From assembly GCA_944384465.1 (NCBI GenBank), contig CALWTK010000004.1, positions 5,257 through 69,256 of the forward strand: a stretch of 64,000 nt of DNA. The letters run 5' to 3'. Shown here one piece after another: positions 1 through 64,000 of this stretch; within the stretch, counting starts at the first letter, position 1; the number at the start of each line of letters is the position of its first letter. Below the pieces are notes generated by a model. That model was not told the DNA's origin, made no database searches, and saw nothing but the letters and a program-made list of their open reading frames with translations. The translations under genes and the position numbers were made by a program. This DNA comes from an uncultured Clostridia bacterium (GTDB lineage: Bacteria > Bacillota > Clostridia > Christensenellales > UBA1242).

Positions 1-126
1 ATCTTTGATTGAATTCAAATAATGCAACAGACATATACTATCACGACCGCCTGAACAAGCAACACCTATAATCTCGCCAGACTTAATCATATTGTTTTTC
101 TTGATATAATCTAAAACTTGCTCCAT
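1..126 (-). CDS. tilS: tRNA(Ile)-lysidine synthetase, N-terminal 42 aa only (gene continues past the left edge)
   Basis: The reverse strand from 126 reads MEQVLDYIKKNNMIKSGEIIGVACSGGRDSICLLHYLNSIKD, which contains the PP-loop motif SGGxDS. It lies just downstream of spoIIE, as tilS does in Bacillus. Too short for the ORF track. Confidence 0.55.
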   Translation of the reverse strand, partial: MEQVLDYIKKNNMIKSGEIIGVACSGGRDSICLLHYLNSIKD

Positions 127-211
127 AATATGCTCCTATTACCGCAATTATACAATAATAAGCAAAGAATTGCAATACCAATTTTAAAATTTATATCCCT
201 TATTATTCAAC

Positions 212-2497
212 TTACTTATCGTTCTTTAAATATGTTCTGGCAACCAACACTGTCATATCATCTCTTGCTTCCATATCGTTTAACCTTAACGCCTCATTCA
301 AAATGTTTTCTGCAAGAGTTTGCGGATTGTTGCTCGCCAGTTTGCTGACATATTCTATCATATTTTCTTGACTTGTGAACGCGTCGGTTACACCATCAGT
401 CGCCATTATTATGATGTCCTTGGTCGAAATTGTTGTCTTATATGTCGCAGGTGAAATATTATCTAGTGCCCCTATAGGCAAAGCGCCTCCTTCCACTATC
501 TCGATATTGCCATCCCGTTTGATGAGCCCGAACGGAGAGCCCACTTTTATGAAATCCGCTATCTCTTTGTTCAAATCTAGCAGGCAGACGTCTAGAGTGG
601 AATAGTTTTCTTGATTGTTGATCGCAAGAAGCTTGTTCACACTCTCTAGCACGATTTCGTTATCAAACCCGACTTTATAAAAATTTTCTATCAGTCCTAG
701 CGTCATAGCACTCATTTTATGCGCAGATTTTCCGCTGCCCATGCCGTCACAGAGAGCTAACAAAAATTTTTCACTGCCCAGTCTGATTATACTATGGCAA
801 TCCCCGCACTCAATGTTGCCCGCTTTGTTGCAACTGGACAAGCCGAAAGCGCAATCATATTTTGTTTTTCTTCGTAGAGTCACAGAATTATAATCCGAAT
901 CATCCACTGGAGAGACATTAGTTATTTGCATAGGTGCTTTCAGTGTCTCAGTCAGGACTTTTTCTATGATAGGATTATAAGCATTGTCTGATTTGACTAT
1001 CAACACAGCCGAAATTTCATCATTTTTCTCTGTGTAGAGCAAGACCTCCCTGCATTCGATATTGAGCCCCAACAATCTGGAGATGATTTTATTCTCCCTA
1101 GCAATGTCAAACGTCACATTTGTGTCTATCTCATCCCCTATGTCTAGCAACAATTGTGAGACGGCACCCATTTGATCTGCCAGTAAGATTTTCACATTGT
1201 TGACATCTGCCAGCATACTTTTGTATTGTCTATACTCACTGCTCAACCTGTTGATTAGTGATATCAAACTGTTCACCTTTGCGCATCTATTGGTTAGGTT
1301 GGGTGGAATATCTAGTAAAGTGACTTTCCCCTTGGTCACTGCGATTTCAATTAGCAATTCTAGATTTGATTTGTTATCCGTGCCAAGAGATCTCGTGCAC
1401 CTGTTTTTGTCCAAACAATCCTTGCAACAAGTGTTCATGACCTCTCTAGTCAACATGGCAATCAGCTCTTCTAAAGTCAAATCTCTTTTTACCATATTAA
1501 GATGTATCTGCTTCATGTCCAAGAATACATTGCTAAGCTCGCTCATTCGTTTTCGGATGTTTTTTCTCGTGGTATTGATCAAATTTCGTGAAGACATCTC
1601 GCTTTTTTTGACATAGACTATATCCGCCAAACTGTTTAACACTTTGTTTGGGATACATATAAATATTATCCCCGCCAAGACGAAAGGTAAAATCTCATAT
1701 AACAATGATATGTCTCTGTTGAAGAAAAAATATTGCAAAAACACACTAGACAAAAGCATGGTGAACACAATTTTGAATTTGTGTGGCATGCTGAATATCC
1801 CCGCAAGGAGCGCAAGGAGCGCAAATTCGGCTACAGGGATCAACGTCATCTCTCCTAGTCCAACGCCAAAAGCAAAAGCAAGAGTAACTGAATATGTCAG
1901 TGCCGGACTGCCAATTGAAACGAATACTAAGATTGCAAGCATCAGCACAAATCTGTATATATAAAATTCAAAAATATGTACAGGCGCTATCCCTGCCCCC
2001 AACAGCACGATCACGAAAAGAAAACATATGCTCTCATCTAGAGTCAATTTGAAGCAATTTTTCCTAAGCAAAAGAACATGCATCACGATTATGAATACAT
2101 ATAGGCAAATTGCCCCAAGTAGTAGATAAAAAATCAGGGCTTTAATGTCATTGTGATTATAATATATGAACGTGACTAATGAAAAAAGAAAAGAGACAAA
2201 AATTGTAGCTAAATGAATTTTCTTCTTCATCAATCTGTGGACGTAAAAAACCACCAACCCCACAGCCACGACCGTCAACGCCACAAAGAAATTTTCTAAA
2301 CTTGGACTCACCGCTACAGCGCTCGCTAAAGTGAATATGGCGAGCAATTTCTCATCAAAGCCCACATATAGACACGCGAAGAAGAACGCATATACGAACG
2401 GACTTAAATTGTTGACTTTAGCATTAGCTAAAACTAAACAGACAAAAAACACAGCTAGATATTTGATTATGTATTTTGAATTCACTTTCACCTTCAT
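212..2497 (-). CDS. spoIIE: Stage II sporulation protein E (membrane PP2C phosphatase)
   Basis: ORF 212..2524. The N-terminal ~300 aa are multi-pass hydrophobic. The C-terminus carries PP2C motifs (LCDGMGSGKSAH, ATDGVTDAF, DDMTVLV). The codon at 2524 is GTG. The ATG at 2497 has AAAGGA 6 nt upstream. Confidence 0.85.
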   Translation of the reverse strand: MKVKVNSKYIIKYLAVFFVCLVLANAKVNNLSPFVYAFFFACLYVGFDEKLLAIFTLASAVAVSPSLENFFVALTVVAVGLVVFYVHRLMKKKIHLATIFVSFLFSLVTFIYYNHNDIKALIFYLLLGAICLYVFIIVMHVLLLRKNCFKLTLDESICFLFVIVLLGAGIAPVHIFEFYIYRFVLMLAILVFVSIGSPALTYSVTLAFAFGVGLGEMTLIPVAEFALLALLAGIFSMPHKFKIVFTMLLSSVFLQYFFFNRDISLLYEILPFVLAGIIFICIPNKVLNSLADIVYVKKSEMSSRNLINTTRKNIRKRMSELSNVFLDMKQIHLNMVKRDLTLEELIAMLTREVMNTCCKDCLDKNRCTRSLGTDNKSNLELLIEIAVTKGKVTLLDIPPNLTNRCAKVNSLISLINRLSSEYRQYKSMLADVNNVKILLADQMGAVSQLLLDIGDEIDTNVTFDIARENKIISRLLGLNIECREVLLYTEKNDEISAVLIVKSDNAYNPIIEKVLTETLKAPMQITNVSPVDDSDYNSVTLRRKTKYDCAFGLSSCNKAGNIECGDCHSIIRLGSEKFLLALCDGMGSGKSAHKMSAMTLGLIENFYKVGFDNEIVLESVNKLLAINNQENYSTLDVCLLDLNKEIADFIKVGSPFGLIKRDGNIEIVEGGALPIGALDNISPATYKTTISTKDIIIMATDGVTDAFTSQENMIEYVSKLASNNPQTLAENILNEALRLNDMEARDDMTVLVARTYLKNDK

Positions 2498-2908
2498 AGA
2501 CAATCCTTTGTGAAAATGTAGCACAAAAAAATTGAATAATATTATAAAAATAAATGAAAATTACATATTTTTATTGAAAAATTGTAGTTTTTTTGTGTTT
2601 TTTTATCAAAATTTTAAATTTTAATTGATTTTTTTATAACAATATTTTTTATATATCATCCGATATTCATTTTCAATATTCAAATAGAAATATTAAATAA
2701 ACTAAAAGAATTATTATTAAAAATTTATTGTTTTTGTTATATATGATAAATAAAAATAATTATTTTTTATTTATTCCAAAATATTTATAATAATTAATTA
2801 AATCTAGTATATTATTTTCGAGTCGTTATCTTATTTTTTTAGTTTAATAATATGCCCATCTTAAAATTCATCTTAGATCTCACGCACAAAACTATTGGAC
2901 AAAATTGC

Positions 2909-2937
2909 TTGACAATTTCAAATTTTTCATATAATAT
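2909..2937 (+). promoter_or_regulatory. Sigma-A-type promoter for the pheST leader
   Basis: TTGACA at 2909-2914. TAATAT at 2932-2937 gives a 17-nt spacer; an overlapping TATAAT lies at 2930-2935. Confidence 0.55.
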
Positions 2938-2944
2938 GATTGGT

Positions 2945-3182
2945 ATCAATAAAAACGATGAAGATGTGTGCAGTAGGGTTCAACTTTCATAAAGGGAGAG
3001 CATCCGCCGATTGAGAGATGCTTATGTTCAGGTTGGATCTGAATTTCAGCATTGGAGTTGCGTACTAGGAAAGTACGACAGACAAAACTGTGAAAATGTA
3101 ATGAAGGTAGATTGTGTCAATCTACGAATTTAGGTGGTACCACGAGATGTTCACTCGTCCTAATGATGGGGCGAGTTTTTTA
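2945..3182 (+). promoter_or_regulatory. T-box leader (tRNA-Phe-responsive antitermination) upstream of pheS
   Basis: Conserved T-box sequence AATTTAGGTGGTACCACGAG at 3127-3146. Terminator stem CTCGTCC/GGGCGAG at 3154-3175 followed by T6 at 3176-3181. GA/K-turn-like CGATGAA and GAGAGA elements lie upstream. UUC-A candidates for the specifier include 3045-3048. Confidence 0.85.
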
Positions 3183-3195
3183 TTTGGAGGTAAAA

Positions 3196-4218
3196 ATGAA
3201 AGAAAAAATTGAAGAAATCATCTCTTATGTGAAAGAAAAAATTGAAACAATTGAAAAAAGTAGCGATTGTCAAAATTTGCGTATAGAGACTCTCGGCAAA
3301 AATGGTAAGATTACCGAACTATTTCGCTTCATGAAAGAAGTGCCTGCTAATGAAAAACAGGCGTTAGGTCAACTCCTCAACACCGCCAAACAACAGGTTG
3401 AGTCTATCATCAGCGCGAAGGAGACTTTCCTTCAAAGCAAAGAGCTTGAAGAAAAACTCATGAGTGAAAAGATTGACGTCACCCTCGATCTTAACCCTGA
3501 TGAGGTGGGAGCGCTTCATCCTGTGACGATTGATTTCATGCGCATGGCAGAAATTTTGACTGGCATGGGCTTTAGTCAAATTGATGGACCGGAAATTGAG
3601 TACGACAAATACAATTTTGAATTGGTGAACATTCCTGCCGACTCGCCTTCCCGTGATATGCAGGACAGTCTATATATTACAAATAGTATTCTACTTAGGA
3701 CACAGACATCCAACACTCAACCTAGAGCGATGGAGAAAATAAAACCACCTTTCAAAGTCTTCAGTTTTGGCAGAGTATTTAGAAAGGATGACATTGACGC
3801 CACTCATACCCCAGCCTTTCATCAATTGGAAGGAATATATATTGACAAAAAAGTGAGCTTAGCTGATCTAAAACATGACCTAAGTCTGATACTGAAAAAA
3901 TATCTAGGCGAGAGCACGAAAACGAAATTCAGAGCATCCTATTTCCCATTTACAGAACCTAGTGTGGAAGTTGACGCTGAATGCAACGTCTGCAAGGGAA
4001 AGGGTTGCGCCGCCTGCAACGGCGCTGGGCAATACGAAATTTTAGGTGCGGGAATGATCCATCCACATGTCCTTGAATTGAACGGAATCGACCCGAACGA
4101 ATATAGCGGATACGCATTCGGCTTTGGGTTCGACCGCTTCCCTAAGATGAGATACAAGATACCTAACGCAAAGGTGATGTTCGAAAATGACGTTCGTTTT
4201 ATTCGTCAATTTAAATAG
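3196..4218 (+). CDS. pheS: Phenylalanine--tRNA ligase alpha subunit
   Basis: Class II aaRS motifs (FRKDDIDATHTPAFHQLEG, GAGMIHP, GFGFDR). The ATG at 3196 is preceded by GGAGG. The track ORF start at 3112 would read through the T-box terminator. Confidence 0.95.
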   Translation: MKEKIEEIISYVKEKIETIEKSSDCQNLRIETLGKNGKITELFRFMKEVPANEKQALGQLLNTAKQQVESIISAKETFLQSKELEEKLMSEKIDVTLDLNPDEVGALHPVTIDFMRMAEILTGMGFSQIDGPEIEYDKYNFELVNIPADSPSRDMQDSLYITNSILLRTQTSNTQPRAMEKIKPPFKVFSFGRVFRKDDIDATHTPAFHQLEGIYIDKKVSLADLKHDLSLILKKYLGESTKTKFRASYFPFTEPSVEVDAECNVCKGKGCAACNGAGQYEILGAGMIHPHVLELNGIDPNEYSGYAFGFGFDRFPKMRYKIPNAKVMFENDVRFIRQFK

Positions 4219-4259
4219 AAGATTGATAGCTATTGCGTTTTATTTTATAAGGAGAAAAT

Positions 4260-6632
4260 ATGAAAGTTTTATTATCATGGATAAACGATTATGTAGATAT
4301 CAGCGGCTTGGACGTGAAGACAATAGCACGTGGACTGACCGATGCGGGCTTCGAAGTGGAAGAGATTATAGATAAATCAAAAGGTTTAGACAAGGTCGTT
4401 GTAGCGAACATCACTGAAATCACCCGCCACCCCAACGCTGATAAATTGGTAGTCTGTCAGGCTGATTACGGCTTCGGCAAGACACAAATTGTCACCCATG
4501 CAGACAACATGAAGGTCGGAGACAATGTGCCACTGGCGTTGGACGGAGCGGTCCTACCTAATGGCGCGGAGATAAAGAATGGAAGTCTTCGCGGTGTAGC
4601 GTCAAACGGCATGTTTTGTGCTGGTGAAGAATTGGGAATAGACAATTCCATCCACCCTAACGCCGAAGTCGATGGCTTGTTGATACTGGAAAAGAATTTG
4701 AAGCTGGGCACACCTATTGCAGATGTTTTGGGGTTAAATGAGACAATTTTGGATGTCAATGTCTTGCCAAATCGTGCAGATTGCAATTCAATATATGGCA
4801 TAGCAAAAGAAATCAGCGTCATATTTAACCTTCCGCTAAAATCGCTTGATTTGTCCTACACGACGAATTCAACGAAAAAGATAGACGTTAAGGTGGAAGA
4901 TTTTGACCTATGCCCTAGATATCAAGCGGTAGTGGTAGAGCATGTGAAAAACTCTTCTTCTCCCGCGTGGATGCAAAAGAGATTGTCCCTACTCGACCAT
5001 TCACCACACTCTTTGTATGTGGATATCACCAATTATGTTTTGCTAGAAGTGGGTCAACCCATGCATGCTTTTGACCTGTCAAAAATAAAAGGTGAAAAGA
5101 TTATCGTAAGGCACGCACACGAAAATGAGACAATCCTTGCCTTAGACGAAAAGACTTATACCTTGCACGACAACAACCTAGTGATAGCTAATGAACAAGA
5201 ACCCATGGTCATCGCTGGTATAATGGGCGGAATTGAGAGCGGGACCTATCCTGACACGAAAAATGTAGTGTTGGAAAGTGCGAATTTCTATTACGCCAAC
5301 ATCAGACGTAGTTCACACGCTCTAGGTCTCGGTAGTGACAGCAGTATACGATATTCAAAAGGTGTAAATATTGAGAATACAGAAATTGGCATGAAGCGCG
5401 CACTAAACATCATCACCAAATTAAAAGCGGGCGACATCTCAAACGTCATAATTGACGAAAACAGGGGGCTTCCTACTCTGCGCACAATAAAGAGCAGCAT
5501 AGTGAAGATCAACGAACGCCTTGGCCTAAATATAGCGACTGACGTCATGGTGGATATACTAAATCGTCTGGATATAAAGACGCATGTGGAGGGCGACAGT
5601 TTGGTATCAACCCCACCTGCTAACAGGACCGACCTAGAGAGAGATTGTGACATATGTGAAGAGATTGGTCGAATTTATGGACTAGACAAAATTTCGCACG
5701 AGGCATCCACCCCTACCGACTTCTCCACTGTTGGCGAATTGACCATTGAGCAGAAAAACATCAACAAACTAAAGACAATGTCCGCGTTCACTGGCTATAA
5801 TGAAATCATGACATGGCAATTCGGTTCGCCAAAGACTATATTGAATGCTGGATTGGATCTAGACAAGCACATAAAGATTCTGAACCCAATCGGTCAGGAT
5901 TATAGTGTGGTTCGTACAAGTCTCATCCCAGCTATGCTCAACACTATATCTTTCAACCTAAAGCAAGGGAATAAAGATCTAAAATTGTTCGAACTAGCAC
6001 GAGTGTTCATACCTAAACAATTGCCGCTCAGCGAACTGCCTGATGAGCACAGCAATCTATGCTTGAGCTTAACAGGAGATTATGACTTTTACAGGCTGAA
6101 AAATGATTTGAACAAAATTATGTCCAGTATAGGTGTCCGCCTAGACTATAGACAGGCAAGAATTCCACAAATACACCCTGGTATCTGTGCAGAAATCTTG
6201 CTATACAATAGACCGGTTGGATATATTGGAGAAGTTCACCCTAACATCTTGAACAACTTTGAAATATCTCAAAAAGTGTTCATCGCTGAAATCAATCTAT
6301 CCAACGCCATTATTAGACTGAACGATAGGCATACAGGTAACGCTCCAGAAAAATTACCTTTCATATCACGCGACCTCGCGTTTGTTTTGGACAAAGATGT
6401 GCCTGCAAATAAAATTATCGAGGTAGCTCTAAAAGCGAACAGATCTAGCATTATGGACTGTAAAATATTTGATGTCTACACATCAAGTAGCATTGGAGCA
6501 GACAAAAAGAGTGTGGCGATCACACTCTCAATAAAACAGGGCGAAAAACCTTTGTCTGAAGCAGAAATCGCACCTATAGTGGAGTCAGTTTTGCAAGCTG
6601 AAATCAAAAATTTTGATGCAAAATTAAGATAA
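4260..6632 (+). CDS. pheT: Phenylalanine--tRNA ligase beta subunit
   Basis: 790 aa. N-terminal tRNA-binding domain (ITRHPNADKLVVCQ), B3/4 and B5 regions and a C-terminal FDX-ACB-like end. Lies immediately after pheS. Confidence 0.95.
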   Translation: MKVLLSWINDYVDISGLDVKTIARGLTDAGFEVEEIIDKSKGLDKVVVANITEITRHPNADKLVVCQADYGFGKTQIVTHADNMKVGDNVPLALDGAVLPNGAEIKNGSLRGVASNGMFCAGEELGIDNSIHPNAEVDGLLILEKNLKLGTPIADVLGLNETILDVNVLPNRADCNSIYGIAKEISVIFNLPLKSLDLSYTTNSTKKIDVKVEDFDLCPRYQAVVVEHVKNSSSPAWMQKRLSLLDHSPHSLYVDITNYVLLEVGQPMHAFDLSKIKGEKIIVRHAHENETILALDEKTYTLHDNNLVIANEQEPMVIAGIMGGIESGTYPDTKNVVLESANFYYANIRRSSHALGLGSDSSIRYSKGVNIENTEIGMKRALNIITKLKAGDISNVIIDENRGLPTLRTIKSSIVKINERLGLNIATDVMVDILNRLDIKTHVEGDSLVSTPPANRTDLERDCDICEEIGRIYGLDKISHEASTPTDFSTVGELTIEQKNINKLKTMSAFTGYNEIMTWQFGSPKTILNAGLDLDKHIKILNPIGQDYSVVRTSLIPAMLNTISFNLKQGNKDLKLFELARVFIPKQLPLSELPDEHSNLCLSLTGDYDFYRLKNDLNKIMSSIGVRLDYRQARIPQIHPGICAEILLYNRPVGYIGEVHPNILNNFEISQKVFIAEINLSNAIIRLNDRHTGNAPEKLPFISRDLAFVLDKDVPANKIIEVALKANRSSIMDCKIFDVYTSSSIGADKKSVAITLSIKQGEKPLSEAEIAPIVESVLQAEIKNFDAKLR

Positions 6633-6643
6633 TTAAGAATATC

Positions 6644-7876
6644 TTAATTCTCACTTTTTACCTTGATGTCAATGTTAAAGTTGATACCATCAAGGTAATT
6701 TTTTTCGTCCAGTGTGCTCAAATATTCTTCAAATTGTTTGTTTTTCAAATTATAAAAATATTTATAGACACTCAACAAATCCACATCCTTTGACACACAA
6801 AAAGAGGTTGCATCCAACATGTCCTGCTGAACTTTTTCTTTTATTTTTCCCACAACGGCACTGGTCAAAAAGTCCTGTTCTCTAGTCAATAATTTTTTGT
6901 TGATATTGTCCTCTATAATCTCATCTATGAATACAGTCAAGCTCACTTCCGCATTGTATACGGGAACGCCGTTTTCAAATTTTGGTTTTATTTTAGTGTC
7001 TTTTTTCAATATATTCAGAACTATTTTTGCGTCATCATATATGTGGTCGGACACGTTATCTATGACAATACTCCCCTTCTGCGCGTCGTTTATGAAAAGG
7101 TTGATCTTTTTCACCATGTCTGGAGTGATGTCGATGTATCTTTTCCCGTCTTTGAACACTGATATAGTGCCATCGTTTACTATGAATTTTTTATCTTCCC
7201 CACCTCCGCCAGTGGTAGTCATATCCGAATTCGAACCGCTATCAGTGTTCGCCACTTCTATCGAATTGTAATCTTCTTCACTCTCCATCTTGATTTTGGG
7301 CATGATGCCTAGTGAGACATTGTTGTAATATCCAATATAAAAGGTCTCAATGTTGGTGTCTTGCGATAGAATGTATCTTTTATCAAAATTTATGATCTCA
7401 TCCAGATTCAAAGACTTTTCTAAGCTCAAATTTGACACCGCTTGCGCGAACTCTATTATTTCACCAGTAAAATTGATGAGAATGGCATTTCGTCCCACCT
7501 TTTTCGTCCTTGTCATATAGTCGAGCACTTGCATCACTCCCTCATCGCACAAACTATCTCCCAGCGCCATAATTCCACATTGGGCAAAGCCCATCTCTTT
7601 TCCTATCGCGAGAGACACGCTGTCCACAGCTGACCCCAACGTCTCGCCCTCGCCTGAAAAGACTTGATAGTTAGCTTTTTTATCTTGAGAAGGGGTAAGA
7701 ACTGTGGTCGCCACTTTGATTTTGTCGTCCACCTTATCCACGCATAACATGGTGACTATTGCGTCCGTCTGACTCATAGCTGGCTCATTCACAGTAGGTA
7801 AAGTGAAAATCAAAACTATAATGGACAGCCATACAACCAATTTCCTAGGACTGAACAGTGTTTTTAATTTTTTCAT
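6644..7876 (-). CDS. Spore germination protein, Ger(x)C family
   Basis: 410 aa with an N-terminal signal/anchor. Third gene of a gerA-type operon and overlaps the B gene. No classical lipobox Cys is seen. Confidence 0.7.
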   Translation of the reverse strand: MKKLKTLFSPRKLVVWLSIIVLIFTLPTVNEPAMSQTDAIVTMLCVDKVDDKIKVATTVLTPSQDKKANYQVFSGEGETLGSAVDSVSLAIGKEMGFAQCGIMALGDSLCDEGVMQVLDYMTRTKKVGRNAILINFTGEIIEFAQAVSNLSLEKSLNLDEIINFDKRYILSQDTNIETFYIGYYNNVSLGIMPKIKMESEEDYNSIEVANTDSGSNSDMTTTGGGGEDKKFIVNDGTISVFKDGKRYIDITPDMVKKINLFINDAQKGSIVIDNVSDHIYDDAKIVLNILKKDTKIKPKFENGVPVYNAEVSLTVFIDEIIEDNINKKLLTREQDFLTSAVVGKIKEKVQQDMLDATSFCVSKDVDLLSVYKYFYNLKNKQFEEYLSTLDEKNYLDGINFNIDIKVKSEN

Positions 7877-8978
7877 CCAGCTTCTCTCCTTGCTTATATT
7901 TCTTTCTTCTATTCTTCACAGAGTACCCAATCAACAACAAGAAAGGCACAATATACTGAGTTACTAAAGTTATTATTGAAGCAAAATGCGTGAAGAAAAC
8001 TTTTTCAAGTCCTATAGTGTTTTCCCCAATCAAACTCCATAAGAACAAATAAGTCAACACAATCAAAATCGACAGGGTGTTGCCCTTCAAATTGAATAGC
8101 ATATTGAGCCCTTGAACAATGCAATAGCAATACAGTGCCAGCTGAACGGCCTGTGCCACAATCCATAATGACACAACTAGCCAAGACAGCTCGTTTATGC
8201 TAGATTGCCCACTAGTAAATTGGCTAATGTCGCTGATACAATAATTGTGTGTGGCGCTGGTCACTTCGAAAAGTCCATAAAATACAAAATATAAGAATTG
8301 CACCAACAGTATAGCAAAAATTAAATATTTAACCATTTGATTTTTCTTTTCCTTGGAAAAATCCACTTTCCCGAACAGCATCAGCAAAAAGGTGGCTGAA
8401 CCGAACCAACTTAAGTGCACATACGCACTTTCAAACAGCGGTAAAACTCCATCATGAAACATTGGTAAATAAGACAAGACGTCCACACCAGCAATCGCTT
8501 TTAGCCCAATATAAATCGCGCCAATCACTATAGCCCAGCATATCATTTCGCTCACACGGGCGATGTTTCTTATCCCTTTATATACCATAAATCCTACCAA
8601 GATTATCAAAGGCAGGACAAACACCACCCAGTTAAATTCGGTGTACAAATTTTCGACCACGAAAAATTCAAGCCCCTTTGAAATGTTCGCTGCAACGAGA
8701 GCATATTTAATGATCAATACAATTAAGATGATTTTGCTAAGAAAAGCGCCTAAACATTCGCGCATAAATTCGTACAAATTTTTTTGCCCACACTTTTTCA
8801 TAAGGTCCAATATTAAAAAGACATATAGTCCATCAATTATCATCATAAATAAAGCCACTAGATAACTCATGTTGCCACTATATACGTACAACAGACTGGG
8901 CAGTGCCAAAAATTTTAAAGATATAAAACTCATAAAAACTATAATGGAGAGTTGTCTACAATTAATCTTCATTTTCAC
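7845..8978 (-). CDS. Spore germination protein, GerAB/amino-acid-permease-like integral membrane subunit
   Basis: 377 aa, about 10 hydrophobic segments. Overlaps the A and C genes, the typical gerA operon layout. Confidence 0.8.
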   Translation of the reverse strand: MKMKINCRQLSIIVFMSFISLKFLALPSLLYVYSGNMSYLVALFMMIIDGLYVFLILDLMKKCGQKNLYEFMRECLGAFLSKIILIVLIIKYALVAANISKGLEFFVVENLYTEFNWVVFVLPLIILVGFMVYKGIRNIARVSEMICWAIVIGAIYIGLKAIAGVDVLSYLPMFHDGVLPLFESAYVHLSWFGSATFLLMLFGKVDFSKEKKNQMVKYLIFAILLVQFLYFVFYGLFEVTSATHNYCISDISQFTSGQSSINELSWLVVSLWIVAQAVQLALYCYCIVQGLNMLFNLKGNTLSILIVLTYLFLWSLIGENTIGLEKVFFTHFASIITLVTQYIVPFLLLIGYSVKNRRKKYKQGEKLDEKIKNTVQS

Positions 8979-10416
8979 CTCTCCTGACCGAATGTTTCCT
9001 ATTGTTGGCGATCGACTTTGGTCTAAGTTTCATCTCTTTTATCGTCTTTCGCATGAAGGTGTCTTTTTGATCTTCCGGAATATAAGGTGCAGTAGGTGCT
9101 AGATACGCACTTTTGTAGCTGTCAAAACTGGACAGATAAGACACTACAAACACGCAGAACAACAATACTCCATACAGTCCCAAACACGCGCCAATAATCA
9201 CCGCACACAACCTTAGTATGCTGAATTGTGCCGCTTGACCGGGAATGATATAAAACGCTATACCAGAAAGTGCCACTATCATCACTGCAGGTGGACTGAC
9301 AAGCCCCGCATTGACTGCCGTCTCGCCTAAAATCAACGCTCCCACAATAGACATCGCCATACCAAAATATTGTGGCATACGTAAATTTGCTTCGTATAAT
9401 ATCTCAAAGAGCAAGATCACGAACAATATCTCAACAAAAGGTGAAAAAGGTATGCCCTGTGTGGTATTCATGATAGTGATCAAGAATTCTGTAGGTAAAA
9501 TTTTGTAATGATATTTTTCTAACGCTATGTATAGGCCGGGTAGCAACACCGCCAAAATGACCCCCACAAAGCGTAAGACTCTAACAAACGTCACTCTAAT
9601 AGGTTGGCTATAATAATCGTCGCTGTTTTGCAATTCCTCCAGCAAAGTGAACGGCAAGGTCAGCACAATAGGACTCCCGTCCACTATTATGCCGATTCTT
9701 CCCTCTAGCATTTTCCCCACTAAAATGTCGGGTTTTTCCACATCTCCAATCTGCTTGAACAGGGAATGAGTATTTCTTTGTAGATACGAAACTAAATAAT
9801 GGCTATCTATGATGCCATCAATTTTGATTTTTTCCAATCTCTTTGTGATATCCTTTACAATACTTTTGTCCGCTAGAGAATCAAAGTAGACTATGGCGAT
9901 CTGCGTCTTTGTGAGTTTTCCTATCTCCATCATTTTGACCACAAAATCGTCCGACTTCACCCGTCTTCGTATCAATGCGAGATTGTATTTTATACTTTCG
10001 TTAAAGCCCTCTCTTGGTCCCTTTATGACCACGCTTGTAGGAGGCTCTTCCACTGAACGCACGGTTATCTTTTCTAGATCGCAACCTAAAATTTCATCCG
10101 CGCCATCCACCAACACCAACGTGTTGCCCGCCAGCAGCTTGTCCACCGCACTTTGAAGATCTGTAAACTCGGTGACCTCCTGATTCGCCAACACTTTTTC
10201 TTTCAAGGTCGTCAGCACATCTGACTCTGAATCAAACGGATAAGCAAGCATAGGTGAAAGCAATGAGTTGTTGAGCAAGAGATTGTCTGTGATGGGCGCG
10301 AAATAACAGATTGACACTTGCGTGCCAAAAAACTGCATGGTTCGTGTCTTTAGATCACTACTTTCATGCAGTTTTGTTTTTATCTCATTTAGTGTTTTTA
10401 CTGCATCGACTTTCAT
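8962..10416 (-). CDS. Spore germination protein, GerAA family
   Basis: Soluble N-terminal domain plus a C-terminal membrane domain typical of GerAA. The track ORF begins at the ATG at 10476, inside the upstream gene. The ATG at 10416 (MKVDAVKTLNEIK...) avoids the overlap. Neither start has a strong RBS. Confidence 0.75.
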   Translation of the reverse strand: MKVDAVKTLNEIKTKLHESSDLKTRTMQFFGTQVSICYFAPITDNLLLNNSLLSPMLAYPFDSESDVLTTLKEKVLANQEVTEFTDLQSAVDKLLAGNTLVLVDGADEILGCDLEKITVRSVEEPPTSVVIKGPREGFNESIKYNLALIRRRVKSDDFVVKMMEIGKLTKTQIAIVYFDSLADKSIVKDITKRLEKIKIDGIIDSHYLVSYLQRNTHSLFKQIGDVEKPDILVGKMLEGRIGIIVDGSPIVLTLPFTLLEELQNSDDYYSQPIRVTFVRVLRFVGVILAVLLPGLYIALEKYHYKILPTEFLITIMNTTQGIPFSPFVEILFVILLFEILYEANLRMPQYFGMAMSIVGALILGETAVNAGLVSPPAVMIVALSGIAFYIIPGQAAQFSILRLCAVIIGACLGLYGVLLFCVFVVSYLSSFDSYKSAYLAPTAPYIPEDQKDTFMRKTIKEMKLRPKSIANNRKHSVRRGENED

Positions 10417-10450
10417 TAATTGTAGTTTAACTAATCGTCGAAAATTTATA

Positions 10451-13400
10451 CTAACTAAATTCCAAAGTGAATACATAAGTGGTCATCTCGGTCACTGTGT
10501 CGTAAATGTTGATCACTTTTACATTCACGTTTTCATAAATCGTGTTGCTGTAATACGAATTGATGTCCGCGACTATCGTTTGAATTGTAGAGTTCGAAGG
10601 CAAGGATGTGTTCCCTAACATGGCACTTCTGCTGACCCTAAATTCAAAACTACTTCTATTCGACTCGTTTACTAGCAATTGATTGTATTTAGCGTATAGC
10701 ACAGTGTTCATAACATAAGCTTGCAATTGACTGTACCCTTGTGTTCGATCGTAAACTTGGTAAGACACTTGACCATTTTCAATATATTCTTTCATATAGG
10801 TAAAGTCTTCAATGTCGCTGCCTGCCCCAGTAATTGTAGCATTGATCTCATCTACTGTCATGCCAAAGGTCGCATTGGCATAATAGTCATAAATAGTCGT
10901 ACTCGTTGGAAGAGATACCAAGCTACTCTCTAATACATTTAACTGTCCGCTCAAGAAGCTGTCTGTCACCAAGAAATACAAGTGTGATGACATACCATAA
11001 CAATCTCTTATGTTGTAAGGTACATAATAGTTGTCCGAATAGGTCAAATCTAATGAATACCATGCACTTGAATTTTCGTTATCAGTAACATTTAGATAGA
11101 CTTTGTTCCAACTGTGATCAATAGTGACATTTTCTCCATTCAAAACATAGGTGTATGTGCCGTTTACTTTTCTTGTCTGTATACCTTCAATAGCACATAA
11201 TAGGGTGAACGCTTTTGAATATGCTTCAGCAGTCGCGTTCCTATTCCCGAGATAAAATTCGCCATCATATCCACCAATCGCACTGTTATTTAAATCATAG
11301 AAAATGCCTTCCATATAATATTCTTTTCTTAGTCCATAATCTTCAACCGTACCTTCCACTATCGAACCGCCCGATGTCGTCCTGTTTGCATAGTAATTTA
11401 GATTATAGGCATATTCCAACCAATCAAATATTGCCGTGACTTTTTCTAGATTGGACATATTATTATTGATTATCGCTACCAAAACTGCCTTAGCATTCGC
11501 ATACACCTGTTCAGCGACCGCACTATCTCCTACGAATCTAGGTTTTCTGCCATACTGCACCGCCATCAACAACTGCTCAGTCGTGGTGGCATCCATCTCA
11601 GGCAGTGAATCGATTTCAAAATTCGTGGTGATATTTCTTCGTGAATATATGTCGAGATATTTATAGTCGTTACCATAATCGGTTGCTAATTGAATATATG
11701 CACTTGGAGTATCAATTTTTGCTTCATCCAATAAATTTTCATAATAGATTTTGAAGTTTTGACTATTAGCCGTATGCGAAACATTTATTGAACTCAATAC
11801 ATTTAATTCTGGATACAACCCTAAAAGTTTTTCACAAAGGTAGCTAAAAATTGTACTTTCTGACGCCGTATTAACATAGCCTTCCCACACATCGTCGTCT
11901 GCAAAATTGTATAATACAGCATCTGTCGCCTCTTGTGCCAAACGCACTAAAGCTTCTGTCACACTTTCATCTTCATTGAGGCGCAAATACATACTCAATT
12001 GATATTCACTATCCACGCCGAACAGATAGTGATACCACAAAAGATACATCAAATCATTCACATCATCTATAGCAAAATCATAATATGACCCATACATATA
12101 TACCGAATATCTTTCATAATCATGTTCTACGGTATAAGTATAGTAGACTGGCCACTCTTCGCTAAATGGACTGGAGGTATACTCGCTCGCATTGTTCCCT
12201 GTCGAATTCACCATAGATTTAATCGAAATCAAATAGTTGCCTTCTACAGTAATGCTGTCGTTTATATTGTATTGATTTGTGTTATATGCATGATATTCAT
12301 CCACATCACCTTTAGGGTCGGTCACTCTGATGATATAATAATCCGCATGTTCATCCCCCGTCCATGACACCAAAAATTCGTTCGCAGAATTGTTGGCACA
12401 TTTCATGTCTGAAGGAGTATTCAAGGTCGTCAATTTGTTTAACACCGCATAGGTGCTGGATTCGTCCGAATCACCATAATAACTGTTCTTTGGAGCTAAA
12501 GCTGTGACGTAAATATAATATTCTCCCGCCTGACGCACATATTCTGTAATGTCTGTAGATTGTATCACTTCGAAAGGATTTTGTAGTCCTAAATCATATA
12601 GATAATCTATATATGTTCCGTCATTTATTTTAACGATTCTCACTCTATATGCTGCCGCGTTGTCTTGCATGTCAAAAGACAAAGTATACACGCCATCATT
12701 TTCTGCAACACGGATGTTGGTCACCTGATTTAATTGCATTGTGAGGACAAATTCGTATGTCGCATAACTGCTAGGTTTTACACTTTCGCTATCGACTGGC
12801 AATGCTCTAACCATAATTGTATAACTATTAGCACTGGATACATAGTTTGTGATATCGACTTCATAAAGACTTACGTTATTAGAGTCCACTACATTTATCG
12901 TATTGAAGTTCACCATCACTTCATAACTCGTGGCGAATTCCACTCCATAGAAACATAGGTAGTAATATGTCCTTTCATTGATTACACGCCTAACTACAGG
13001 AGTCAATTCATTGTTCTCATTCCTCAAAAATTCTGGTGTAGCCAACACTCGTTGATGCGAGACAACTAGACTTCCTAGTGTGGTCAATTCACTATTCGAA
13101 TATCCACTATATGGGGCGGCAACTGCTTGCAACTGTACATAATAATCTCTATACTCACCTTCTTTGATGATATATTGAGATAGGTCAATGACTGTACTTG
13201 TAAATAATCTATTTATCCTTACAGCTTCAGTGTTGTCCTTCCCCATCAAGTACACATAATATCCTATCGCATTATCCACTCCGGTAAAGGTCAAAACATA
13301 TGGTTCAGCATCTTGGAAGCCTTGTCCACTGCCTATACTTGGAGTAGCCAACTGGATATTGTAGCTTAGACTTGCGCTCACGCTTTTTATAGCATATTCA

Positions 13401-14902
13401 GCTGATATTGCGTGAACAGTGATATGCTTTAATATACTCTCATATTCCAATAGATTTATATTATTTTGCGTCTGTATAACAACATAATCATCCAATTCTA
13501 CAACATACATAGCCCCCGGTATATTTGTCCACTGAACAAAGTTGTCAGTAATGGCAATCTCTATATCTTCTTCTATCTCAAGCGAGTCCTTGTTGGCAAA
13601 ATTGCTGAACGGAGAAGAGGTGTATGCTCCCTGTCCCATCGCTTGAATAAATACGACTCTATACTCTGCAGGGAGAGTAAAATTGTCGATGTTCTTTGCT
13701 AGCGTATACGTCTCTATAGAAACATTGTTTTCATTTAATATATAGAGGGTAAAGCCACTTACGTTGCTTAGATCGTCCACTTTCCAACTCGCGATATAAT
13801 TTTCGCTCAAGTCATCATAGGTGACAGTCAGAACTGGGGCATCCAATCTGACAGTTTTTGAATAATATGTAGCGAGTGTGAAAGCAGAATCCGAATAATA
13901 TCTCTCTTGCTCGTTAGTCGTAACATAGTTGGCCTGAACTCTAAACTCATATTGTGTCAGTTGATCTAGATCAAGAGTGTTGCCGTCAATCACCACATCG
14001 CTAAAGAAAATATTCAAGTTGATGTCCACCATGTTGTCTGTCATGCTTATAGATGGCTCCACATCATTTAACTCAATAGTTTTTATATAATCCCCCGAAC
14101 GGATTGTGATGGCGTTGGCGTTAGGATCCAATGCTGTGATCAGATGTAGAGCATCTTCGCCGCTGGCATTCGTCACGTTGTATATAGAAGGTGCGGTAGG
14201 GACCTCTAGCGGCACCTCATTAAAATACACCGTCTTGCTAGTATATCCGCTATCAGTATAACGACTGTCATAGCTCACTGCATTGACATAAAATTTGTAA
14301 TACCCTGCCCCCGTCAAAAGGGATGCAAAATCAAATCTATTTGTACTAAATTGATAACTAGAAATTTCGCTAGAATTTGCCACACTCTCCGCGTCATCCA
14401 AAGTTATATTGTCATAAGGCGTGACGACTTTGACCAAATAAAAACTGGCATTTTCTACCGCTTCCCAAGTGAGCACCGTTCCATTTATTTGGACATTGTT
14501 TGGTTTTGACATAGGTATGGTATGGGTATATGAAATGGTATTCGTATAGTCGCTAGATCTTTTGTCCTCTCCCCGGGCCTGCACTTTTATGCTATAGCTC
14601 TCGCCTAAGACGAATATCTTTGACGCGTCATACTGCAAATAATTTATTCCATTATATGTATACAACTCAACAAATGCACTTTCAAGTGGAAAGACATTCA
14701 ATTCCACATCGTTTATGGATATAGTATAATAATCTTCATTTTCGTCTTCGTTCGAACTGCGTTCAAAAGTGATGAGTCCGCCCGACTCCACAGTCAAATT
14801 ATTTGGCGTCTCCAACTTTGTTCTATTGAAATTCGAACAGCCCGTGACCAAGAAAGGCAACATCAAACATATAGACAAAACTAAAATTTTTATTTTTTTC
14901 AT
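10451..14902 (-). CDS. Giant lipoprotein (1483 aa) with repeated Fn3-like modules and a C-terminal transglutaminase-like domain
   Basis: Signal peptide with lipobox LVTGC. At least 7 modules share the pattern LxW..V..A..Y.V.V (for example VLTWEAVENASFYLVKV and FLVSWTGDEHADYYIIRV). The C-terminus has AEAYSKAFTLLCAIEGI...DHSWNKVYL...WYSLDLTYSD...YFLVTDS. RBS AGGGGT precedes the ATG at 14902. Confidence 0.8.
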   Translation of the reverse strand: MKKIKILVLSICLMLPFLVTGCSNFNRTKLETPNNLTVESGGLITFERSSNEDENEDYYTISINDVELNVFPLESAFVELYTYNGINYLQYDASKIFVLGESYSIKVQARGEDKRSSDYTNTISYTHTIPMSKPNNVQINGTVLTWEAVENASFYLVKVVTPYDNITLDDAESVANSSEISSYQFSTNRFDFASLLTGAGYYKFYVNAVSYDSRYTDSGYTSKTVYFNEVPLEVPTAPSIYNVTNASGEDALHLITALDPNANAITIRSGDYIKTIELNDVEPSISMTDNMVDINLNIFFSDVVIDGNTLDLDQLTQYEFRVQANYVTTNEQERYYSDSAFTLATYYSKTVRLDAPVLTVTYDDLSENYIASWKVDDLSNVSGFTLYILNENNVSIETYTLAKNIDNFTLPAEYRVVFIQAMGQGAYTSSPFSNFANKDSLEIEEDIEIAITDNFVQWTNIPGAMYVVELDDYVVIQTQNNINLLEYESILKHITVHAISAEYAIKSVSASLSYNIQLATPSIGSGQGFQDAEPYVLTFTGVDNAIGYYVYLMGKDNTEAVRINRLFTSTVIDLSQYIIKEGEYRDYYVQLQAVAAPYSGYSNSELTTLGSLVVSHQRVLATPEFLRNENNELTPVVRRVINERTYYYLCFYGVEFATSYEVMVNFNTINVVDSNNVSLYEVDITNYVSSANSYTIMVRALPVDSESVKPSSYATYEFVLTMQLNQVTNIRVAENDGVYTLSFDMQDNAAAYRVRIVKINDGTYIDYLYDLGLQNPFEVIQSTDITEYVRQAGEYYIYVTALAPKNSYYGDSDESSTYAVLNKLTTLNTPSDMKCANNSANEFLVSWTGDEHADYYIIRVTDPKGDVDEYHAYNTNQYNINDSITVEGNYLISIKSMVNSTGNNASEYTSSPFSEEWPVYYTYTVEHDYERYSVYMYGSYYDFAIDDVNDLMYLLWYHYLFGVDSEYQLSMYLRLNEDESVTEALVRLAQEATDAVLYNFADDDVWEGYVNTASESTIFSYLCEKLLGLYPELNVLSSINVSHTANSQNFKIYYENLLDEAKIDTPSAYIQLATDYGNDYKYLDIYSRRNITTNFEIDSLPEMDATTTEQLLMAVQYGRKPRFVGDSAVAEQVYANAKAVLVAIINNNMSNLEKVTAIFDWLEYAYNLNYYANRTTSGGSIVEGTVEDYGLRKEYYMEGIFYDLNNSAIGGYDGEFYLGNRNATAEAYSKAFTLLCAIEGIQTRKVNGTYTYVLNGENVTIDHSWNKVYLNVTDNENSSAWYSLDLTYSDNYYVPYNIRDCYGMSSHLYFLVTDSFLSGQLNVLESSLVSLPTSTTIYDYYANATFGMTVDEINATITGAGSDIEDFTYMKEYIENGQVSYQVYDRTQGYSQLQAYVMNTVLYAKYNQLLVNESNRSSFEFRVSRSAMLGNTSLPSNSTIQTIVADINSYYSNTIYENVNVKVINIYDTVTEMTTYVFTLEFS

Positions 14903-15043
14903 ATTACCCCTAATAATCTATTTAGATTATTATACCCAAATAATCGTCATAAATCAAATAATTTTGACAAAATATACATTTTATATTAATTCAACAATAT
15001 CATAATCAGCAAATTTGCACATAAATTATTTTTAGAGGTAAAT

Positions 15044-15775
15044 ATGTATTATTGTAATGATTTTCTATCACTTTCGGTGCTATCTTTATATGAAGGCGAA
15101 TTGTTAGGAGTTGTGGACAAACTATATTTTGATAAAAAAATGAAAAAATTAATAGAATTAGAATTAATTGGTGAAAATGACACTAGATTAATTTTGCCCA
15201 CAAAAAATATTTATCATGTGGGTAAAAATGCAATCACGGTAAAAAATAATCAAGCTGTCAGTTTGAAAGTAGAAGAAAGTGAATTTGCACTATGCCCAAT
15301 TGACTCAAAAGCATACACTATAAAGGGTGAATATCTAGGAATGATAAAGGAAATCAGTTTGAATGAAAAATATCTAACCGACAAATTTTCTTTGGACAAC
15401 AACACGACACTGGATGTAAAAAATCTGGCATCTTGTGGAAAAAATACAATCATATTTTATGACACGTCAGAAAAGATAAATATAAATAAATTCACACCAC
15501 AAAAAACGCCAAAGACTTTCAAAAGCGAACCCGCGCAGACCGCCAACATACTGCCAATAGATGAAAGTGAGACATCACAGGCTGTTCAAATAGAGACAAA
15601 ACCAAAAACCAACACACAAAATGCAGAATTTTTGATAGGTAGAATTTGCACCAAGGACATATTCAATTTCAACAACGAACTCTTGATCAAAGCACATGGC
15701 GTGGTGAACAAAAAGAACTTAAAAGAAATAAATAAGTTTGGCAAGCTTCGCGAGTTGATGCTCTATTGTAAGTGA
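15044..15775 (+). CDS. PRC-barrel-like domain protein (YlmC/YmxH-like N-terminus)
   Basis: 243 aa. The N-terminus (LSVLSLYEGELLGVVDKLYFD) resembles PRC-barrel sporulation proteins. The central linker is low-complexity. Confidence 0.45.
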   Translation: MYYCNDFLSLSVLSLYEGELLGVVDKLYFDKKMKKLIELELIGENDTRLILPTKNIYHVGKNAITVKNNQAVSLKVEESEFALCPIDSKAYTIKGEYLGMIKEISLNEKYLTDKFSLDNNTTLDVKNLASCGKNTIIFYDTSEKININKFTPQKTPKTFKSEPAQTANILPIDESETSQAVQIETKPKTNTQNAEFLIGRICTKDIFNFNNELLIKAHGVVNKKNLKEINKFGKLRELMLYCK

Positions 15776-16288
15776 CTATACAGACAAAAATCTCACATTA
15801 TCCCTGATTTGCTGGAAAGCCTTGATATGTTGTTCTTCATCTTCTATTATTCTTGAAAACAGATTTTTAAGGCTTTCATTTTTTACTCTTTTGATCGCTT
15901 CTCTATAATTGTTGATCGCCATATTTTCCGCTCGTATGTTGTGATCTAACATCTCTTTTAGTTTTGTAGTATAATTAATGCAATTTGTACTAAAATAATT
16001 TCCCTGACTGTCTTCATATTTTGGCACTCCGCCAAAATCCGTCACTGCATGCATCAATAGATCCATGTGGATCATCTCGACTATTCCTATCTCTTCAATT
16101 ATGCTACCTATCTCTTCCATAGTTTTGTCTGCCACCACAGACTGATATATGTATTGCAATATTGCGCCTAGCTCTCCCGGCTTTGAAATAAGATTTTTTA
16201 AAATGCCAACAGTCATAGGGTCATCCGTCGCCCGCTCGATTTCTGGATAAGGTTTGTCAACTTTTACTTTGATATCTTTTAGATTCAT
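15776..16288 (-). CDS. Ferritin-like di-iron protein (CotJC/manganese-catalase-like family)
   Basis: 170 aa with two ExxH motifs (EMIHMDLL, EDEEQHIKAF). The N-terminus is similar in style to CotJC. Confidence 0.55.
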   Translation of the reverse strand: MNLKDIKVKVDKPYPEIERATDDPMTVGILKNLISKPGELGAILQYIYQSVVADKTMEEIGSIIEEIGIVEMIHMDLLMHAVTDFGGVPKYEDSQGNYFSTNCINYTTKLKEMLDHNIRAENMAINNYREAIKRVKNESLKNLFSRIIEDEEQHIKAFQQIRDNVRFLSV

Positions 16289-16527
16289 ACATCCTCCTCA
16301 ATACTATATATTAATTATTCAAAAAAATAATTTTTTGTTAAAAATTTAATAATTGAATAAAAATATCAAAAAATAATAAAAAAATTTAATTTTTTCGCGA
16401 AAAATAATTAAAAAATTGAATTTTTATATTAAAATTTAAAAATTATTAGTTTTACAATTTTTATTGTCACGTTTTTTAAACTCTGAATTTAATAAAAAAT
16501 AAATATATTAAAATTGTATCTAAATAA

Positions 16528-16556
16528 TTGTTAAATTGATAAAGATATGGTACAAT
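16528..16556 (+). promoter_or_regulatory. Putative sigma-A promoter of the P-type ATPase gene
   Basis: TTGTTA at 16528-16533, a 17-nt spacer ending in TGg, and TACAAT at 16551-16556. Confidence 0.4.
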
Positions 16557-16571
16557 CATGTCAGGTGGTAT

Positions 16572-18956
16572 ATGCGAAACAAAAAGAAAAACAAACTTAC
16601 AACGACACAAAACATTACTAGATTCAATCCAAAGCCAGATTCTGGTTTGACTCAGAATCAAATACAGCAACGCAACGAAGAAAATCTAGTCAATGTATCC
16701 AACATAAAGACGACCAAAAGTTTGTGGAGTATATTTGCAAAAAATATATTCACATTTTTCAATATGACTTGTCTTGTTGTAGCCATCGCACTCATCAGTG
16801 TAAACGCATACTCAGACATGATGTTCATGATCATTGTGATACTAAACACTACAATAGGTATTATCCAAGAAATTCGTGCCAAAAAAACTATGGACAAGTT
16901 ATCTCTGACCAACTCCAATTTTACCAAAGTCATTCGTGATGGTGAAGAAGAAGAGATATACAAGACTGAAGTGGTATTAGATGACGTTTTGTGCTTGAAT
17001 CCTGGCATGCAGATTGCATGCGACAGCATTGTCCTAGATGGGCAGGTGGAAGTGAATGAAAGTTTGCTCACTGGGGAAAGTCAACCGGTCAAAAAGTCTA
17101 AAGGTGATAGTCTGCTAGGCGGGAGCTTTATATCCAGTGGTACATGCAAGGCAAAGGTAAATAAAATAGGTAACGACAACTACATCGTACAGTTGAGCGA
17201 AAAGGCAAAAGCGTTCAAACAAGCAAAAAGTGAATTGCTCACATCCCTGAGGGCGTTGATCAAAATAATCACCATATTTATGGTCCCAATAGCCATCATG
17301 ATGCTGTACAACAATTACACCTATTATTCAGCCAATCCCGCAGCAGAATATTCGCTCATCTATATGGTCATCACCAAGACAAGCGGTTGTATAATTGCAA
17401 TGATACCTGCGGGCATGTTTTTGTTGACCTCAGTAGCGTTAGCTGTCAGCGTCATGCGCCTAGCCAAGAAACGAACTTTGGTGCAGGACTTATACTGCAT
17501 TGAGATGCTCGCTCGGACCAATGTACTCTGCTTAGACAAAACTGGGACACTTACCAACGGTTCCATGAGCGTGAAAAATGTTGTCATGGTCAGTAAGAAG
17601 ACAGAAAAGGATGTAGACAAAATTGTGTCTTCTATGGTCGCGTCCTTCCATGACGCCAATCATACAGCGTTGGCATTAAAAGCATATTTTGGTAAGCCTG
17701 TCTACACCGCTGAAAAATCCGTACCTTTCTCTAGCGAGAGAAAATTCATGGGTTGCAAATTCAAAACAGTCGGTACGTACAAGTTGGGAGCATACGAATA
17801 TGTCTTAGACAACCCTTCTGAAGAGATAAAAAAACAGGCAGAAGAATTCGCTTCAAATGGTTATAGGGTATTGTTATTGACCGAATGTGACAACAATTTC
17901 ACGAACAACAACGCCAAGCCTATAGCCATGATTTTACTTCAAGACAATATTAGAAAAGACGCACCAAAAACTATAGAATGGTTTAAACAAAACGATGTAG
18001 ACATCAAGATTATATCGGGAGACAATCCTATCACTGTCAGCGAGGTCGCACGCCGTGTGGGAGTTGATAATTATGACAAATACATCAGCCTGCAGGGACT
18101 AAGCAATACAGAAGTCATGGAAGCAGCCACAAAATATTCTATATTTGGTCGCGTCAGCCCGGAACAGAAAGCCATATTGGTAAAAGCGCTAAAATCACAA
18201 GGGAAAACTGTCGCCATGACAGGCGATGGCGTGAATGATATACTGGCATTGAAAGAAGCGGATTGTTCGGTAGCTATCGCTGCAGGGAGTGACGCTGCGC
18301 GCAGTGTGAGTCAACTGGTGCTCCTAGATAGCAATTTCAGTTCCATGCCTAGCGTAGTAGCTGAAGGTAGACGCGTGGTCAACAATATACAAAAATCCTC
18401 ATCCCTATTCTTGATGAAGACTATCTTCGCAATATGTATTGCAATATTCGTACTATGCATGAACAAAACATATCCATTTTCGCCAATACAATTCATTTTG
18501 TTGGAGATATTTGTCATAGGGTTACCATCCTTCTTCCTAGCTTTGCAACCGAACACAAATCCTATCAAAGGAAAATTTATGTCCAACTTGGCGAAAAATG
18601 CCCTACCTGCTGGAATGTGTCTCGTAGGTGTGACTATCACGATGTATATATATCAGATGTTCACTGGCATTTCTACAGAATTGTTGGTCACAATGTCATC
18701 TATTGCAATCGTCGCTGTAGGATTTATGGCGCTGTTCAGGATGTGCAAGCCATTCAATTGGTTTAAATCAATCATGTATGTAGCCTGCCTAGCCATATGT
18801 ATAACTTGCGTCGTCTTCTTACACGACTTGTTTAGGTATGTTACAATTCCTTATGTTGATTTGTTGTTCTTGATAATAGTCATAGAGTCCGCTTTCCCAG
18901 TATATTTGATATTCAACTATTTGGCAGATCTATCAAAGCATATATCTAAAGATTGA
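16572..18956 (+). CDS. Cation-translocating P-type ATPase (HAD-IC, Ca/Mg-type)
   Basis: Motifs TGES, DKTGTLT, MTGDGVNDILALK and 8-10 TM segments. The ATG at 16572 (MRNKKK) is preferred over the TTG at 16536. Confidence 0.9.
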   Translation: MRNKKKNKLTTTQNITRFNPKPDSGLTQNQIQQRNEENLVNVSNIKTTKSLWSIFAKNIFTFFNMTCLVVAIALISVNAYSDMMFMIIVILNTTIGIIQEIRAKKTMDKLSLTNSNFTKVIRDGEEEEIYKTEVVLDDVLCLNPGMQIACDSIVLDGQVEVNESLLTGESQPVKKSKGDSLLGGSFISSGTCKAKVNKIGNDNYIVQLSEKAKAFKQAKSELLTSLRALIKIITIFMVPIAIMMLYNNYTYYSANPAAEYSLIYMVITKTSGCIIAMIPAGMFLLTSVALAVSVMRLAKKRTLVQDLYCIEMLARTNVLCLDKTGTLTNGSMSVKNVVMVSKKTEKDVDKIVSSMVASFHDANHTALALKAYFGKPVYTAEKSVPFSSERKFMGCKFKTVGTYKLGAYEYVLDNPSEEIKKQAEEFASNGYRVLLLTECDNNFTNNNAKPIAMILLQDNIRKDAPKTIEWFKQNDVDIKIISGDNPITVSEVARRVGVDNYDKYISLQGLSNTEVMEAATKYSIFGRVSPEQKAILVKALKSQGKTVAMTGDGVNDILALKEADCSVAIAAGSDAARSVSQLVLLDSNFSSMPSVVAEGRRVVNNIQKSSSLFLMKTIFAICIAIFVLCMNKTYPFSPIQFILLEIFVIGLPSFFLALQPNTNPIKGKFMSNLAKNALPAGMCLVGVTITMYIYQMFTGISTELLVTMSSIAIVAVGFMALFRMCKPFNWFKSIMYVACLAICITCVVFLHDLFRYVTIPYVDLLFLIIVIESAFPVYLIFNYLADLSKHISKD

Positions 18957-19803
18957 TTATATTGCTGATCTTATGTGTAGATATCTCAAAATTACAAATA
19001 CCCGCAAGGGTATTTTTTTTAAACAGCAAAATTTTATTTTCATCAATAGGATAATAGTCGTCAAATTCGTCAAAAATGTCCAATATATTATTTTCATTTT
19101 CTTGTCTTATATTTTCATCTAAAAGTTCGTTGCAGTATTTTAAATTTCTGTTCAACAAACAATCTAAAAATGTACAAGCCAAAAACTCGTCTTTCAAATT
19201 CAATTCTTCGTCATCCAAATACACAAGATATGTATCAAATTTTTTGTCTTTTATATGATAGACTCGCCCATGGTTCAACACATCATGTTTTCTGCACATG
19301 AAAAATATCTCGCTCTCCGACACATTGATTTCGTCATAGTAGTCCGCAGCACAGACCTCTGCCCCATTCAAAATGACGACATAGTCCCTCGCCCCTGAAA
19401 AATAAATCACGCAAAGATCCCCTATCACTTCATAGTGTGAAAATATTATCCCTTCAACAGCTCTCGACAGCACCATCTCATTCCCCACATAGATCACCAA
19501 TTCTTCGTTTAAATTCAGCTGTATATCTTTATTTGAATATTTAAAATTTGTATAAAAATTGTTCGTGTTATAATGTGGCATGAGAAAAAAATAATCATCC
19601 ATCCCTTCCCTCACATGCACGACTGAATTGCTGACGCACTCAGGATGAACAAAATTCAAAATCACGGGCGCTTCATTTTTGTAACCTAAAAAAATGCAAT
19701 TTTGATCCGATGTATCTGACACTTTATATTTTACATTCGGCAATATCTCTATTTGCTTTTCTCCAAGCATTAGACAATGAAACTTAGATACTAGATAAAT
19801 CAT
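18946..19803 (-). CDS. Hypothetical protein (285 aa), no recognisable motif
   Basis: Long ORF in an AT-rich orphan block. Its 3' end overlaps the convergent ATPase gene by 11 nt. Confidence 0.5.
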   Translation of the reverse strand: MIYLVSKFHCLMLGEKQIEILPNVKYKVSDTSDQNCIFLGYKNEAPVILNFVHPECVSNSVVHVREGMDDYFFLMPHYNTNNFYTNFKYSNKDIQLNLNEELVIYVGNEMVLSRAVEGIIFSHYEVIGDLCVIYFSGARDYVVILNGAEVCAADYYDEINVSESEIFFMCRKHDVLNHGRVYHIKDKKFDTYLVYLDDEELNLKDEFLACTFLDCLLNRNLKYCNELLDENIRQENENNILDIFDEFDDYYPIDENKILLFKKNTLAGICNFEISTHKISNIINL

Positions 19804-19900
19804 ATTAATATTTATGAAACAAATACAAAAAACTTTCTAAAATTACAAAATCCACAATATACCGCAAAATAATTATCCGATTAAAGGTAAAAATAAAATT

Positions 19901-20200
19901 ATGATAAAGAATTTAGTAAAAATAAACTCCATCTCTACTAGAGTAAAATGGAAGGAGTCGAAAAGATGCAACATACATGTTATGCCGCCCACAATTACAG
20001 ACGACGACATAACCGCTCTATTTAACGGCATATTGAACGTGATGCGAAAAAAGATTGAACTGGAAACTCGTGCCGAAATCATCAATATGAACGTCAATAT
20101 TGAAAAGATAATGAAGCAACTCAATGAAAAAAAAGCAGAATGTATAAGACTAAAAAATGAAATTTTGTACCTAAAATCAAAGTATAACACTATCAAATAA
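19901..20200 (+). CDS. Hypothetical small coiled-coil protein (99 aa)
   Basis: K/E-rich heptad-like C-terminal half. Preferred over the antisense F/S/I-rich ORF 19873..20205. Confidence 0.3.
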   Translation: MIKNLVKINSISTRVKWKESKRCNIHVMPPTITDDDITALFNGILNVMRKKIELETRAEIINMNVNIEKIMKQLNEKKAECIRLKNEILYLKSKYNTIK

Positions 20201-20590
20201 CGCATCTAAATCAACTGCATAATTTTTCACATCAGAAATTTTGGCAAAATTGATCATAAAATTTACAATATGCTGCTGGCTTCTTGTAGTCAAAAATATG
20301 GCATCCAAAGATTTTACAATCAAACATTTCGTCAGCCCTATCTCTCTTTTGTTCATTGTTGTATTTGAATTCAATCTTAATTGAGATGTCTCTAAAGAAA
20401 AAATCGGCAATATGTTCTTTCTGGATTTAACTTTTAGTCTCTCAAATAAGGCTTTTTCCAACTCCCCATAGCAATCTACATATATTTCATGGTAGTCATA
20501 TGTGAGATTTTCTATAATCTCTAATAACTCATTTATGATAATGTCGTTAAAGTATTTTTTGTCTACTATACCGTAGCCTATTAAAAACAT
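20177..20590 (-). CDS. Hypothetical protein (137 aa); weak YpsA/SLOG-like N-terminal pattern
   Basis: FLIGYGIVDKKYF...IYVDCYGELEKALFERLK loosely resembles the YpsA (DUF1273) beta-alpha start. This is a by-eye reading only. Confidence 0.4.
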   Translation of the reverse strand: MFLIGYGIVDKKYFNDIIINELLEIIENLTYDYHEIYVDCYGELEKALFERLKVKSRKNILPIFSLETSQLRLNSNTTMNKREIGLTKCLIVKSLDAIFLTTRSQQHIVNFMINFAKISDVKNYAVDLDALFDSVIL

Positions 20591-20692
20591 TTCTTCATAT
20601 GTCCCCTATAATCGTTCTTATAATATTTAAAACATTATATACGTATAGATATCTATACGTATAATAAAATTGATATAGATTATCATAATAAT

Positions 20693-20934
20693 ATGAAAAT
20701 TAACAAAGCTTTCGCATTGAAATTGTCGAAATTTGATGAATGAAAAGGGAATTTCAAAATACAAACTTGAAAAAAAAGACAGGTTTATCACACGCAACTT
20801 TTCAAAACATTTTTAACGAAGTAAATAGTGATATAATGTTTTCGACCATTGTCAATATTTTATCTGCATTGAATATTGAACTAAAAGACTTTTTTGATGA
20901 TGAATTATTCAGTTACAACAATCTGGACTTTTAA
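20693..20934 (+). pseudogene. XRE-family HTH regulator disrupted by two +1 frameshifts
   Basis: The ATG at 20693 reads MKINKAFALKLSKFDE* (stop codon at 20741-20743). The next frame reads MNEKGISKYKLEKK from 20736. The track ORF from 20740 continues with TGLSHATFQNI.... Removing one T at 20732-20734 and one A from the A8 run at 20770-20777 restores a canonical HTH_XRE protein. Confidence 0.7.
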
Positions 20935-21001
20935 AGTAAAATAAAAATTTTATAATTTGTCAAATGATTTTGGCTTTTTTTTGATTTTTTTTGAAAAATA
21001 T

Positions 21002-21030
21002 TTGCATAAAAAAAATAAAGTTGCTATATT
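21002..21030 (+). promoter_or_regulatory. Putative sigma-A promoter for the 21053 gene
   Basis: TTGCAT at 21002-21007, a 17-nt spacer and TATATT at 21025-21030. Confidence 0.4.
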
Positions 21031-21052
21031 GTTTTTAAGAGTGGATTGAATT

Positions 21053-22177
21053 ATGGAAGAGATGATATTTTTTGACAATGCGAAAGAACATGTAACAAAT
21101 TTTTTTGAAAAAGAATTTGAAAACTTTCCACCGCTCTTAATGTCAAACTTTTTGAACAAATTCAATGATATTCTTAACTATAGCGAAGAAGGGAAAAGCA
21201 TCAAACCTAAATTAATTTTCACGGATAATATTGAAGCAATAATTAGGACCTTCCCTAAATCTACTGCTCTAACTATCTTTGAAGATGAAGAACCTACTAT
21301 GTTCAACTCTAGGTTGAAATCCATCCTTGCTATAACACGAAATGACTGGTGCCTATTCGTAGATATAAAAGAAAGCAAAATCACTTATGGACTTGTCATG
21401 TCGTTTAGAAGTATAAAAGATAAAAAATTCCTTCAACAGCTAGAAGAAAATACCACGCTAAAAGATAGGTCAACTAAAATTCATTGTATTGTAATCCGAC
21501 CACTAAATTTTTTCACCATGTATCTACACTCCATATCTGGCAACGATCTCATAGTCAACTTTGCCCTTGATAAATCAAAGAATAACATTTTCGCTACAGA
21601 GATTAAAGAATTTGTGGACGCAACTTTCTCAAAATTGCGCACGACTCAACGCAAACTACAAGATATGAAAAACATGTATCTCAACATATTCACAAATGTC
21701 ATGAGTGATGTGAATGGTGCGATCTGTGTCATCGTCGATAAAGATTATAAAGACAACGGACTTTTTGATGATGGTATATGGCTGAAAGAACCTATAAGTT
21801 TTAGCAAATTATTTACCCAATCGAAAAGTTACAGTGAAGAAAAATTGCAGGCATATGCCGAACTGTTCATCAACATGCTAAACTTTGATGGGATAACCAT
21901 AATAGACAATCAGGGGAGAATCCTTGCTTATAATGTTTTCGTTGAGCCAAACTCAAAAAAGGTCGGATACATTATCGGCGGTGCAAGGAAACGAGCTGCA
22001 TATTTTATATTGAGTAGCAAGAAAAAGGGTATTGTGGGCGTATATTTTCAGTCGCATGAAGGTGAAGTATTCTTTCAGGAGATTAAAAAATCTGTGAAAA
22101 GGACACAAATCAAAAAATCTGAGCCTAAAATGGAAACGAAATCCGAACACATCACCTTAATGGACGAACAAAAATAA
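21053..22177 (+). CDS. Two-domain protein with a C-terminal diverged diadenylate-cyclase (DisA_N/DAC)-like domain
   Basis: The C-terminal ~125 aa follow the DAC motif order: NGAICVIV (GALIVI), FDGITIIDNQGRILAYNVFV (HDGAVII..I.AA), GGARKRAA (GTRHRAA) and VYFQSHEGEV (VSEETG). The N-terminal ~215 aa are unassigned. Confidence 0.6.
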   Translation: MEEMIFFDNAKEHVTNFFEKEFENFPPLLMSNFLNKFNDILNYSEEGKSIKPKLIFTDNIEAIIRTFPKSTALTIFEDEEPTMFNSRLKSILAITRNDWCLFVDIKESKITYGLVMSFRSIKDKKFLQQLEENTTLKDRSTKIHCIVIRPLNFFTMYLHSISGNDLIVNFALDKSKNNIFATEIKEFVDATFSKLRTTQRKLQDMKNMYLNIFTNVMSDVNGAICVIVDKDYKDNGLFDDGIWLKEPISFSKLFTQSKSYSEEKLQAYAELFINMLNFDGITIIDNQGRILAYNVFVEPNSKKVGYIIGGARKRAAYFILSSKKKGIVGVYFQSHEGEVFFQEIKKSVKRTQIKKSEPKMETKSEHITLMDEQK

Positions 22178-22215
22178 TCTATTTCAATATAGACAATCGA
22201 GATAATGCAGCATAT

Positions 22216-22245
22216 AAAAAAGAAGCATTTTAATGCTTCTTTTTC
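22216..22245. terminator. Bidirectional rho-independent terminator between convergent genes
   Basis: A5, stem AGAAGCAT/ATGCTTCT (22221-22240) with loop TTTA, then T4. Confidence 0.65.
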
Positions 22246-22979
22246 TATTTCTTCTTGAACTTGATGACCACTCTAAAAATGGTTTTATCTGCACATTTGC
22301 CTTCTATATAGAAATACGATTTTTCTTGCTTCCTATATATATCAATCTTGTCACCTTCATGACTTTCGTTGACAAAATAGATCTCGTATTCTTTGATAGA
22401 GAATGATTTCAACTCATCTACAGTGAAACTATCTAGCGCCATGAAATTGTATTTTAAGTTGTTCGTGTGATTGTTGACATCTATATCTGTAGCGCGGATA
22501 GTTTTTGTATACACATAGTCCGCTTGGTCTACTTCCAATCTCATATTTGTATAATTAGTCTGTATCTTTTTTGTTTCTACCATCTCTAACTTTGGAAAGT
22601 TGATTGTGCTACCTTTTCTGATCTTTCTAGTCTCATAGTCTAGACAGCACCATTCCGCGATGGACTTAGCTTTTATAAAAGAGCCCACCTTCAATTCACA
22701 CGCTCTGTCAAATCTTATCATGCCTGGCTCATATGTCCACGTCTTGACTGTGACTTTATCCCCCGTCTTCAATTCCCCATTTAACAAGACTTTGATCTTG
22801 CTAACTATCCAAAAAGCGTTGCTTGTCTTTATCATATTGTCATGATCTAGTCCAATCATGTCCGCATGATTGAATGTCGCTATTTCAAGCATTCGCATGA
22901 TTTCAGTAATAGGAACAGACATATTAAAATTAATACTAGTGTCATCAACTACCAATTTTTCTTTGTACATGTTTTTCAT
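22245..22979 (-). CDS. Acyl-ACP thioesterase
   Basis: 244 aa with a double hotdog pattern (AFWIVSKIKV..., TWTYEPGMIRFDRACEL, DIDVNNHTNN). Its ATG overlaps the stop of the giant gene (TAATG). Confidence 0.8.
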   Translation of the reverse strand: MKNMYKEKLVVDDTSINFNMSVPITEIMRMLEIATFNHADMIGLDHDNMIKTSNAFWIVSKIKVLLNGELKTGDKVTVKTWTYEPGMIRFDRACELKVGSFIKAKSIAEWCCLDYETRKIRKGSTINFPKLEMVETKKIQTNYTNMRLEVDQADYVYTKTIRATDIDVNNHTNNLKYNFMALDSFTVDELKSFSIKEYEIYFVNESHEGDKIDIYRKQEKSYFYIEGKCADKTIFRVVIKFKKK

Positions 22980-25900
22980 TATCTTATCCTCATTCTAGTC
23001 CTCAACACTATAACAACGGTCACTACTGTGATAACCACTGCAACGACGACAACGATTATTATAATTGCCCATACATTCAACGGCTCTTTGATCACAGATT
23101 TGAAGCTCACTATCACATTGCCTGAACTACTTTCTAGTCTGATATAGTAATCTCCTGCTCCGTTGTTGCTTTCTGTGATGGTATATTGCATTTGCTCAAC
23201 TGCAGAATTTTCGTTAATCTCTGCTACTAATATATCGTTGATGTACAAATAACTGTCTCCCACTTGGTCAAATATGATACCTGGGTTATAAGTTATTGTA
23301 AAGCCATCTGTAGTAGTCTCACCTGTAGGCAATGAACACTCTATGTTTGGCGTTTCATTATTCATAGTAAATGAGAAACTTACCTCTCTTCTAGGATACA
23401 CCCCGTCATTCACAACGTATGTTATTGTAAATGTCTGTTTGCCCGAAGCAACACCTAATTCAGTACTGTTTTCCATCAACTTATCATAAGTCAACAACAT
23501 TCCATTGATGTTACTATTCATATTTAGCATATTTAAGAAAGTCTCTGTAACATCTCTTCCATACCCGTTGACAACTGAAGTGATTTCATAATTACCAAGA
23601 CTCGTGAAGTCTATTGATACTCGCGCTTCGTTTTCATTGATTATGGTGAAAATCAAAACTTTTCTTAAACTTAATCCATTATATAGTGCCGTGACAGTGA
23701 CTCTATACGTGCCATAATCAGTGAAAGTATAATTGTATTGCGATTTGTCAGGTGAATAAGTTTGTCCATTTCGTGTAGCCACCAGATCTATACTGCCCAA
23801 ATCATAAATTGACGGACTGTACACACTTATCTCCACTTCGCCGTTATAATAAGCATTTTCAATCGGAGCAGTGCCGTTTACAGTGACCACCACCTCTCTT
23901 AGAACTATTATATCCAAATTAGTTTGACTCGTTCCAAAGGTCGTGGTGAAGACATGGGTATTGCCTGACAGATCTTTGAATACGAATGAATATTTTCCGT
24001 CGCCGTCTATAGAATATTCTACATTAGCGCCATCGTTTTGTTCGTCAATTGTTGACACCAATTCATCATTATAATACACATCAAACACAACACCATTTTT
24101 CCTGATAATATAATTATCTAGAGCCAAAACTTGATCAAACGACAACACATAATCACTGGTGTTAGCGTCACTATATATATAAGATAAATTGTCGTTAGTA
24201 GACAAGTTGTCTGTGTTTAATTTTATATTTTGTACCAAATTTTCTAAGTTTGGAACCTGCAAAATACCTAGATATAAGCTGTATGTAGTGGTTGCAATTC
24301 TATATATTGTAAATACATATCCCGTTGCCCCAATCTGCGCTTCAAATTGTGTCATAGTGGCGCCTTGATCTGCCGCAACTATCACGAACAATTCTTCATT
24401 GCTGATATACAAAGGTATGTTCGTATTTACAGTATTCAAATTTGGAGCCGTGGTCTCTTCTGGCAATTTCAGACTGCCCGAAACAGCATTTGATGTTATG
24501 TTGAATACCGCCAAACTCGTGTCTGCGAACAATTCTTGGAATCTAAAGGTCGAGTTAGAAGCGACTGCCACATTGTTCCCCGTCTGCACATAATACAACT
24601 GATTTATTACCGATTGAACTGAGAAAGTATATACTTTGTTACCTAAATACAACCCTTCGACTGTATATATCTCTATCTCGAATTTATATGTACCTGTACT
24701 ATCTTGACTGGTGTTGATCACATAATTGGTTTGATTATCAAGCTGAGTCGTCACATATTCCCCATCTTGCATCAATTCATGTATAGAATAATAATAGTTA
24801 AAATAACTATTAGTTGGCACTGTCCAAGATAGATTCATTGTGCCCGAAGTAGTGCTGGTGTAGATTGTATCTTCATAATTTGTGTTTACGTCAATATTCA
24901 TGTTTTGACTGACATTGTTTGTGTCTCGTAATGTCACTGTGCCAGTGGTCGAGTCTAGAACAATGTTGTAGCCAAATTCAAATTCGTTGTTGTACATGAA
25001 CTGAACTCTCACTTGCAGAATTGCTCCATTATAGTTCGCACCCATAAACGGATATATCACAACCGAACCATTTTCTCTATCTATCTGCATGATGGTATAG
25101 CCATTGTAAGTTATAATATTTTGATCTGCAGCAACAGTTAAGTTCTCTCCATTAATGTTGTAAGTTATATTCAAATTATATAAAGCTGTGTCGTACGAAA
25201 TATTTGCCTGATTGAAGCTATAATAAGTGTTATTTGTCTCATAATAATTTGAATTCCCGTCTTCACCAAACGACAAACTATAGAACTCTTCACCTGTAGT
25301 ATTGAACCTATAGGTTGAGACTGTTCCGAAAGCATCCGTCATGATGATCTGATAAGTCCCACTCAAATTTGTCAAGATGTGTGATGCCACAGGCTCTAAA
25401 TAAGAACCATTCACAACATAATAATTGTACTGATTATCACTAGGAATACACCTATACACTGTAGTCTCATTATTGTGTATTATTTGTATCTGTTCAGCAT
25501 AATACATGATGTTGTTGTAAACTTCATTCGCCCCTTGCAAGTTTATTACATATTGACCATCTCTAAATTCTACTAGATTTGCTACGTTTAATTCTATCCT
25601 GTCGTCTGCATCATAATAGTTCAATGTGCTAGAATATATGTTTGTCCTTGACCTGATTGTGAAGATATAATTGCCGCGACCAGCATTTTTGATCATGTCT
25701 ATAATTTCCTGTGCTAATTCTGTCCCGACAAAATCATCCGTCCCATTAGTATTGATTGCGACAGTCACGCCAGAGGACAGATTTGTCAACTCAAATCTAT
25801 AGAATTTATCTACCACTGAATTGAACACATCTACATTTGGCAATGCCAAATCAAATATGGTTAGACTATCGTTGGCAGTGTCTTGAGACAAATCAAAGGT

Positions 25901-28900
25901 TCTGTTGCTAGCTGAAATGACTCCCGAATTTACTGTCGTCAGATTTAATGTCATAGTCAAATTATCATATTCTTGGTCGGCGTACAACACAACATATTGT
26001 GTCATGTTTCCGGCAGCATCCAACTCCAAAATCTCTACATATCTACCCTGTTCACTATAGGTCAATATTCCGCCATATGTGGACACCAAAGCCACTGAAT
26101 TTACAGAAGTGTATCCAGCGAAATTAGTCACCGGTAGACTTAAATTCACTTCGCTCAAGTCATTTATGGTTCTAAAGTATATTCTATCCACATCCGAATT
26201 GTCAAAAGGAGTATCAGCATTTACAACAAACGCATAGATCTTTCCCGCATCCAGAGTTGTATAATATGAATCATATCTGTTGACAAAATAGATACCCGCA
26301 TTCGTCTCATAAATATAGTTAGAAAACATTTCAGTCCCGTTTTCTAAATTATAATAATCTACCAACGTGTCGCTTTCAACCAAATCGTCTATATTGTTCT
26401 GCGGTGGAATGCGGTCTATTACAACTCTATATCTCGTCTCATAATAGGTCACCAAATTCCCGTTGGCATCGTAATAGTAATAACAATCTATATATCTATT
26501 GCTGATATTGTTTCCACTGAGTTTGTATCTAATAACTATATCATAATACAGCGTATCATTAATCGAATCATAATTGATGTTGCCAGAAGAATCTCTCAAA
26601 TAAGTGTTCAAGTAGATCACCCTAGATACAATATCCCCAGCTTCATTACGCACATTTTGAACCGCACTGGAATCCGTATTCAAATCAAACTCACCGCCAG
26701 TGTTAGAATACTCGTATCTTATATAGTCAGTCGTCCTTCCGTTCTGTGTCCTTGTCACAACCAAATAATTGATGTCCACTTGTGCTGAAGTGCTGTCTAT
26801 ATCGTATTCATTCAAATTGATTTTGACAAACTCTTCGCTAGTAGTCAATACATATGTTCCTGTGTTATCCGCTTCATTGGCAATATAATATGCACTATCC
26901 ACACCCAAATCACTTTCTATCACTGAATACACATCCGTAGTTGGAATGCTCGTCTCAATTCTAAAGCCAATGGTCTTTGTATGACTTCCGGTCGTCCCTC
27001 GGACTAGGTCTTTTATGATGATTACATAATCACCCGGTAGACACAGCCAATCCGTATCATTATTCCCACGTATAAAGATTTCTTGTAGACTGTCAGATAG
27101 ATATTGTGTCATGTCGATTTTGTAGTAATTCCCATCATAATTAGCTGCGTTTGAACTGTCAGTCGTGTCTATGCTGAACAATTTGATAGTCGTACCACGA
27201 CTGCTACCGCTCAATTGATTTTGCCTGTCTACGAAATACACATCAAATATCAAGCGCCCCGCATAATAATCCGAACTAAATCTCCCACCAAAATATTTAC
27301 CAATCGGAATATTGAGTGTAGCTGGCAGTTTGTCCGTCCTTAGATATAAATCATATCTTTGATTGCTGATGTTGTCTTGAATATAACTAAAGGTGGAATT
27401 ATCTGTATTGATCTGTGAAAATTCGTTGAATTCCGTTTCATTTTCCAAAAGGTTGATTGTGATATATCCACCATTAATTAGATTGTTTCTATCTATGATT
27501 TCATTCCTATCCACAATGAAATAATAATTTTGCACCCAACTATCTTCACCAAAATCTGTCGTCTCGTCTCCTACATAAGTCCTTTCAATAATGTACAACC
27601 CAGCACGTGTCATTCCGTCAACGACGTTTATCAGAGCGAACCCTTGCGTGCCTGAGTTAAATGATTGTGCGCCGTTTGAGAACGCTCCATTGGAATACAA
27701 TGTAACTTCATTGACAAATGAATAATATTTTAGGTTCGTTCTGTTTTCATTCCAATCACTGGTATAGTTGTCTTCACTCAAATTCAACTCATAAAATCTA
27801 TAAGTTATTGAGCCTACTTCATACGTCCCAGTGCCCATATTCCAGACGAACGCCACATAATTATCACTTGTCGCCATCGCTCCGTCAATACCATTGTAGG
27901 TAATATCGCCAACCGTGTTGTCGCTACCTGTATCTAGAATATTGCCTGATGATACCGTACCATTGTCCACATTGATTGCGTCTTGACTATAATAAACTGT
28001 CCCACGTGAATTATCTTTGTTGATGGTGATGGTCACAAATGAGTTCGAGTCTTGGTCATCGCTCACCGTTTGATTTTCGCCCATCAAATACAATACCCTT
28101 ATCATACTGGTAGAAGCAGATGCTTGATACTGCATAGTGCGAGTATGATTTGCCGCTGTAATATTCTGAATAGACAATACACTATCGTGAACCCCAAGGT
28201 TTGAATAAGCGGTCAATGAGTTGTTTTGCACGGTCAAATAATAGCTGTTGTCATTAGGAAGATATGTAAACAATCTAGATAAAGATGTTGTATTAGTTCC
28301 ATTTTCCAAGAAATAATTATTATCTTGATATTCTCCTCTAATCAAAGCGTAAAGTTTATTCGTCTTGTCATCATTACCTATCGTTGAAGATTCGATCAAT
28401 TTAAACACTTTGTGCGTTCCGACTTCGATCTCAACATCCTCACCATACAAAAGTGATGAACCAGTGACCATCTCTCCATCTACTTTGAAATATGCTTCTG
28501 TGTTATCAATGATGAACATATACTTGCATGAATAACCCGCTTCATCCGTCAAAGTGAATACATATATACCTTGATTGAATAAAATATTTGAAATATTGAC
28601 CTGACTGCCAATGGAATCCACTCGTCCAATATCAAACGAACCTATTGTCGTCCCCAATTGATAATTAGTTGTATACCAAACAGCACTATTTGATGTATAG
28701 ATTTCACTAGAAGTTAAAGTATTGTTTCTCACGAACGGAGTATAGGTATAGGTCGCTGTGATATTCGCTCCACTCGCCTTATCATTCCAAAATAATGTGA
28801 CATAACTATCAATTATTGAACTGGTAACTCTAATATATTCACCTGAACTCGTCGTTTTAAACTCATACGAGGTTGAATTGTCCACATTCGACACCGCCTC

Positions 28901-31114
28901 TATAGCGTACGGCATAACTCCAGAGATCGGTTGCCTATCAATGGTGAACATACGATATGTCGCAGCGCTGCCTTCGCTGATCAATTCAATCAAATAAACT
29001 GCGAATTGTCCATTTTGAATATTCTGACCAATCAAATCCCCGCTATACAGGGTCGTGGCACTCAAATTTAACAATTGATCCCTTGAATACACCTGATTTA
29101 CCACATAATAGTACCTCGCTGTAATTTCGCGTTCAAACACGTCTGGCTGCGCCCATGTGATGATTACATTTTTATTAGTATACTTACCCGAACCTACCAC
29201 TTCCCCATCTTCGGTGTTGACATTTATGTTTACTGTATCTGTAGTGTACCTAAAGGCAAAAATTTGATAATATCCCTCTGCGTTGGTAGGAGTAACATAT
29301 ATGAATACTAAATAATACCCTGTCCTATTAAACGACACTTGATTAGTATAAGCAATGCTAGTAGAAGAATTTTCTCCATCCACACTGGTCGTATATAGAC
29401 TAGCTGGAGTGATAGCGTTTGTCGAATAGAAATAGAAACTTTGATTTAAGCTAAAACTATCGTTACTGCTGAGCCACAACGAGCCTTGATTTGTCTTTTC
29501 ATAAGTTATTTCACCCAAAATCTCTGCAACGCTATTTATAGCATCTGCATTCGTAGTTTGGTCCCCCAACAAAGTGACATAATTTTGAACATTGTTAGCA
29601 AAAGTGTCTGCATCAAAACTAGAATTAATATTGTTTATTGTATGGTTGATAGTAGCATCCTGATACGACCAAATAGTTCCCACCTTTGTTGGAGTCTCTG
29701 TATTTGAAAACTCTGTTTTCAACTCATAAGACAAGCCTAAACTATCAATAGATGGTTCTGCTCCATATAGATAGCCATTTGGAACGACTAAATCAACGCC
29801 CGCTCCGCTATCTTTTGAAATGAGCAAATGTCGCATCTGCGCTTCTTGATAGTTAGCTTTTGAATATTTCAATTCAAACCCATGTATATTCAAAGCTTGG
29901 TTAGATACAACCAAATTCATATCCGGCATATTGTCCGCATTATAGCCTGAATACACATATTCGAACGAGAAATTATAGCTACCCACTTCTGTAAGCAACA
30001 AGACTACTATGTTGTTCGTGCTGTCTATATTATAAGCTCCTAAATTGTATGTCTCGTATCTTGTGCCAGAAGATGATGAAATTGTACAAACTAAATTCGC
30101 CGTCGTGCCCCCAACTGTCGTATTGGTCGTATAATCATAATCATAAGTGGTCACCCGCCCATTCGCTGTCAAGGTATAACTCATCTTATATTTTGTGTAA
30201 TCATATGTAAGGGTAGGATAATTTGAGGAAGTATACCCAAGATTGTATTGCAAGACGTTTGATGCATCTGTCGTCAAACTGACTCCTTCACATTCTATCG
30301 TTGGTTGAGCGTGATACTGATATCCATTGTGACTGATGACCCCATCGTATGATGATTCATATAAAATATAAAAATTAAATGTTTGAAAATAAGTCACATT
30401 GTTGTATCTGTATGTAATGTTGAACTCATAATAGCCCTCGTTTCCATCCACTTGTGGAATAACATAAACAAAATCTTGATACAAGTTATTATCATACTGT
30501 CTCACTCCAGGTAGATCAGTGATAGGGGATCCATTTCTGCTCGCTTGAACGTTTATGTATTGAATGCTGGCGCCTGTGTCTTCACCTGCATAGACTGCTT
30601 CCGTCGTACCATTCGTGAACACATATTGACCGAAAGACACCATTACTGCCTCAGCTAAACTGACTGACTCGTAACTACCTTCATTGTTCACAAAAGCTGT
30701 CTGTGAATTTGTGTATCCGCTTGACGTGATGTCGTTATTCAACATGACAAAATCGCCATTGTTGATAATATATCTATCTTGTCCATCGTTCGAAATATCA
30801 TCAAAATAGTATGCCCCGTCTCTTGTCAACATTGAATTGTAGATAGCATCTTCTGACATGGCATCATATAATGGAGTTTTAAATGGTGTATCATCTGAAA
30901 TCTCATCATCTGTAGAAATGACGTTTACCTTTTCCACCGCCAAAACTAAATTGTTGCTATCCACTGCACTAAATTCAGGATTGTTGTTAAGTACAGCAGC
31001 GTAAACTTTTTCTCTCCTATCATAATTAAAACTAAAAGTCAAACAAACACCAGCTGTGAGCAACACAACCATGATTAACAATATTCTATTAATTAATTTA
31101 ACTTTCCCCTTCAA
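22979..31114 (-). CDS. Giant cell-surface protein (2711 aa), N-terminal signal/anchor and C-terminal TM tail anchor
   Basis: Uninterrupted 8.1-kb ORF with T/N/Y/S-rich, beta-rich composition. N-terminus INRILLIMVVLLTAGVCLTFSF. C-terminus VWAIIIIVVVVAVVITVVTVVIVLRTRMRIR with no LPXTG. TTG start at 31114 with AAGGGGAAG 4 nt upstream. Confidence 0.8.
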   Translation of the reverse strand: MKGKVKLINRILLIMVVLLTAGVCLTFSFNYDRREKVYAAVLNNNPEFSAVDSNNLVLAVEKVNVISTDDEISDDTPFKTPLYDAMSEDAIYNSMLTRDGAYYFDDISNDGQDRYIINNGDFVMLNNDITSSGYTNSQTAFVNNEGSYESVSLAEAVMVSFGQYVFTNGTTEAVYAGEDTGASIQYINVQASRNGSPITDLPGVRQYDNNLYQDFVYVIPQVDGNEGYYEFNITYRYNNVTYFQTFNFYILYESSYDGVISHNGYQYHAQPTIECEGVSLTTDASNVLQYNLGYTSSNYPTLTYDYTKYKMSYTLTANGRVTTYDYDYTTNTTVGGTTANLVCTISSSSGTRYETYNLGAYNIDSTNNIVVLLLTEVGSYNFSFEYVYSGYNADNMPDMNLVVSNQALNIHGFELKYSKANYQEAQMRHLLISKDSGAGVDLVVPNGYLYGAEPSIDSLGLSYELKTEFSNTETPTKVGTIWSYQDATINHTINNINSSFDADTFANNVQNYVTLLGDQTTNADAINSVAEILGEITYEKTNQGSLWLSSNDSFSLNQSFYFYSTNAITPASLYTTSVDGENSSTSIAYTNQVSFNRTGYYLVFIYVTPTNAEGYYQIFAFRYTTDTVNINVNTEDGEVVGSGKYTNKNVIITWAQPDVFEREITARYYYVVNQVYSRDQLLNLSATTLYSGDLIGQNIQNGQFAVYLIELISEGSAATYRMFTIDRQPISGVMPYAIEAVSNVDNSTSYEFKTTSSGEYIRVTSSIIDSYVTLFWNDKASGANITATYTYTPFVRNNTLTSSEIYTSNSAVWYTTNYQLGTTIGSFDIGRVDSIGSQVNISNILFNQGIYVFTLTDEAGYSCKYMFIIDNTEAYFKVDGEMVTGSSLLYGEDVEIEVGTHKVFKLIESSTIGNDDKTNKLYALIRGEYQDNNYFLENGTNTTSLSRLFTYLPNDNSYYLTVQNNSLTAYSNLGVHDSVLSIQNITAANHTRTMQYQASASTSMIRVLYLMGENQTVSDDQDSNSFVTITINKDNSRGTVYYSQDAINVDNGTVSSGNILDTGSDNTVGDITYNGIDGAMATSDNYVAFVWNMGTGTYEVGSITYRFYELNLSEDNYTSDWNENRTNLKYYSFVNEVTLYSNGAFSNGAQSFNSGTQGFALINVVDGMTRAGLYIIERTYVGDETTDFGEDSWVQNYYFIVDRNEIIDRNNLINGGYITINLLENETEFNEFSQINTDNSTFSYIQDNISNQRYDLYLRTDKLPATLNIPIGKYFGGRFSSDYYAGRLIFDVYFVDRQNQLSGSSRGTTIKLFSIDTTDSSNAANYDGNYYKIDMTQYLSDSLQEIFIRGNNDTDWLCLPGDYVIIIKDLVRGTTGSHTKTIGFRIETSIPTTDVYSVIESDLGVDSAYYIANEADNTGTYVLTTSEEFVKINLNEYDIDSTSAQVDINYLVVTRTQNGRTTDYIRYEYSNTGGEFDLNTDSSAVQNVRNEAGDIVSRVIYLNTYLRDSSGNINYDSINDTLYYDIVIRYKLSGNNISNRYIDCYYYYDANGNLVTYYETRYRVVIDRIPPQNNIDDLVESDTLVDYYNLENGTEMFSNYIYETNAGIYFVNRYDSYYTTLDAGKIYAFVVNADTPFDNSDVDRIYFRTINDLSEVNLSLPVTNFAGYTSVNSVALVSTYGGILTYSEQGRYVEILELDAAGNMTQYVVLYADQEYDNLTMTLNLTTVNSGVISASNRTFDLSQDTANDSLTIFDLALPNVDVFNSVVDKFYRFELTNLSSGVTVAINTNGTDDFVGTELAQEIIDMIKNAGRGNYIFTIRSRTNIYSSTLNYYDADDRIELNVANLVEFRDGQYVINLQGANEVYNNIMYYAEQIQIIHNNETTVYRCIPSDNQYNYYVVNGSYLEPVASHILTNLSGTYQIIMTDAFGTVSTYRFNTTGEEFYSLSFGEDGNSNYYETNNTYYSFNQANISYDTALYNLNITYNINGENLTVAADQNIITYNGYTIMQIDRENGSVVIYPFMGANYNGAILQVRVQFMYNNEFEFGYNIVLDSTTGTVTLRDTNNVSQNMNIDVNTNYEDTIYTSTTSGTMNLSWTVPTNSYFNYYYSIHELMQDGEYVTTQLDNQTNYVINTSQDSTGTYKFEIEIYTVEGLYLGNKVYTFSVQSVINQLYYVQTGNNVAVASNSTFRFQELFADTSLAVFNITSNAVSGSLKLPEETTAPNLNTVNTNIPLYISNEELFVIVAADQGATMTQFEAQIGATGYVFTIYRIATTTYSLYLGILQVPNLENLVQNIKLNTDNLSTNDNLSYIYSDANTSDYVLSFDQVLALDNYIIRKNGVVFDVYYNDELVSTIDEQNDGANVEYSIDGDGKYSFVFKDLSGNTHVFTTTFGTSQTNLDIIVLREVVVTVNGTAPIENAYYNGEVEISVYSPSIYDLGSIDLVATRNGQTYSPDKSQYNYTFTDYGTYRVTVTALYNGLSLRKVLIFTIINENEARVSIDFTSLGNYEITSVVNGYGRDVTETFLNMLNMNSNINGMLLTYDKLMENSTELGVASGKQTFTITYVVNDGVYPRREVSFSFTMNNETPNIECSLPTGETTTDGFTITYNPGIIFDQVGDSYLYINDILVAEINENSAVEQMQYTITESNNGAGDYYIRLESSSGNVIVSFKSVIKEPLNVWAIIIIVVVVAVVITVVTVVIVLRTRMRIR

Positions 31115-31433
31115 AATGCTTCCCCTTTTTATTTTCCCTTAAATGGAAAAAATTATTATTATTTTGTTTATATTATATATAAACATAAATGTTATCATAA
31201 TTATAGCATAAGGATTTTTAAAAGACAAACAAAAAATATTTGATTTTAATTTATTTTAAATTTAGTTGTTTATATTATGAAATATAATTTAAAGTTTTTT
31301 TCGTGATTTTTATTTTATATTTCGAACGATAAAATTTGTTTTTGTTTGATTTTTTATAAAAATTTTAAAAAAATAATAAAAAATCAATGAAAAATACGTA
31401 TAAAATCATGTTTTATACGTATTTTTTAATTTT

Positions 31434-32867
31434 TTATATCAATTTTTGTACGCCTTTCATTGTTACGACTTTTAGTGTCTTTGCTATTTCATTGGTGTTG
31501 GCGTCAATGTAATAAAAATATGTGCCGTCAATTCTATCCACCATAAACTCGTAAGTGGCAATTTCTTTCCCGCTATCAAGGCGGATGATTGCTTTTGAAA
31601 TTTTGAGTATTTCATAATCAAAGCCCAACAACTTTTCAGCTTCGCTTGTATCAACTGTGAATGTTGCTTGTCTTTCGACGTGATTTAGCGCATAGTTTAC
31701 CGCTTCAAACCCTATGATCTCTTGAGAGGTTAAATCCACCTTCACTTTGACCAAATCCGGATACAATATGATGCTATTTTTTACAGGAGCTAAATTGATA
31801 TACGCTACGTTTTCATGAGTCTCGAGCCAAACTGGTTCCATACTATCAAATCCAATGTTGTTGGCAAATGTTTTCGCCATTTCCATCGCCTGCTCGCTCA
31901 TTATCATAGCGTCCCCACCTTCAGCGTAACCGGATAGGGTAATCAAAAGCGACCCCGTCTTGCTCACTTGTGCATAAAATTTCTTTTTGTTTATCACAAT
32001 GTTGAAATTATAAGTCGCAATATCTCCGTTCGTCTCATTTTCGTAGTTTATGTCCACATCTCTATTTTTATATACTGTGTTGACAAGATAATCGTACGCT
32101 TCCTCTTGACTCACTTCTCTATCTCCCAAACCTTTGACTTCACTTGCCTCTAGAGCTGAGGAAAATGGTCCATCGAAAATCATCGCTGGATAATCTATGC
32201 TCTCAGCGGTCAAGTCTCCCATGCCGGCAGAGAGCTCGTTCATGCCTGTACTATCAAATATCCCCGCATCCACAAAGGTGAAGTTTGTATCATACATGCT
32301 TTCATTTTGCTTGTTCAGATTCGCTTTGATTTTGTCTAGGACTAAGCCAATTTTGTCGAACATCAGTTCTTCTTCCTGAGTCAGAGCATCCCCCTTATTC
32401 AATGTAGTCGCATACGCTTCGCACAGACCATTGACCTGATTGAAAAATTTGGTAGCCGCCGCCGCATTTTGCTCATCAATTGGTAGCACACTTAATCCCG
32501 CCAAAATATAATTGCAATCGCCCATCATGTCCTGCAAAGTAGCCAATTTTGCTTGCTTTGTACTCAATGTGGAATATTTTGATATATCTACCGCCAAGTT
32601 GTTCACATTGTCCACCATGGAATAGTAGCTGGAGGTATAAACTCCTTCTAGCACATTGGCATTTTGCTTGCTTGATTTATTGACCTGATAATAAGCTATC
32701 AGCACACATGTCAATATGATTAAAAGTGTGACTATAATCACTATTAATATTGGCATAGCTTTTTGTGCGTTACTTTTTTTCTTGGTATCTTTATCTTGAT
32801 TTACTTTTGATTTTTTGTTCTCCTTTTCTTCGTCAAAATCAACGCTTGATATTTTGTTTTTGTCCAT
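31434..32867 (-). CDS. ypeB: Germination protein YpeB (PepSY-domain partner of SleB)
   Basis: N-terminal TM segment, a YpeB-like middle region and C-terminal PepSY-like repeats. The ATG at 32867 has AAAGGAG upstream. Lies directly after sleB. Confidence 0.85.
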   Translation of the reverse strand: MDKNKISSVDFDEEKENKKSKVNQDKDTKKKSNAQKAMPILIVIIVTLLIILTCVLIAYYQVNKSSKQNANVLEGVYTSSYYSMVDNVNNLAVDISKYSTLSTKQAKLATLQDMMGDCNYILAGLSVLPIDEQNAAAATKFFNQVNGLCEAYATTLNKGDALTQEEELMFDKIGLVLDKIKANLNKQNESMYDTNFTFVDAGIFDSTGMNELSAGMGDLTAESIDYPAMIFDGPFSSALEASEVKGLGDREVSQEEAYDYLVNTVYKNRDVDINYENETNGDIATYNFNIVINKKKFYAQVSKTGSLLITLSGYAEGGDAMIMSEQAMEMAKTFANNIGFDSMEPVWLETHENVAYINLAPVKNSIILYPDLVKVKVDLTSQEIIGFEAVNYALNHVERQATFTVDTSEAEKLLGFDYEILKISKAIIRLDSGKEIATYEFMVDRIDGTYFYYIDANTNEIAKTLKVVTMKGVQKLI

Positions 32868-32878
32868 AATTTCTCCTT

Positions 32879-33586
32879 TTATACAGCAAATATATGATTG
32901 CCTATTTGCGTCACATAGGTCGTTGACCAGATCCATTTGCTCGTGGCGGTCGCTGGATTGTAATAGTAGACTGAACCATATGTAGGATCCCATCCATTCA
33001 AAGCATCATCTGCCGCCTGATATGCGGTCTGATTTGGTTCCAAATTTATCTGTCCATCATTCACCGCTGTAAAAGCCCAAGGTTGATATATCACCCCTGC
33101 TATAGTGTTAGGGAATCTGCTGTCTTCCACCCTATTCAAAACGACTGCACCGATGGCGACCTGTCCGGTATAACTTTCTCCCCTAGCTTCTGCGTATATG
33201 ACCTTTGCTAGCAGATATCTATCATTGCTAGAGTAACCAGACGAGCCACTAGATGAGGACAAGGATATTCCCATTTTCGCTGCTGTAAGCGGACCAACAA
33301 TTCCGTCCTGTGTAAGCCCATATTTCTTCTGGAACCTTTTTACCGCACTGATTGTGAGTGGGCCATTTATACCATCCACATTACCTGTATAATATCCCCA
33401 CTTTTTCAGTCTTGTCTGAACCTCCGTGATGTCTGCCGTTGCAGAATACGCCGGTTCGATTTCTGCTATAGTTTGTCTAGCTTCTCCCGTGTTGTCTGTG
33501 CCTTGAATCACTCCGACCGTGCCCAAAACTCCGAATACAGAAGAGAGCATGACCAACAATGCTACTAACATTTTTTTCATATTCAC
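32879..33586 (-). CDS. sleB: Spore cortex-lytic enzyme SleB
   Basis: Signal peptide, a PG_binding_1 repeat (LKKWGYYTGNVDGINGPLTISAVKRFQ) and a Hydrolase_2 core (AKVIYAEARGESYTGQVAIGAVVLNRV). Confidence 0.9.
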   Translation of the reverse strand: MNMKKMLVALLVMLSSVFGVLGTVGVIQGTDNTGEARQTIAEIEPAYSATADITEVQTRLKKWGYYTGNVDGINGPLTISAVKRFQKKYGLTQDGIVGPLTAAKMGISLSSSSGSSGYSSNDRYLLAKVIYAEARGESYTGQVAIGAVVLNRVEDSRFPNTIAGVIYQPWAFTAVNDGQINLEPNQTAYQAADDALNGWDPTYGSVYYYNPATATSKWIWSTTYVTQIGNHIFAV

Positions 33587-33589
33587 CCC

Positions 33590-34114
33590 TTAATTAAATA
33601 AATTCAAAATCCATTCAAGGATTTTTGATTTATATTTAATTTGCATTGTGTTTTCATTTTTATTCACAAAACACAAAGGTGGATACATCACACACCACCA
33701 ATTATCTCCAATTGCATCTCCCAATTCCACAATTACCGCATCATAATACCCTGACTCCAAAGTGGTATTGCTATATGTCCGTGTAGGGAAATATTCATTG
33801 TTTATTTTTATATTGACAGAATAGTTGAAGCCTTCTACTCTTAGCACGTTTTGGCAGACCTGTTCCAATGTGGGGGTGAGATTCTCTATTATATCAATTG
33901 CCTTCGTCTTGCTCGGCACGTTGCATAGATGTGGCGTCAAATATTCGACAAGTGCATCTTTCACCTTGTATTTGACATTTTGATCGGCGACTGTATTGCT
34001 GTTCGCCCTGATATGTATGCGCAGATAGTCGTACTCTTCGCTCTCTGGCAGGACAAGCCCCATGCACACAATCCCCACAATCAACAATATAATTATCACA
34101 ATTTTCTTTTTCAT
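33590..34114 (-). CDS. spoIIR: Stage II sporulation protein R
   Basis: Signal anchor followed by LRIHIRANSNTVADQNVKYKVKDALVEYL and WWCVMYPPLCF, which are typical SpoIIR motifs. Confidence 0.85.
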   Translation of the reverse strand: MKKKIVIIILLIVGIVCMGLVLPESEEYDYLRIHIRANSNTVADQNVKYKVKDALVEYLTPHLCNVPSKTKAIDIIENLTPTLEQVCQNVLRVEGFNYSVNIKINNEYFPTRTYSNTTLESGYYDAVIVELGDAIGDNWWCVMYPPLCFVNKNENTMQIKYKSKILEWILNLFN

Positions 34115-34194
34115 GATCTGATGTTTGGCAGTTTAAAAAAAATAATACGCACGAATATATGCGTATTAAGCAGGAAAAATAAAGAAAATATATT

Positions 34195-35259
34195 TTAGTT
34201 TGGATTTGCTCTCCCTGAACTAGACTGCAGTGCTCGCCATGTGTTGGCACCCACTATTCCGTCAACGGTCAATCTATTTTCGCTTTGGAATGAACGTACC
34301 GCACTCTCCGTCTCTGGTCCAAAGATGCCATCTAGATCAGTGATAGGATACAAGAACGATAACAATAGCCGTTGTAAATATAAGACCGCACTCCTTCTGC
34401 TCCCCCTACGTAAAACATATGCGGTAGGGTCAATGTTCAACAGCGCCGACCAAGTGTTTGGTCCTACTATGCCATCTTGGGATAGACTGTTGTTAGCCTG
34501 AAAATCTAGGACCGCTCTATAAGTATTCCTACCAAATATGCCGTCAGTCTGCAAATCATAGCCATATTGGTTCAAGAGATATTGCAGCATCTCGACAAAA
34601 TTGTTGCGATCCCCCTGCCTCGTCAGCGGATAGTTTTGAATTTCCCTGGCGACATACGGCACCCCTAAAAAATTGCACACGCCAATGCATGCACTCTCCC
34701 CTACATTTAAGACAAAGCTAGGATTGAGCATGAGTTTTGCCTCTTCAAAGTTGGTCATGAAGCCCGCTTCTATCAGACTGGACGGAAAATTCACATTTGA
34801 AAGAAGACCGATGGACGTCGTGCCGACAAATCTTCCCCGTCTTCCTGTATTGTTGACCAGTTGTTCAAAAATTTCTTCGCTCAACTGCCTGCTCTGTTCA
34901 GGATACGGATTGTATGGACTGTAATAAACTTCTATCCCCTGCGCAGAATTGAAACTCGTACCTGTACCGAATGCGTTGTACGCAAAAGTCACTAGCAAAC
35001 TAAGCCCCGCTCGATTAGCTCTGACCACACGAGTAGAGATACTTGTGTCCTGTATCTCCGGGTGGACATCGTACACATTGTATCCACATCTTAGGCACGC
35101 TAAGATGAAATCTATTTTTGCCTGTTTGTTAAATTCGTTCTCATAAAAACTTCTACCTATATACGGCATGATAGGCGTTCGTTTGCCCGCCGTGGGCGGA
35201 TTGAGCCCGTGTTCATCATTCGCTCCAATCAAAAAATCACTTGCAATAGCCATTTTCAC
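34195..35259 (-). CDS. N-acetylmuramoyl-L-alanine amidase (Amidase_3) with two C-terminal peptidoglycan-binding repeats
   Basis: Amidase_3-like core (LLVTFAYNAFG..., IEAGFMTN) plus two copies of the DGIFG..T..AV..FQ..N.L..DGIVG..TW PG_binding_1 pattern. Confidence 0.8.
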   Translation of the reverse strand: MKMAIASDFLIGANDEHGLNPPTAGKRTPIMPYIGRSFYENEFNKQAKIDFILACLRCGYNVYDVHPEIQDTSISTRVVRANRAGLSLLVTFAYNAFGTGTSFNSAQGIEVYYSPYNPYPEQSRQLSEEIFEQLVNNTGRRGRFVGTTSIGLLSNVNFPSSLIEAGFMTNFEEAKLMLNPSFVLNVGESACIGVCNFLGVPYVAREIQNYPLTRQGDRNNFVEMLQYLLNQYGYDLQTDGIFGRNTYRAVLDFQANNSLSQDGIVGPNTWSALLNIDPTAYVLRRGSRRSAVLYLQRLLLSFLYPITDLDGIFGPETESAVRSFQSENRLTVDGIVGANTWRALQSSSGRANPN

Positions 35260-35313
35260 CTCATAATCTTGTATGACTATGCGCTGAAAAATGTTAAAAT
35301 ATTTTTTACAAAT

Positions 35314-35901
35314 TTACTCGTCTAAATAAGTAGCCATAAAATCTGCCATATGCATCAAGACGCAATTAGGATATCTCGAGAAAGCCTCACTCAAATCAGT
35401 GCCCGACTGCGCTCTTGGATCAAAGCCTCCCATGTGCCAGTTGATACACATCGCTTCTTCTCTAGTGAGACGCATAAATCCGCTTATGATATATACCGAT
35501 TTCTCCCCATGTCCATAAGGCAATGTGTTGTGATAAGCATAATATGGAACCTGAACCCACTGTCCATCGATCTTTTGATTTTTGTAGTCAAGGGTGTAGG
35601 TGTTCACTTTGCATAGATCGTGCAATAGAGCAATGATCGCTATACTTTCATTGGAAATATGTTCTTCGTAATTGTCACCATACTCATTGATGATCAAATT
35701 TTTGTATCTGTTGTATACATTGATAGAATGGGACGCTAGCCCGCCTTCAAAGACCGAATGCCTCCTGCCTGACGCTGGAGCAGTGAAAAAATCACTGGAG
35801 TTCACTATATAATCTAGCAATTTGTCCGCTCCTTCTCGTTTGATGTTTTCTTTGTAGATTTTGATAAACTCATCTTTGTATTCTTGTGCCGTCTTTTCCA
35901 T
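35314..35901 (-). CDS. HD-domain phosphohydrolase
   Basis: HD motif LLHDLCK plus GGLASHS. The ATG at 35901 has AGGAGA upstream and avoids overlap with the hydrogenase gene. Confidence 0.7.
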   Translation of the reverse strand: MEKTAQEYKDEFIKIYKENIKREGADKLLDYIVNSSDFFTAPASGRRHSVFEGGLASHSINVYNRYKNLIINEYGDNYEEHISNESIAIIALLHDLCKVNTYTLDYKNQKIDGQWVQVPYYAYHNTLPYGHGEKSVYIISGFMRLTREEAMCINWHMGGFDPRAQSGTDLSEAFSRYPNCVLMHMADFMATYLDE

Positions 35902-35908
35902 ATGTCTC

Positions 35909-37216
35909 CTATCTTTTTTTGTAAGTTGTATGTAAATATTGTTTTGCTCTTTCACTCAATGGTGCGGTCAAAAATTCGTTATATAGCATTTTTATTACAG
36001 GATTTTCGTAACTAGACTTTACATCCATGATTTCATCTTGGTGATATAAATTCTCCGCCCTTTTTATTACAGCAGAGTCATTGTCTGCCTGTTTTGGTTG
36101 GCCACCGCCACCCACGCATCCATTAGGACACGCCATGACTTCTATCATGTCAAAATGTTTTGATTTCAATTTGTCTAGCACAGTTCTAGCCGCCATCGTA
36201 CCGAAAATCACGCACAGCTTTATGTCTTTATTTAGCAAATTTACTGTAGCGGTCTTCACATCTTTATAACCGCGCAATTTTTTGAAATGCAATAGATCCG
36301 CAGGTGGATTTCCTCCCGTCGTCATATGATATGCCGTCCTGACAGCCGCTTCCATCACTCCACCGCTGGCGCCGAATATCACACCCGCTCCGCTTCCTGT
36401 CGGGAACGCTTCATCGAAAGGTGCATCTTTTAGCGACTTGAAATTGATCTTTTGTTTTTTCAAAAGTTTTCCCATCTCTCTAACTGACACGACAAAGTCA
36501 GTATCCTGACCATATATCCCACGCAGTTCATCTCTCTTTATCTCAAACTTCTTCGCCACACATGGAGTCATAGCCACTAACACAATATCACTTGGGGAGA
36601 CTTTGATCTGTTTTGAAAAATAATTTTTTATGACACTCGCTTGCATGGATATAGGACTTTTGCAACTGGATAAATTAGGTATATATTGTGGATAGAATGC
36701 CTCAACGAACTTGACCCATGCCGGACAACAACTGGTAAACTGCGGTAAAACTTTGTCGTTCTTTATCCTGTCGATAAGTTCGCTCGCTTCTTCCATAATC
36801 GTCAAGTCTGCACCAAAGGCAACATCGAACACATAATCTGCGCCCAACTTCTTCAATGCGGACACCATTTTACCCGCGACAAATTCTCCTGCGGGATAAT
36901 TGAACATCTCGCCCAAAGACACTCTGACCGCAGGACTAGTCATGATTATCACTGTCTTTTGCTTGTTATTGATCGCATCCATGAGGGCAGCAGTATCGTC
37001 CTGCTCAACTATAGACTCAACCGGGCAGACGTTCGCACACTGTCCACAATTTATGCACACAATGTCTTCACTATCATATTTCCAATAGCCCGCTACCCCC
37101 ATCTTCTTTTTGCATACGTCCTTGCATTTTCCACAAAGTACGCACTTGCTTTCTCTTCTCTTTATACTTGGGTTGTCATGACTGATTGGGACCCTTATCT
37201 CACTGTATTTATCCAT
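35909..37216 (-). CDS. [FeFe] hydrogenase catalytic subunit (2x[4Fe-4S] F-domain plus H-domain)
   Basis: All three H-cluster motifs are present: TSCCPAWV, MTPCVAKKFE and EVMACPNGCVGGGGQP. The N-terminus has ferredoxin CxxCxxCxxxC clusters. Confidence 0.9.
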   Translation of the reverse strand: MDKYSEIRVPISHDNPSIKRRESKCVLCGKCKDVCKKKMGVAGYWKYDSEDIVCINCGQCANVCPVESIVEQDDTAALMDAINNKQKTVIIMTSPAVRVSLGEMFNYPAGEFVAGKMVSALKKLGADYVFDVAFGADLTIMEEASELIDRIKNDKVLPQFTSCCPAWVKFVEAFYPQYIPNLSSCKSPISMQASVIKNYFSKQIKVSPSDIVLVAMTPCVAKKFEIKRDELRGIYGQDTDFVVSVREMGKLLKKQKINFKSLKDAPFDEAFPTGSGAGVIFGASGGVMEAAVRTAYHMTTGGNPPADLLHFKKLRGYKDVKTATVNLLNKDIKLCVIFGTMAARTVLDKLKSKHFDMIEVMACPNGCVGGGGQPKQADNDSAVIKRAENLYHQDEIMDVKSSYENPVIKMLYNEFLTAPLSERAKQYLHTTYKKR

Positions 37217-37219
37217 AAA

Positions 37220-38473
37220 TTATCCTTTGTTTAACATTTTTATTTCAACATTGTTGTTGTAATCTTTAAAACTAGTGACCGCATCCGCCACTGCTACAAT
37301 TTTTTCATAAAAATTTTTCATATTTTTTGGTCTAGCGTATAGCGACACATTGTAATTTTGCTTCAATTTTTCTTTCAGTTCGTACACTTTCAAGATGTCA
37401 TCATCCTGGTCGTATATCAAAATCAGGTTCTTCTTAGACGACAAACTGACTTTTCTTTCCCTCAAAAGCATCGCTACCGGTTCAAAGCCTATACTGCATC
37501 CAACTGCTGGCACACTATTCCCGGTCAGTTTTTCCACCATTTTATCATACCTACCGCCACCAGCAATTGCCCCAGAAAATCCTTCTGTATATATTTCATA
37601 CACGGTACCTGTATAATAGCCCTGTCCGCGCACGATAGATATATCAAAAATTATTTGAAAACGGTCGGATGTCAATTTGTTTAGATTTTCAATCAAATAT
37701 TTAACATTGTCCACAACGGACTTTTCTACTCCATATTTGCACGCCATATCTATTCCATTTTTGACGACATCATTAATAGCATCTACTAGGTTATTGATCT
37801 TTTCAGTGTCAAAGCCCTTTTCTATCAACTCCATCATGACGCCTGTGATAGAAATCTTGTCTATTTTATCTAAGGTTACGCACACTGTAGATATATCTTC
37901 ATCGCCAAAGCCAGATGAGAGTACAAGTAGATTCAATATTCGTCTATCATTAATGCGCAATGTCAAATTCTCAAAGCCGAGCGAAGATAACGTATCTAGA
38001 CTGGTTTTCAACAAATCCAATTCGGCATTGATGCTTGTGTCTCCAAAAACGTCTATATCGCATTGAGTGAACTGCCTATTCCTACCGCGCTGTGGGCGTT
38101 CCGCTCTGAAAGCTGATCCTATCTGAATGGATTTGAACGGTGTGGGCAATTTCTCTCTATTGTTAGAATACATTCTCGCTAGCGGTACGGTAAGGTCGTA
38201 CCTGAGTCCTTCTTCTACAATGTCAGCTTCGGTCAAGTTCGGTTTCGTCAGGTCTAGCCTATCTCCACGCTTGACAGTCTTGAACATAAGGCGCAGATTG
38301 TCCCCACCTTCACTGCTATCTAGAAATTCTAAATTTTCTAAAATTGGGGTCTCTATTAAGTTATAGCCGTTGGACATATAGCTATCTAAAATAAGCTTCC
38401 TTAAGCTCTCTCTCAAACGAGCTTCGCTTGGTAAATAGTCGTATGTGCCCCTTATTGGATTACAATTCTTCAT
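37220..38473 (-). CDS. hisS: Histidine--tRNA ligase
   Basis: RGTYDYLP, FRAERPQRGRNRQFTQCDIDVFG and GGGRYD motifs, with a C-terminal anticodon-binding domain. The ATG at 38473 follows AGGAG. Confidence 0.85.
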   Translation of the reverse strand: MKNCNPIRGTYDYLPSEARLRESLRKLILDSYMSNGYNLIETPILENLEFLDSSEGGDNLRLMFKTVKRGDRLDLTKPNLTEADIVEEGLRYDLTVPLARMYSNNREKLPTPFKSIQIGSAFRAERPQRGRNRQFTQCDIDVFGDTSINAELDLLKTSLDTLSSLGFENLTLRINDRRILNLLVLSSGFGDEDISTVCVTLDKIDKISITGVMMELIEKGFDTEKINNLVDAINDVVKNGIDMACKYGVEKSVVDNVKYLIENLNKLTSDRFQIIFDISIVRGQGYYTGTVYEIYTEGFSGAIAGGGRYDKMVEKLTGNSVPAVGCSIGFEPVAMLLRERKVSLSSKKNLILIYDQDDDILKVYELKEKLKQNYNVSLYARPKNMKNFYEKIVAVADAVTSFKDYNNNVEIKMLNKG

Positions 38474-38539
38474 ATATGCTCCTAAAAAAATAATTGCAAA
38501 TCTTGTTTGCAATTATTATAGGAAAAATAAGTTTTTAAG

Positions 38540-38776
38540 TCAATCATTTGAAATCTTTACTTCACCACACAATATGTCATTATATGAATAAGTGTAGACT
38601 GAATTCATGTTTGTAGAAGACTTGACCGTGAACACGCTATTGTACACATCTTCAATTCTTGCTCGCAAACTACTGACCTTCCTTCGCCCACGGTTGATGT
38701 ACAGGTTGACTTCTTGTCCTTTTAGCATCATGATCTTTTGCTTGATATTTTCTACTGTGTTCGGCATTTTTTTCAT
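38540..38776 (-). CDS. veg: Veg protein (DUF1021)
   Basis: 78 aa. IKQKIMMLKGQEVNLYINRGRRKVSSLRARIEDVYNSVFTV matches the Veg family pattern. Confidence 0.8.
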   Translation of the reverse strand: MKKMPNTVENIKQKIMMLKGQEVNLYINRGRRKVSSLRARIEDVYNSVFTVKSSTNMNSVYTYSYNDILCGEVKISND

Positions 38777-38841
38777 AGTCCACCCCTAAATATTTTTTGC
38801 CGAAAAAACAATATTAATCACTGCCGACATTATTAGTCAAA

Positions 38842-39669
38842 TTATTCTAAATAATCTACAAGATTGTCTGGAGCCTCTTCGAATATATAATTCTTTTTTG
38901 AATAATAATTGATGCTCGAATATAACCCCATGATAAAGTCAAGGTCATAATGATTTAACAATTCTATAATTCTATCCCTTGTGCGTGAGATTTTTTTAAA
39001 TCTCTTGACAAATTTTTCATCTCCTACCAAATCTTCTATAGGGATATAATTATTCTTCGCTAGATAATTTGATATGATAATTTTAAGTAAAAGCAAAGTA
39101 TGACTCACTAGTTGACTTACTAGATATTGATAATACTCGTGTTCGCCCTGCAAATAAGTCGTGCTAGACAAATATAAATCTATTGGACGCAATTGTTTAA
39201 TGTTTATATCCTTTAAATTTAAAATATTCTTATAAATATCTGTTGCCTTGCCATCTTCACCATCGTTAGCAGACTTCTTCTTTACTTTAGCAAGATATAT
39301 TTCATCTCCGTACTCACTTTCGCCGACTTCCAAAATTTTGCTGACATATTCTACCTCCACTATGTCATCAATTATTAAAAGCTGATAAATCTCACCACCT
39401 GCCAGATTGAATATATCTATAGAGAACATCTCTTCCTCTCGCCTCACTCCTAAAAGCACAAAATCCGTATTGTCTTTTATATATCCGACAACCGGGTGAT
39501 ACTTGGAAGGGAAAGCAAGCGTTTTCATCTCTAAATTGTCGACGAAACACAGCTCAATTCCTCCATGCAGATCTCCAATATAATGATTATCTATATCTAT
39601 GGCGATATTGAACTTTTTCCTATTTTCTTGCAACTTGTCAAAAGTTTTAACGACTAGATTTTTATTCAT
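38842..39669 (-). CDS. Hypothetical protein (275 aa)
   Basis: Long ORF with normal composition and no motif recognised. Confidence 0.5.
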   Translation of the reverse strand: MNKNLVVKTFDKLQENRKKFNIAIDIDNHYIGDLHGGIELCFVDNLEMKTLAFPSKYHPVVGYIKDNTDFVLLGVRREEEMFSIDIFNLAGGEIYQLLIIDDIVEVEYVSKILEVGESEYGDEIYLAKVKKKSANDGEDGKATDIYKNILNLKDINIKQLRPIDLYLSSTTYLQGEHEYYQYLVSQLVSHTLLLLKIIISNYLAKNNYIPIEDLVGDEKFVKRFKKISRTRDRIIELLNHYDLDFIMGLYSSINYYSKKNYIFEEAPDNLVDYLE

Positions 39670-39714
39670 GCTATTAATATAACACCAAATTTAGCATATT
39701 TCAATACCAAAATT

Positions 39715-39737
39715 AAAAAAACTGGACTTTTGCCCAG
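39715..39737 (-). terminator. Rho-independent terminator of the acidic zinc-ribbon gene
   Basis: The minus strand reads CTGGGC-AAAA-GTCCAG followed by T7, starting 1 nt after the stop codon. Confidence 0.65.
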
Positions 39738-39738
39738 C

Positions 39739-40266
39739 TTAATCATCATCTTCTTCATCCTCGTCGTCATCGTCATCATCATCGTCATCTTCGTCGTCTT
39801 CATCATCATCTATGATGCCGAGATCAAGGTCATCTTCGTCGTCATCGTCATCATCATCGCCCGAATCTTTGTCAAGGTCGTCGGAAAAATCAAATTCATC
39901 TACAATGCCTGTAGTGTCTTCTAATTCATCTTGATCATAAATTTCATCTGTCAACTCGTCTTCATCGTCTTCTTCATCGTCATCGTCAGCAATGTATTTG
40001 TGCCAATCATCGATCTCTTTGTTCTCTTCTTCTTCGCTAGCTTCGAGTCCCAACTCTTGCTTGCAACTGTCACAAATCTCTTGGTCGCTTTGCACGAAAT
40101 TGATTTTACAAATTGGACACAACTCCAAGTCTCCGATATCGTCCTCTGTGGATTTGATAAGCTTCATCTCTTTTTTGCAGACATTACAATATTGGTCAGA
40201 CTTCTTTATATAATTCAATTCGCAACGTGGACATAATATCCAAACTGGTTTAGTAGATTTTCCCAT
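39739..40266 (-). CDS. Double zinc-ribbon protein with an extreme poly-Asp/Glu C-terminal tail
   Basis: CPRC...CNVC and CPIC...CDSC pairs in the first 75 aa. About 70% of the last ~90 aa are D/E, ending in DDDDDDDDDEDEEDDD. Confidence 0.65.
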   Translation of the reverse strand: MGKSTKPVWILCPRCELNYIKKSDQYCNVCKKEMKLIKSTEDDIGDLELCPICKINFVQSDQEICDSCKQELGLEASEEEENKEIDDWHKYIADDDDEEDDEDELTDEIYDQDELEDTTGIVDEFDFSDDLDKDSGDDDDDDDEDDLDLGIIDDDEDDEDDDDDDDDDEDEEDDD

Positions 40267-40644
40267 AAACTCTCCTTTAAATTTGCTTAGTATATTATAA
40301 TTATTGCAAAATTATTTGTCTACTAATTTATGAAAAATATTCATAATTTTTTGCGTCTATAATATAGAGAGCAAATCAAATGTCGAGATTTTCGCTTTGC
40401 GACAAGAAAATCTAAGAACCACCACCAAAATAAGTGCGAAAAAAAAGAAGACTAAATTTAATCTTTGCGGTATATGATACGGATTCTACTACTTTCACTT
40501 TAACTATTACTAAGGGATAAGAAGTATAAAATATAAATACAACGGCTATAAATATTTGATACTATAAAAACTGCGTATTAAATTTCCAAATACTATTGAC
40601 TAATGATTAAATATATGATAACATATAAATAGATGGAGAAATAT

Positions 40645-41499
40645 ATGGATAAAATAATATTTAAGGATGAATATCACGAAGGTTTTGCTTGTGTACAGTT
40701 AGATGACGGGAAATGGACATTTGTTGACAGCAACGGGAAATTGCAAGCAGGAAGATATAAAGCGGCAGGTGATTATTACGAAGGTTTTGCTGCTGTACGG
40801 TTAGATGACGGCAAAGTGGCATATATCGACAGCAACGGGAAATTGCAAGCAGGAAGATATAAAGCGGCAGGTGATTATTACGAAGGTTTTGCTCATGTAC
40901 AGTTAGATGACGAGAAATGGGCATTTGTAGACCGCAATGGAAAACTGCAAGCAGGAAGATATAAAGAGGCAGGTGATTATTACGAAGGTTTTGCTGCTGT
41001 ACAGTTAGCTGACGGGAAATGGACATTTGTTGACAGCAACGGGAAATTGCAAGAAGGAAGATATAAAGCGGCAGGGTTATATCACGAAGGTTTTGCTTGT
41101 GTACAGTTAGATGACGGGTTAGAAGCAAAGGTTGACTATGTTGGCAATTTAGCTATGTCAAAAGAAGAATTGAAAAGACTTGTTTCAAAAAATCCTAAAT
41201 ATTACAAACTTATTCCTACAAAATATTTTGAAGATAAAAATTTTATAAAAGAAATAAATGATATTATGAAAAGTGTCTTATCCGAATACATTGAAGGAAT
41301 TCAAGCAGATCCAAGAGCTATAGATAAAAGCGAAGATGAATTAGAAGAACTTGTTAAATTTGTAAATGAAATTATGGACATGGTTAATGCAAAAAATACA
41401 CAAGTGAGAAAACAATTGGAAATTAAACAGCAAAAACTCGAAAAATTAAATAAAATAAAAGAAGATATATTAAGTGAAATTAATACATTAGGAGAATGA
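40645..41499 (+). CDS. WG-repeat (KWG-type) protein with a C-terminal coiled coil
   Basis: About five 34-aa repeats EGFA.VQLDDGKW.FVDSNGKLQAGRYKAAGDYY. The ATG at 40645 lies 6 nt after GGAG; the track ORF starts at 40633. Confidence 0.8.
   Translation: MDKIIFKDEYHEGFACVQLDDGKWTFVDSNGKLQAGRYKAAGDYYEGFAAVRLDDGKVAYIDSNGKLQAGRYKAAGDYYEGFAHVQLDDEKWAFVDRNGKLQAGRYKEAGDYYEGFAAVQLADGKWTFVDSNGKLQEGRYKAAGLYHEGFACVQLDDGLEAKVDYVGNLAMSKEELKRLVSKNPKYYKLIPTKYFEDKNFIKEINDIMKSVLSEYIEGIQADPRAIDKSEDELEELVKFVNEIMDMVNAKNTQVRKQLEIKQQKLEKLNKIKEDILSEINTLGE
40678..41118 (+). repeat. In-frame tandem repeat, 102-bp unit x 4.3, inside the WG-repeat gene
   Basis: Units start at 40678, 40780, 40882, 40984 and 41086. Long stretches are identical between units. 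Confidence 0.9.
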
Positions 41500-41500
41500 T

Positions 41501-41608
41501 ATGGATATAAAAGGGTTTGAAGAAATAAAAAAAGAGTTATTAGAACTTATTAAAGATTTTTTTGACAACAATTATATCAGAAAAGCAAAAAAAAGTAAAA
41601 AAGATTAG
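41501..41608 (+). CDS. Possible small ORF (35 aa) coupled to the WG-repeat gene
   Basis: AGGAG lies 6 nt upstream of the ATG at 41501, within an ...TGATATG... junction. Product MDIKGFEEIKKELLELIKDFFDNNYIRKAKKSKKD. Below the ORF-track size cutoff. Confidence 0.3.
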   Translation: MDIKGFEEIKKELLELIKDFFDNNYIRKAKKSKKD

Positions 41609-41632
41609 ATCATTTTGAAATAAGTAAAAGAA

Positions 41633-41671
41633 GAAAGATAATGTGTTTTATTAGATTTGCATTATCTTTTT
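41633..41671 (+). terminator. Putative terminator after the WG-repeat cassette
   Basis: 10-bp stem AAAGATAATG/CATTATCTTT with a 16-nt loop, running into a T tract. Confidence 0.45.
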
Positions 41672-41818
41672 TGTTAGTTAGAGAAATCAATTATTAAGCT
41701 TAAGATTTTCTGAAACTAGCAAAAAAATAAAAGGAGCTTACACATAAATTAAAGTTCCTTTTTATATCAGTTTCAAAAATAATAGACTAAATTTAATCTT
41801 TTTTTTCGTCCTTAGTAT

Positions 41819-42568
41819 TTATGCCCCTTCTATCAACATTTTGTCCGCCACCAACGCTATAAATTCACCATTCGTTGGCTTCTCGTTGCTAGAGTACACT
41901 TTGATGCCAAAAAGATTATTTATATTTTCTATTTTCCCTCTATTCCATGCTACCTCAATTGCGTGTCTTATTGCTCGCTCAACTTTGGATGCACTTGTGT
42001 CATATTTCTCAGCTATAGTAGGATACAATTTTTTGGTTATAGAATTGATGATCTCTGGGTTAGCGATAGCAAGTTTGATCGCTTCTCTTAAGAACTGATA
42101 ACCTTTTATATGCGCTGGAATCCCTACAGTGATAAATATGTTGGTAATCTTTTCTTCAATATGATTAGTTGTCTTTGCATTGAAAAACACTTTAGACTGC
42201 GCCTCTGGGCTCATGATGTCATTAATCCTATCTTTTAACGTCTGAATGTCAAAAGGTTTAATACAATAATACTTGGCACCTAATGATATAGCTTTGTTTA
42301 TAAAGCCATCAATTGACAATGAAGATTGCACGATTACCTTTGTTTTGATGTTTTTAGGCAAACTTTCCAACACTTTGAAGCCATCACATTTTTGCAAAAC
42401 GATGTCCATGATAACTATATCAGGTGAATACTTATTGATTAGTTCAATCAACTTGTCCCCTTCTGTAGTTGTCGCTAAAATTTCATACTTTTCTTCTGTG
42501 AAATTTTTTATCATTTCTTCTAAAACATTTTTATCTTCATCTGCCAGTACCATTGTTGTTTTTTTCAT
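41819..42568 (-). CDS. spo0A: Sporulation master regulator Spo0A
   Basis: Receiver domain (VLADED, IVIMDIVL, CIKPF) plus the Spo0A-specific C-terminal domain (GIPAHIKGYQFLREAI, SKVERAIRHAIEVAWNRG). The ATG at 42568 follows AGGGGGA. Confidence 0.92.
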   Translation of the reverse strand: MKKTTMVLADEDKNVLEEMIKNFTEEKYEILATTTEGDKLIELINKYSPDIVIMDIVLQKCDGFKVLESLPKNIKTKVIVQSSLSIDGFINKAISLGAKYYCIKPFDIQTLKDRINDIMSPEAQSKVFFNAKTTNHIEEKITNIFITVGIPAHIKGYQFLREAIKLAIANPEIINSITKKLYPTIAEKYDTSASKVERAIRHAIEVAWNRGKIENINNLFGIKVYSSNEKPTNGEFIALVADKMLIEGA

Positions 42569-42917
42569 AAATCCCCCTATTATTTTATTACCCGTAGGCA
42601 CATGACTATATTAGCAAATTGTTACATATTTTTATAAAAGAAAAATTTATTAATTTGAGTATATTTTGGTTTTTATTGAATTAAAACCCTTAAATTGTCG
42701 AAAACCATTTACAAACAAAGTCAAAATGAATTGGAATTGAACGATTTATATTATAAAACAGCTATTTTTTCTGTAAATTAACGAATTATAAATCATTTCA
42801 ATTAATATGATAGAAATAGATAAAATAACTTGGAAGAATGTTTTAATTTGCTTGAATTTAATTTTAATATCATATTTTTTAATTTTAATTTATACATTAT
42901 AAAGACAGGAGGCGAAG

Positions 42918-44429
42918 ATGGAAGAAAATCTCGACTTAATAAAAATCACCTATGCAAAAAATCTTAACAAACTTAATTTCAGTTCCCTAATCAGTGTACC
43001 TATCAACTCGAACGTGAATGTGAAAACTGTTTTAAATGTTGATAGTTATATTTTTGATGAAAAAGTAGAGTGTGGAAACGGCAAAGCAATAATCACTGGA
43101 AAGTTAGGAGTGAAAGTACTGTATATTGACACGGATAACATAACAAATATTGTGACTGACAATGAAAGCTTCAGTGAGACTTTTGTTGATGAGAGCATCA
43201 CAAGCGATTGTTTCATCAATATTTCAAACGCGTCAGTCGTTGGCAATATTTTGTCCAGTGACAAGACTTTGAAAATCAATTGTGACGTCAACCTCTCCCC
43301 CACACTTTATATGAACCTAGCTTTAAATACCAATAACACATCTTTTGAAAACTTAATTGTAAAAAAGAGCGAAATCTCAACCAATACCATTGCTTGCAAT
43401 GTCGACACAGCTTTCGAATATTCTACCAACATAGAGACAAAGGACAATGTGACGAAAATCTTGTGTTATGACGCCTACTTTACCCCAACTAGTTTGTCTT
43501 CTTATGATGAATATGCTGTGGTGGAAGGTAAACTCTATTCAAAACTCGTTTACGAGTCAACCAATGATGACGAAAGTGTGATAAAAGAGATTTGCGATAC
43601 GTTCAATTTGAAAAGCGAAATCAACATACCAAATATAACTAAAGATTGTCTGACTGATTTTAATTTTTCTATAGACAAATCAAAAGAAAACATCACAACC
43701 GAGATGGAAGACAACAACAATGTGATCACAATTACTCACAACATAAAAGTAAATGGTGTATGCATTAAAACGATTTCTGTAGACATGATTGATGATATGT
43801 ACAGCGTTGATAACGAGATTGACATCAGTATGAGCAAGCGAGATTATACGAAAAATATGCAAACTGAGTTTGTCTCTGACAACATCTCAGGTGAGATAAC
43901 TATAGATGACAGCGAGACTGCAATTGATGAAATTATATCAAACTTGAATATCAACGCAGAAATCACCAACCAATATCTAAAGGACAATTGTCTGTATATA
44001 GAAGGGATTATATCTTCGCACATTATATACTTAGATGAAAACAAAGAGATAAAACATAAACCAGTGGAATTGCCATTTATCATCAATACCAAGATAAAAT
44101 TAGAGCAACTGGACTGCATTCATTCTTGCATAAGCGTAATAGACAACAAAATCAAAGTAAAACGCGGCACGATAATCGAACTTGAGTACTATATCTCAAT
44201 AATGATAAACATTTATCAAAAGGACTCAAAAGAAATTATTGACAACATGGTGATAGGTAAACCTTTAGATTTTTCGAATGTTGACTATCAAATATTTATT
44301 GCCAAACCGAATGAAACAGTATGGGATTTATGTAAAAGGGTAAAAATTTCTCCAGACGACATCTCAAAATACAACAAAGATCTTCCACTCATCATGGAAG
44401 GTAGCGAAAAGGTCATAATAAAAAGATAA
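42918..44429 (+). CDS. DUF3794/SPOCS-like repeat protein with a C-terminal LysM-like domain
   Basis: 503 aa, beta-rich. The C-terminus YQIFIAKPNETVWDLCKRVKISPDDISKYNKDL fits the LysM pattern. Confidence 0.45.
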   Translation: MEENLDLIKITYAKNLNKLNFSSLISVPINSNVNVKTVLNVDSYIFDEKVECGNGKAIITGKLGVKVLYIDTDNITNIVTDNESFSETFVDESITSDCFINISNASVVGNILSSDKTLKINCDVNLSPTLYMNLALNTNNTSFENLIVKKSEISTNTIACNVDTAFEYSTNIETKDNVTKILCYDAYFTPTSLSSYDEYAVVEGKLYSKLVYESTNDDESVIKEICDTFNLKSEINIPNITKDCLTDFNFSIDKSKENITTEMEDNNNVITITHNIKVNGVCIKTISVDMIDDMYSVDNEIDISMSKRDYTKNMQTEFVSDNISGEITIDDSETAIDEIISNLNINAEITNQYLKDNCLYIEGIISSHIIYLDENKEIKHKPVELPFIINTKIKLEQLDCIHSCISVIDNKIKVKRGTIIELEYYISIMINIYQKDSKEIIDNMVIGKPLDFSNVDYQIFIAKPNETVWDLCKRVKISPDDISKYNKDLPLIMEGSEKVIIKR

Positions 44430-44457
44430 GAAGTTAGCTTTTGCTAACTTCTTTTTT
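44430..44457 (+). terminator. Rho-independent terminator
   Basis: Stem GAAGTTAGC/GCTAACTTC with loop TTTT, followed by T6 (44452-44457). Confidence 0.7.
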
Positions 44458-44662
44458 AAAAATCAACCAAACCCACCAAATAATCAATAGAGCAATTGAA
44501 GAATTTAGCTAGTTCAATAAAATAATCTATGTAAGGAGTCCGTTCCCCTTTTCCCCATTTGGCTATTGTCGCCTGTTTTAACCCCAACTTTTCAGCTAAC
44601 TCGGCCTGTGTCAGTCCCATTTCTTTTCTGAGAAGCTTTAACCTTTTAGAAAATTTATTCAT
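44456..44662 (-). CDS. XRE-family helix-turn-helix transcriptional regulator
   Basis: 68 aa. LKLLRKEMGLTQAELAEKLGLKQATIAKWGKGERTP is a canonical HTH_3 pattern. Confidence 0.85.
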   Translation of the reverse strand: MNKFSKRLKLLRKEMGLTQAELAEKLGLKQATIAKWGKGERTPYIDYFIELAKFFNCSIDYLVGLVDF

Positions 44663-44765
44663 AATACCCCTACAAATATTATGACAAATTAAAATTTAAA
44701 TTATTTAATAATGGCAAAGTGCTATAAAGTGAGCAGAATAAAAAAAAGAAATGGCCTCGCCATTT

Positions 44766-45791
44766 CTATAAATTTAATGCTTCTGTAATTTTTTTGCAGA
44801 CATAATCTCCCGATTGGCCTAAATTTACACCACCGTTAACAATCTTGTTGACTGCTTCTGTTATAGGCATCTGAACCTGACTATCATCATTGGCAATCTT
44901 ATTGTATGCCCCCAACCTTTTTAAAAGTGCTTTTGATGTCATGATACCTTCAACACTTTCAATATCGACAAACGGCTGTATCTTGTTTCTGTCCAAACTG
45001 GCAGCTCTTACAATCAATTTCCCATAAGTCAAATTTTTGCTATTTTGATCAAAGAGAGTAGCCTGAAAATCTCCTAGTAAAGCCAAGCCCTCAGCCGTCT
45101 CTTTGTCTCCTCCCACCGCGTCAATGAATTTTGACATCTCTTTTACTGCTGCTACCATGAGAGGTCCTTTCTTTTGTTCAAAACCGCTTCCTTCAAGCAC
45201 CCCCGCAGCAATTCCATATACATTTTTTGCCGCCGCTGCGTATTCTGTCCCTATGATGTCTTTTGAACTATATATGTCCATAAAATTTTTCTTTTCAAAT
45301 ATTTTTACCAACTCTTTGGAATATGCTCGTTCGTAAGCGGACACTACCATATTGGTAGGTTTACCTGCTGTAATAGATTGTACATGTCCAGGACCTACCC
45401 AAACGGCAATGTTATGCTTTTTTACACCGTTGTCCATCAAGATTTCGCTCAGACGCCTACCTGTCGCAGCTTCAATCCCTTTCATACATATGCAATATTT
45501 TTTATCTTCATATCCTTTGACTTTTTTCACCGATTGCATCAAATTGTCCAACTTTTGACTAAGTATAGAAATGATTACAATGTCTCCAAAATTCAAGGCG
45601 TCATCTAGACTATGTGTGAAACTAACTTTATTTGACAAGCGCACATATTGGTTAGCGTGCGTTTTAAACAAATTGCTCTCTTCCCTGTCATCATGACTTC
45701 TCTCCCACATCAAAATATCATAATTGTTTTGCTCCATACAATAGGCAATACATGAAGCCCAACGCCCAGTTCCTAAAATACTAATCTTCAT
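44766..45791 (-). CDS. gpsA: NAD(P)H-dependent glycerol-3-phosphate dehydrogenase
   Basis: N-terminal Rossmann fold MKISILGTGRWAS. C-terminal domain AAAKNVYGIAAGVLEG...KEMSKF. Confidence 0.8.
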   Translation of the reverse strand: MKISILGTGRWASCIAYCMEQNNYDILMWERSHDDREESNLFKTHANQYVRLSNKVSFTHSLDDALNFGDIVIISILSQKLDNLMQSVKKVKGYEDKKYCICMKGIEAATGRRLSEILMDNGVKKHNIAVWVGPGHVQSITAGKPTNMVVSAYERAYSKELVKIFEKKNFMDIYSSKDIIGTEYAAAAKNVYGIAAGVLEGSGFEQKKGPLMVAAVKEMSKFIDAVGGDKETAEGLALLGDFQATLFDQNSKNLTYGKLIVRAASLDRNKIQPFVDIESVEGIMTSKALLKRLGAYNKIANDDSQVQMPITEAVNKIVNGGVNLGQSGDYVCKKITEALNL

Positions 45792-47304
45792 CTTGATCCT
45801 CTTTATCTAATGGTTTTGTTATAGGGAACAAAATTGTGTCCCTAATATTTTCACAGTCAAGGATATGATACAAGAATACATCAATACCAAAACCTATACC
45901 TGATATTGGTGGAAATCCGTGCTCCATAGCCAAAATGTATTCTTTGTCATAATCCATCGCTTCAGCATCACCACGCTGTTTAGCTTTAGCCTGTTCTTCA
46001 AACCCCTTTTTCTGTTGGATAGGATTTACCAGCTCGCTGTAACCCTTCACCATTTCTTGTCCGTCAATAACCAACTGGAACATTTCAATTATCCTGTCGT
46101 CCGCATCGCTGTAACGCACTAGTGGCACTACATTAGGATAATTATATAGAATTGTCGGTTCAATTATGTTTGGACGCATCTTTCTTTTATATAAAAGGTC
46201 AATTATCCCACCTACTGTAAATTGATCCTTTAACTCGTAATCTTCTAGCAAATTCTTTTCTAGTACCAATTTCTTGAATTCGTCTACATCTGTCATATCC
46301 AAGACATTGAAGCCCAATATTTCGTTCAATGTTGCCACATAGTCAAGTCTTGGGAATATCTCAGGGAGTTTAATCGTCCTACCATTAGCCGTAAACTCGT
46401 ATTTCCCGAACACATAGTGACAAACTTCTCTAAACATCTCGGTATAAAACTTTATGCTGTCCTCAAAATCCCAATATGCAGCGTAACTTTCTAGCATGGT
46501 AAATTCTTGCAATTTGTCCACACAAAGACCTTCATTCCTAAAATCTTTTGCAATCTCGAACACTTTGTCAAAACCGCAGGCAATAGTCCTTTTCAAAAAT
46601 GTTTCAGGAGAAATGCGCAAGTTCATATCAAGATCTAGCGCATTGTGATGAGTCTTGAATGGCTTTGCTAGCGCTCCGCCTACCGCGTTTTGCAAAATCG
46701 GTGTTTCAACTTCCAAAAAGCCATGTTTGATATAAAATTCACGTATAAATTGTGTGACCTTAAACCTGGTCAAAATTATATCCCTGCTGCGCTCGTTGGC
46801 AATTATATCCAAATATCTCTGTCTATATCTGCTGTCTACATCAACAAGTCCATGGAATTTTTCAGGCAAACCGCGCAACGCCTTTGATAGCAATTCAAAT
46901 TTTTCCACCTGAACAGTCAACTCTCCCGTTTGAGTACGGATTAATTCACCGCTGACTCCCACGAAATCACCAATATCACAGAATTCTTTGAATTTTTTGA
47001 GCGCTTCTTCACCCACAATGTTTTGTGATAGGCTGATTTGAACACTTGTCCTCAGTTTTTCATCAAACTTGTATTCAAAGTTATCCCCTATAGCGTATAG
47101 TCTGGCAAAAATTAGTTTGCCGAACGTTCTTTTGAATGTCATACGTCCAGCAACTTTCACTTTTGTCCCCAATTCGTATTTTTCTAGGTCATGGATCTCA
47201 TGAGTCTTATTGAATTTTGCCTTGTAAGCTTTTTCCCCCATTTCTTCCAATCGCTTAACTTTATCTACTTTTATCTCAAATTCACTTAGAGCTTCGTTTT
47301 CCAT
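45781..47304 (-). CDS. lysS: Lysine--tRNA ligase (class II)
   Basis: OB-fold N-terminal domain (VKVAGRMTFKR), RYRQRYLD, class II motifs and GFGIDV at the C-terminus. The ATG at 47304 follows AAGAGG. Confidence 0.9.
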   Translation of the reverse strand: MENEALSEFEIKVDKVKRLEEMGEKAYKAKFNKTHEIHDLEKYELGTKVKVAGRMTFKRTFGKLIFARLYAIGDNFEYKFDEKLRTSVQISLSQNIVGEEALKKFKEFCDIGDFVGVSGELIRTQTGELTVQVEKFELLSKALRGLPEKFHGLVDVDSRYRQRYLDIIANERSRDIILTRFKVTQFIREFYIKHGFLEVETPILQNAVGGALAKPFKTHHNALDLDMNLRISPETFLKRTIACGFDKVFEIAKDFRNEGLCVDKLQEFTMLESYAAYWDFEDSIKFYTEMFREVCHYVFGKYEFTANGRTIKLPEIFPRLDYVATLNEILGFNVLDMTDVDEFKKLVLEKNLLEDYELKDQFTVGGIIDLLYKRKMRPNIIEPTILYNYPNVVPLVRYSDADDRIIEMFQLVIDGQEMVKGYSELVNPIQQKKGFEEQAKAKQRGDAEAMDYDKEYILAMEHGFPPISGIGFGIDVFLYHILDCENIRDTILFPITKPLDKEDQDED

Positions 47305-47435
47305 AATAACCTCTTTTAAAAGTATAGCAGCAAACCCTAAAATTGTCAATACCTTAAAAACTTTCGCTCGTTTTTCTTCCTTTATTCTTTAAATATATTA
47401 TTGACACTACTCTATTATTTAGATAAAATATCATT

Positions 47436-48239
47436 ATGAAAGAAATATTTATAGACAAAAAAGATAACAATTTTCAATATATAGAAACCTTGAAAAGAAA
47501 TCGAACTAAACGAAACAACAACCATGAATTTTTTGTCGAAGGTGTTAGGAACATAAATCTTGCAGTTAAACACAATTGGAAGATAAAGCATTGGATTTAC
47601 AATTCTCAAAAATTGTCCAATTGGGCAAGCGAAAAAATAAAGTCGGTCAAAACTGAAGTCAATTATAATGTATCACAAACTTTACTGGACGAGTTGAGCG
47701 ACAAGACAGACAAGTCTGAATTGTTGGCAGTCATTGAAATGAAAGACCGCACGGTGAAAATAACAAAAAATCCTTTTATTGTAATCTTTGATCGTCCCTC
47801 AAAAAAAGGCAATTTAGGTGCAATCATGCGAAGTGCGGACGCTTTTGGATGTGATGGAATAATTATTGTCGGTCATTCGGTCGATCTGTATGACATGGAA
47901 GTGATACGTGCAAGTATGGGATCGTTTTTCGTTGTCGACACACAAATCGTCAACCAAAAAGAAGAACTGCTAAAATTGTTTGATGAGTTGAAAAATAAAT
48001 TCCCAGACTTAAAAATAATATCAGCAGATGAAAAAGGAGAAAGCAATTTAAACGATACAGATCTCACCACACCTACAATCATTTTAATAGGAAATGAAAA
48101 TCTTGGACTTAGCAAATTCTTGCTTGATGTGAGCAATATAAAAGTAAAAATACCTATGGTCGGTGAAGCGTCTAGTTTGAACGCGTCCAATGCTGCAGCG
48201 ATATTTATGTACGAATTGTTCACACAAAGAAAAAAATAA
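47436..48239 (+). CDS. TrmH/SpoU-family RNA 2'-O-methyltransferase
   Basis: GNLGAIMRSADAFGCDGIII, LIGNENLGLS and SLNASNAAAIFMYE motifs. Confidence 0.85.
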   Translation: MKEIFIDKKDNNFQYIETLKRNRTKRNNNHEFFVEGVRNINLAVKHNWKIKHWIYNSQKLSNWASEKIKSVKTEVNYNVSQTLLDELSDKTDKSELLAVIEMKDRTVKITKNPFIVIFDRPSKKGNLGAIMRSADAFGCDGIIIVGHSVDLYDMEVIRASMGSFFVVDTQIVNQKEELLKLFDELKNKFPDLKIISADEKGESNLNDTDLTTPTIILIGNENLGLSKFLLDVSNIKVKIPMVGEASSLNASNAAAIFMYELFTQRKK

Positions 48240-48262
48240 GGCAAACTGCCTTATTATTTTTT
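48229..48262. terminator. Bidirectional terminator between trmH-like and jag
   Basis: A-run, 9-bp stem AATAAGGCA/TGCCTTATT (48235-48255), then a T-run. Confidence 0.7.
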
Positions 48263-49003
48263 GAATATTGGTTTTACAACCACATGTCGCTTTTCTCCCT
48301 CGCCTGTTGACTCGGTGGTCACGTCATCTCTATCTTGCAAGGTCGTATGAACAATTCTTCTTTCATAAGCGTTCATTGGGTCAAGGTGAATATTTCGCTC
48401 TATCTTTATAGCTTGCTCTGCTGTCTTGTTCGCTAGATCAATTATCGCTTGATTTCTATTTTGTTTGTATCCGTCCACATCAAGATACATGCGAACAGGT
48501 CCTTCATGTCGCAATTTTAATCCAGACAAAAGCATCTGTAATGCTTGAATATTTTCACCATGAAAACCTATGAGTTTCCCTAATTTTTCACCTTTAATTG
48601 AAAAAGACAATTCATTTTCATTAGCGACACAATCTACAGTCGCATTTTCATCTATCATCTTTGCTAAACCTAGTAAAAATTCTTTTCCCTTTTCTTTTAG
48701 ACGAGTTGTGTCCACAATACGTTTTTTCTTCTCTACTTTAACTTCTTCCGTGTTTTCTTCCACTTCGTCATTAGATGTATCTACTGATTCGATCTCATTT
48801 TCGCCGTCTTCTATTGTGTCAGGCTCTTCAATAGGGGGCTCATCTTTCTTTTCTTCACCCCAAGTCAAAATCACTTTTGCTTTTTTGAATAGTCCACCAT
48901 TTTCAATGACTTTAACTTCCACATCTTCACGTCTCATGCCACATTCCAAAAGTCCATTTTGAATAGCTAATTCTACGCTTTTCCCAGTTGCTTCAATTTG
49001 CAT
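48254..49003 (-). CDS. jag: Jag/KhpB RNA-binding protein (Jag_N, KH, R3H)
   Basis: The C-terminus ERRIVHTTLQDRDDVTTESTGEGEKRHVVVKP is an R3H motif. Conserved position after yidC. Confidence 0.85.
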   Translation of the reverse strand: MQIEATGKSVELAIQNGLLECGMRREDVEVKVIENGGLFKKAKVILTWGEEKKDEPPIEEPDTIEDGENEIESVDTSNDEVEENTEEVKVEKKKRIVDTTRLKEKGKEFLLGLAKMIDENATVDCVANENELSFSIKGEKLGKLIGFHGENIQALQMLLSGLKLRHEGPVRMYLDVDGYKQNRNQAIIDLANKTAEQAIKIERNIHLDPMNAYERRIVHTTLQDRDDVTTESTGEGEKRHVVVKPIFKK

Positions 49004-49014
49004 AATCTTCTCTC

Positions 49015-50049
49015 CTATTTTCTATAATTTCTACTGTACTCTACCACTTCTACATTTTTCTTTTTCAACAATACGTCTCCGTCCTTGCTGTTTTTATTTT
49101 TAGAACGAATTATCAATGTCAAAATCGTTGATATGATCGCTGTCATAAGCGAGTTGACAATAACATATAATGTAAACACAACGTTAGATGTCAGCGCCAA
49201 TATCAGCATGGTCAAAGGAATTACCACCATCATAATCTTGTTCATCATGTTCATCTTTTGACCCTTTTTGCTGAGTAGTTTTGCAGACAAGAATTGGGTC
49301 AAGAACGACACCAGAACAGCCAAAATGATTATAACATAATAACCATTGACATCATTTCCGTCACCTACAATTATACTTACTATATTATCATACCTTGCTT
49401 GCGCCAGCTCCCTTTTTTCATCAGCCAAACCATAATGATCAGCATAGGCGGCAAAGTCCACAAACTGACTAGTATTCGTGTCTGATTTCCACACATTTTT
49501 GATCCACATCCAACTGTTTTGCTCGCTCAATTCGTCGTACTTGTCTTGTACCACTGTTGCCACATATTCGTCCATAGACAAATCCGTTTCAATGGTCGCA
49601 TAATTTTCTTCTGCTTGAACGTACGCAGTGTCCAACTCTTGATAAGTGGTATATAGTTTTTCTTCACCATACGAACGTATACTAGAATACAATGTAAACA
49701 AAACTACAACTGAAATTAGTAATGTGATCAGCATTGTGAAGCACATCCCGCCAATACTTACATTATATTTTTTGTACAATTTTGTCGTCTCTTGATTTAG
49801 CTTGTCTCTATCGTTACCATATTTTGCCTTGAGTTCTTCCATCTCGGGTTGCATTGCCGCATTCGCACTCGCCTGTTTTTGAGATTGAAGGCGCTGAATT
49901 ATATCTAATGGACTCAACACAAGTTTCAAACAAATAGTAAAAACTATGATTGCCCAACCATAATTAACAATCCAATCAGCGAAAAAATCGATAATAATAG
50001 CCCAAAAATTGTTGGCTAAAAGTAAACTGATACTGTTCAACATTTCCAT
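49015..50049 (-). CDS. yidC: Membrane protein insertase YidC/SpoIIIJ
   Basis: WAIIVFTICLKLVLSPL..., MQPEMEELKAKYGNDRDKLNQETTKLYKKYNV and multiple TM segments. Confidence 0.88.
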   Translation of the reverse strand: MEMLNSISLLLANNFWAIIIDFFADWIVNYGWAIIVFTICLKLVLSPLDIIQRLQSQKQASANAAMQPEMEELKAKYGNDRDKLNQETTKLYKKYNVSIGGMCFTMLITLLISVVVLFTLYSSIRSYGEEKLYTTYQELDTAYVQAEENYATIETDLSMDEYVATVVQDKYDELSEQNSWMWIKNVWKSDTNTSQFVDFAAYADHYGLADEKRELAQARYDNIVSIIVGDGNDVNGYYVIIILAVLVSFLTQFLSAKLLSKKGQKMNMMNKIMMVVIPLTMLILALTSNVVFTLYVIVNSLMTAIISTILTLIIRSKNKNSKDGDVLLKKKNVEVVEYSRNYRK

Positions 50050-50312
50050 TTATAATTCCCTAACAAATTCATTTTGGGAAAATCATAGCCCGCTTCATGA
50101 TTAGGTCTACACCTGACCAAACGTTTTATAGCCAAGACGGTTCCCCAAATTGCTCCAAATTCAATTAAACAATCCCAAGCATATTTGCTGCATGTAGGGA
50201 TATATCTGCAACTATCAGACAAGGCATATCTAATTACCTTTCTATAAATCCACAATAACATCAATTCTAGTATAGTGATAGGAAAAGTGATGATATAATA
50301 TAATCTAAACAT
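50037..50312 (-). CDS. yidD: Membrane protein insertion efficiency factor YidD
   Basis: CRYIPTCSKYAWDCLIEFG motif. Overlaps both rnpA and yidC. Confidence 0.85.
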   Translation of the reverse strand: MFRLYYIITFPITILELMLLWIYRKVIRYALSDSCRYIPTCSKYAWDCLIEFGAIWGTVLAIKRLVRCRPNHEAGYDFPKMNLLGNYKWKC

Positions 50313-50652
50313 CTTTTTCTCTCAACAAATTGTTTTTCTTCAACACGCGCAATAGTTCTGTCTCTATATCTGTAGATTTTTTGTCCGCTATAGATGGTTT
50401 TGCCGTGATGATGTAATTTTTGATAGCGAACCTATCTATATTTAATCTACATGCTTCGCTGATAATTCGCTTCACTCGGCTACGCACCACCGAATTCCCC
50501 ACTTGTTTTGACACGCTTATGCCAATCTTGGGAAATTTTCTGTACGTCTTTGTATAATGGATTATAAAATCCACAGCATGCGCCACTTCGCCCTTTTTGT
50601 ATATATAATTGAATTCTTTTCTTTTCTTTAAACGGTTTATTTTATTGAGCAT
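50305..50652 (-). CDS. rnpA: Ribonuclease P protein component
   Basis: Basic ~115-aa protein (NRLKKRKEFNYIYKKG, VVRSRVKRIIS). The ATG at 50652 lies 10 nt after AAGGAG. The track start at 50661 is a TTG too close to the RBS. Confidence 0.88.
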   Translation of the reverse strand: MLNKINRLKKRKEFNYIYKKGEVAHAVDFIIHYTKTYRKFPKIGISVSKQVGNSVVRSRVKRIISEACRLNIDRFAIKNYIITAKPSIADKKSTDIETELLRVLKKNNLLREKDV

Positions 50653-50666
50653 ATAAACCAAACTCC

Positions 50667-50801
50667 TTATCTAGACAATTCTTTTTTCCCTTTGTTCCTG
50701 CGTCTCTTTATCACTTTTCTACCAGATAAGGTCTTCATTCTCGCTCTAAAACCATGAACTTTTTTACGTTGTTTCTTTTTAGGTTGATAAGTTTGCTTCA
50801 T
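50667..50801 (-). CDS. rpmH: 50S ribosomal protein L34
   Basis: Hand translation gives [44 protein letters not shown] (44 aa). GGAGAG RBS upstream. Too short for the ORF track. Confidence 0.95.
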
Positions 50802-50946
50802 AGGTCTCTCCTTTTAAATTAGTATCTAAATTATGATAACAAAATTTATATTCCTTGTCAATAATAAAGGACAAAAATATTTTGTTTAAAAAAATGGAAA
50901 AAGAAAACAATTTTCTTACGAAAATATGTTTTGTTGTTAACACAAT

Positions 50947-50975
50947 AAAAAATGCTCAGTTGTTTTGAGCATTTT
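50947..50975 (-). terminator. Terminator downstream of the desulfoferrodoxin gene (bidirectional shape)
   Basis: Stem ATGCTCA/TGAGCAT extended by A/T pairs, with a 7-nt loop and flanking A- and T-runs. Confidence 0.55.
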
Positions 50976-51076
50976 ATCATTTTTATATATATTTACAATT
51001 CTCATAAATTTTGTGCGACAAAAAAATCCATGATTTTGTTATAAAGGTCGCTCTTATTCAAAAATATTATATGATA

Positions 51077-51454
51077 TTATTTAGCCCACATTGAGTGTAG
51101 ATTGCAGTAAGCAAAAACTTCAATCGGATTTTCGCCTTCAAGCAAATTGAATTTTGCTTTTGGCTCATCTCCTGACTTTAACACACGCACATAATAGCCA
51201 AGGTCGGTCAAAAGTACGATGTTTGTGATGAGGTGTTCTTTTGTCATTGGGTGCAATACTGCTCCAACCGTCACTTCAAGGATATTTTCATTTCTTTCAA
51301 CCACTGGAACATGTTTTTCTTGCGCTGCGTCAGTCTTATTAGGGCGAATTTCGTCCATCGGTTCACCACAACATACTACAGGCACTTTACTGTCTACCAT
51401 TTTGATTACTACATTGCCACAATGACGGCATCTATAAAATTTTATCTGTTTCAT
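51077..51454 (-). CDS. dfx: Desulfoferrodoxin (superoxide reductase, 2Fe type)
   Basis: N-terminal desulforedoxin domain CRHCGNVV...VVCCGEPM. C-terminal centre II residues (EKHVPV, HPMTKEH, YCNLHSMW). The ATG at 51454 follows GGAGAG. Confidence 0.9.
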   Translation of the reverse strand: MKQIKFYRCRHCGNVVIKMVDSKVPVVCCGEPMDEIRPNKTDAAQEKHVPVVERNENILEVTVGAVLHPMTKEHLITNIVLLTDLGYYVRVLKSGDEPKAKFNLLEGENPIEVFAYCNLHSMWAK

Positions 51455-51989
51455 ATTCTCTCCTTTCATTCTTTTCATTTAAAAGTCTTCTAATTTCACT
51501 TATAATGTTTTGCTCAGGAATTGTCAATCTTCTATTTTGCTCTAAATAATCCAAAATAATAATAGTATCTTTATTTGTCTTTTCTCGCCTTTCACTAGGT
51601 AGAGATTTGCTATCAATTATATTCGCCAATCTATCTGCCAGTTTGATCACCAGCGCATATTCGCTCATGGCGTACATCTTTTTAGCCAAATATTCTGCCT
51701 TGCCCACTAGATGTGGCATATATGAAGCGGATGTGACTTCCATAACCATGCTGGCAACCATCTCTCCGAAGTTGTCTACCAGTTCCCTGTATGAAGTGTA
51801 TGTATCTTCTAGAGTGTCGTGCAACAATGCTGCAGCAAGAATGGCGTCAATATTTTTAGATGGCTTATATTTCTTTACAATCTCTGCCACCAAAATTGGA
51901 TGATTGATATACGGAGTTTCCCCATCTGCACGAAATTGTCCTTCATGCTTCTTTTTGGCAAACTCTAAAACTTCATCATAATCTATCAT
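51432..51989 (-). CDS. HD-domain protein of the RelA/SpoT hydrolase type (small alarmone hydrolase-like)
   Basis: KKHEGQFRADGETPYINHPILVAEIV and ALLHDTLEDT motifs. The ATG at 51989 follows GGAGCG. Overlaps the dfx start by 23 nt. Confidence 0.7.
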   Translation of the reverse strand: MIDYDEVLEFAKKKHEGQFRADGETPYINHPILVAEIVKKYKPSKNIDAILAAALLHDTLEDTYTSYRELVDNFGEMVASMVMEVTSASYMPHLVGKAEYLAKKMYAMSEYALVIKLADRLANIIDSKSLPSERREKTNKDTIIILDYLEQNRRLTIPEQNIISEIRRLLNEKNERREYETDKIL

Positions 51990-52086
51990 ACTACGCTCCA
52001 AAATTTTCCCAAAACAATGAGGAAATTTTATTCCGTATAGTTAATCCGTATATTTTTCGTTTTAGATACAATTTATACGATACTAC

Positions 52087-52435
52087 CCTTTCTGTCCACG
52101 GTGTGTCTCCATATCTTCTCGTCGCAACTCTCCCTCTTACTTAATTGCTTTCGCAATTTTCGCTTTTGGTCGGTCGCTCCTTTTTCCCATACTTGCTTCG
52201 CTCATATGGGTCCCTTTTCGTTGTTGAAGATATTGTGCTTAGCCTTTCTGTCCTCGGGATTGTCTGTCCATATCTTCTCGTCGCAACTCTCCCTCTTACT
52301 CAATTGCTTTCGCAATCTTCGCTTTTGGTCGGTCGCTCCTTTTCCCATACTTGCTTCGCTCATATGGGTCCCTTTTCGTTGTTGAAGATATGGTGCTTAG
52401 CCTTTCTGTCCACGGGATTGTCTGTCCATATCTTC
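52087..52435 (-). repeat. Tandem repeat, 156/158-bp unit x 2.2. On the minus strand it is an inverted homologue of the module array at 54.5-55.0 kb
   Basis: Units at 52087-52242, 52243-52400 and 52401-52435 are about 95% identical. See findings for the alignment to 54651-54753. Confidence 0.9.
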
Positions 52436-52657
52436 AACAACGATGTCGAAAATTTCGCCTAAAGTTGAACAGTATTTCAACACATCCCATGGTTCGTTTG
52501 TATGGAAATGGATTTTGATTAACTCACTATCCCCCACAGCAATCAAACAGTCCCCTTTGAAATTTTTAGTAAAATAATCCCTGATTTTATCTTCATCTAG
52601 CCCTTTACCTTCAATCAAAAGTTGAGTGTCATATCTATATTCAATCATTTTTTCCAT
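52397..52657 (-). pseudogene. Internal fragment of a DAK2/FakA (YloV-like) gene
   Basis: The 86-aa ORF matches only the middle region of FakA/YloV (GDCLIAVGDSELIKIHFHTNEPWDVLKY...DIVVEDMDRQ). It lacks the DhaL N-terminal domain and the C-terminal domain, has no spaced RBS, and its 3' end runs into the tandem repeat. Confidence 0.65.
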
Positions 52658-52851
52658 CCTTTCAAAATTTGATGTATATATTATGAAATAAATGTAAAAA
52701 AAAGTAAAGCAATTTTCATAAATTTCATTTTATGCTCTTAAATTGCGAATATAAATAACTTTAACCAACAAAAAATATTAAAAATTTTGTCTACAATTGT
52801 TGAACGTGAATTAAGTTAAATTTACCGCACAAATTAGTCGTGGAGAGTATT

Positions 52852-53541
52852 ATGAAAAAATTTAAAATCTTTGTTTTCAGTCTATCTTTAGTGCTAATTA
52901 CCTCCTTGTGTGTAGCTTTGATCAATCCAAATGTAACATCCTATGCAGTAGATACTATGGATGAAGTCTGCCTTACAATTAGTGGCACTCATTCTACGAC
53001 TATCAAAGCTGACACCGCTGAGGTCCATGCTGTTGTTGAATCTGTCGGGCAGGATGCGTCTACGGTAAAAGAGGATATATTTTCTCAATTTGAGCACATC
53101 AAAAATGTCCTAATTGATGTAGGCGCAGACGAACACAAAACAAATATCACTTATTTCAACATAAATGCAAATCAAAACTGCTCGGTCTCTAGCAATTCAA
53201 TTAGTTATTGTGCGGTTTTGAATTATTCATTTACAACCAATGACATGGATAATCTTGATTCTGTGCTGAATTCACTTTTAGATAACGGAACTAAATCAAT
53301 CAGTTATATAAACTTTTCATCCACAAAATCCTATGAAACATATCAACAATCATTAAATCAAGCATTGAATATCGCTACTGAAAATGCAAAAAATATCCTT
53401 GGAAAGAACAATATACAAATCTATAAAATAAAAGAAAAGAGTTGTTATTATTCGCCCGTGCAGTACAGAAATTATGCTGATATAAGCAATATTAATCAAG
53501 ACATTGAGATTACTGCTAGTGTAGAAATTGTCTGTAGCTAA
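52852..53541 (+). CDS. SIMPL/DUF541-like secreted protein
   Basis: Signal peptide MKKFKIFVFSLSLVLITSLCVA. TISGTHSTTIKADTAEVHAVVES resembles the SIMPL family start. The ATG at 52852 follows GGAGAG. Confidence 0.5.
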   Translation: MKKFKIFVFSLSLVLITSLCVALINPNVTSYAVDTMDEVCLTISGTHSTTIKADTAEVHAVVESVGQDASTVKEDIFSQFEHIKNVLIDVGADEHKTNITYFNINANQNCSVSSNSISYCAVLNYSFTTNDMDNLDSVLNSLLDNGTKSISYINFSSTKSYETYQQSLNQALNIATENAKNILGKNNIQIYKIKEKSCYYSPVQYRNYADISNINQDIEITASVEIVCS

Positions 53542-53621
53542 AATATAAGTATGATAAAATTAAGAATAAATACGACCTAATAAGAAGATATACATTAAAT
53601 ATAACTTTAGATATAACTATC

Positions 53622-54359
53622 CTATTTTTCAATGGATTTGATAATGTTGATAGTGTTCATCGTGTTTGGAAAGCCAATGTACGGAAGACATTGCAACATA
53701 GTGGCAATCAAAACTTCCTTCGTATTCCCTACCTTTAAATTTCCTAAAACATGTGCCTTAATTTGAGAGTCAGACCTAATTGTCGTGAGAATAACCAAAA
53801 CTAGCAATTCTCGTGTCTTTATGTCTAACCCTTTTCGTGTATAAAAATCTCCAAATCCAAATTCAGTCAAATATTTTGATATTTCAGGAACATCTGTATA
53901 TTTGTCCTTTATCTCATCGCCGTATAAAGGATATTGTATATCATGCCCCGCTTTGAATCTAGTTGTTTCATTTACCGTACCCATATTTTCAAGTGGTAAT
54001 TTAATTCCCCTTGCTTTGAATACATCATTCATTGTCCCTGCCGCATTTAACGTCTTTGGAAAACCTATAAATGGTGCCAACTGATACATCGCTTCTCTAA
54101 TTTAAATTGGAGTCGCTCCCACTTGCAACGCCCCGTTGATATGTGCGGATAATTGTGGCAATGTCTGCATGGTCGCAAGAGCGGTAATCGTTATCAATTC
54201 GCGAGTCTTAAAATCAATTGCTTCACTGCTATGGAAAACATCCCCAAATATAAATCTTCTCAAAATCTCCATTAGTTCATGATCTGTCTCATTTTCAGCT
54301 TTTGGAAGTTCTCCAAATAATTTATTATAAACTTCTTTACTTAATTCAAATCTATCCAT
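53622..54359 (-). pseudogene. Two-domain carboxymuconolactone decarboxylase (AhpD-like) gene with one in-frame TAA
   Basis: ORFs 54102..54359 and 53622..54089 are in the same frame. Reading through the stop gives ...GALQVGATPI*IREAMYQLAPFIGFPK, a continuous CMD motif. The stop codon lies at 54102-54104. Confidence 0.75.
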
Positions 54360-54475
54360 ATCTTTCTCCTATATCATATATAATATCATAAATATATTTA
54401 CTTTATCTAATATTTTTATATAGATTTATTATAAGTATTTTTTTATTAATTTTCATATTTTTATAACACCGATTT

Positions 54476-55004
54476 CTTGCAAGGACTTGTTCGAAGTGGG
54501 ACTTAACGGGGTCCCCATGAAACGCATGTCGAAATGGGGTTACATTCGGGGTCCCCATAAGCACTGGTGCGCAATGGGGCTAATGTGGGCAGTTTCCCAT
54601 AAATAAAGTTTTGCGACTAGCAAAACGATAAAAAGCGATGAAAAAAGTATAGGAGTCCCACAAGTGCCCAAAGGGTACGAAGTGGGAAGAGGAGCAACAG
54701 ATCAAAAAGGCAATAATTGCGCAAGCAATTTGCCAAAAGATCAAGTTGCGACGAGGGTCCCCACGAGAACTTGTTCGCAGTGGGGAATAAAAAACGAACG
54801 CTTGTTAATGACACTTTTGCGATTATGTAAGTAATCGCTGCGTCAAAAAAGCGTGTCTCAAAAAGGGCTCCCACAAGCACTCTTGCGTAGTGGGATAAAA
54901 AAATGACCGCTTGTAAACGCCACTGTTACATTTTTTCATTGTGGTGAACTAATAATGCTTCTCCATATAAATGGGGTCCCCATTAGCACTTGTGCGCAAT
55001 GGGG
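54476..55004 (+). repeat. Array of seven ~32-nt covarying hairpin elements (period 103-110 nt), each followed by its own hairpin; candidate modular ncRNA
   Basis: Elements: ~54476-54501 (truncated), 54508-54539, 54548-54579, 54651-54687, 54754-54785, 54864-54895 and 54973-55004. There is no credible ORF, and the region is GC-richer than neighbouring spacers. Confidence 0.75.
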
Positions 55005-55007
55005 AAT

Positions 55008-55087
55008 AAAAAAACGAACGCCCATAAATCTTACTATTGCAGTTTTATATCTAAAACTGCGGTAAGTAACGGGCGATTCGTTTTTTT
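55008..55087. terminator. Extended ~30-bp hairpin flanked by A7 and T7; bidirectional terminator abutting the tRNA-Leu 3' end
   Basis: A7+CGAACGCCC (55008-55023) pairs with GGGCGATTCG+T7 (55071-55087). Inner helices are CTTAC/GTAAG and GCAGTTTTA/TAAAACTGC with loop TATC. Confidence 0.7.
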
Positions 55088-55171
55088 GGTGCGGATAACA
55101 GGACTTGAACCTGCACGAGTTGCCCCACTAGAACCTGAATCTAGCGCGTCTGCCATTCCGCCATATCCGCA
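55087..55171 (-). tRNA. tRNA-Leu (anticodon CAG), type II with long variable arm, CCA encoded
   Basis: The minus strand reads TGCGGATATGGCGGAATGGCAGACGCGCTAGATTCAGGTTCTAGTGGGGCAACTCGTGCAGGTTCAAGTCCTGTTATCCGCACCA. The anticodon stem is CTAGA/TCTAG with loop TTCAGGT. Confidence 0.9.
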
Positions 55172-55210
55172 TATTTAGTCTCTTTATGACTAAACATTTT
55201 CTCGTATGAA

Positions 55211-55239
55211 ATTGTACAAAATTTTATTCATTATGTCAA
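55211..55239 (-). promoter_or_regulatory. Near-consensus sigma-A promoter for tRNA-Leu
   Basis: On the minus strand: TTGACA (55239-55234), a 17-nt spacer ending in TG, and TACAAT (55216-55211). Confidence 0.6.
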
Positions 55240-55262
55240 TAACATATTTACTCTAATAAAAT

Positions 55263-56069
55263 TTATTTAAATCCTAAGGTTAGTTCTACGGGTAAATGGT
55301 CGCTAAATGGTAGGTTTAAAATATAACATTCCTTGATTTCGTAATTGTGTTTATTGTATAGCAAGGCATAATCTATCCTATACTTCCATGCGTTATAGTG
55401 ATTTTCGGGTAAAGTCTCCTGCCTTGAGCGATAACTTCTCCAAGTGTATTCTCTTTTCTCTGGATAAAGGGTACGAAATGTATCTACATATCCTAGAGAT
55501 AATATCTTTTTAAAAGCAGCACGCTCAATAGGAAGAAAGACAGATTTATTTTTACATTCGTTAGGGTGAGTCAAATCAATTTCGTCGTTGGCTATGTTGA
55601 AATCTCCCACACATACGACAGAATATTGAGATTTTAGTGTATTCAAATAGTCGGTCAGTTTTTCTAAAAATCTCATTTTGAAGTCTAGTCTAGAATTTCC
55701 GTTCGGGATGTATGCATTGACGACTGCCAAATTTCCATAAAAAACTGTCATCACCCTGCCTTCATTGTCTATTGGTAAATCACCTATGCCGTATGTGACC
55801 TTGTCCGGGTTGATTTTAGATAAAATCATGGTGCCTGCATATCCCGGGATTTGTCCACAATTATAGAATTTATAAAACGGATAACTTGTTTTCTCTTCAT
55901 TAAAAAGTGAAACCTGTTCATCGTCAGCAAAAATCTCACGAGTGATCTTTTCATTCGCTCGTGTCTCCTGCAGACAAAACACATCTACATCACTTGAAAT
56001 TATCCAATCGAGTAGACCAAGTTTTGTGCTCGCCCTTATTCCGTTTATGTTATAAGAAATGATTTTCAT
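55263..56069 (-). CDS. xth: Exodeoxyribonuclease III
   Basis: MKIISYNINGIRAS..., CLQETR and the C-terminal SDHLPV are EEP-family Xth motifs. The ATG at 56069 is preferred over the TTG at 56090. Confidence 0.88.
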   Translation of the reverse strand: MKIISYNINGIRASTKLGLLDWIISSDVDVFCLQETRANEKITREIFADDEQVSLFNEEKTSYPFYKFYNCGQIPGYAGTMILSKINPDKVTYGIGDLPIDNEGRVMTVFYGNLAVVNAYIPNGNSRLDFKMRFLEKLTDYLNTLKSQYSVVCVGDFNIANDEIDLTHPNECKNKSVFLPIERAAFKKILSLGYVDTFRTLYPEKREYTWRSYRSRQETLPENHYNAWKYRIDYALLYNKHNYEIKECYILNLPFSDHLPVELTLGFK

Positions 56070-56082
56070 AATAACCTTTTTT

Positions 56083-56571
56083 TTATTCAATAATACTGCT
56101 GATGTGTCTCACATTGATCAAACTACTCTTTTTCATCAGTCCTATCACTCTCACATCATCATCTATGTGATACACAATATATTGAGAACTTTTAAATAAA
56201 TTTTCTAGATGTTGTGTTTTTAGTAAATATTTGTTTTCTTTGTCATAATCAATATTTTCATAGCAAATGATGTGTATATTTTCTGTCCTTAAAAAAGGAA
56301 CATTCTTTTTGAGCCACGAGATCTTATCATTTTTCTGTTCAACGAAATGGCAACAACTAAGAATACCGACTGTCACATTTTCTGTTTCATTCAACTCTTT
56401 CATAAAATTGATGACTGTATTTATAGGACGTTTATTTAGATAATAGTCAGCAATTCGCTGTTTGTGTTCATCGGTCTTTGATACATCATATTCTGCCACG
56501 ACTCCATCCATATCAAATGACACATAGATCTTATTGCCTTTACTTAAATTCAAAATCTCTTCCTTTAACAT
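56083..56571 (-). CDS. HAD-superfamily 5'(3')-deoxyribonucleotidase-like protein
   Basis: DxDxV motif in VSFDMDGVVAEYD. About 160 aa, the size of the NT5C family. Confidence 0.5.
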   Translation of the reverse strand: MLKEEILNLSKGNKIYVSFDMDGVVAEYDVSKTDEHKQRIADYYLNKRPINTVINFMKELNETENVTVGILSCCHFVEQKNDKISWLKKNVPFLRTENIHIICYENIDYDKENKYLLKTQHLENLFKSSQYIVYHIDDDVRVIGLMKKSSLINVRHISSIIE

Positions 56572-56597
56572 ATTTGTCCTTTTTTGTTATCTAAATT

Positions 56598-57686
56598 TTA
56601 TATTAAATCAAGTTTTTGCTTAACTCTCGAATTCAGCATGTTATCTGTTCTTTCATTTATTACTTTTTCAATATTAAATTCTTTATCAAATATTAAAATT
56701 TTACATCTACATTTCTGTTTTATCTTCCCTGCATTTTTTGAAATTAGTATACCTGGATTTGTTGTTATCAATGGTAAGACATCTTCAAATTTTAGTTGTT
56801 TTTCTTTCATTAATACTTTTATTGTATGCAATAGCGTAAAAGGAGACTCTTTTTTTCTCCACCCTTTTTCCATATTTAATACGCCTAAATCTGACGAAAT
56901 TGAAATCTTAGACGTGTCTATACTTGTATCTAAAATGGCTTTTACCAAGTAATCGTATCTTTGATCATACTTTTCATGAAAAGCCGTAAAATCTAAATAA
57001 CAACCTTTGATAGCATATTCTAAAATTTTGTCTTTATATTTTTGTGCATGTGTCAATTTAAAAATTGAATACGGAACATCTGTCTCTTCAACTATTCTAT
57101 CTATCCAAGATAAATTTGAAGTATTTAGATCTCCACGCTCTGTTTCTAAATGAATATGTAGTTGCAACTTTCTTTTTAGTTTTTTGCTTAGGTTGTATGT
57201 AGTTATTGCCAACTCTTTCATTTCTTCATAGGTTGGATTGTTTGGTTTTATTGTTGTCTGTGAATTTAATGCGGTTTTTACCCCAATAACAATTTTATCT
57301 TCTAAGATTGTTTTTTCTATGTTTTCTCTATATACTTTGCTACCAGCTAGACAATAAGTATCTATCCCTAACTTTCTTAATCTCTTTGCCGTTTTAATAT
57401 TCTTTTCAACAAAATTTTGCCCATTCTCATTTGCCAAAACACCTACAACAGTTCCAACTCCTGAATTTATTATATCAATAGGGTCATAATATTCAGTATA
57501 TATGATATGTTCATGCCCATCGATAAACTCAGGACAAACAATCTTACCTTTGCAATCAATTATTTCATCAAAATTTTCATTTCCTTTATATTTTCCAATA
57601 TATACAATTTTTCCATTGTTTATTATTATATCCTGTATGCCTTCATGTTTTGGAGTATATAAATCTGCATTTTTTAATAAAATCAT
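56598..57686 (-). CDS. Amidohydrolase, isoaspartyl dipeptidase (IadA)-like
   Basis: The N-terminus LLKNADLYTPKHEGIQDIIINNGKIVYIG...KGKIVCPEFIDGHEH parallels the IadA/dihydroorotase composite domain plus HxH. The ATG at 57686 follows AAGGAG. Confidence 0.6.
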   Translation of the reverse strand: MILLKNADLYTPKHEGIQDIIINNGKIVYIGKYKGNENFDEIIDCKGKIVCPEFIDGHEHIIYTEYYDPIDIINSGVGTVVGVLANENGQNFVEKNIKTAKRLRKLGIDTYCLAGSKVYRENIEKTILEDKIVIGVKTALNSQTTIKPNNPTYEEMKELAITTYNLSKKLKRKLQLHIHLETERGDLNTSNLSWIDRIVEETDVPYSIFKLTHAQKYKDKILEYAIKGCYLDFTAFHEKYDQRYDYLVKAILDTSIDTSKISISSDLGVLNMEKGWRKKESPFTLLHTIKVLMKEKQLKFEDVLPLITTNPGILISKNAGKIKQKCRCKILIFDKEFNIEKVINERTDNMLNSRVKQKLDLI

Positions 57687-58489
57687 ATTACTCCTTTTAT
57701 CATTATTGAATATGAGCATTTTATATTTACTAAATTTTCTAGGTCTAATTCTTCTAAAAATGTAACAAAATCATCTATGTTCATATTTTTGATTTTAGAT
57801 TTGTATTTATCAAACGCACTTTGGTCGTATGATATATTATTGATTGCGTTTGTTTTTTCAATGTTCTCTTTTTTCTTTTCTAAATAAATGTTCCAAAAGG
57901 GTAAAATTTTGATATGCAAATTTTTTATATACTCGTGACCAGGATATCCTTTTTCGGAATCGTTTAACAATTTAGCCAATTCAAAATCAGCTATATTTTC
58001 TATTATTGCGTGCGTTATCTCGTCCCTTTTAAAATAAGAATGTAAAGACTCGTGTACGAGATAAATCAAATCATAAAATGCGTCATCTAAGCCTTTTTGA
58101 TGACCCCAAACAATAGTATTATTTCTCAAATTTGCCCCAGTATTAAGTGCTGGATAAACTATAATAGCAGTTGTGTCTATAGTAAAATTTTTTTTGAAAA
58201 TTCTGCTTAGATATTCGTTTATTTTATCTTTGTTCTTTTCCCAGTTTTTTTCTATTCTCTCTAAATTTTGGTTTGCTTCGTTTAAATACTGTTTGAAAAA
58301 ATCTTGTTGCTGTAATTCTAAAATTATATTATTATCAATCTTATTTGATTTTGAATTTCTTAGTAAAAGTAAATATGAACTTTTGTATTTATCATATAAG
58401 TAATTAGCAAATGTTATTGGCATCAAGTTCTTTGATATTACAAGTTTAGCCATTATATCTTTATCTGTTTTGAACTTTATATTTAACAT
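57683..58489 (-). CDS. Hypothetical protein with an HExxH motif (possible zinc metallopeptidase)
   Basis: LVHESLHSY lies at about aa 145. AAGGAG RBS upstream. No other motif recognised. Confidence 0.5.
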   Translation of the reverse strand: MLNIKFKTDKDIMAKLVISKNLMPITFANYLYDKYKSSYLLLLRNSKSNKIDNNIILELQQQDFFKQYLNEANQNLERIEKNWEKNKDKINEYLSRIFKKNFTIDTTAIIVYPALNTGANLRNNTIVWGHQKGLDDAFYDLIYLVHESLHSYFKRDEITHAIIENIADFELAKLLNDSEKGYPGHEYIKNLHIKILPFWNIYLEKKKENIEKTNAINNISYDQSAFDKYKSKIKNMNIDDFVTFLEELDLENLVNIKCSYSIMIKGVI

Positions 58490-58570
58490 ATATTCTCCTT
58501 GAGTAAAATATTAAAACTTATCCACTAAGTTGAACTTTTTTTGCAAAGTGCTTGCAACTTTACAAAACCA

Positions 58571-58882
58571 CTATTTTACCATGTAATTCACTTTTTTACC
58601 CATTTTTGTTGCGTACTCAATTTCTGCTTTTGTACTTGTTCCAATATATCTATTTTTATTTATAACAAAAATTTCGTCAGCCATATCTATTTTTCTTTTA
58701 TGCATATCGTCGAGCATTTCTTTTGTTCTTTCAGTCCATACCTCGTTATCTCCAGAATTTCCAAAGAAACCAACGGAAATGACAATATTACCTTCTAGCG
58801 TAAGTCTTTTTTGTTCACTTAAAAAATCTTCTTTAAATTTAGTGCTTCCACAAAGAGTAATAACTTTATATTTTCCAACCAT
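58571..58882 (-). CDS. Small protein, possibly with a nucleoside 2-deoxyribosyltransferase-like/SLOG fold
   Basis: KVITLCGSTKF...IVISVG...KIDMADEIFVINKNRYIGTSTKAEIEYA has a Rossmann-like pattern seen in phage-associated small proteins. The ATG at 58882 follows AGGAGA. Confidence 0.45.
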   Translation of the reverse strand: MVGKYKVITLCGSTKFKEDFLSEQKRLTLEGNIVISVGFFGNSGDNEVWTERTKEMLDDMHKRKIDMADEIFVINKNRYIGTSTKAEIEYATKMGKKVNYMVK

Positions 58883-58938
58883 ACTTTGTCTCCTAGTATA
58901 TTTTATCACAACTCAAAAATATCTCCAACTAAAAAATA

Positions 58939-59850
58939 TTAATCTATAAGCTCATACCATGATTTCATATGATGAATGCTAAAACCGTAGTTTTGAAATT
59001 GTTCACCATAATTACTGCTGATTATATCTTTCAAAGTCTCTAATTCTTGATACATGTATTCTTTTCCTTCTTCATAAAAGGTGACGCTTTCTGTCTCGCT
59101 AGACGCTGAAGTTTCTACACATAAGAAAAGTTTTTTGTTTAAATTATTTGAATACTCCAATTCATTTTGAGCACAATCAAATATCCTTTCAGCATTGTCT
59201 CTATAACTCATTACAAACACTCTGTCTGCGTAATCAATGATATATTTATATGCTTCCTTTTCTTCACCATTAAAATCTATAATATAGTCATCCAGCCAAA
59301 ATGGTATATCAAAATCTAGAGTCGTGTCTTTGAGTTTATCAGCATTAGTTATATTGTATACGAAATTGATGTAGGATGCAAGAATTTCCCTCTTTCTAAT
59401 TTCGTCATTTTCTTTCCAATCTGGATGTTGATGTGGCTCTACATCTAGATGAATGCCACTGAAGGTATTTTCAAAAGTCTGTTGATATTCTAAATATTTT
59501 TCGGCAATATCATAAAATCCGCTTTCATCTTCAATCCAAATATAATCTCCGCATAGAAAGTATACTTTTATATTTAAACTATTTGCTTTGCTTATGAACT
59601 CATTTATGGATTCATCAAAAGAACTGTTTGAATAATAGATTTCATTTATTCCGTTTTGTTTAGCGAATTCTAAATATTCGTCTATGTTTTCGTTCTCTCC
59701 CCACCACCATACACCTAGTGAAAACAAAGGTGTAGGTGTAGTATTTTTATCTCTATATGTATTATGATAGTAAAAAATACCAACGACTAAACCTACAACA
59801 AAAACAATTATAACTATGCTAATAAAAATATTCTTTTTCTTCATATTCAT
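58939..59850 (-). CDS. Membrane-anchored hypothetical protein (possible TIM-barrel glycoside-hydrolase-like)
   Basis: N-terminal TM segment IFISIVIIVFVVGLVVGIF. The alternating beta/alpha pattern is unassigned. Confidence 0.5.
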   Translation of the reverse strand: MNMKKKNIFISIVIIVFVVGLVVGIFYYHNTYRDKNTTPTPLFSLGVWWWGENENIDEYLEFAKQNGINEIYYSNSSFDESINEFISKANSLNIKVYFLCGDYIWIEDESGFYDIAEKYLEYQQTFENTFSGIHLDVEPHQHPDWKENDEIRKREILASYINFVYNITNADKLKDTTLDFDIPFWLDDYIIDFNGEEKEAYKYIIDYADRVFVMSYRDNAERIFDCAQNELEYSNNLNKKLFLCVETSASSETESVTFYEEGKEYMYQELETLKDIISSNYGEQFQNYGFSIHHMKSWYELID

Positions 59851-59854
59851 TTTT

Positions 59855-60523
59855 TTAATTGTCTATAATTTCAAGGAATTCTTTTGGCATGTCTTGCTTG
59901 AATTCTTCTCCTACAATATCGAAAAGAGACATCTTCATACACACTGGAATATTTTTATCTCTAGCTTGGTTCACAATATTTTGTATCCATTCTTTTTTTG
60001 GCTTGATCTTGCCTCTTCGGTTGCCCGTCTCAGCACCAATCACGATCCAATCAATATTTGTCAAATTAAGTTCACCTACATCTTCAAAAAGTGGCTCGAA
60101 AGTGATATGATAATGTTTCGCTTTGATGTTTTTCTTCATATCATAGATTCTTTGCACTTCATTCTTTGATGTGACTGTGACTCCCATCCATACATTATCT
60201 AGATCGGTACTAAACTGACATTGTTCTGGCCTTTTAGTTAGAACAATATATTGATGTTGTGGATTGTCCTTCAAAGCTTTGAATATTTTATCACACCACG
60301 AATTTTTACACCAACTAGAAAAGTCACTCATGCTAGTTATCAGCATCAATCTTGGCTTGTCTTTATACAGTTGTGGCAGTCTATATTCCATAAAGGTTGG
60401 AATAGAAAAATCCGGAATATGTTTGAACCTTTGATTTATCTTTCTTGCATAACAATAACTACACCCTATATCACACCCCATGACTGGATTGAATGTCTTT
60501 ATAAACTTTATTTTATCTTCCAT
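59855..60523 (-). CDS. DUF5131 (phage Gp37/Gp68) family protein
   Basis: TFNPVMGCDIGCSYCYARK matches the family's N-terminal Cys motif. The ATG at 60523 follows GGGGAGA; the track start at 60562 is a GTG. Confidence 0.65.
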   Translation of the reverse strand: MEDKIKFIKTFNPVMGCDIGCSYCYARKINQRFKHIPDFSIPTFMEYRLPQLYKDKPRLMLITSMSDFSSWCKNSWCDKIFKALKDNPQHQYIVLTKRPEQCQFSTDLDNVWMGVTVTSKNEVQRIYDMKKNIKAKHYHITFEPLFEDVGELNLTNIDWIVIGAETGNRRGKIKPKKEWIQNIVNQARDKNIPVCMKMSLFDIVGEEFKQDMPKEFLEIIDN

Positions 60524-60644
60524 ATTTTTCTCCCCATTTTGCGAAATGTTAGTTTGTTTCACTATGCATGTATTTTTTATATCCGAATTTTCTATTGAAT
60601 CTTTTTAATTGACTATTTTAAAACTTGTAAATTTTTATCTTCAA

Positions 60645-61556
60645 CTATTTCTGTTTCTTTTTTTTCTTCAAACAATTTATAAGCAGAAAAATTCCAAGTA
60701 AAACTATAGTCGATATCGTTATGACTAAAATTAAGCCAAGAGTCGACACGTCATGACCGAAAAAGGACATTTTCACATCAAAACCACTTGCTATTCCTTC
60801 AACCATCTCGTTTGGTAAAGTTTTATTCATTTCGTTTAAAACTCCGTTTAAAAATCCTTGTCTAAACAAGACTGTTGCATAAGTTCCTGGTAAAAGGGAT
60901 ACAAAATGTTGCATACCTTCTCCCATTGTATTTATTGGCATATATGCTCCACAGATAAAACCATATAGTGCAGATACAAGTGTACAGACACCACTCACTA
61001 CCCCTTGAGAACTAGTGAAAGTCCAAATAATATTTGCAAGCACAGTCCCAAAAAGTGAAGTTATAATAATGTTAAATACAATTAAAAGAAAATCAACAAA
61101 AGTTATATAAAAACCAACACAAGCAAGATAGATTAGTCCAATTGCAAGTAAGACAAAAACCACTATGAGCGTAGAAAACAAATTTGATAACACATAACTT
61201 AATTGAAGCGTGCTTTTTTTGACTGGAGATACCATAAAATCAATATTTGCTTTGTTGATTTTGTCAATGACCATCATTCCAGAACAAAATGAAACTGTTA
61301 TACATGAAGTCGCAAGGACGGATGAAAACAACCATCCACCAGTAAATGCATCGATAAGTTTTTGATCTAATTCAAAGCCATTGATAATTGAAAAAATACT
61401 GTCTTCATAGGCCGATTGAAGAAAAACTATAAAAAGGACAAGAAGAATTAATGGAGTTATGAGAGAAACCAAAAATGTCATTTTATCTTTAAAATATAAC
61501 TTTATGTTTCGATCAGTTAGATAGGTAAGTTTTCTAAATTCGGATTGTTTATTCAT
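60645..61556 (-). CDS. ABC-2 type transporter permease
   Basis: 303 aa, six hydrophobic segments. ATGA overlap with the upstream ATPase gene. Confidence 0.8.
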   Translation of the reverse strand: MNKQSEFRKLTYLTDRNIKLYFKDKMTFLVSLITPLILLVLFIVFLQSAYEDSIFSIINGFELDQKLIDAFTGGWLFSSVLATSCITVSFCSGMMVIDKINKANIDFMVSPVKKSTLQLSYVLSNLFSTLIVVFVLLAIGLIYLACVGFYITFVDFLLIVFNIIITSLFGTVLANIIWTFTSSQGVVSGVCTLVSALYGFICGAYMPINTMGEGMQHFVSLLPGTYATVLFRQGFLNGVLNEMNKTLPNEMVEGIASGFDVKMSFFGHDVSTLGLILVITISTIVLLGIFLLINCLKKKKKQK

Positions 61557-62467
61557 ACCGTCTCCTTCAATTCTTTGCCTGTAACAGATAAAAACACGTC
61601 ATCCATAGATCCTTTGACAATTTCAATATCATTGAAAAGCGCGCTATATTCAACTAGAAAATCCTTTGCCTTTTCAGTGTCGTTAAATTTTATTTCCAAA
61701 CATTTTTTGTCTTTATTATGCGGGATGTTTGCTTTATCCAAAATTGCTAATATTTTTTCATCATATTTATAAGCTTTTATATAGTCCTTAGCATACTTAT
61801 TTTTTAAAGTTAGTGGCGAACCCTCGGCCACAATTTTTCCACCATCCATAATGACAACATTATCAGCTATACTCACTTCTTCCATGTAATGAGTGGTAAG
61901 TAGTACGGTTAAATTTGTAGTCTTTCTAAATTCGTTAATCATATCCCAAACAAGTCTTCTCGTCTTTGGGTCAAGTCCTGTTGTAGGCTCGTCGAGTATC
62001 AAAATTTTAGGCTTGTGCAAAAGTGCTCTTACAATATCTACTTTTCGCTTTTGTCCACCACTTAATTTGCTGAGTTGCTTTTTTATAATTTCTTTCATCT
62101 CTAATTTTTCAGAAAAAAATTTGAGGTTCTCTTCAAACTCTTTTTTACTCATTCCGTAAAGCATAGCTCTATATCTCAAATTGTCATATACAGATAGATT
62201 TTTATCAAGCACTGATGACTGAAAAACTATACCAATGTCTGGTAAAATTTTTTGCCTTTCATCTATCGAAAACCCATTGACAAAACATTCTCCGCTATTT
62301 AAAGCAAGCACCCCAACAATAATGTTTATCGTGGTGCTTTTACCAGCACCGTTAAGACCTAAAAAGGCAAACAGTTCCCCTTCTTCAACCGAAAAGGAAA
62401 TATCATCAACTGCTTTTGTGTTGCTAAAGTATTTTTTTAAGTTTTTTATTTCTATAATATGTGTCAT
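61553..62467 (-). CDS. ABC transporter ATP-binding protein (DrrA-like)
   Basis: Walker A GLNGAGKST, signature LSGGQKRK and Walker B ILILDEPTTGLD. Confidence 0.9.
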   Translation of the reverse strand: MTHIIEIKNLKKYFSNTKAVDDISFSVEEGELFAFLGLNGAGKSTTINIIVGVLALNSGECFVNGFSIDERQKILPDIGIVFQSSVLDKNLSVYDNLRYRAMLYGMSKKEFEENLKFFSEKLEMKEIIKKQLSKLSGGQKRKVDIVRALLHKPKILILDEPTTGLDPKTRRLVWDMINEFRKTTNLTVLLTTHYMEEVSIADNVVIMDGGKIVAEGSPLTLKNKYAKDYIKAYKYDEKILAILDKANIPHNKDKKCLEIKFNDTEKAKDFLVEYSALFNDIEIVKGSMDDVFLSVTGKELKETV

Positions 62468-62534
62468 AAATATCTTTTAAATTTTTCAATTTTAACCCAA
62501 TTCATGATATCATAAATGAAACATTGTTGTCTAC

Positions 62535-62565
62535 TAAAAAATGTACCATGTAACGTTTGGTACAT
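62535..62565 (-). terminator. Rho-independent terminator after tRNA-Ser
   Basis: On the minus strand: 8-bp stem ATGTACCA/TGGTACAT with a 9-nt loop, followed by T5-6. Confidence 0.65.
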
Positions 62566-62577
62566 TGAAGGTAATAA

Positions 62578-62665
62578 TGGCGGAGAGTGGCGGATTCGAA
62601 CCGCCGGAAGCTTTCACTTCATCGCTTTTCGAGAGCGACACATTCGACCACTCTGACAACTCTCC
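62578..62665 (-). tRNA. tRNA-Ser (anticodon CGA), long variable arm, CCA encoded
   Basis: The minus strand reads GGAGAGTTGTCAGAGTGGTCGAATGTGTCGCTCTCGAAAAGCGATGAAGTGAAAGCTTCCGGCGGTTCGAATCCGCCACTCTCCGCCA. The anticodon loop is CTCGAAA. Confidence 0.88.
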
Positions 62666-62878
62666 ATATTTTTATATAAGTAGATTAAATATTTTTTGCT
62701 TTTCTTTTAGTTTATAATCTTAACTTTTATTTTTTATACCTTTAGATAACGACTCTTACTTTATATTTGATACATAATTATTTTTAAAAAATCAAAATTT
62801 ATAATTCCTCTCTATGTCTCTATAAGTAACAATAATAAGTATATACTATTTAAAAAAATTAATCAATAAAAAAATTAC

Positions 62879-62901
62879 CCACAAAACTTATGTTTTTGTG
62901 G
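62879..62901 (-). terminator. Hairpin downstream of dnaN (terminator-like) that carries DnaA-box sequences
   Basis: Stem CCACAAAA/TTTTGTGG with a 7-nt loop. On the minus strand it is followed by GTAATTTTTTT. Confidence 0.5.
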
Positions 62902-62911
62902 ATAACTAAAT

Positions 62912-64000
62912 TTATCTAGACTTGACTGGCAATATCAAGAATACAAAATCATTTCCTTCACAAGGAGTGATAACGCATGGCTGAATAGGACTATTGAAAT
63001 TCATCTTGATATATGGATTGTCAATTACCCTTAAGCAATCGCTAAAATATTTTGAGTTAAACGAAATATTTAAGTCATTACCTTTTACACCAACGGTAAT
63101 GTTTTCTTTGGTGTTGCCTATCTCGCTATTGGATGTCAACATCAAATTTTTCTCTTTGATGTCAAATTTAACAAGGTTGTTCTTGTCTATTTTTGATAGT
63201 ACACTTGCTCTATCAATGGCGTCCTCTAGTTGTTCACGATTGATTGTAACAACTGTAGAAAAATCTTTAGGAACGATCTGTCTATAATTTATAAATTGAC
63301 CATCTATCAGTCGATTTATGATGATAGTATCCCCTAAATCAATCATAATATTGTTTGAATGAATAAATACTTTGACTGTTCCTTCGTTGTCCAGCATCTT
63401 AACAACTTCGTTTAGATTCTTTCCTGGAACGATAATCTTGAAATCAGCGGTAGACATAACCAAATTTTTGTTGGATATACTTAGTCTACAACCGTCTACA
63501 GCTACGGCTTTAATAGTATTTTGATTTGTTTCAATTAAAATACCTTTCAAAATTGGTCTACTATCATCTTGAGCGACAGCGTAAAAAACATTGTTTATCA
63601 AAGTCTTAAAATCTTCTTTATTGATTTCAAAGAAATTATCTTTTTGAATTTCTTTTAGACTAGGAAATTCATTGATCTCCATACATTGAATACAACCTTC
63701 GCTGTCTGTATAGGAAATTTTTAGTTGATTTTTTTCATTCAATTCGCACAAAATTTGTTCGTTAGTAAGTTTGCGTATATATTCTCCGAACAATCTACCG
63801 GGAACAACAGTCTCGCCAGCATTATAAACTTCTGCTCTAATTGTCTTTTCAATGCTCATCTCTAAATCAGTCGCAGTCAATATAAGTTTATCATCAGCAC
63901 AGACCATTTTAATTCCCTCAAGAATTTGAGAAGTAGTTTTGTTACTGATAGCTTTTGATACGACACTGATTGCTTCACTGAGCTCTAGTCCATCACATCT
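62912..64000 (-). CDS. dnaN: DNA polymerase III beta sliding clamp (N-terminal few residues beyond the window)
   Basis: The frame stays open to the edge (...CDGLELSEAISVVSKAISNKTTSQILEGIKMVCADDKLILTATDLE...). It has the three-domain clamp pattern and a C-terminus of FVFLILPVKSR. Confidence 0.9.
   Translation of the reverse strand, partial: RCDGLELSEAISVVSKAISNKTTSQILEGIKMVCADDKLILTATDLEMSIEKTIRAEVYNAGETVVPGRLFGEYIRKLTNEQILCELNEKNQLKISYTDSEGCIQCMEINEFPSLKEIQKDNFFEINKEDFKTLINNVFYAVAQDDSRPILKGILIETNQNTIKAVAVDGCRLSISNKNLVMSTADFKIIVPGKNLNEVVKMLDNEGTVKVFIHSNNIMIDLGDTIIINRLIDGQFINYRQIVPKDFSTVVTINREQLEDAIDRASVLSKIDKNNLVKFDIKEKNLMLTSNSEIGNTKENITVGVKGNDLNISFNSKYFSDCLRVIDNPYIKMNFNSPIQPCVITPCEGNDFVFLILPVKSR

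Follow-up and report, generated by a model that had tools for sequence, protein, structure and literature searches.

A tandem array behind a stand-alone FakA-middle-domain gene of Candidatus Onthoplasma: two units of a probably mobile structured element with direct and inverted copies of its target

Genes and repeat units at the locus

The window, that is the whole stretch of 64,000 nucleotides analysed here, derives from a 32-contig draft genome of ~1 Mb of an uncultured Clostridia bacterium (assembly GCA_944384465.1, contig CALWTK010000004.1). The tandem array at 52087-52435 lies among three genes of one apparent transcription unit:

52397..52657, minus strand: mini-gene of 86 amino acids with a FakA-like middle domain only, the presumed target gene of the insertion
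51432..51989, minus strand: HD-domain phosphohydrolase gene (Pfam HD_4, E = 4e-18), downstream of the mini-gene on the same strand
51077..51478, minus strand: desulfoferrodoxin gene, last gene of the transcription unit

The mini-gene encodes a complete FakA-like_M domain (PF21645, residues 6-82 against positions 1-78 of the 80-residue profile, E = 6e-19 in Pfam). Intact orthologues are present in 36 of 61 genomes of the genus, with a separate full-length FakA alongside; dN/dS is ≈ 0.05, and the sister species differs at 29 nucleotides and at no amino acid. The first-pass annotation had regarded this ORF as a fakA fragment and gene remnant, which is contradicted by the complete domain, the intact orthologues and the dN/dS value: as judged from its sequence, the mini-gene is a conserved gene under purifying selection. 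The only terminator-like site of the mini-gene-HD-desulfoferrodoxin unit is found at 50949-50975, and none lies within the array, which ends (52087) 98 nt before the ATG of the HD gene at 51989, close to the ~100 nt estimated previously.

The array has a period of 158, 2.2 copies, 94% matches, 2% indels and a score of 628 according to TRF. In a pairwise comparison units 1 and 2 share 149 identical positions over 156/158 nt and differ at 9 positions, indels included, while the third piece, 35 nt long, is identical to the beginning of unit 2 except at one position (34 of 35); the ~95% identity initially given for the units is thus reproduced. Each unit bears a copy of the final 39 nt (EDMDRQSRGQKG plus stop codon) of the ORF 52397-52657, together with an inverted copy of part of the target, and the segments 52376-52393 and 52426-52443 are exact reverse complements. 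Both the duplication of the last ~40 nt of the gene with an inverted piece of it and this 18-bp perfect inverted repeat had been noticed in the first-pass annotation, and were found where it had placed them. The array is arranged head to tail, with copies of the gene end, denoted X, bracketing each unit, so that a homologous segment is present at both unit ends. ORFs within the repeat (52101-52385 and 52145-52462 on the plus strand, 52202-52363 on the minus strand) have no Pfam match. In the sense of the genes, the parts of the array and its paralogue are:

52426..52443, minus strand: target junction T, codons IVVEDM (8 nt of the flank 'a', then 10 nt from the start of X); pairs with a′1 as the 5′ side of the 18-bp stem
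52397..52435, minus strand: X1, native 3′ end of the mini-gene, 39 nt (EDMDRQSRGQKG and the stop codon TAA)
52376..52393, minus strand: a′1 of the proximal unit, directly 5′ of P1; copies the target from -8 to +10 in inverted form
52344..52372, minus strand: P1 hairpin of the proximal unit, GGGACCCATATG..CAAGTATGGG
52278..52343, minus strand: M module of the proximal unit, ending GTTGCGACG+A (covariance model R1, 84.8 bits, E = 3e-14)
52239..52277, minus strand: X2, direct copy of X1 with 1 mismatch (0.97 identity), starting 1 nt after GACG
52218..52235, minus strand: a′2, inverted target copy of the distal unit, one mismatch (CAATATC...)
52186..52214, minus strand: P1 hairpin of the distal unit, minus-strand fold
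52119..52185, minus strand: M module of the distal unit (covariance model R1, 87.2 bits, E = 1e-14)
52083..52118, minus strand: X3, decayed direct copy of X with an internal deletion of ~3-4 nt
54652..54754, plus strand: paralogous family copy (module R3), P1 at 54652-54687 and M at 54688-54754 (R1, 93.9 bits)

X1 is coding and lies inside the Pfam domain match of the mini-gene as far as residue 82.

Structure and distribution of element E

On the minus strand each unit contains one copy of an element of ~105 nt, termed E, which consists of the P1 hairpin and the 66-nt module M ending in GACG plus one nucleotide, with the motif AGGAGCRAC…ATTGCG-loop-GCAAT…GTTGCGACG+N. It is located on the sense strand, right after the stop codon of the mini-gene and before the HD and desulfoferrodoxin genes. 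Its ends read GGG…(P1) and …GACG+N, and there is no terminal inverted repeat. The reverse-complemented unit aligns with 54683-54756 at a local score of 50 (1000 shuffles: mean 17.6, sd 2.7, maximum 30), blastn against the whole 1.07-Mb genome yields 74% identity over 73 nt (E = 6e-6), and unit and 54.65-kb module can be aligned end to end with MAFFT. The unit is therefore an inverted homologue of the 54.65-kb module, as had been proposed from visual comparison of the letters, and the proposed preservation of the architecture holds as well, since hairpin CCCATA/TATGGG, closing helix GCGAC/GTTGC (one G-U pair) and apical ATTGC-GAAA-GCAAT all fold on the minus strand.

Over 103 distinct copies of E the paired state is found in 96.7% of cells (shuffles 77%, slid controls 27-44%), compensatory changes occur in all 13 pairs, and 27 G-U pairs stand against 10 A-C pairs, favouring the sense strand. 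Of 120 copies of the family, 92% have a P1 hairpin although the sequences differ. The fold of the array has a z-score of −9.6 on the minus and −5.9 on the plus strand. The unpaired motifs AGGA and GACG are very highly conserved. E matches no Rfam family at gathering thresholds, the region 51900-55300 has no Rfam match to E = 10 except for tRNA and chance matches, and no known ribozyme motif of Rfam was matched, with a 3′ boundary that is precise to the nucleotide.

The genome from which the window derives contains 17-18 covariance-model matches, and 2-23 matches are found in each of the 24 other sampled genomes of the genus Ca. Onthoplasma. The carriers of E form a group of gut inhabitants with reduced genomes. 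Within the same family (GTDB f__UBA1242) E occurs in 13 of 57 sister genera; 15 of 16 other sampled families of the order have none, and the sixteenth has one marginal match (E = 0.008). A scan of the genomes of all species for the exact pattern of E returned only Onthoplasma or Clostridia MAGs, plus the few chance matches expected.

Insertion signature

A direct copy of the target, denoted X′ and anchored 1 nt after GACG, is present at 56 of 122 copies of E. These duplications are of variable length (18-110 nt) and begin at the nucleotide-precise end of E. A perfect block a′, i.e. an inverted copy of the target located 5′ of P1, accompanies 33 of these 56 insertions, with a median of 12 nt and sharp edges (shuffle p ≤ 0.01). 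It covers target positions of about −8 to +5, is complementary to both sides of the insertion point, and is mostly located 26-50 nt upstream of the start of M; five cases with several units or hairpins lie further off. Together, X′ and a′ constitute a general insertion signature of the E family. It recurs at unrelated targets, namely tRNA-Arg, tRNA-Leu, tRNA T-arms, 5S rRNA and the 3′ end of a ppdK-like (pyruvate-phosphate-dikinase-like) gene, named by eye from its C-terminal peptide. The statement in the first-pass annotation that the array has absorbed gene sequence is thus correct as far as the units do hold gene copies; it is not a peculiarity of the array, as single-copy elements and elements at other targets are built likewise.

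E occurs near tRNAs in both orientations, half of the tRNA targets being antisense to E, and in 14 of 19 cases the GACG+1 boundary coincides with position +1 of a sense tRNA. The leader-type copies viewed by eye in front of tRNAs (e.g. L024 and L112) carry no a′. The a′ blocks of closely related copies at different sites are wholly different. In other species the a:a′ pairing co-varies with synonymous codon changes of the mini-gene. A slowly evolved RNA helix between a and a′ was considered and rejected: the edges of the blocks are sharp, the 6 nt flanking them on each side are Watson-Crick paired to only 16%, and G-U pairs are about as frequent as A-C. Priming of a snap-back by a hairpin in X was unsupported at the fakA and tRNA-Arg targets, and about 12 junctions viewed by eye gave no sign that M shares microhomology with the target at its 3′ end.

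Copy number at the orthologous locus

Thirty orthologous fakA loci contain 0, 1, 1.5 or 2 units. Eight species have the arrangement X-a′-P1-M-X′ as a single unit; five others, and likewise this window, have 1.5-2 units of it. X′ resembles the X of its own species (median 0.95) more than that of other species (0.76-0.78). The element is absent in 5 species, where the stop codon of the mini-gene abuts the start of the HD gene within the same operon or the two genes overlap, e.g. TAAATATG in L032, L034, L035 and L046. As X′ and a′ flank single-copy elements at the orthologous locus, the arrangement X-E-X′ is understood as an insertion signature, and by comparison of these loci it is older than the tandem expansion. 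Between distant species, elements at the fakA site resemble each other no more than elements from different sites do, so that a single origin and repeated insertion are inseparable.

With 0-2 units at orthologous loci, the extra unit of the window would be the product either of unequal exchange among X copies or of another insertion. The deletion in X3 is located at the same place as a deletion in X′ of the sister species, and the middle copy X2 does not have it. One unit with a decayed distal X may thus have been present already in the common ancestor with Ca. O. faecigallinarum; the simplest route to the second unit of the window lineage would be slippage or unequal exchange at the ~11 identical bases with which two X copies begin. 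Alternatively, E may have inserted once more at this junction.

Mobility and candidate enzymes

Two tRNA-Leu genes provide a reciprocal pair of empty and filled sites. At tRNA-Leu(cag) the window is empty and the sister species has an insert of 195 bp; at tRNA-Leu(tag) the source genome is the filled one and the sister species the empty one. The two inserts are 96% identical to each other and have an internal spacer in common; the tRNAs differ at two positions, and exactly there the a′ blocks differ as well. These sites are best read as recent mobility, with gains rather than precise losses. The comparison involves two sister species and is unpolarised, and each pair could also represent a precise loss via X–X′ recombination in the empty lineage. 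Inserts at tRNA-Leu sites measure 160-270 bp and contain no ORF, hence they carry no integrase.

Reverse transcriptase (PF00078) is encoded in only 5 of the 25 genomes of the genus, all 25 of which contain E, and none is located at the locus. On these grounds a retroelement (SINE-like, group II intron or retron) was rejected. A diversity-generating retroelement (DGR), in which near-identical repeats of a gene end show adenine-specific differences beside a reverse transcriptase, was dismissed as well, for the X copies comprise only 39 nt, with a T/A change and a deletion, and the locus has no reverse transcriptase. The Y1 transposase (PF01797) is found in 18 of 81 genomes of the family and is uncorrelated with E; it is present in only 3 of the 15 non-Onthoplasma genomes with E and absent from the two other sampled Onthoplasma genomes, which speaks against a REP/RAYT system or an IS200 PATE. 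A CRISPR-like array does not fit the irregular spacing and the fact that the 'spacers' are the conserved part.

Discussion

Comparison with known repeats and mobile elements

In order to place E among known systems, its properties were compared with those of several classes. Like REP and BIME sequences, E is short, hairpin-forming, multi-copy and mostly intergenic, forms mosaic clusters, is read on one strand and is found inside operons and near stable-RNA genes. REPs are imperfect palindromes of 20-40 nt with >100 copies, whereas E has ~105 nt, two structured domains and ~17 M copies per genome; unlike REP/BIME with their RAYT (IS200-like Y1), it is uncorrelated with a Y1 transposase gene, and its insertion signature, a long duplication in direct and a target copy in inverted orientation, is foreign to REPs. 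With BOX, RUP and Correia-type repeats and MITEs it shares a non-autonomous, modular and structured character as well as a copy number varying among relatives, and the co-transcription of these repeats with neighbouring genes is counted as a likeness, too. MITEs, however, have terminal inverted repeats and short fixed target duplications, and E has neither.

The 5′-side segment of E is complementary to the target across the insertion point, reminiscent of the guide of group I introns and of the EBS-IBS pairing of group II introns, and a precise 3′ end is joined to target position +1. The complementarity of a′ to both sides in 33 of 56 insertions corresponds to a group I internal guide as a resemblance only. 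Contrary to introns, E comprises ~105 nt in two hairpin domains without a catalytic core (P3-P9) or an Rfam intron match, leaves its host gene uninterrupted with an intact ORF upstream and no evidence of splicing, and has the duplicated X between target and guide-like block. Direct part-tRNA repeats that flank the insert with one intact tRNA kept, and junctions often in or beside the anticodon or T arm, recall the tRNA-gene elements of tyrosine integrases. In contrast to those, E has 105 nt without an integrase, is found at many targets that are unrelated to one another, 3′ ends of protein-coding genes among them, and bears an additional inverted target block. The joining of a direct duplication to a short inverted segment also resembles quasi-palindrome correction and tandem-inversion duplications, and template switching during replication is known to keep inverted repeats perfect. 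Products of template switching are sporadic, though, while E keeps one geometry (−8, +1, GACG+N) throughout dozens of independent events, which always carry the same foreign element. The signature of X′ and a′ could not be matched to any known mobile element, and we know of no transposition chemistry from which both a long direct duplication of variable length and a short inverted copy of the target would be expected.

Interpretation of the array

The array is best explained as two units of the structured insertion element E, a member of a mobile family with the X′/a′ insertion signature, to which we assign a probability of roughly 0.7. E is probably a selfish, non-autonomous element that would be moved by host replication or repair via a single-stranded intermediate, and not a locus-specific regulator. 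Since X carries the last codons and the stop codon of the mini-gene, both genes stay intact and the insertion is tolerated; in other species the HD gene is spared also because X there includes its ribosome-binding site. Two observations temper this reading. The conserved unpaired AGGA and GACG and the abutment to tRNA position +1 could mean a host function, e.g. in RNA processing, and would then speak against a purely selfish and selectively neutral element; and an RNA helix under selection, instead of mechanistic copying, could be the reason why a′ co-varies with synonymous changes.

A cis-acting role is one alternative. The array might be a functional RNA of the mini-gene-HD-desulfoferrodoxin transcript that serves processing, stability or a translation-coupled switch, in which a′ would form either 18 bp with the ORF end or 10 bp with the X copy that follows, and ribosomes finishing the ORF would alter the fold and the expression of the downstream genes. 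Its sense-strand position in an apparent operon, the lack of a terminator within the array, the alternative pairings present in the minimum-free-energy fold and the strong structural conservation of E are consistent with this, and REP-like elements are known to modulate the stability of operon mRNAs. Yet five species have the same operon with directly abutting genes and no element, so that E is dispensable at this locus there. As the copy number ranges from 0 to 2, the same element and signature recur at unrelated loci in both orientations relative to tRNAs, and the sharp edges of a′ without excess of G-U are unlike a slowly selected helix, such a role appears doubtful. A more specific idea, entertained tentatively and with slightly more confidence than the regulatory role, is that E bears a guide and inserts through an RNA or single-stranded DNA intermediate, possibly as a new, protein-free (host-enzyme-driven) class. 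RNase P-type processing of E-tRNA precursors would generate the 3′ end (GACG+N), and the ~12-nt a′ would pair with the target on both sides of the insertion point, much as a group I intron does with its internal guide sequence. The 3′-OH of E would be joined to nucleotide +1 of the target, and X would be copied anew by repair synthesis that starts from the freed target end and duplicates 18-110 nt. If so, insertions would leave neighbouring genes, tRNAs and rRNAs unbroken and would sometimes duplicate whole tRNA genes. This agrees with the sharp block complementary to −8 to +5 directly 5′ of the hairpin, the fixed 3′ boundary coinciding with +1 of intact sense tRNAs, the two tRNA-Leu inserts whose a′ blocks follow their tRNAs, the strand-specific structure, and the lack of correlation of E with transposase or reverse transcriptase. 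On the other hand, a heritable guide would need a mechanism of re-targeting, given that a′ is wholly different among related copies; antisense tRNA targets are awkward for a reaction at the RNA level, the step from RNA to DNA would have to do without reverse transcriptase, the leader-type copies viewed by eye lack a′, and E is far below the size of any known self-splicing intron, with no catalytic motif in Rfam.

Two further readings concern the array alone. In the first-pass annotation the array was viewed as a local repeat, a homologue of the 54.65-kb module, that had taken up the 3′ end of a fakA fragment in decay, a view that accounts for the real homology and for the gene-derived sequence in each unit. 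It is very improbable considering the purifying selection on the ORF and the gene-derived flanks around single-copy elements in other species and at other targets. The least probable reading is the expansion of a single unit to 2.2 copies by the assembler. The genome is a multi-contig draft in which the E family breaks contigs elsewhere; nevertheless, an artefact is unlikely because the units differ at 9 positions including indels and two-unit arrays recur at the same locus in independent assemblies of other species, and the distal but not the middle X shares the deletion of the sister species.

Implications

Small structured repeats are common in bacteria, and to our knowledge the mechanism by which most of them move is unknown. 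The E family, as two units of which the array is preferably read, offers an unusually legible record in this respect: a precise 3′ end, a long direct and a short inverted target copy in a constant arrangement, empty and filled sites that are reciprocal between sister species, neither a transposase nor a reverse transcriptase that co-occurs with E, and genomes of ~1 Mb. With such a record, the insertion of non-autonomous structured repeats becomes directly testable. For annotation, the 'fakA fragment' is a trap, as its product is really a conserved protein with a FakA middle domain standing alone, linked to an HD hydrolase and desulfoferrodoxin. For the organisms that harbor it, E demonstrates a harmless route of insertion, in which gene ends and ribosome-binding sites are re-created, and a route to the duplication of tRNA genes.

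Structure of the tandem array

The sequence at 52087-52435 is a tandem repeat, as the first-pass annotation had read it, with a period of 158 bp, 2.2 copies and 94% matches (TRF, score 628). Units 1 and 2 agree at 149 positions over 156/158 nt and the third piece of 35 nt agrees with unit 2 at 34/35 positions. Read on the minus strand, the array contains two copies of E, a structured element of about 105 nt composed of a hairpin (P1) and a module (M) ending in GACG plus one nucleotide. E is flanked by copies of its target, namely X, the end of the target gene, X′, a direct copy of X following E, and a′, a short inverted target copy 5′ of P1. Boundary positions are uncertain by about ±1-2 nt owing to chance matches.

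52435→52397, minus strand: X1, end of the target gene
52393→52376, minus strand: a′1, inverted target copy
52372→52344, minus strand: proximal P1
52343→52278, minus strand: proximal M
52277→52239, minus strand: X2, direct copy
52235→52218, minus strand: a′2, inverted target copy
52214→52186, minus strand: distal P1
52185→52119, minus strand: distal M
52118→52083, minus strand: X3, direct copy

The 18-bp inverted repeat annotated earlier was found at 52376-52393 and 52426-52443. The proposed homology to the module at 54.65 kb holds as well: the reverse-complemented unit aligns to 54683-54756 with a local score of 50 (1000 shuffles, 17.6 ± 2.7, maximum 30), and a whole-genome blastn search gives 74% identity over 73 nt (E = 6e-6). 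Neither the array nor the 54.65-kb region has an Rfam match.

X2 differs from X1 by 1 mismatch, and the two a′-P1-M blocks (roughly 120 nt) by one indel and about 4 substitutions. Identity between the two M modules is 96%, and their identity to M of the sister species Ca. O. faecigallinarum is 91%. The deletion in X3 lies at the same site as that in the single X′ of the sister species, and therefore one unit is ancestral. Unequal exchange or slippage in the first ~11 bases common to X1 and X3 would yield exactly X1-E-X2-E-X3 and would account for the 2.2 copies. Alternatively, E would have inserted once more at the native junction; the two different E variants of the orthologous locus L054 show that such events, or exchange between alleles, also occur. 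An unrelated repeat is located at 40668-41118 of the window (102 bp, 4.4 copies, 87% identical).

The minus-strand RNA of the array has a predicted folding energy of −104.6 kcal/mol (z = −9.6), versus −90.1 kcal/mol (z = −5.9) for the plus strand; in the minus-strand fold P1 and M form as modelled, and a′ pairs with either the ORF end or the next X. Since the array harbors no terminator-like site and the only one, at 50949-50975, follows the desulfoferrodoxin gene (dfx), the upstream mini-gene, the array, the HD-domain phosphohydrolase gene (HD) and dfx probably constitute one transcription unit.

The target gene and its orthologous loci

The ORF ending in X1 (52397-52657, minus strand) had been taken for a fakA remnant. 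It is a gene and no remnant: it encodes a complete FakA-like_M domain (PF21645, E = 6e-19), and intact orthologues of this mini-gene, fakA-M, of 83-91 aa and 75-99% identity are present in 36 of 61 genus genomes, with a median pN of 0.08, a pS of ~0.8 (saturated) and hence a dN/dS of ≈ 0.05. From its counterpart in the sister species it differs by 29 nucleotides and no amino acid. Nearly all genomes sampled also contain a separate full-length FakA (~550 aa). Elsewhere in the window, an in-frame stop near 54090-54101 divides a carboxymuconolactone-decarboxylase (CMD) family gene (53622-54359, minus strand) into two ORFs, each of which matches PF02627.

Along the gene strand several species share the order X, spacer, a′, linker, P1, M, X′, HD gene, so that the absorbed gene sequence, first regarded as a feature of this array, is no peculiarity of it. 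X, of about 39 nt, comprises the end of the ORF (GAAGATATGG through the stop); after a spacer of 2-40 nt follows a′, the reverse complement of the IVVEDM codons, then a linker of 3-6 nt to P1. M ends in GACG+N and is followed by X′, in which X is repeated directly, stop codon included.

Units of E at the fakA-M locus (L, compared locus)
One unit: L028, L031, L033, L036, L047, L051, L053, L055
Two or 1.5 units: window, L052, L054, L056, L029, L045
Zero units, with the HD start adjoining or overlapping the ORF stop: L030, L032, L034, L035, L046

In L047 and L055, X′ retains the original junction between the stop and the ATG of the HD gene, whose ribosome-binding site GAAAGG lies inside X. X′ resembles X of its own species (median identity 0.95) more than X of other species (0.76-0.78), and a′ tracks the synonymous codons GTT, GTC, GTA and GTG species by species. 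L045 (genome G059) and L049 (G041) contain a second 3′-end fragment of the mini-gene downstream of the ORF, with different codon usage; being closer to the sequence of other species (0.89-0.92) than to that of its own genome (0.66-0.68), it suggests that sequence has been exchanged here between strains or species.

A dispersed family of structured elements

The source genome, a draft of 1.07 Mb with 35% G+C of which the window is contig C4, contains 17-18 copies of E, and 24 other genomes of the genus contain 2-23 each, as counted by blastn and a covariance model of M (R1; 8 copies, 71 positions, 13 pairs) in genomes that are all metagenome-assembled drafts. Of 57 other genera in the family, 13 contain E (1-5 copies); 15 of 16 other families sampled in the order have none and the sixteenth a single marginal match (E = 0.008). 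Named genus members are Ca. Onthoplasma faecigallinarum DVMB01, Onthoplasma MAG PUUB17 and KY236-132, the last assigned to Christensenellales, f__UBA1242, g__Onthoplasma, a lineage of reduced genomes (PMC12306168, 2025). A literature search found no description of the E family.

Among 103 distinct copies from 27 genomes, standard pairs occupy 96.7% of pair cells, versus 77% in column shuffles and 27-44% with slid partners, the latter being the fairer yardstick because the alignment was fitted to the model. In this model-fitted alignment both sides change at 13/13 pairs, and the 267 compensatory cells were reached by 0 of 500 shuffles. G-U exceeds A-C in the sense orientation (27 vs 10); therefore the structure is read on one strand, minus for the tandem units. 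Of 120 copies, 92% have a P1 immediately before M, variable in sequence and with a median energy of −12.75 kcal/mol (−5.6 in shuffles). Conservation of the unpaired AGGA (5′) and GACG (3′) is at least 90%.

Contig C11 of the same genome (9724-10191) carries five tandem 101-bp units, each opening with a P1-like hairpin (GGGCTCCCACGAG…CGTGGGA) ahead of another cargo, namely the hairpin GGAGAAA…TTTCTCC; P1 is therefore common to several module types. In three species (L003/L018, L010, L020) E adjoins a conserved leader, TTAGGTGGTACCACGA…, and a terminator-like hairpin upstream of a gene, which may represent a cis-regulatory RNA.

Insertion signature and targets

In 56 of 122 E copies a direct repeat of 18-110 nt is found, its downstream copy starting 1 nt past GACG. 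Just 5′ of P1, 33 of these 56 bear a block (median 12 nt, shuffle p ≤ 0.01) perfectly complementary to ~−8 to +5 of the target, the others being mostly multi-unit arrays reaching past the search range. The block is mostly located 26-50 nt upstream of the M start and has sharp edges, with 16% Watson-Crick pairs at the six positions on either side and no G-U excess. X′ and a′ are an insertion signature of the whole family.

Targets recurring across species are the 3′ end of fakA-M, tRNA-Arg and tRNA-Leu (in reverse complement, at the anticodon arm and the D arm, respectively), sense tRNAs from the T arm as far as the terminator, the 3′ end of what we take to be a pyruvate-phosphate-dikinase-like gene (C-terminal peptide read by eye) and, presumably, the 5S rRNA 3′ end (sequence read by eye). 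Where E precedes an intact sense tRNA (19 cases), exactly one nucleotide separates GACG from the +1 of the tRNA in 14. At L136 (G103:C11) an E copy is flanked on both sides by duplicates of entire tRNA-Leu genes; target duplication can thus copy complete tRNA genes. Genome G006 has two E-tRNA-Leu loci (L080/L083; Leu-cag, Leu-tag) with M modules 97% identical. At C27:3346-3526 and L005:341-470, the sequence following E resembles tRNA-Ile(GAT) and is uncalled by ARAGORN. C27 holds two such copies in tandem, their T arm aberrant, and L005 has an anticodon-loop insertion that may be an intron or another insert.

Upstream of tRNA-Leu(cag) (55087-55170) the site 55171-55205 is empty in the window and filled in Ca. 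O. faecigallinarum by a 195-bp insert. Its parts are, in order, X (a target copy of 32 nt), a spacer of 44 nt in which a TATAAT-like box points towards the tRNA, an a′ of 12 nt, a linker, P1 and M. Conversely, tRNA-Leu(tag) of the window's genome (C21:6204-6635) is interrupted after tRNA position 28, with a leader-type E abutting the 28-nt tRNA 5′ fragment, an inverted E with two extra hairpins and the intact tRNA, versus an uninterrupted gene directly after an E1 ending in GACG+N in the sister species. Both inserts share the spacer and have M modules 96% identical; their a′ differ at exactly the two positions that distinguish the two tRNAs. From these sites the E family looks recently mobile, although in this comparison of two species the empty sites could also be reciprocal precise deletions via X–X′ recombination.

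Mechanism and relation to known repeats

E behaves like the small structured repeats of the REP, BOX and MITE type. It differs from REP in having no RAYT and from MITE-type repeats in having neither terminal inverted repeats nor a short fixed target duplication, and it fails the defining tests of REP, BOX and MITE-type repeats. With tRNA-gene integrative elements, and with the guide pairing of group I or group II introns, it has only single features in common.

The geometry is fixed: the element 3′ end is joined to target +1 on the element's strand, an opposite-strand target copy ending at ~−8 is joined to P1 via 3-6 nt, and the target is re-copied over a variable length. A reverse transcriptase, found in only 5 of 25 genus genomes, is unsupported as a partner, and IS200-type Y1 transposases do not correlate with E. 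The window's genome has one ORF of each kind (C19:1444-2055 and C8:41024-41380; the reverse transcriptase of 346 aa), both absent from most relatives.

A host-driven, single-strand-specific insertion process would fit best, and two versions of it agree with the data. In one, a′ would come from the opposite nascent strand, as a piece the size of a primer, through replicative template switching at a fork. In the other, a guide-like a′ would pair with the target while the element 3′-OH joins at +1, after which displacement synthesis would re-copy X. Quasi-palindrome correction, a known template-switch process, could hold a′ matched to the gene without selection.

Follow-up and report, generated by a model that had tools for sequence, protein, structure and literature searches.

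The described elements closest to the locus reported here are the REP sequences and BIMEs of Enterobacteria and Pseudomonas (PMC2817692), imperfect palindromes of 20-40 nt with an unpaired G-rich head at the 5' side, an outer stem, a purine bulge (AA) on the 5' side and a short GC inner stem, as in the E. coli consensus GTAG-GCCGGAT-AA-GGCG..CGCC-GC-ATCCGGC (Table 1 of PMC2817692). REPs are extragenic, lie in mosaic clusters with other motifs, show compensatory changes and are often found at gene 3' ends or terminators. A genome typically carries tens to hundreds of them, together with a single-copy RAYT (Y1/HUH) gene that two inverted REPs flank. A modular architecture is also known from BOX elements (boxA-boxB(n)-boxC), RUP and SPRITE, intergenic repeats whose internal modules vary in number, and the BOX elements of S. 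pneumoniae occur within T-box leaders, form extensive structure when transcribed and were judged parasitic, with slow turnover (PMC3049150).

In region size, a nearby tRNA and the number of hairpins, the locus also recalls the large structured RNAs ROOL, GOLLD, OLE and raiA. Hairpin repeats able to sit in-frame in protein-coding genes are known as Rickettsia palindromic elements (RPE), and the flanks of tRNA genes serve as 'safe havens' for Dictyostelium TRE and yeast Ty3, retrotransposons that are autonomous, rely on Pol III factors and accumulate at fixed short distances on both sides of tRNA genes.

Here we describe positions 54476-55087 of the window (the whole 64-kb stretch of Clostridia DNA analysed), an array in which a ~31-nt hairpin, termed SH, occurs in six intact copies and a seventh, decayed one and alternates with longer hairpins, termed LH. 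The locus is best read, with a probability of about 0.6, as a mosaic, akin to REP/BIME or BOX elements, of short intergenic repeats that form hairpins and are non-autonomous, rather than as one dedicated RNA gene.

Organisation of the array

The gap that holds the array contains no credible ORF, and at 43.6% G+C the array is richer than the other spacers of the window (13-22%), both in agreement with the first-pass annotation of this DNA. The repeat extents given there (Table 1) and the corresponding sequences proved correct on checking, as did the outer stems (CCCCAT/ATGGGG, CCCCAC/GTGGGG and TCCCAC/GTGGGA), the inner stems (GCAC/GTGC, GAAC/GTTC, GGAC/GTTC and GCCC/GGGT) and the period of 103-110 nt, the start-to-start distances from R2 onward being 103, 103, 110 and 109 nt. 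Six of the seven copies claimed are intact; the seventh, R0, is decayed and not just 5'-truncated, with TCTTGC in place of TCCCAC in its 5' arm and no folding (z +0.4). Similarly, the statement that every module carries its own stable hairpin holds at 54608-54626, 54694-54749 and 54819-54838, whereas the module at 54896-54972 is not significantly structured. The array does end in the extended hairpin reported at 55008-55087 between A7 and T7. This terminal LH lies right after the tRNA-Leu 3' end, at the terminator position of the gene, and because of its A7/T7 flanks and its stability it would work as a bidirectional terminator of tRNA-Leu.

Table 1. Features of the array and its surroundings, in window coordinates
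Feature	Position	Strand	First-pass extent	Description
Second, smaller array, same family	52108-52435	-		[63-nt host-derived hairpin X, SH variant, B-type LH] x2, then X'
AT-rich spacer	54360-54475			12.9% G+C; between divergent CMD start and array
TATAAC box	54462-54467	+		Candidate + strand promoter (putative function); immediately 5' of R0
R0, decayed SH	54476-54501	+	54476-54501	3' half intact, 5' arm mutated; z +0.41; missed by covariance model at E<=1
R1, SH	54509-54539	+	54508-54539	Outer stem only; covariance model 38.1 bits, E 1.5e-7
R2, SH	54549-54579	+	54548-54579	Covariance model 47.2 bits, E 7e-10
Truncated C-type LH	54580-54650	+		Closing-stem 5' half (AUGUGGGCAG) and GUUUUGC/GCAAAAC hairpin 54608-54626; closing-stem 3' half missing
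R3, SH	54652-54687	+	54651-54687	Longer inner stem GUGCCC/GGGUAC, one G.U pair; 31 bits; -19 kcal/mol, z -5.2
B-type LH	54691-54752	+		GGAGCAAC...GUUGCGACGA; -22.4 kcal/mol, z -5.75
R4, SH	54755-54785	+	54754-54785	Covariance model 47.5 bits, E 5.7e-10
A-type LH, diverged	54786-54863	+		A6-CGAACGC...GCGAUUA/UAAUCGC...; no U-tract; -19.5 kcal/mol, z -3.0
R5, SH	54865-54895	+	54864-54895	Covariance model 38.5 bits
Decayed A-type module	54896-54972	+		A7...T6 frame left; z -1.15; direct-repeat family D2
R6, SH	54974-55004	+	54973-55004	Covariance model 44.4 bits
A1-type LH	55005-55087			A7 and T7 flanks; directly after CCA end of tRNA-Leu; -35.5 kcal/mol, z -7.1
tRNA-Leu(CAG)	55087-55170	-		Array points at it

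A covariance model of SH run on the 64-kb window recovered the six array copies at 31-47.5 bits (E 6e-10 to 9e-6) and, beyond the array, only two weak matches on the minus strand (52185-52215 and 52343-52373, 14.8 bits each), giving eight copies at two loci; by comparison, a single related locus (L055) holds seven copies within 8 kb.

The LHs that follow each SH belong to type A (terminator-like, with A- and T-run flanks), type B (GGAGCRAC...GUUGCGACG) or type C (AUGUGGGC...GUUUUGC hairpin), and these types were found again at other loci and in other species. The C-type LH at 54580-54650 has BLAST matches in L069, L055, L015, L013 and L149, and complete C-type LHs with a 16-bp closing stem adjoin tRNA-His (L149) and tRNA-Leu (L013). 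The B-type architecture recurs at 52.1-52.4 kb of the window and in L013, L016, L055 (three times), L056, L122, L067 and L127, with a closing stem that covaries (GCAAC/GUUGC, GCAAU/AUUGC, GCAAA/UUUGC and GCGAC/GUUGC). Inspection by eye shows homology between the A-type LH at 54786-54863 and the terminator hairpin of tRNA-Leu at the orthologous locus L072, and the A1-type LH shares 98% identity over 61 nt with a module beside tRNA-Leu-UAA in Ca. Onthoplasma faecigallinarum (L013). The GNRA cap, put forward earlier as a sign of selection on RNA (or ssDNA) structure, is not conserved in homologous modules at other loci.

Several other classes were rejected on the sequence alone. The spacers between SH copies (8, 71, 66, 78 and 77 nt) are repeated, structured modules themselves, not the unique 25-50 nt spacers of a CRISPR array. 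In an integron attC array, R'' (RYYYAAC) and R' (GTTRRRY) boxes would close each hairpin; here AAC/GTT is not conserved, B-type LHs being closed by stems of different sequence (GCAAC/GTTGC, GCAAT/ATTGC, GCAAA/TTTGC). In a type III toxin-antitoxin locus (ToxI-like), ~36-nt tandem repeats would be followed by a terminator and then a toxin ORF, but after the 40-nt-spaced R0-R2 the window and L069 have no ORF and instead a tRNA or further modules. A preQ1-I riboswitch (hairpin with an A-rich tail) gave no Rfam match, the consensus of the internal loop does not fit a K-turn, a sarcin-ricin loop or an 11-nt receptor, and the loops are too long for a G-quadruplex. The tandem sRNA array offered as the second option of the first-pass annotation fails on the internal modules, which have neither promoters nor U-tracts; for LhrC-, RoxS- and csRNA-like tandem sRNAs in particular, the C-runs are paired and promoters and terminators are missing from the individual units.

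Structure and covariation of the SH hairpin

The conserved unit is a 31-nt hairpin (31-36 nt among copies), consisting of an unpaired G-rich head (GGGK), an outer stem of 6 bp (YCCCAY/RUGGGR), an internal loop that is asymmetric (RA on the 5' side, GNA on the 3' side), a freely covarying inner stem of 3-6 bp and a variable loop. Over the 57 distinct copies, drawn from many loci, pairing holds in 97.2% of stem cells, and 110 double-sided changes are spread over six of the ten pairs (all four of the inner stem and two of the outer stem), with AU, CG, UA and GC each found at one and the same inner-stem pair. None of 500 shuffles matched the observed pairing and covariation values. The SH hairpins are thus selected for structure and not for sequence, as first proposed from the array copies. 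The head reads GGG(T/G/C/A) in 57/57 copies, an invariance of head and loop that the search pattern itself partly imposes. On the GGGGUCCCC (+) strand, G.U pairs outnumber A.C mismatches by 18:9, a difference that is not significant (p=0.12), fits RNA or ssDNA and is no more than suggestive of the strand.

This pattern bears directly on whether the units might act as duplex DNA. A dimeric protein, for instance a recombinase of those using tRNA-Leu, would then bind them as operators or as res or iteron-like sites. The 31-bp units are palindromic, R0-R2 are spaced at 40 bp, and a recombinase fragment lies near the array in a sister strain (L002). However, the inner-stem positions vary freely yet remain complementary, which is predicted by hairpin formation and not by half-site recognition, and sites of this kind are scarcely credible.

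Dispersal of the modules

The covariance model gave 90 matches (57 distinct) across about 50 loci, and SH+LH modules turned up, alone or combined differently, at many further loci of Christensenellales-like gut MAGs, where all SH copies are extragenic. They sit, for example, in the spacers of tRNA operons, in the leader of one 16S gene (L111) and the trailer of another (L108), and, as a 122-nt insertion, within a T-box leader (L127), and in Clostridia MAGs of the rabbit gut SH copies are nested in other palindromes. The SH core is also present in gut Bacteroidales, with copies after stop codons and one translated in-frame within an ORF (L171 6813-7373).

Searches of the window with Rfam at the gathering score and of the region at E<=10 returned only tRNAs, so that no existing family, ROOL, GOLLD, OLE and raiA included, matches the array; on 18 related loci, only tRNAs and one sub-threshold T-box (L127) were obtained. 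BLAST of the region against plasmids and phages and of one Bacteroidales copy against plasmids gave no match, and the SH pattern had 0 matches in viral contigs. A literature search by sequence string returned nothing relevant and one by keyword returned only general papers on REP, BOX and stem-loop repeats; the family therefore appears to be undescribed. The first-pass annotation would have given up its reading had the modules matched a known MITE or IS end or an Rfam family, and what was found is close in spirit, a dispersed MITE-like repeat, though of a family that seems not to have been described itself. The modules are not MITEs proper, as the SH and LH ends of a module are not inverted repeats of one another and the flanking duplications (21, 28 and 63 nt) are not of a fixed short length.

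The same distribution weighs on a purely local origin, in which the terminator region of tRNA-Leu would have been duplicated in tandem time after time and then decayed, or islands repeatedly entering and leaving tRNA-Leu would have left scars, with modules that have no mobility of their own. The tRNA-Leu(CAG) gene is indeed an integration hotspot in relatives. In L002 an island of ~1.95 kb, with a fragment of a serine recombinase and a TTGGTGCG repeat, lies at its 3' end, and in L056 the tRNA 3' end is duplicated over 16 nt; the R4-R6 modules also share a common frame (SH-A-run-CGAACGC, family D2), and a possible CACCA remnant lies at 54941-54945. However, identical module types occur at unrelated loci (other tRNAs, rRNA genes and non-tRNA sites, in several species and in Bacteroidales), neighbouring modules of the array differ in LH type and are not copies of one another, and no tRNA 3' fragments lie between modules. 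A local origin is therefore insufficient as an explanation, and we regard it as improbable.

Orientation and insertion at stable-RNA genes

The dispersed SH+LH modules gather at the edges of tRNA and rRNA genes. In 11 of 13 independent flanks (p=0.022) they point inward, toward whichever stable-RNA gene is nearest. In the same 13 flanks, six are sense and seven antisense relative to the gene, which argues against a purely co-transcribed cis-RNA role.

Relatives differ in which sites carry a module, and long stretches of the target are directly duplicated around them. In L172 and L056 a module at the tRNA-Leu 5' end is flanked by a 28-nt direct (target) duplication, the corresponding site being empty in the window, L002 and L072. 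The same insertion architecture is found at tRNA-Ser in L122, and the duplicated unit at 52.1-52.4 kb of the window measures 63 nt. The 21-63 nt range of these duplications beside B-type modules, together with short inverted copies of the target next to them, fits no known transposition chemistry. Among 5925 ORFs from ~1.1 Mb, phmmer found no Y1 transposase or RAYT, a weak test with two Y1-transposase probes, and no ORF flanked by an inverted SH pair was seen.

The sense and antisense placement also bears on whether SH is a functional RNA motif that binds a protein or processing enzyme, single copies acting in cis where stable-RNA operons have their leaders and trailers and the array serving as a CsrB/RsmZ-type decoy or sponge RNA transcribed from the AT-rich spacer to the shared terminator. 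The strong covariation with invariant unpaired nucleotides (GGG head, A/G..A internal loop), the identical SH consensus across phyla and the many sense copies in transcribed spacers (L055, L069, L111, L108 and L127) would suit such a role, as would the G.U excess on the + strand and the better folding of that strand of the full region (-226.7 vs -207.1 kcal/mol for the - strand). A TATAAT-like box precedes the 5'-truncated first hairpin in three arrays, those of L069 and L013 besides the present one, and a promoter scan of the spacer 54360-54475 found no strong + strand promoter. Against these points stand, besides the sense/antisense split, copies that are antisense to both neighbours (L066), upstream of promoters (L016) or translated (L171), the decayed modules of the window array, the contribution of the search pattern to the invariance of head and loop, and the want of a known candidate protein. 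On balance an RNA motif of this kind seems rather unlikely.

Comparison between strains and species

Old module copies decay; in the window array these are R0, the C-type LH lacking its 3' half and the module at 54896-54972. Copy number also varies, the sister strain L002 having R0 and three intact SH copies against R0 and six in the window, and the orthologous locus L072 (p162 66% amino-acid identity) having two. Two deletions or expansions between SH copies would account for the differences between L002 and the window, and a change of this kind fits unequal recombination between them. Among more distant p162 homologues (L173-L179), no SH was present and the synteny differed, which makes these loci uninformative.

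These comparisons largely refute the ~0.6-kb ornate structured ncRNA, a new class like ROOL, GOLLD or OLE, that the first-pass annotation had proposed. The full region does fold far better than shuffled sequence (z -11.2), beside a tRNA and with no ORF. However, the array is not kept as a unit in L002 and L072, the number and order of modules varying between strains and species; the long-range pairs of the minimum free energy fold join interchangeable, strain-polymorphic repeats; some modules are decayed; no Rfam covariance model matches; and modules occur elsewhere, the SH core even in Bacteroidales. For these reasons the array is not one large RNA, and the single-RNA reading has become very improbable.

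Comparison with known repeat systems

The preferred reading, a mosaic of short hairpin-forming repeats, draws in part on the likeness of SH to REPs. SH (GGGK-YCCCAY-RA-GNN..NNC-GNA-RUGGGR) is, like them, a compensated imperfect palindrome of 20-40 nt with an unpaired G-rich head, an outer stem, a 5'-side purine bulge and a short inner stem, and it shares their extragenic position, their mosaic clustering with other motifs and their frequent place at gene 3' ends or terminators. Against this reading, the REP head GT(A/G)G is absent, GGGK taking its place, and the SH copies of the array are direct, whereas those of BIMEs and REPINs alternate or are inverted, inverted SH copies being seen only across a tRNA (L013, L055). 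The weak probes found no RAYT gene, and the 64-kb window has only two SH loci. REP families are normally lineage-specific, whereas one SH consensus is shared by two phyla, which could instead mean a conserved host factor or RNA function. SH is also strongly tied to the flanks of tRNA and rRNA genes, toward which it points.

BOX, RUP and SPRITE resemble the SH+LH modules in being modular and intergenic, in their variable number of internal modules, in the extensive structure of their transcripts, in being judged parasitic and slow to turn over and in their occurrence inside T-box leaders (PMC3049150). The likeness is architectural only, with no evident similarity in sequence; BOX elements have no tRNA association, and BOX has a fixed A...C frame where SH alternates with several LH types. 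With RPEs, SH has in common that a hairpin repeat can lie in-frame in coding sequence, which for SH applies only to Bacteroidales copies, lineage and sequence being different and the copies of the window organism extragenic. TRE and Ty3 offer an analogy only, in their accumulation at fixed short distances on both sides of tRNA genes, the modules here being ~100-190 nt long and without an ORF.

Possible mechanism and implications

Under the reading as a repeat mosaic, SH would be what a trans-acting protein recognises on a folded single strand. That protein is most likely an HUH enzyme that works on ssDNA, REP-associated or IS200/IS605-like, and less likely an RNA-binding protein. Such a protein would spread or maintain the modules, and the near-identical SH consensus in gut Bacillota and Bacteroidota may reflect horizontal spread of the system. 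Transcribed modules are probably just passive stable structures, for example terminators or protectors of transcript ends. More tentatively, SH+LH may possibly represent an undescribed bacterial mobile system at tRNA/rRNA boundaries, with a fixed inward orientation, target duplications of 21-63 nt, sometimes a short inverted copy, horizontal sharing between gut Bacillota and Bacteroidota and an enzyme that recognises the 31-nt hairpin on single-stranded nucleic acid; if so, it would be a prokaryotic counterpart of the eukaryotic tRNA-targeting elements.

For annotation, the locus should be labelled as a repeat cluster with a tRNA terminator and not as a new large ncRNA. Identifying the binder of SH could reveal REP-like or HUH-type mobilisation outside Proteobacteria, or a new RNA-protein interaction, and the covariance model of SH can be used for masking or for a census of the elements in gut MAGs. 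Six short-read assemblies break within the array, and its repeats account for the breaks of metagenome assemblies of this organism at this place.

Composition and conservation of the array

The spacer between the split carboxymuconolactone-decarboxylase (CMD) gene and tRNA-Leu(CAG) most likely holds a cluster of hairpin repeats that belong to a modular family with dispersed members, not one RNA gene. It contains no credible ORF, and its array is richer in G+C (43.6%) than the other spacers of the window (13-22%). The seven copies of a ~31-nt element (R0-R6), their start-to-start distance of 103-110 nt from R2 onward, the outer-stem and inner-stem variants, the three module hairpins and the terminal A7...T7 hairpin were all found where the first-pass annotation had described them. 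R0, which had been called a 5'-truncated copy, does exist but is decayed and has lost its folding; R1 has the outer stem only, and a folding test gave no significant structure for 54896-54972. A covariance model of the hairpin unit (SH), built from an alignment of copies (model R1 and alignment A1, distinct from repeat R1 and the A1-type hairpin), matched the six intact copies with 31-47.5 bits (E 6e-10 to 9e-6) and gave only two weak matches elsewhere in the 64 kb. The terminal hairpin directly abuts the 3' end of tRNA-Leu and, judged by its structure, may be the terminator of this gene.

Selection on a folded single strand, the core of the earlier interpretation, proved right. Among 34 copies in an alignment curated by hand, 95.5% of the cells are paired, with double-sided changes in 8 of 12 pairs, and in 57 distinct model-aligned copies the paired fraction is 97.2%, compared with 80% in shuffles and 36-60% when the partners were slid. 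Across these 57 copies each of the four inner-stem pairs takes three to five pair types, and the two variable outer pairs change jointly from C-G to U-A. Because the inner stem was unconstrained in the search patterns, its covariation is not an ascertainment artefact and thus argues for such selection; the same patterns account in part for the invariance of the GGG head and the CG.A loop residues. The GGGGUCCCC strand has 18 G.U pairs and 9 A.C mismatches (p=0.12), and the + strand of the array folds somewhat better than the - strand, which hints at the relevant strand without proving it and does not discriminate RNA from ssDNA.

The other part of that interpretation, a single ornate RNA, was rejected on specific features, as were dsDNA binding sites, CRISPR, attC arrays and ToxI arrays. 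In the comparison with Rfam 15 that the first-pass annotation had suggested, tRNA alone was matched on either strand, both at the gathering score and at E<=10, so that, to the extent that covariance models can decide this, ROOL, GOLLD, OLE, raiA, preQ1 and the other Rfam families are ruled out. The plasmid and phage collections held no sequence similar to the array region, and a scan of viral contigs with the SH hairpin pattern gave 0 matches.

Features of the window and of compared loci (window positions unless a locus handle, L, is given)
Feature	Position	Strand	Description
tRNA-Leu(CAG)	55087-55170	minus	beside array
Split CMD gene start	54359	minus	other border of array spacer
CMD in-frame TAA	54090-54101	minus	separates 85-aa and 155-aa ORFs
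Array	54476-55087		R0-R1-R2-C(truncated)-R3-B-R4-A-R5-A(decayed)-R6-A1
Second array	52108-52435	minus	[63-nt X, SH, B] twice, then X'
Weak SH matches	52185-52215, 52343-52373	minus	outside the tRNA-Leu array
tRNA-Ser(CGA) terminator	62540-62577		plain hairpin
Type A LH			SH-AAUAAAAAACGAACGCCC...GGGCGAUUCG-U-run; resembles bidirectional terminator
Type B LH			SH-AAAAGGAGCRACCGA...GUUGCGACG
Type C LH			SH-(A/C)UAAUGUGGGC...AUAAAUAAA-GUUUUGC hairpin...GCCCACAU
Filled tRNA 5' sites	L172 6290-6606; L056 ~2850-3125; L122 ~5305-5500		21-28-nt direct duplications of tRNA 5' part
T-box leader with SH+B	L127 6705-7070		122-nt insertion at stem III
Lipoprotein-like ORF with SH	L171 6813-7373		composite palindromic insertion, in frame
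Tandem SH units	L045 2505-2859		four identical 108-nt units
Island at tRNA-Leu(CAG)	L002 10984-12935		~1.95 kb, inserted at window ~55087

Dispersed modules and their orientation

One genome per species was scanned with the pattern GGGKYCCCAY-N11-CG-N-A-RTGGG, which gave many single matches in GC-rich genomes, probably by chance, and a coherent set in AT-rich gut MAGs comprising Ca. Onthoplasma (Christensenellales in the NCBI taxonomy), several 'uncultured Clostridia' bins and a Christensenella-labelled bin. Read together with tRNA calls and covariance-model matches, these loci show SH as a module that as a rule precedes a longer hairpin (LH), of which a few types recur; the closing stem of type B covaries (GCAAC/GUUGC, GCAAU/AUUGC, GCAAA/UUUGC and, with G.U, GCGAC/GUUGC). 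The A1 hairpin of the window shares 98% identity across 61 nt with a module beside tRNA-Leu(UAA) in contig L013, C-type hairpins also occur in L013, L015, L055, L069 and L149, and the window's block of three SH at 40-nt spacing plus C recurs in L069 immediately upstream of tRNA-His. From the modules and synteny that it has in common with L056 and L072, the window probably derives from a Christensenellales-like gut bacterium related to Ca. Onthoplasma. L072 is the orthologous locus of another genus-level relative (66% and 36% amino acid identity for the neighbouring proteins p162 and SIMPL), with two SH and an A-type terminator beside tRNA-Leu(CAG). Purely local duplication or integration scars at tRNA-Leu cannot explain all of this, as identical modules at unrelated loci are left unaccounted for.

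When orthologous flanks were collapsed, SH-then-LH was directed toward the gene in 11 of 13 independent stable-RNA gene flanks (p=0.022), with six modules in sense and seven in antisense orientation relative to the gene. Upstream modules stop 2-3 nt short of the tRNA 5' end (three in L055, and L069 and L149), and downstream modules start 0-4 nt past CCA (window, L013, L067, L072), where their LH would, from its structure, act as tRNA terminator. The rRNA contexts are a 16S leader (L111) and the region after a 16S gene (L108); copies in L066 are antisense to both neighbours and those in L016 lie upstream of a promoter. The modules do not behave as co-transcribed cis-regulatory RNA, since such RNA should share the strand of its gene and they do not. 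That they gather with a preferred direction at the boundaries of tRNA and rRNA genes is unusual.

The other tRNA of the window, tRNA-Ser(CGA), has a terminator hairpin without SH or LH, and the repeats are therefore not companions of every tRNA. After tRNA-Leu(UAG), orthologous C-type hairpins (L055 ~2400 and L149 ~830) are set apart by a compensatory pair change, one stem reading GUUUUAC/GUAAAAC and the other GUUUUGC/GCAAAAC, which reflects either stem selection or gene conversion from another copy. In three rabbit-gut 'uncultured Clostridia' MAGs (L016, L039, L047) SH lies inside loops formed by members of a different, likewise palindromic and abundant, repeat family (GTCATTCTGAGCG...CGAAGAATC and variants). 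One of these clusters is within what we take to be an rpsP-KH-rimM operon (provisional names from the flanking sequence).

SH in gut Bacteroidales

The covariance model matched gut Bacteroidales MAGs (L028, L029, L050, L082, L090, L096, and a mislabelled bin of 56% G+C, L024/L045/L046) at 42-46 bits. It also matched most of the 38 metagenome loci of a second scan. Here SH sits after stop codons within a larger palindrome (CCCCUCC...SH...GGAGGGG), and in L171, L028 and L029 it is enclosed in a lipoprotein-like reading frame, which stays open through it. The L045 contig of the 56% G+C bin has SH in each of its tandem units; its label 'Mycobacteriaceae' is probably wrong, the sequence context being Bacteroidales-like. 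An identical core hairpin in two phyla is an unusual property. The composite insertion of L171, present also in L028, L029 and L164, is translated in a small ORF as ...VVVYVG-RPPLTTRPPLTPPSRGENSEHRNPPPAGSPQARGRSGVLSKEGLGEVLELGRS-HYHTEYRD... and recalls Rickettsia palindromic elements in being an in-frame palindromic insertion.

The consensus common to two phyla, the conserved unpaired residues and a TATAAT-like box ahead of the first hairpin in three arrays would suit a protein-binding RNA motif arranged as a multi-site decoy; the orientation at stable-RNA flanks, the decayed copies and the intragenic copies speak against this reading, which we regard as unlikely.

Relation to known repeats

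Among known repeats, REP/BIME mosaics and BOX elements come closest to this family. The enterobacterial REP plan, GTAG-GCCGGAT-AA-GGCG..CGCC-GC-ATCCGGC (Table 1 of PMC2817692), has in common with SH a G-rich unpaired head, a 6-7-bp outer stem, a 5'-side purine bulge, a short inner stem and a free loop; however, the head is GGGK in SH and GT(A/G)G in REP, and array copies of SH are direct whereas BIME copies alternate. Because of the resemblance to the REP plan, we favour recognition of SH as a folded single strand by an HUH/Y1-type protein; no gene of this type was found in the DNA searched, which is a weak test. One pneumococcal BOX repeat makes a composite structure with T-box riboswitches (PMC3049150) and is thus a parallel to the T-box leader in L127, whose match (47.6 bits, E 2e-9) falls below the Rfam gathering threshold (93 bits) because of the inserted module.

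Insertion polymorphism and strain variation

In the relative L172, which has the dnaA-to-xth synteny of the window (p162 86% identical), the 5' end of tRNA-Leu(CAG) carries an insert of ~160 nt in which an AT-rich stretch and an inverted 11-nt copy of tRNA positions ~23-33 are joined to an SH variant with a B-type LH; a second copy of the tRNA's first 28 nt follows the insert. The site is uninterrupted in the window, L002 and L072, and filled homologously in L056; tRNA-Ser(GGA) in L122 follows the same plan with 21-nt direct and 11-nt inverted target copies. In these 5'-end insertions the 11-nt inverted copy of adjacent tRNA sequence is placed immediately 5' of SH. We know of no transposition chemistry that fits this fold-back signature of direct plus inverted target copies. 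Units are also duplicated in the second array of the window, and modules therefore come and go, bounded by unusually long target duplications. This second array consists of two 158-nt tandem units and a partial third X, lies upstream of an HD-domain gene and has the identical sequence in L002 and L130-L131; the stop codon of a FakA-like 86-aa ORF falls within its X hairpin.

Array copy number changes between strains, in a pattern that fits recombination between SH copies. Contigs encoding proteins identical to the neighbouring proteins of the window were taken as close strains, and the locus has two forms among them: L001 and L011 equal the window, and L002 has R0, R1, R2, a C-type module and then one hairpin in which the R4 stem is fused to the R6 3' flank and terminator, leaving three intact SH compared with six. 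From the sequence, this would be the expected product of unequal recombination between SH copies. Six short-read assemblies terminate within the array (L004, L008, L012, L130-L133).

The in-frame stop of the CMD gene is common to L002 and every strain contig fetched, and is therefore fixed and not a sequencing error. The L002 island lies between the 3' end of tRNA-Leu(CAG) and the terminator, is bordered by TTGGTGCG direct repeats and encodes an 83-aa serine-recombinase N-terminal fragment running into the tRNA, a 213-aa ORF and an 84-aa ORF.
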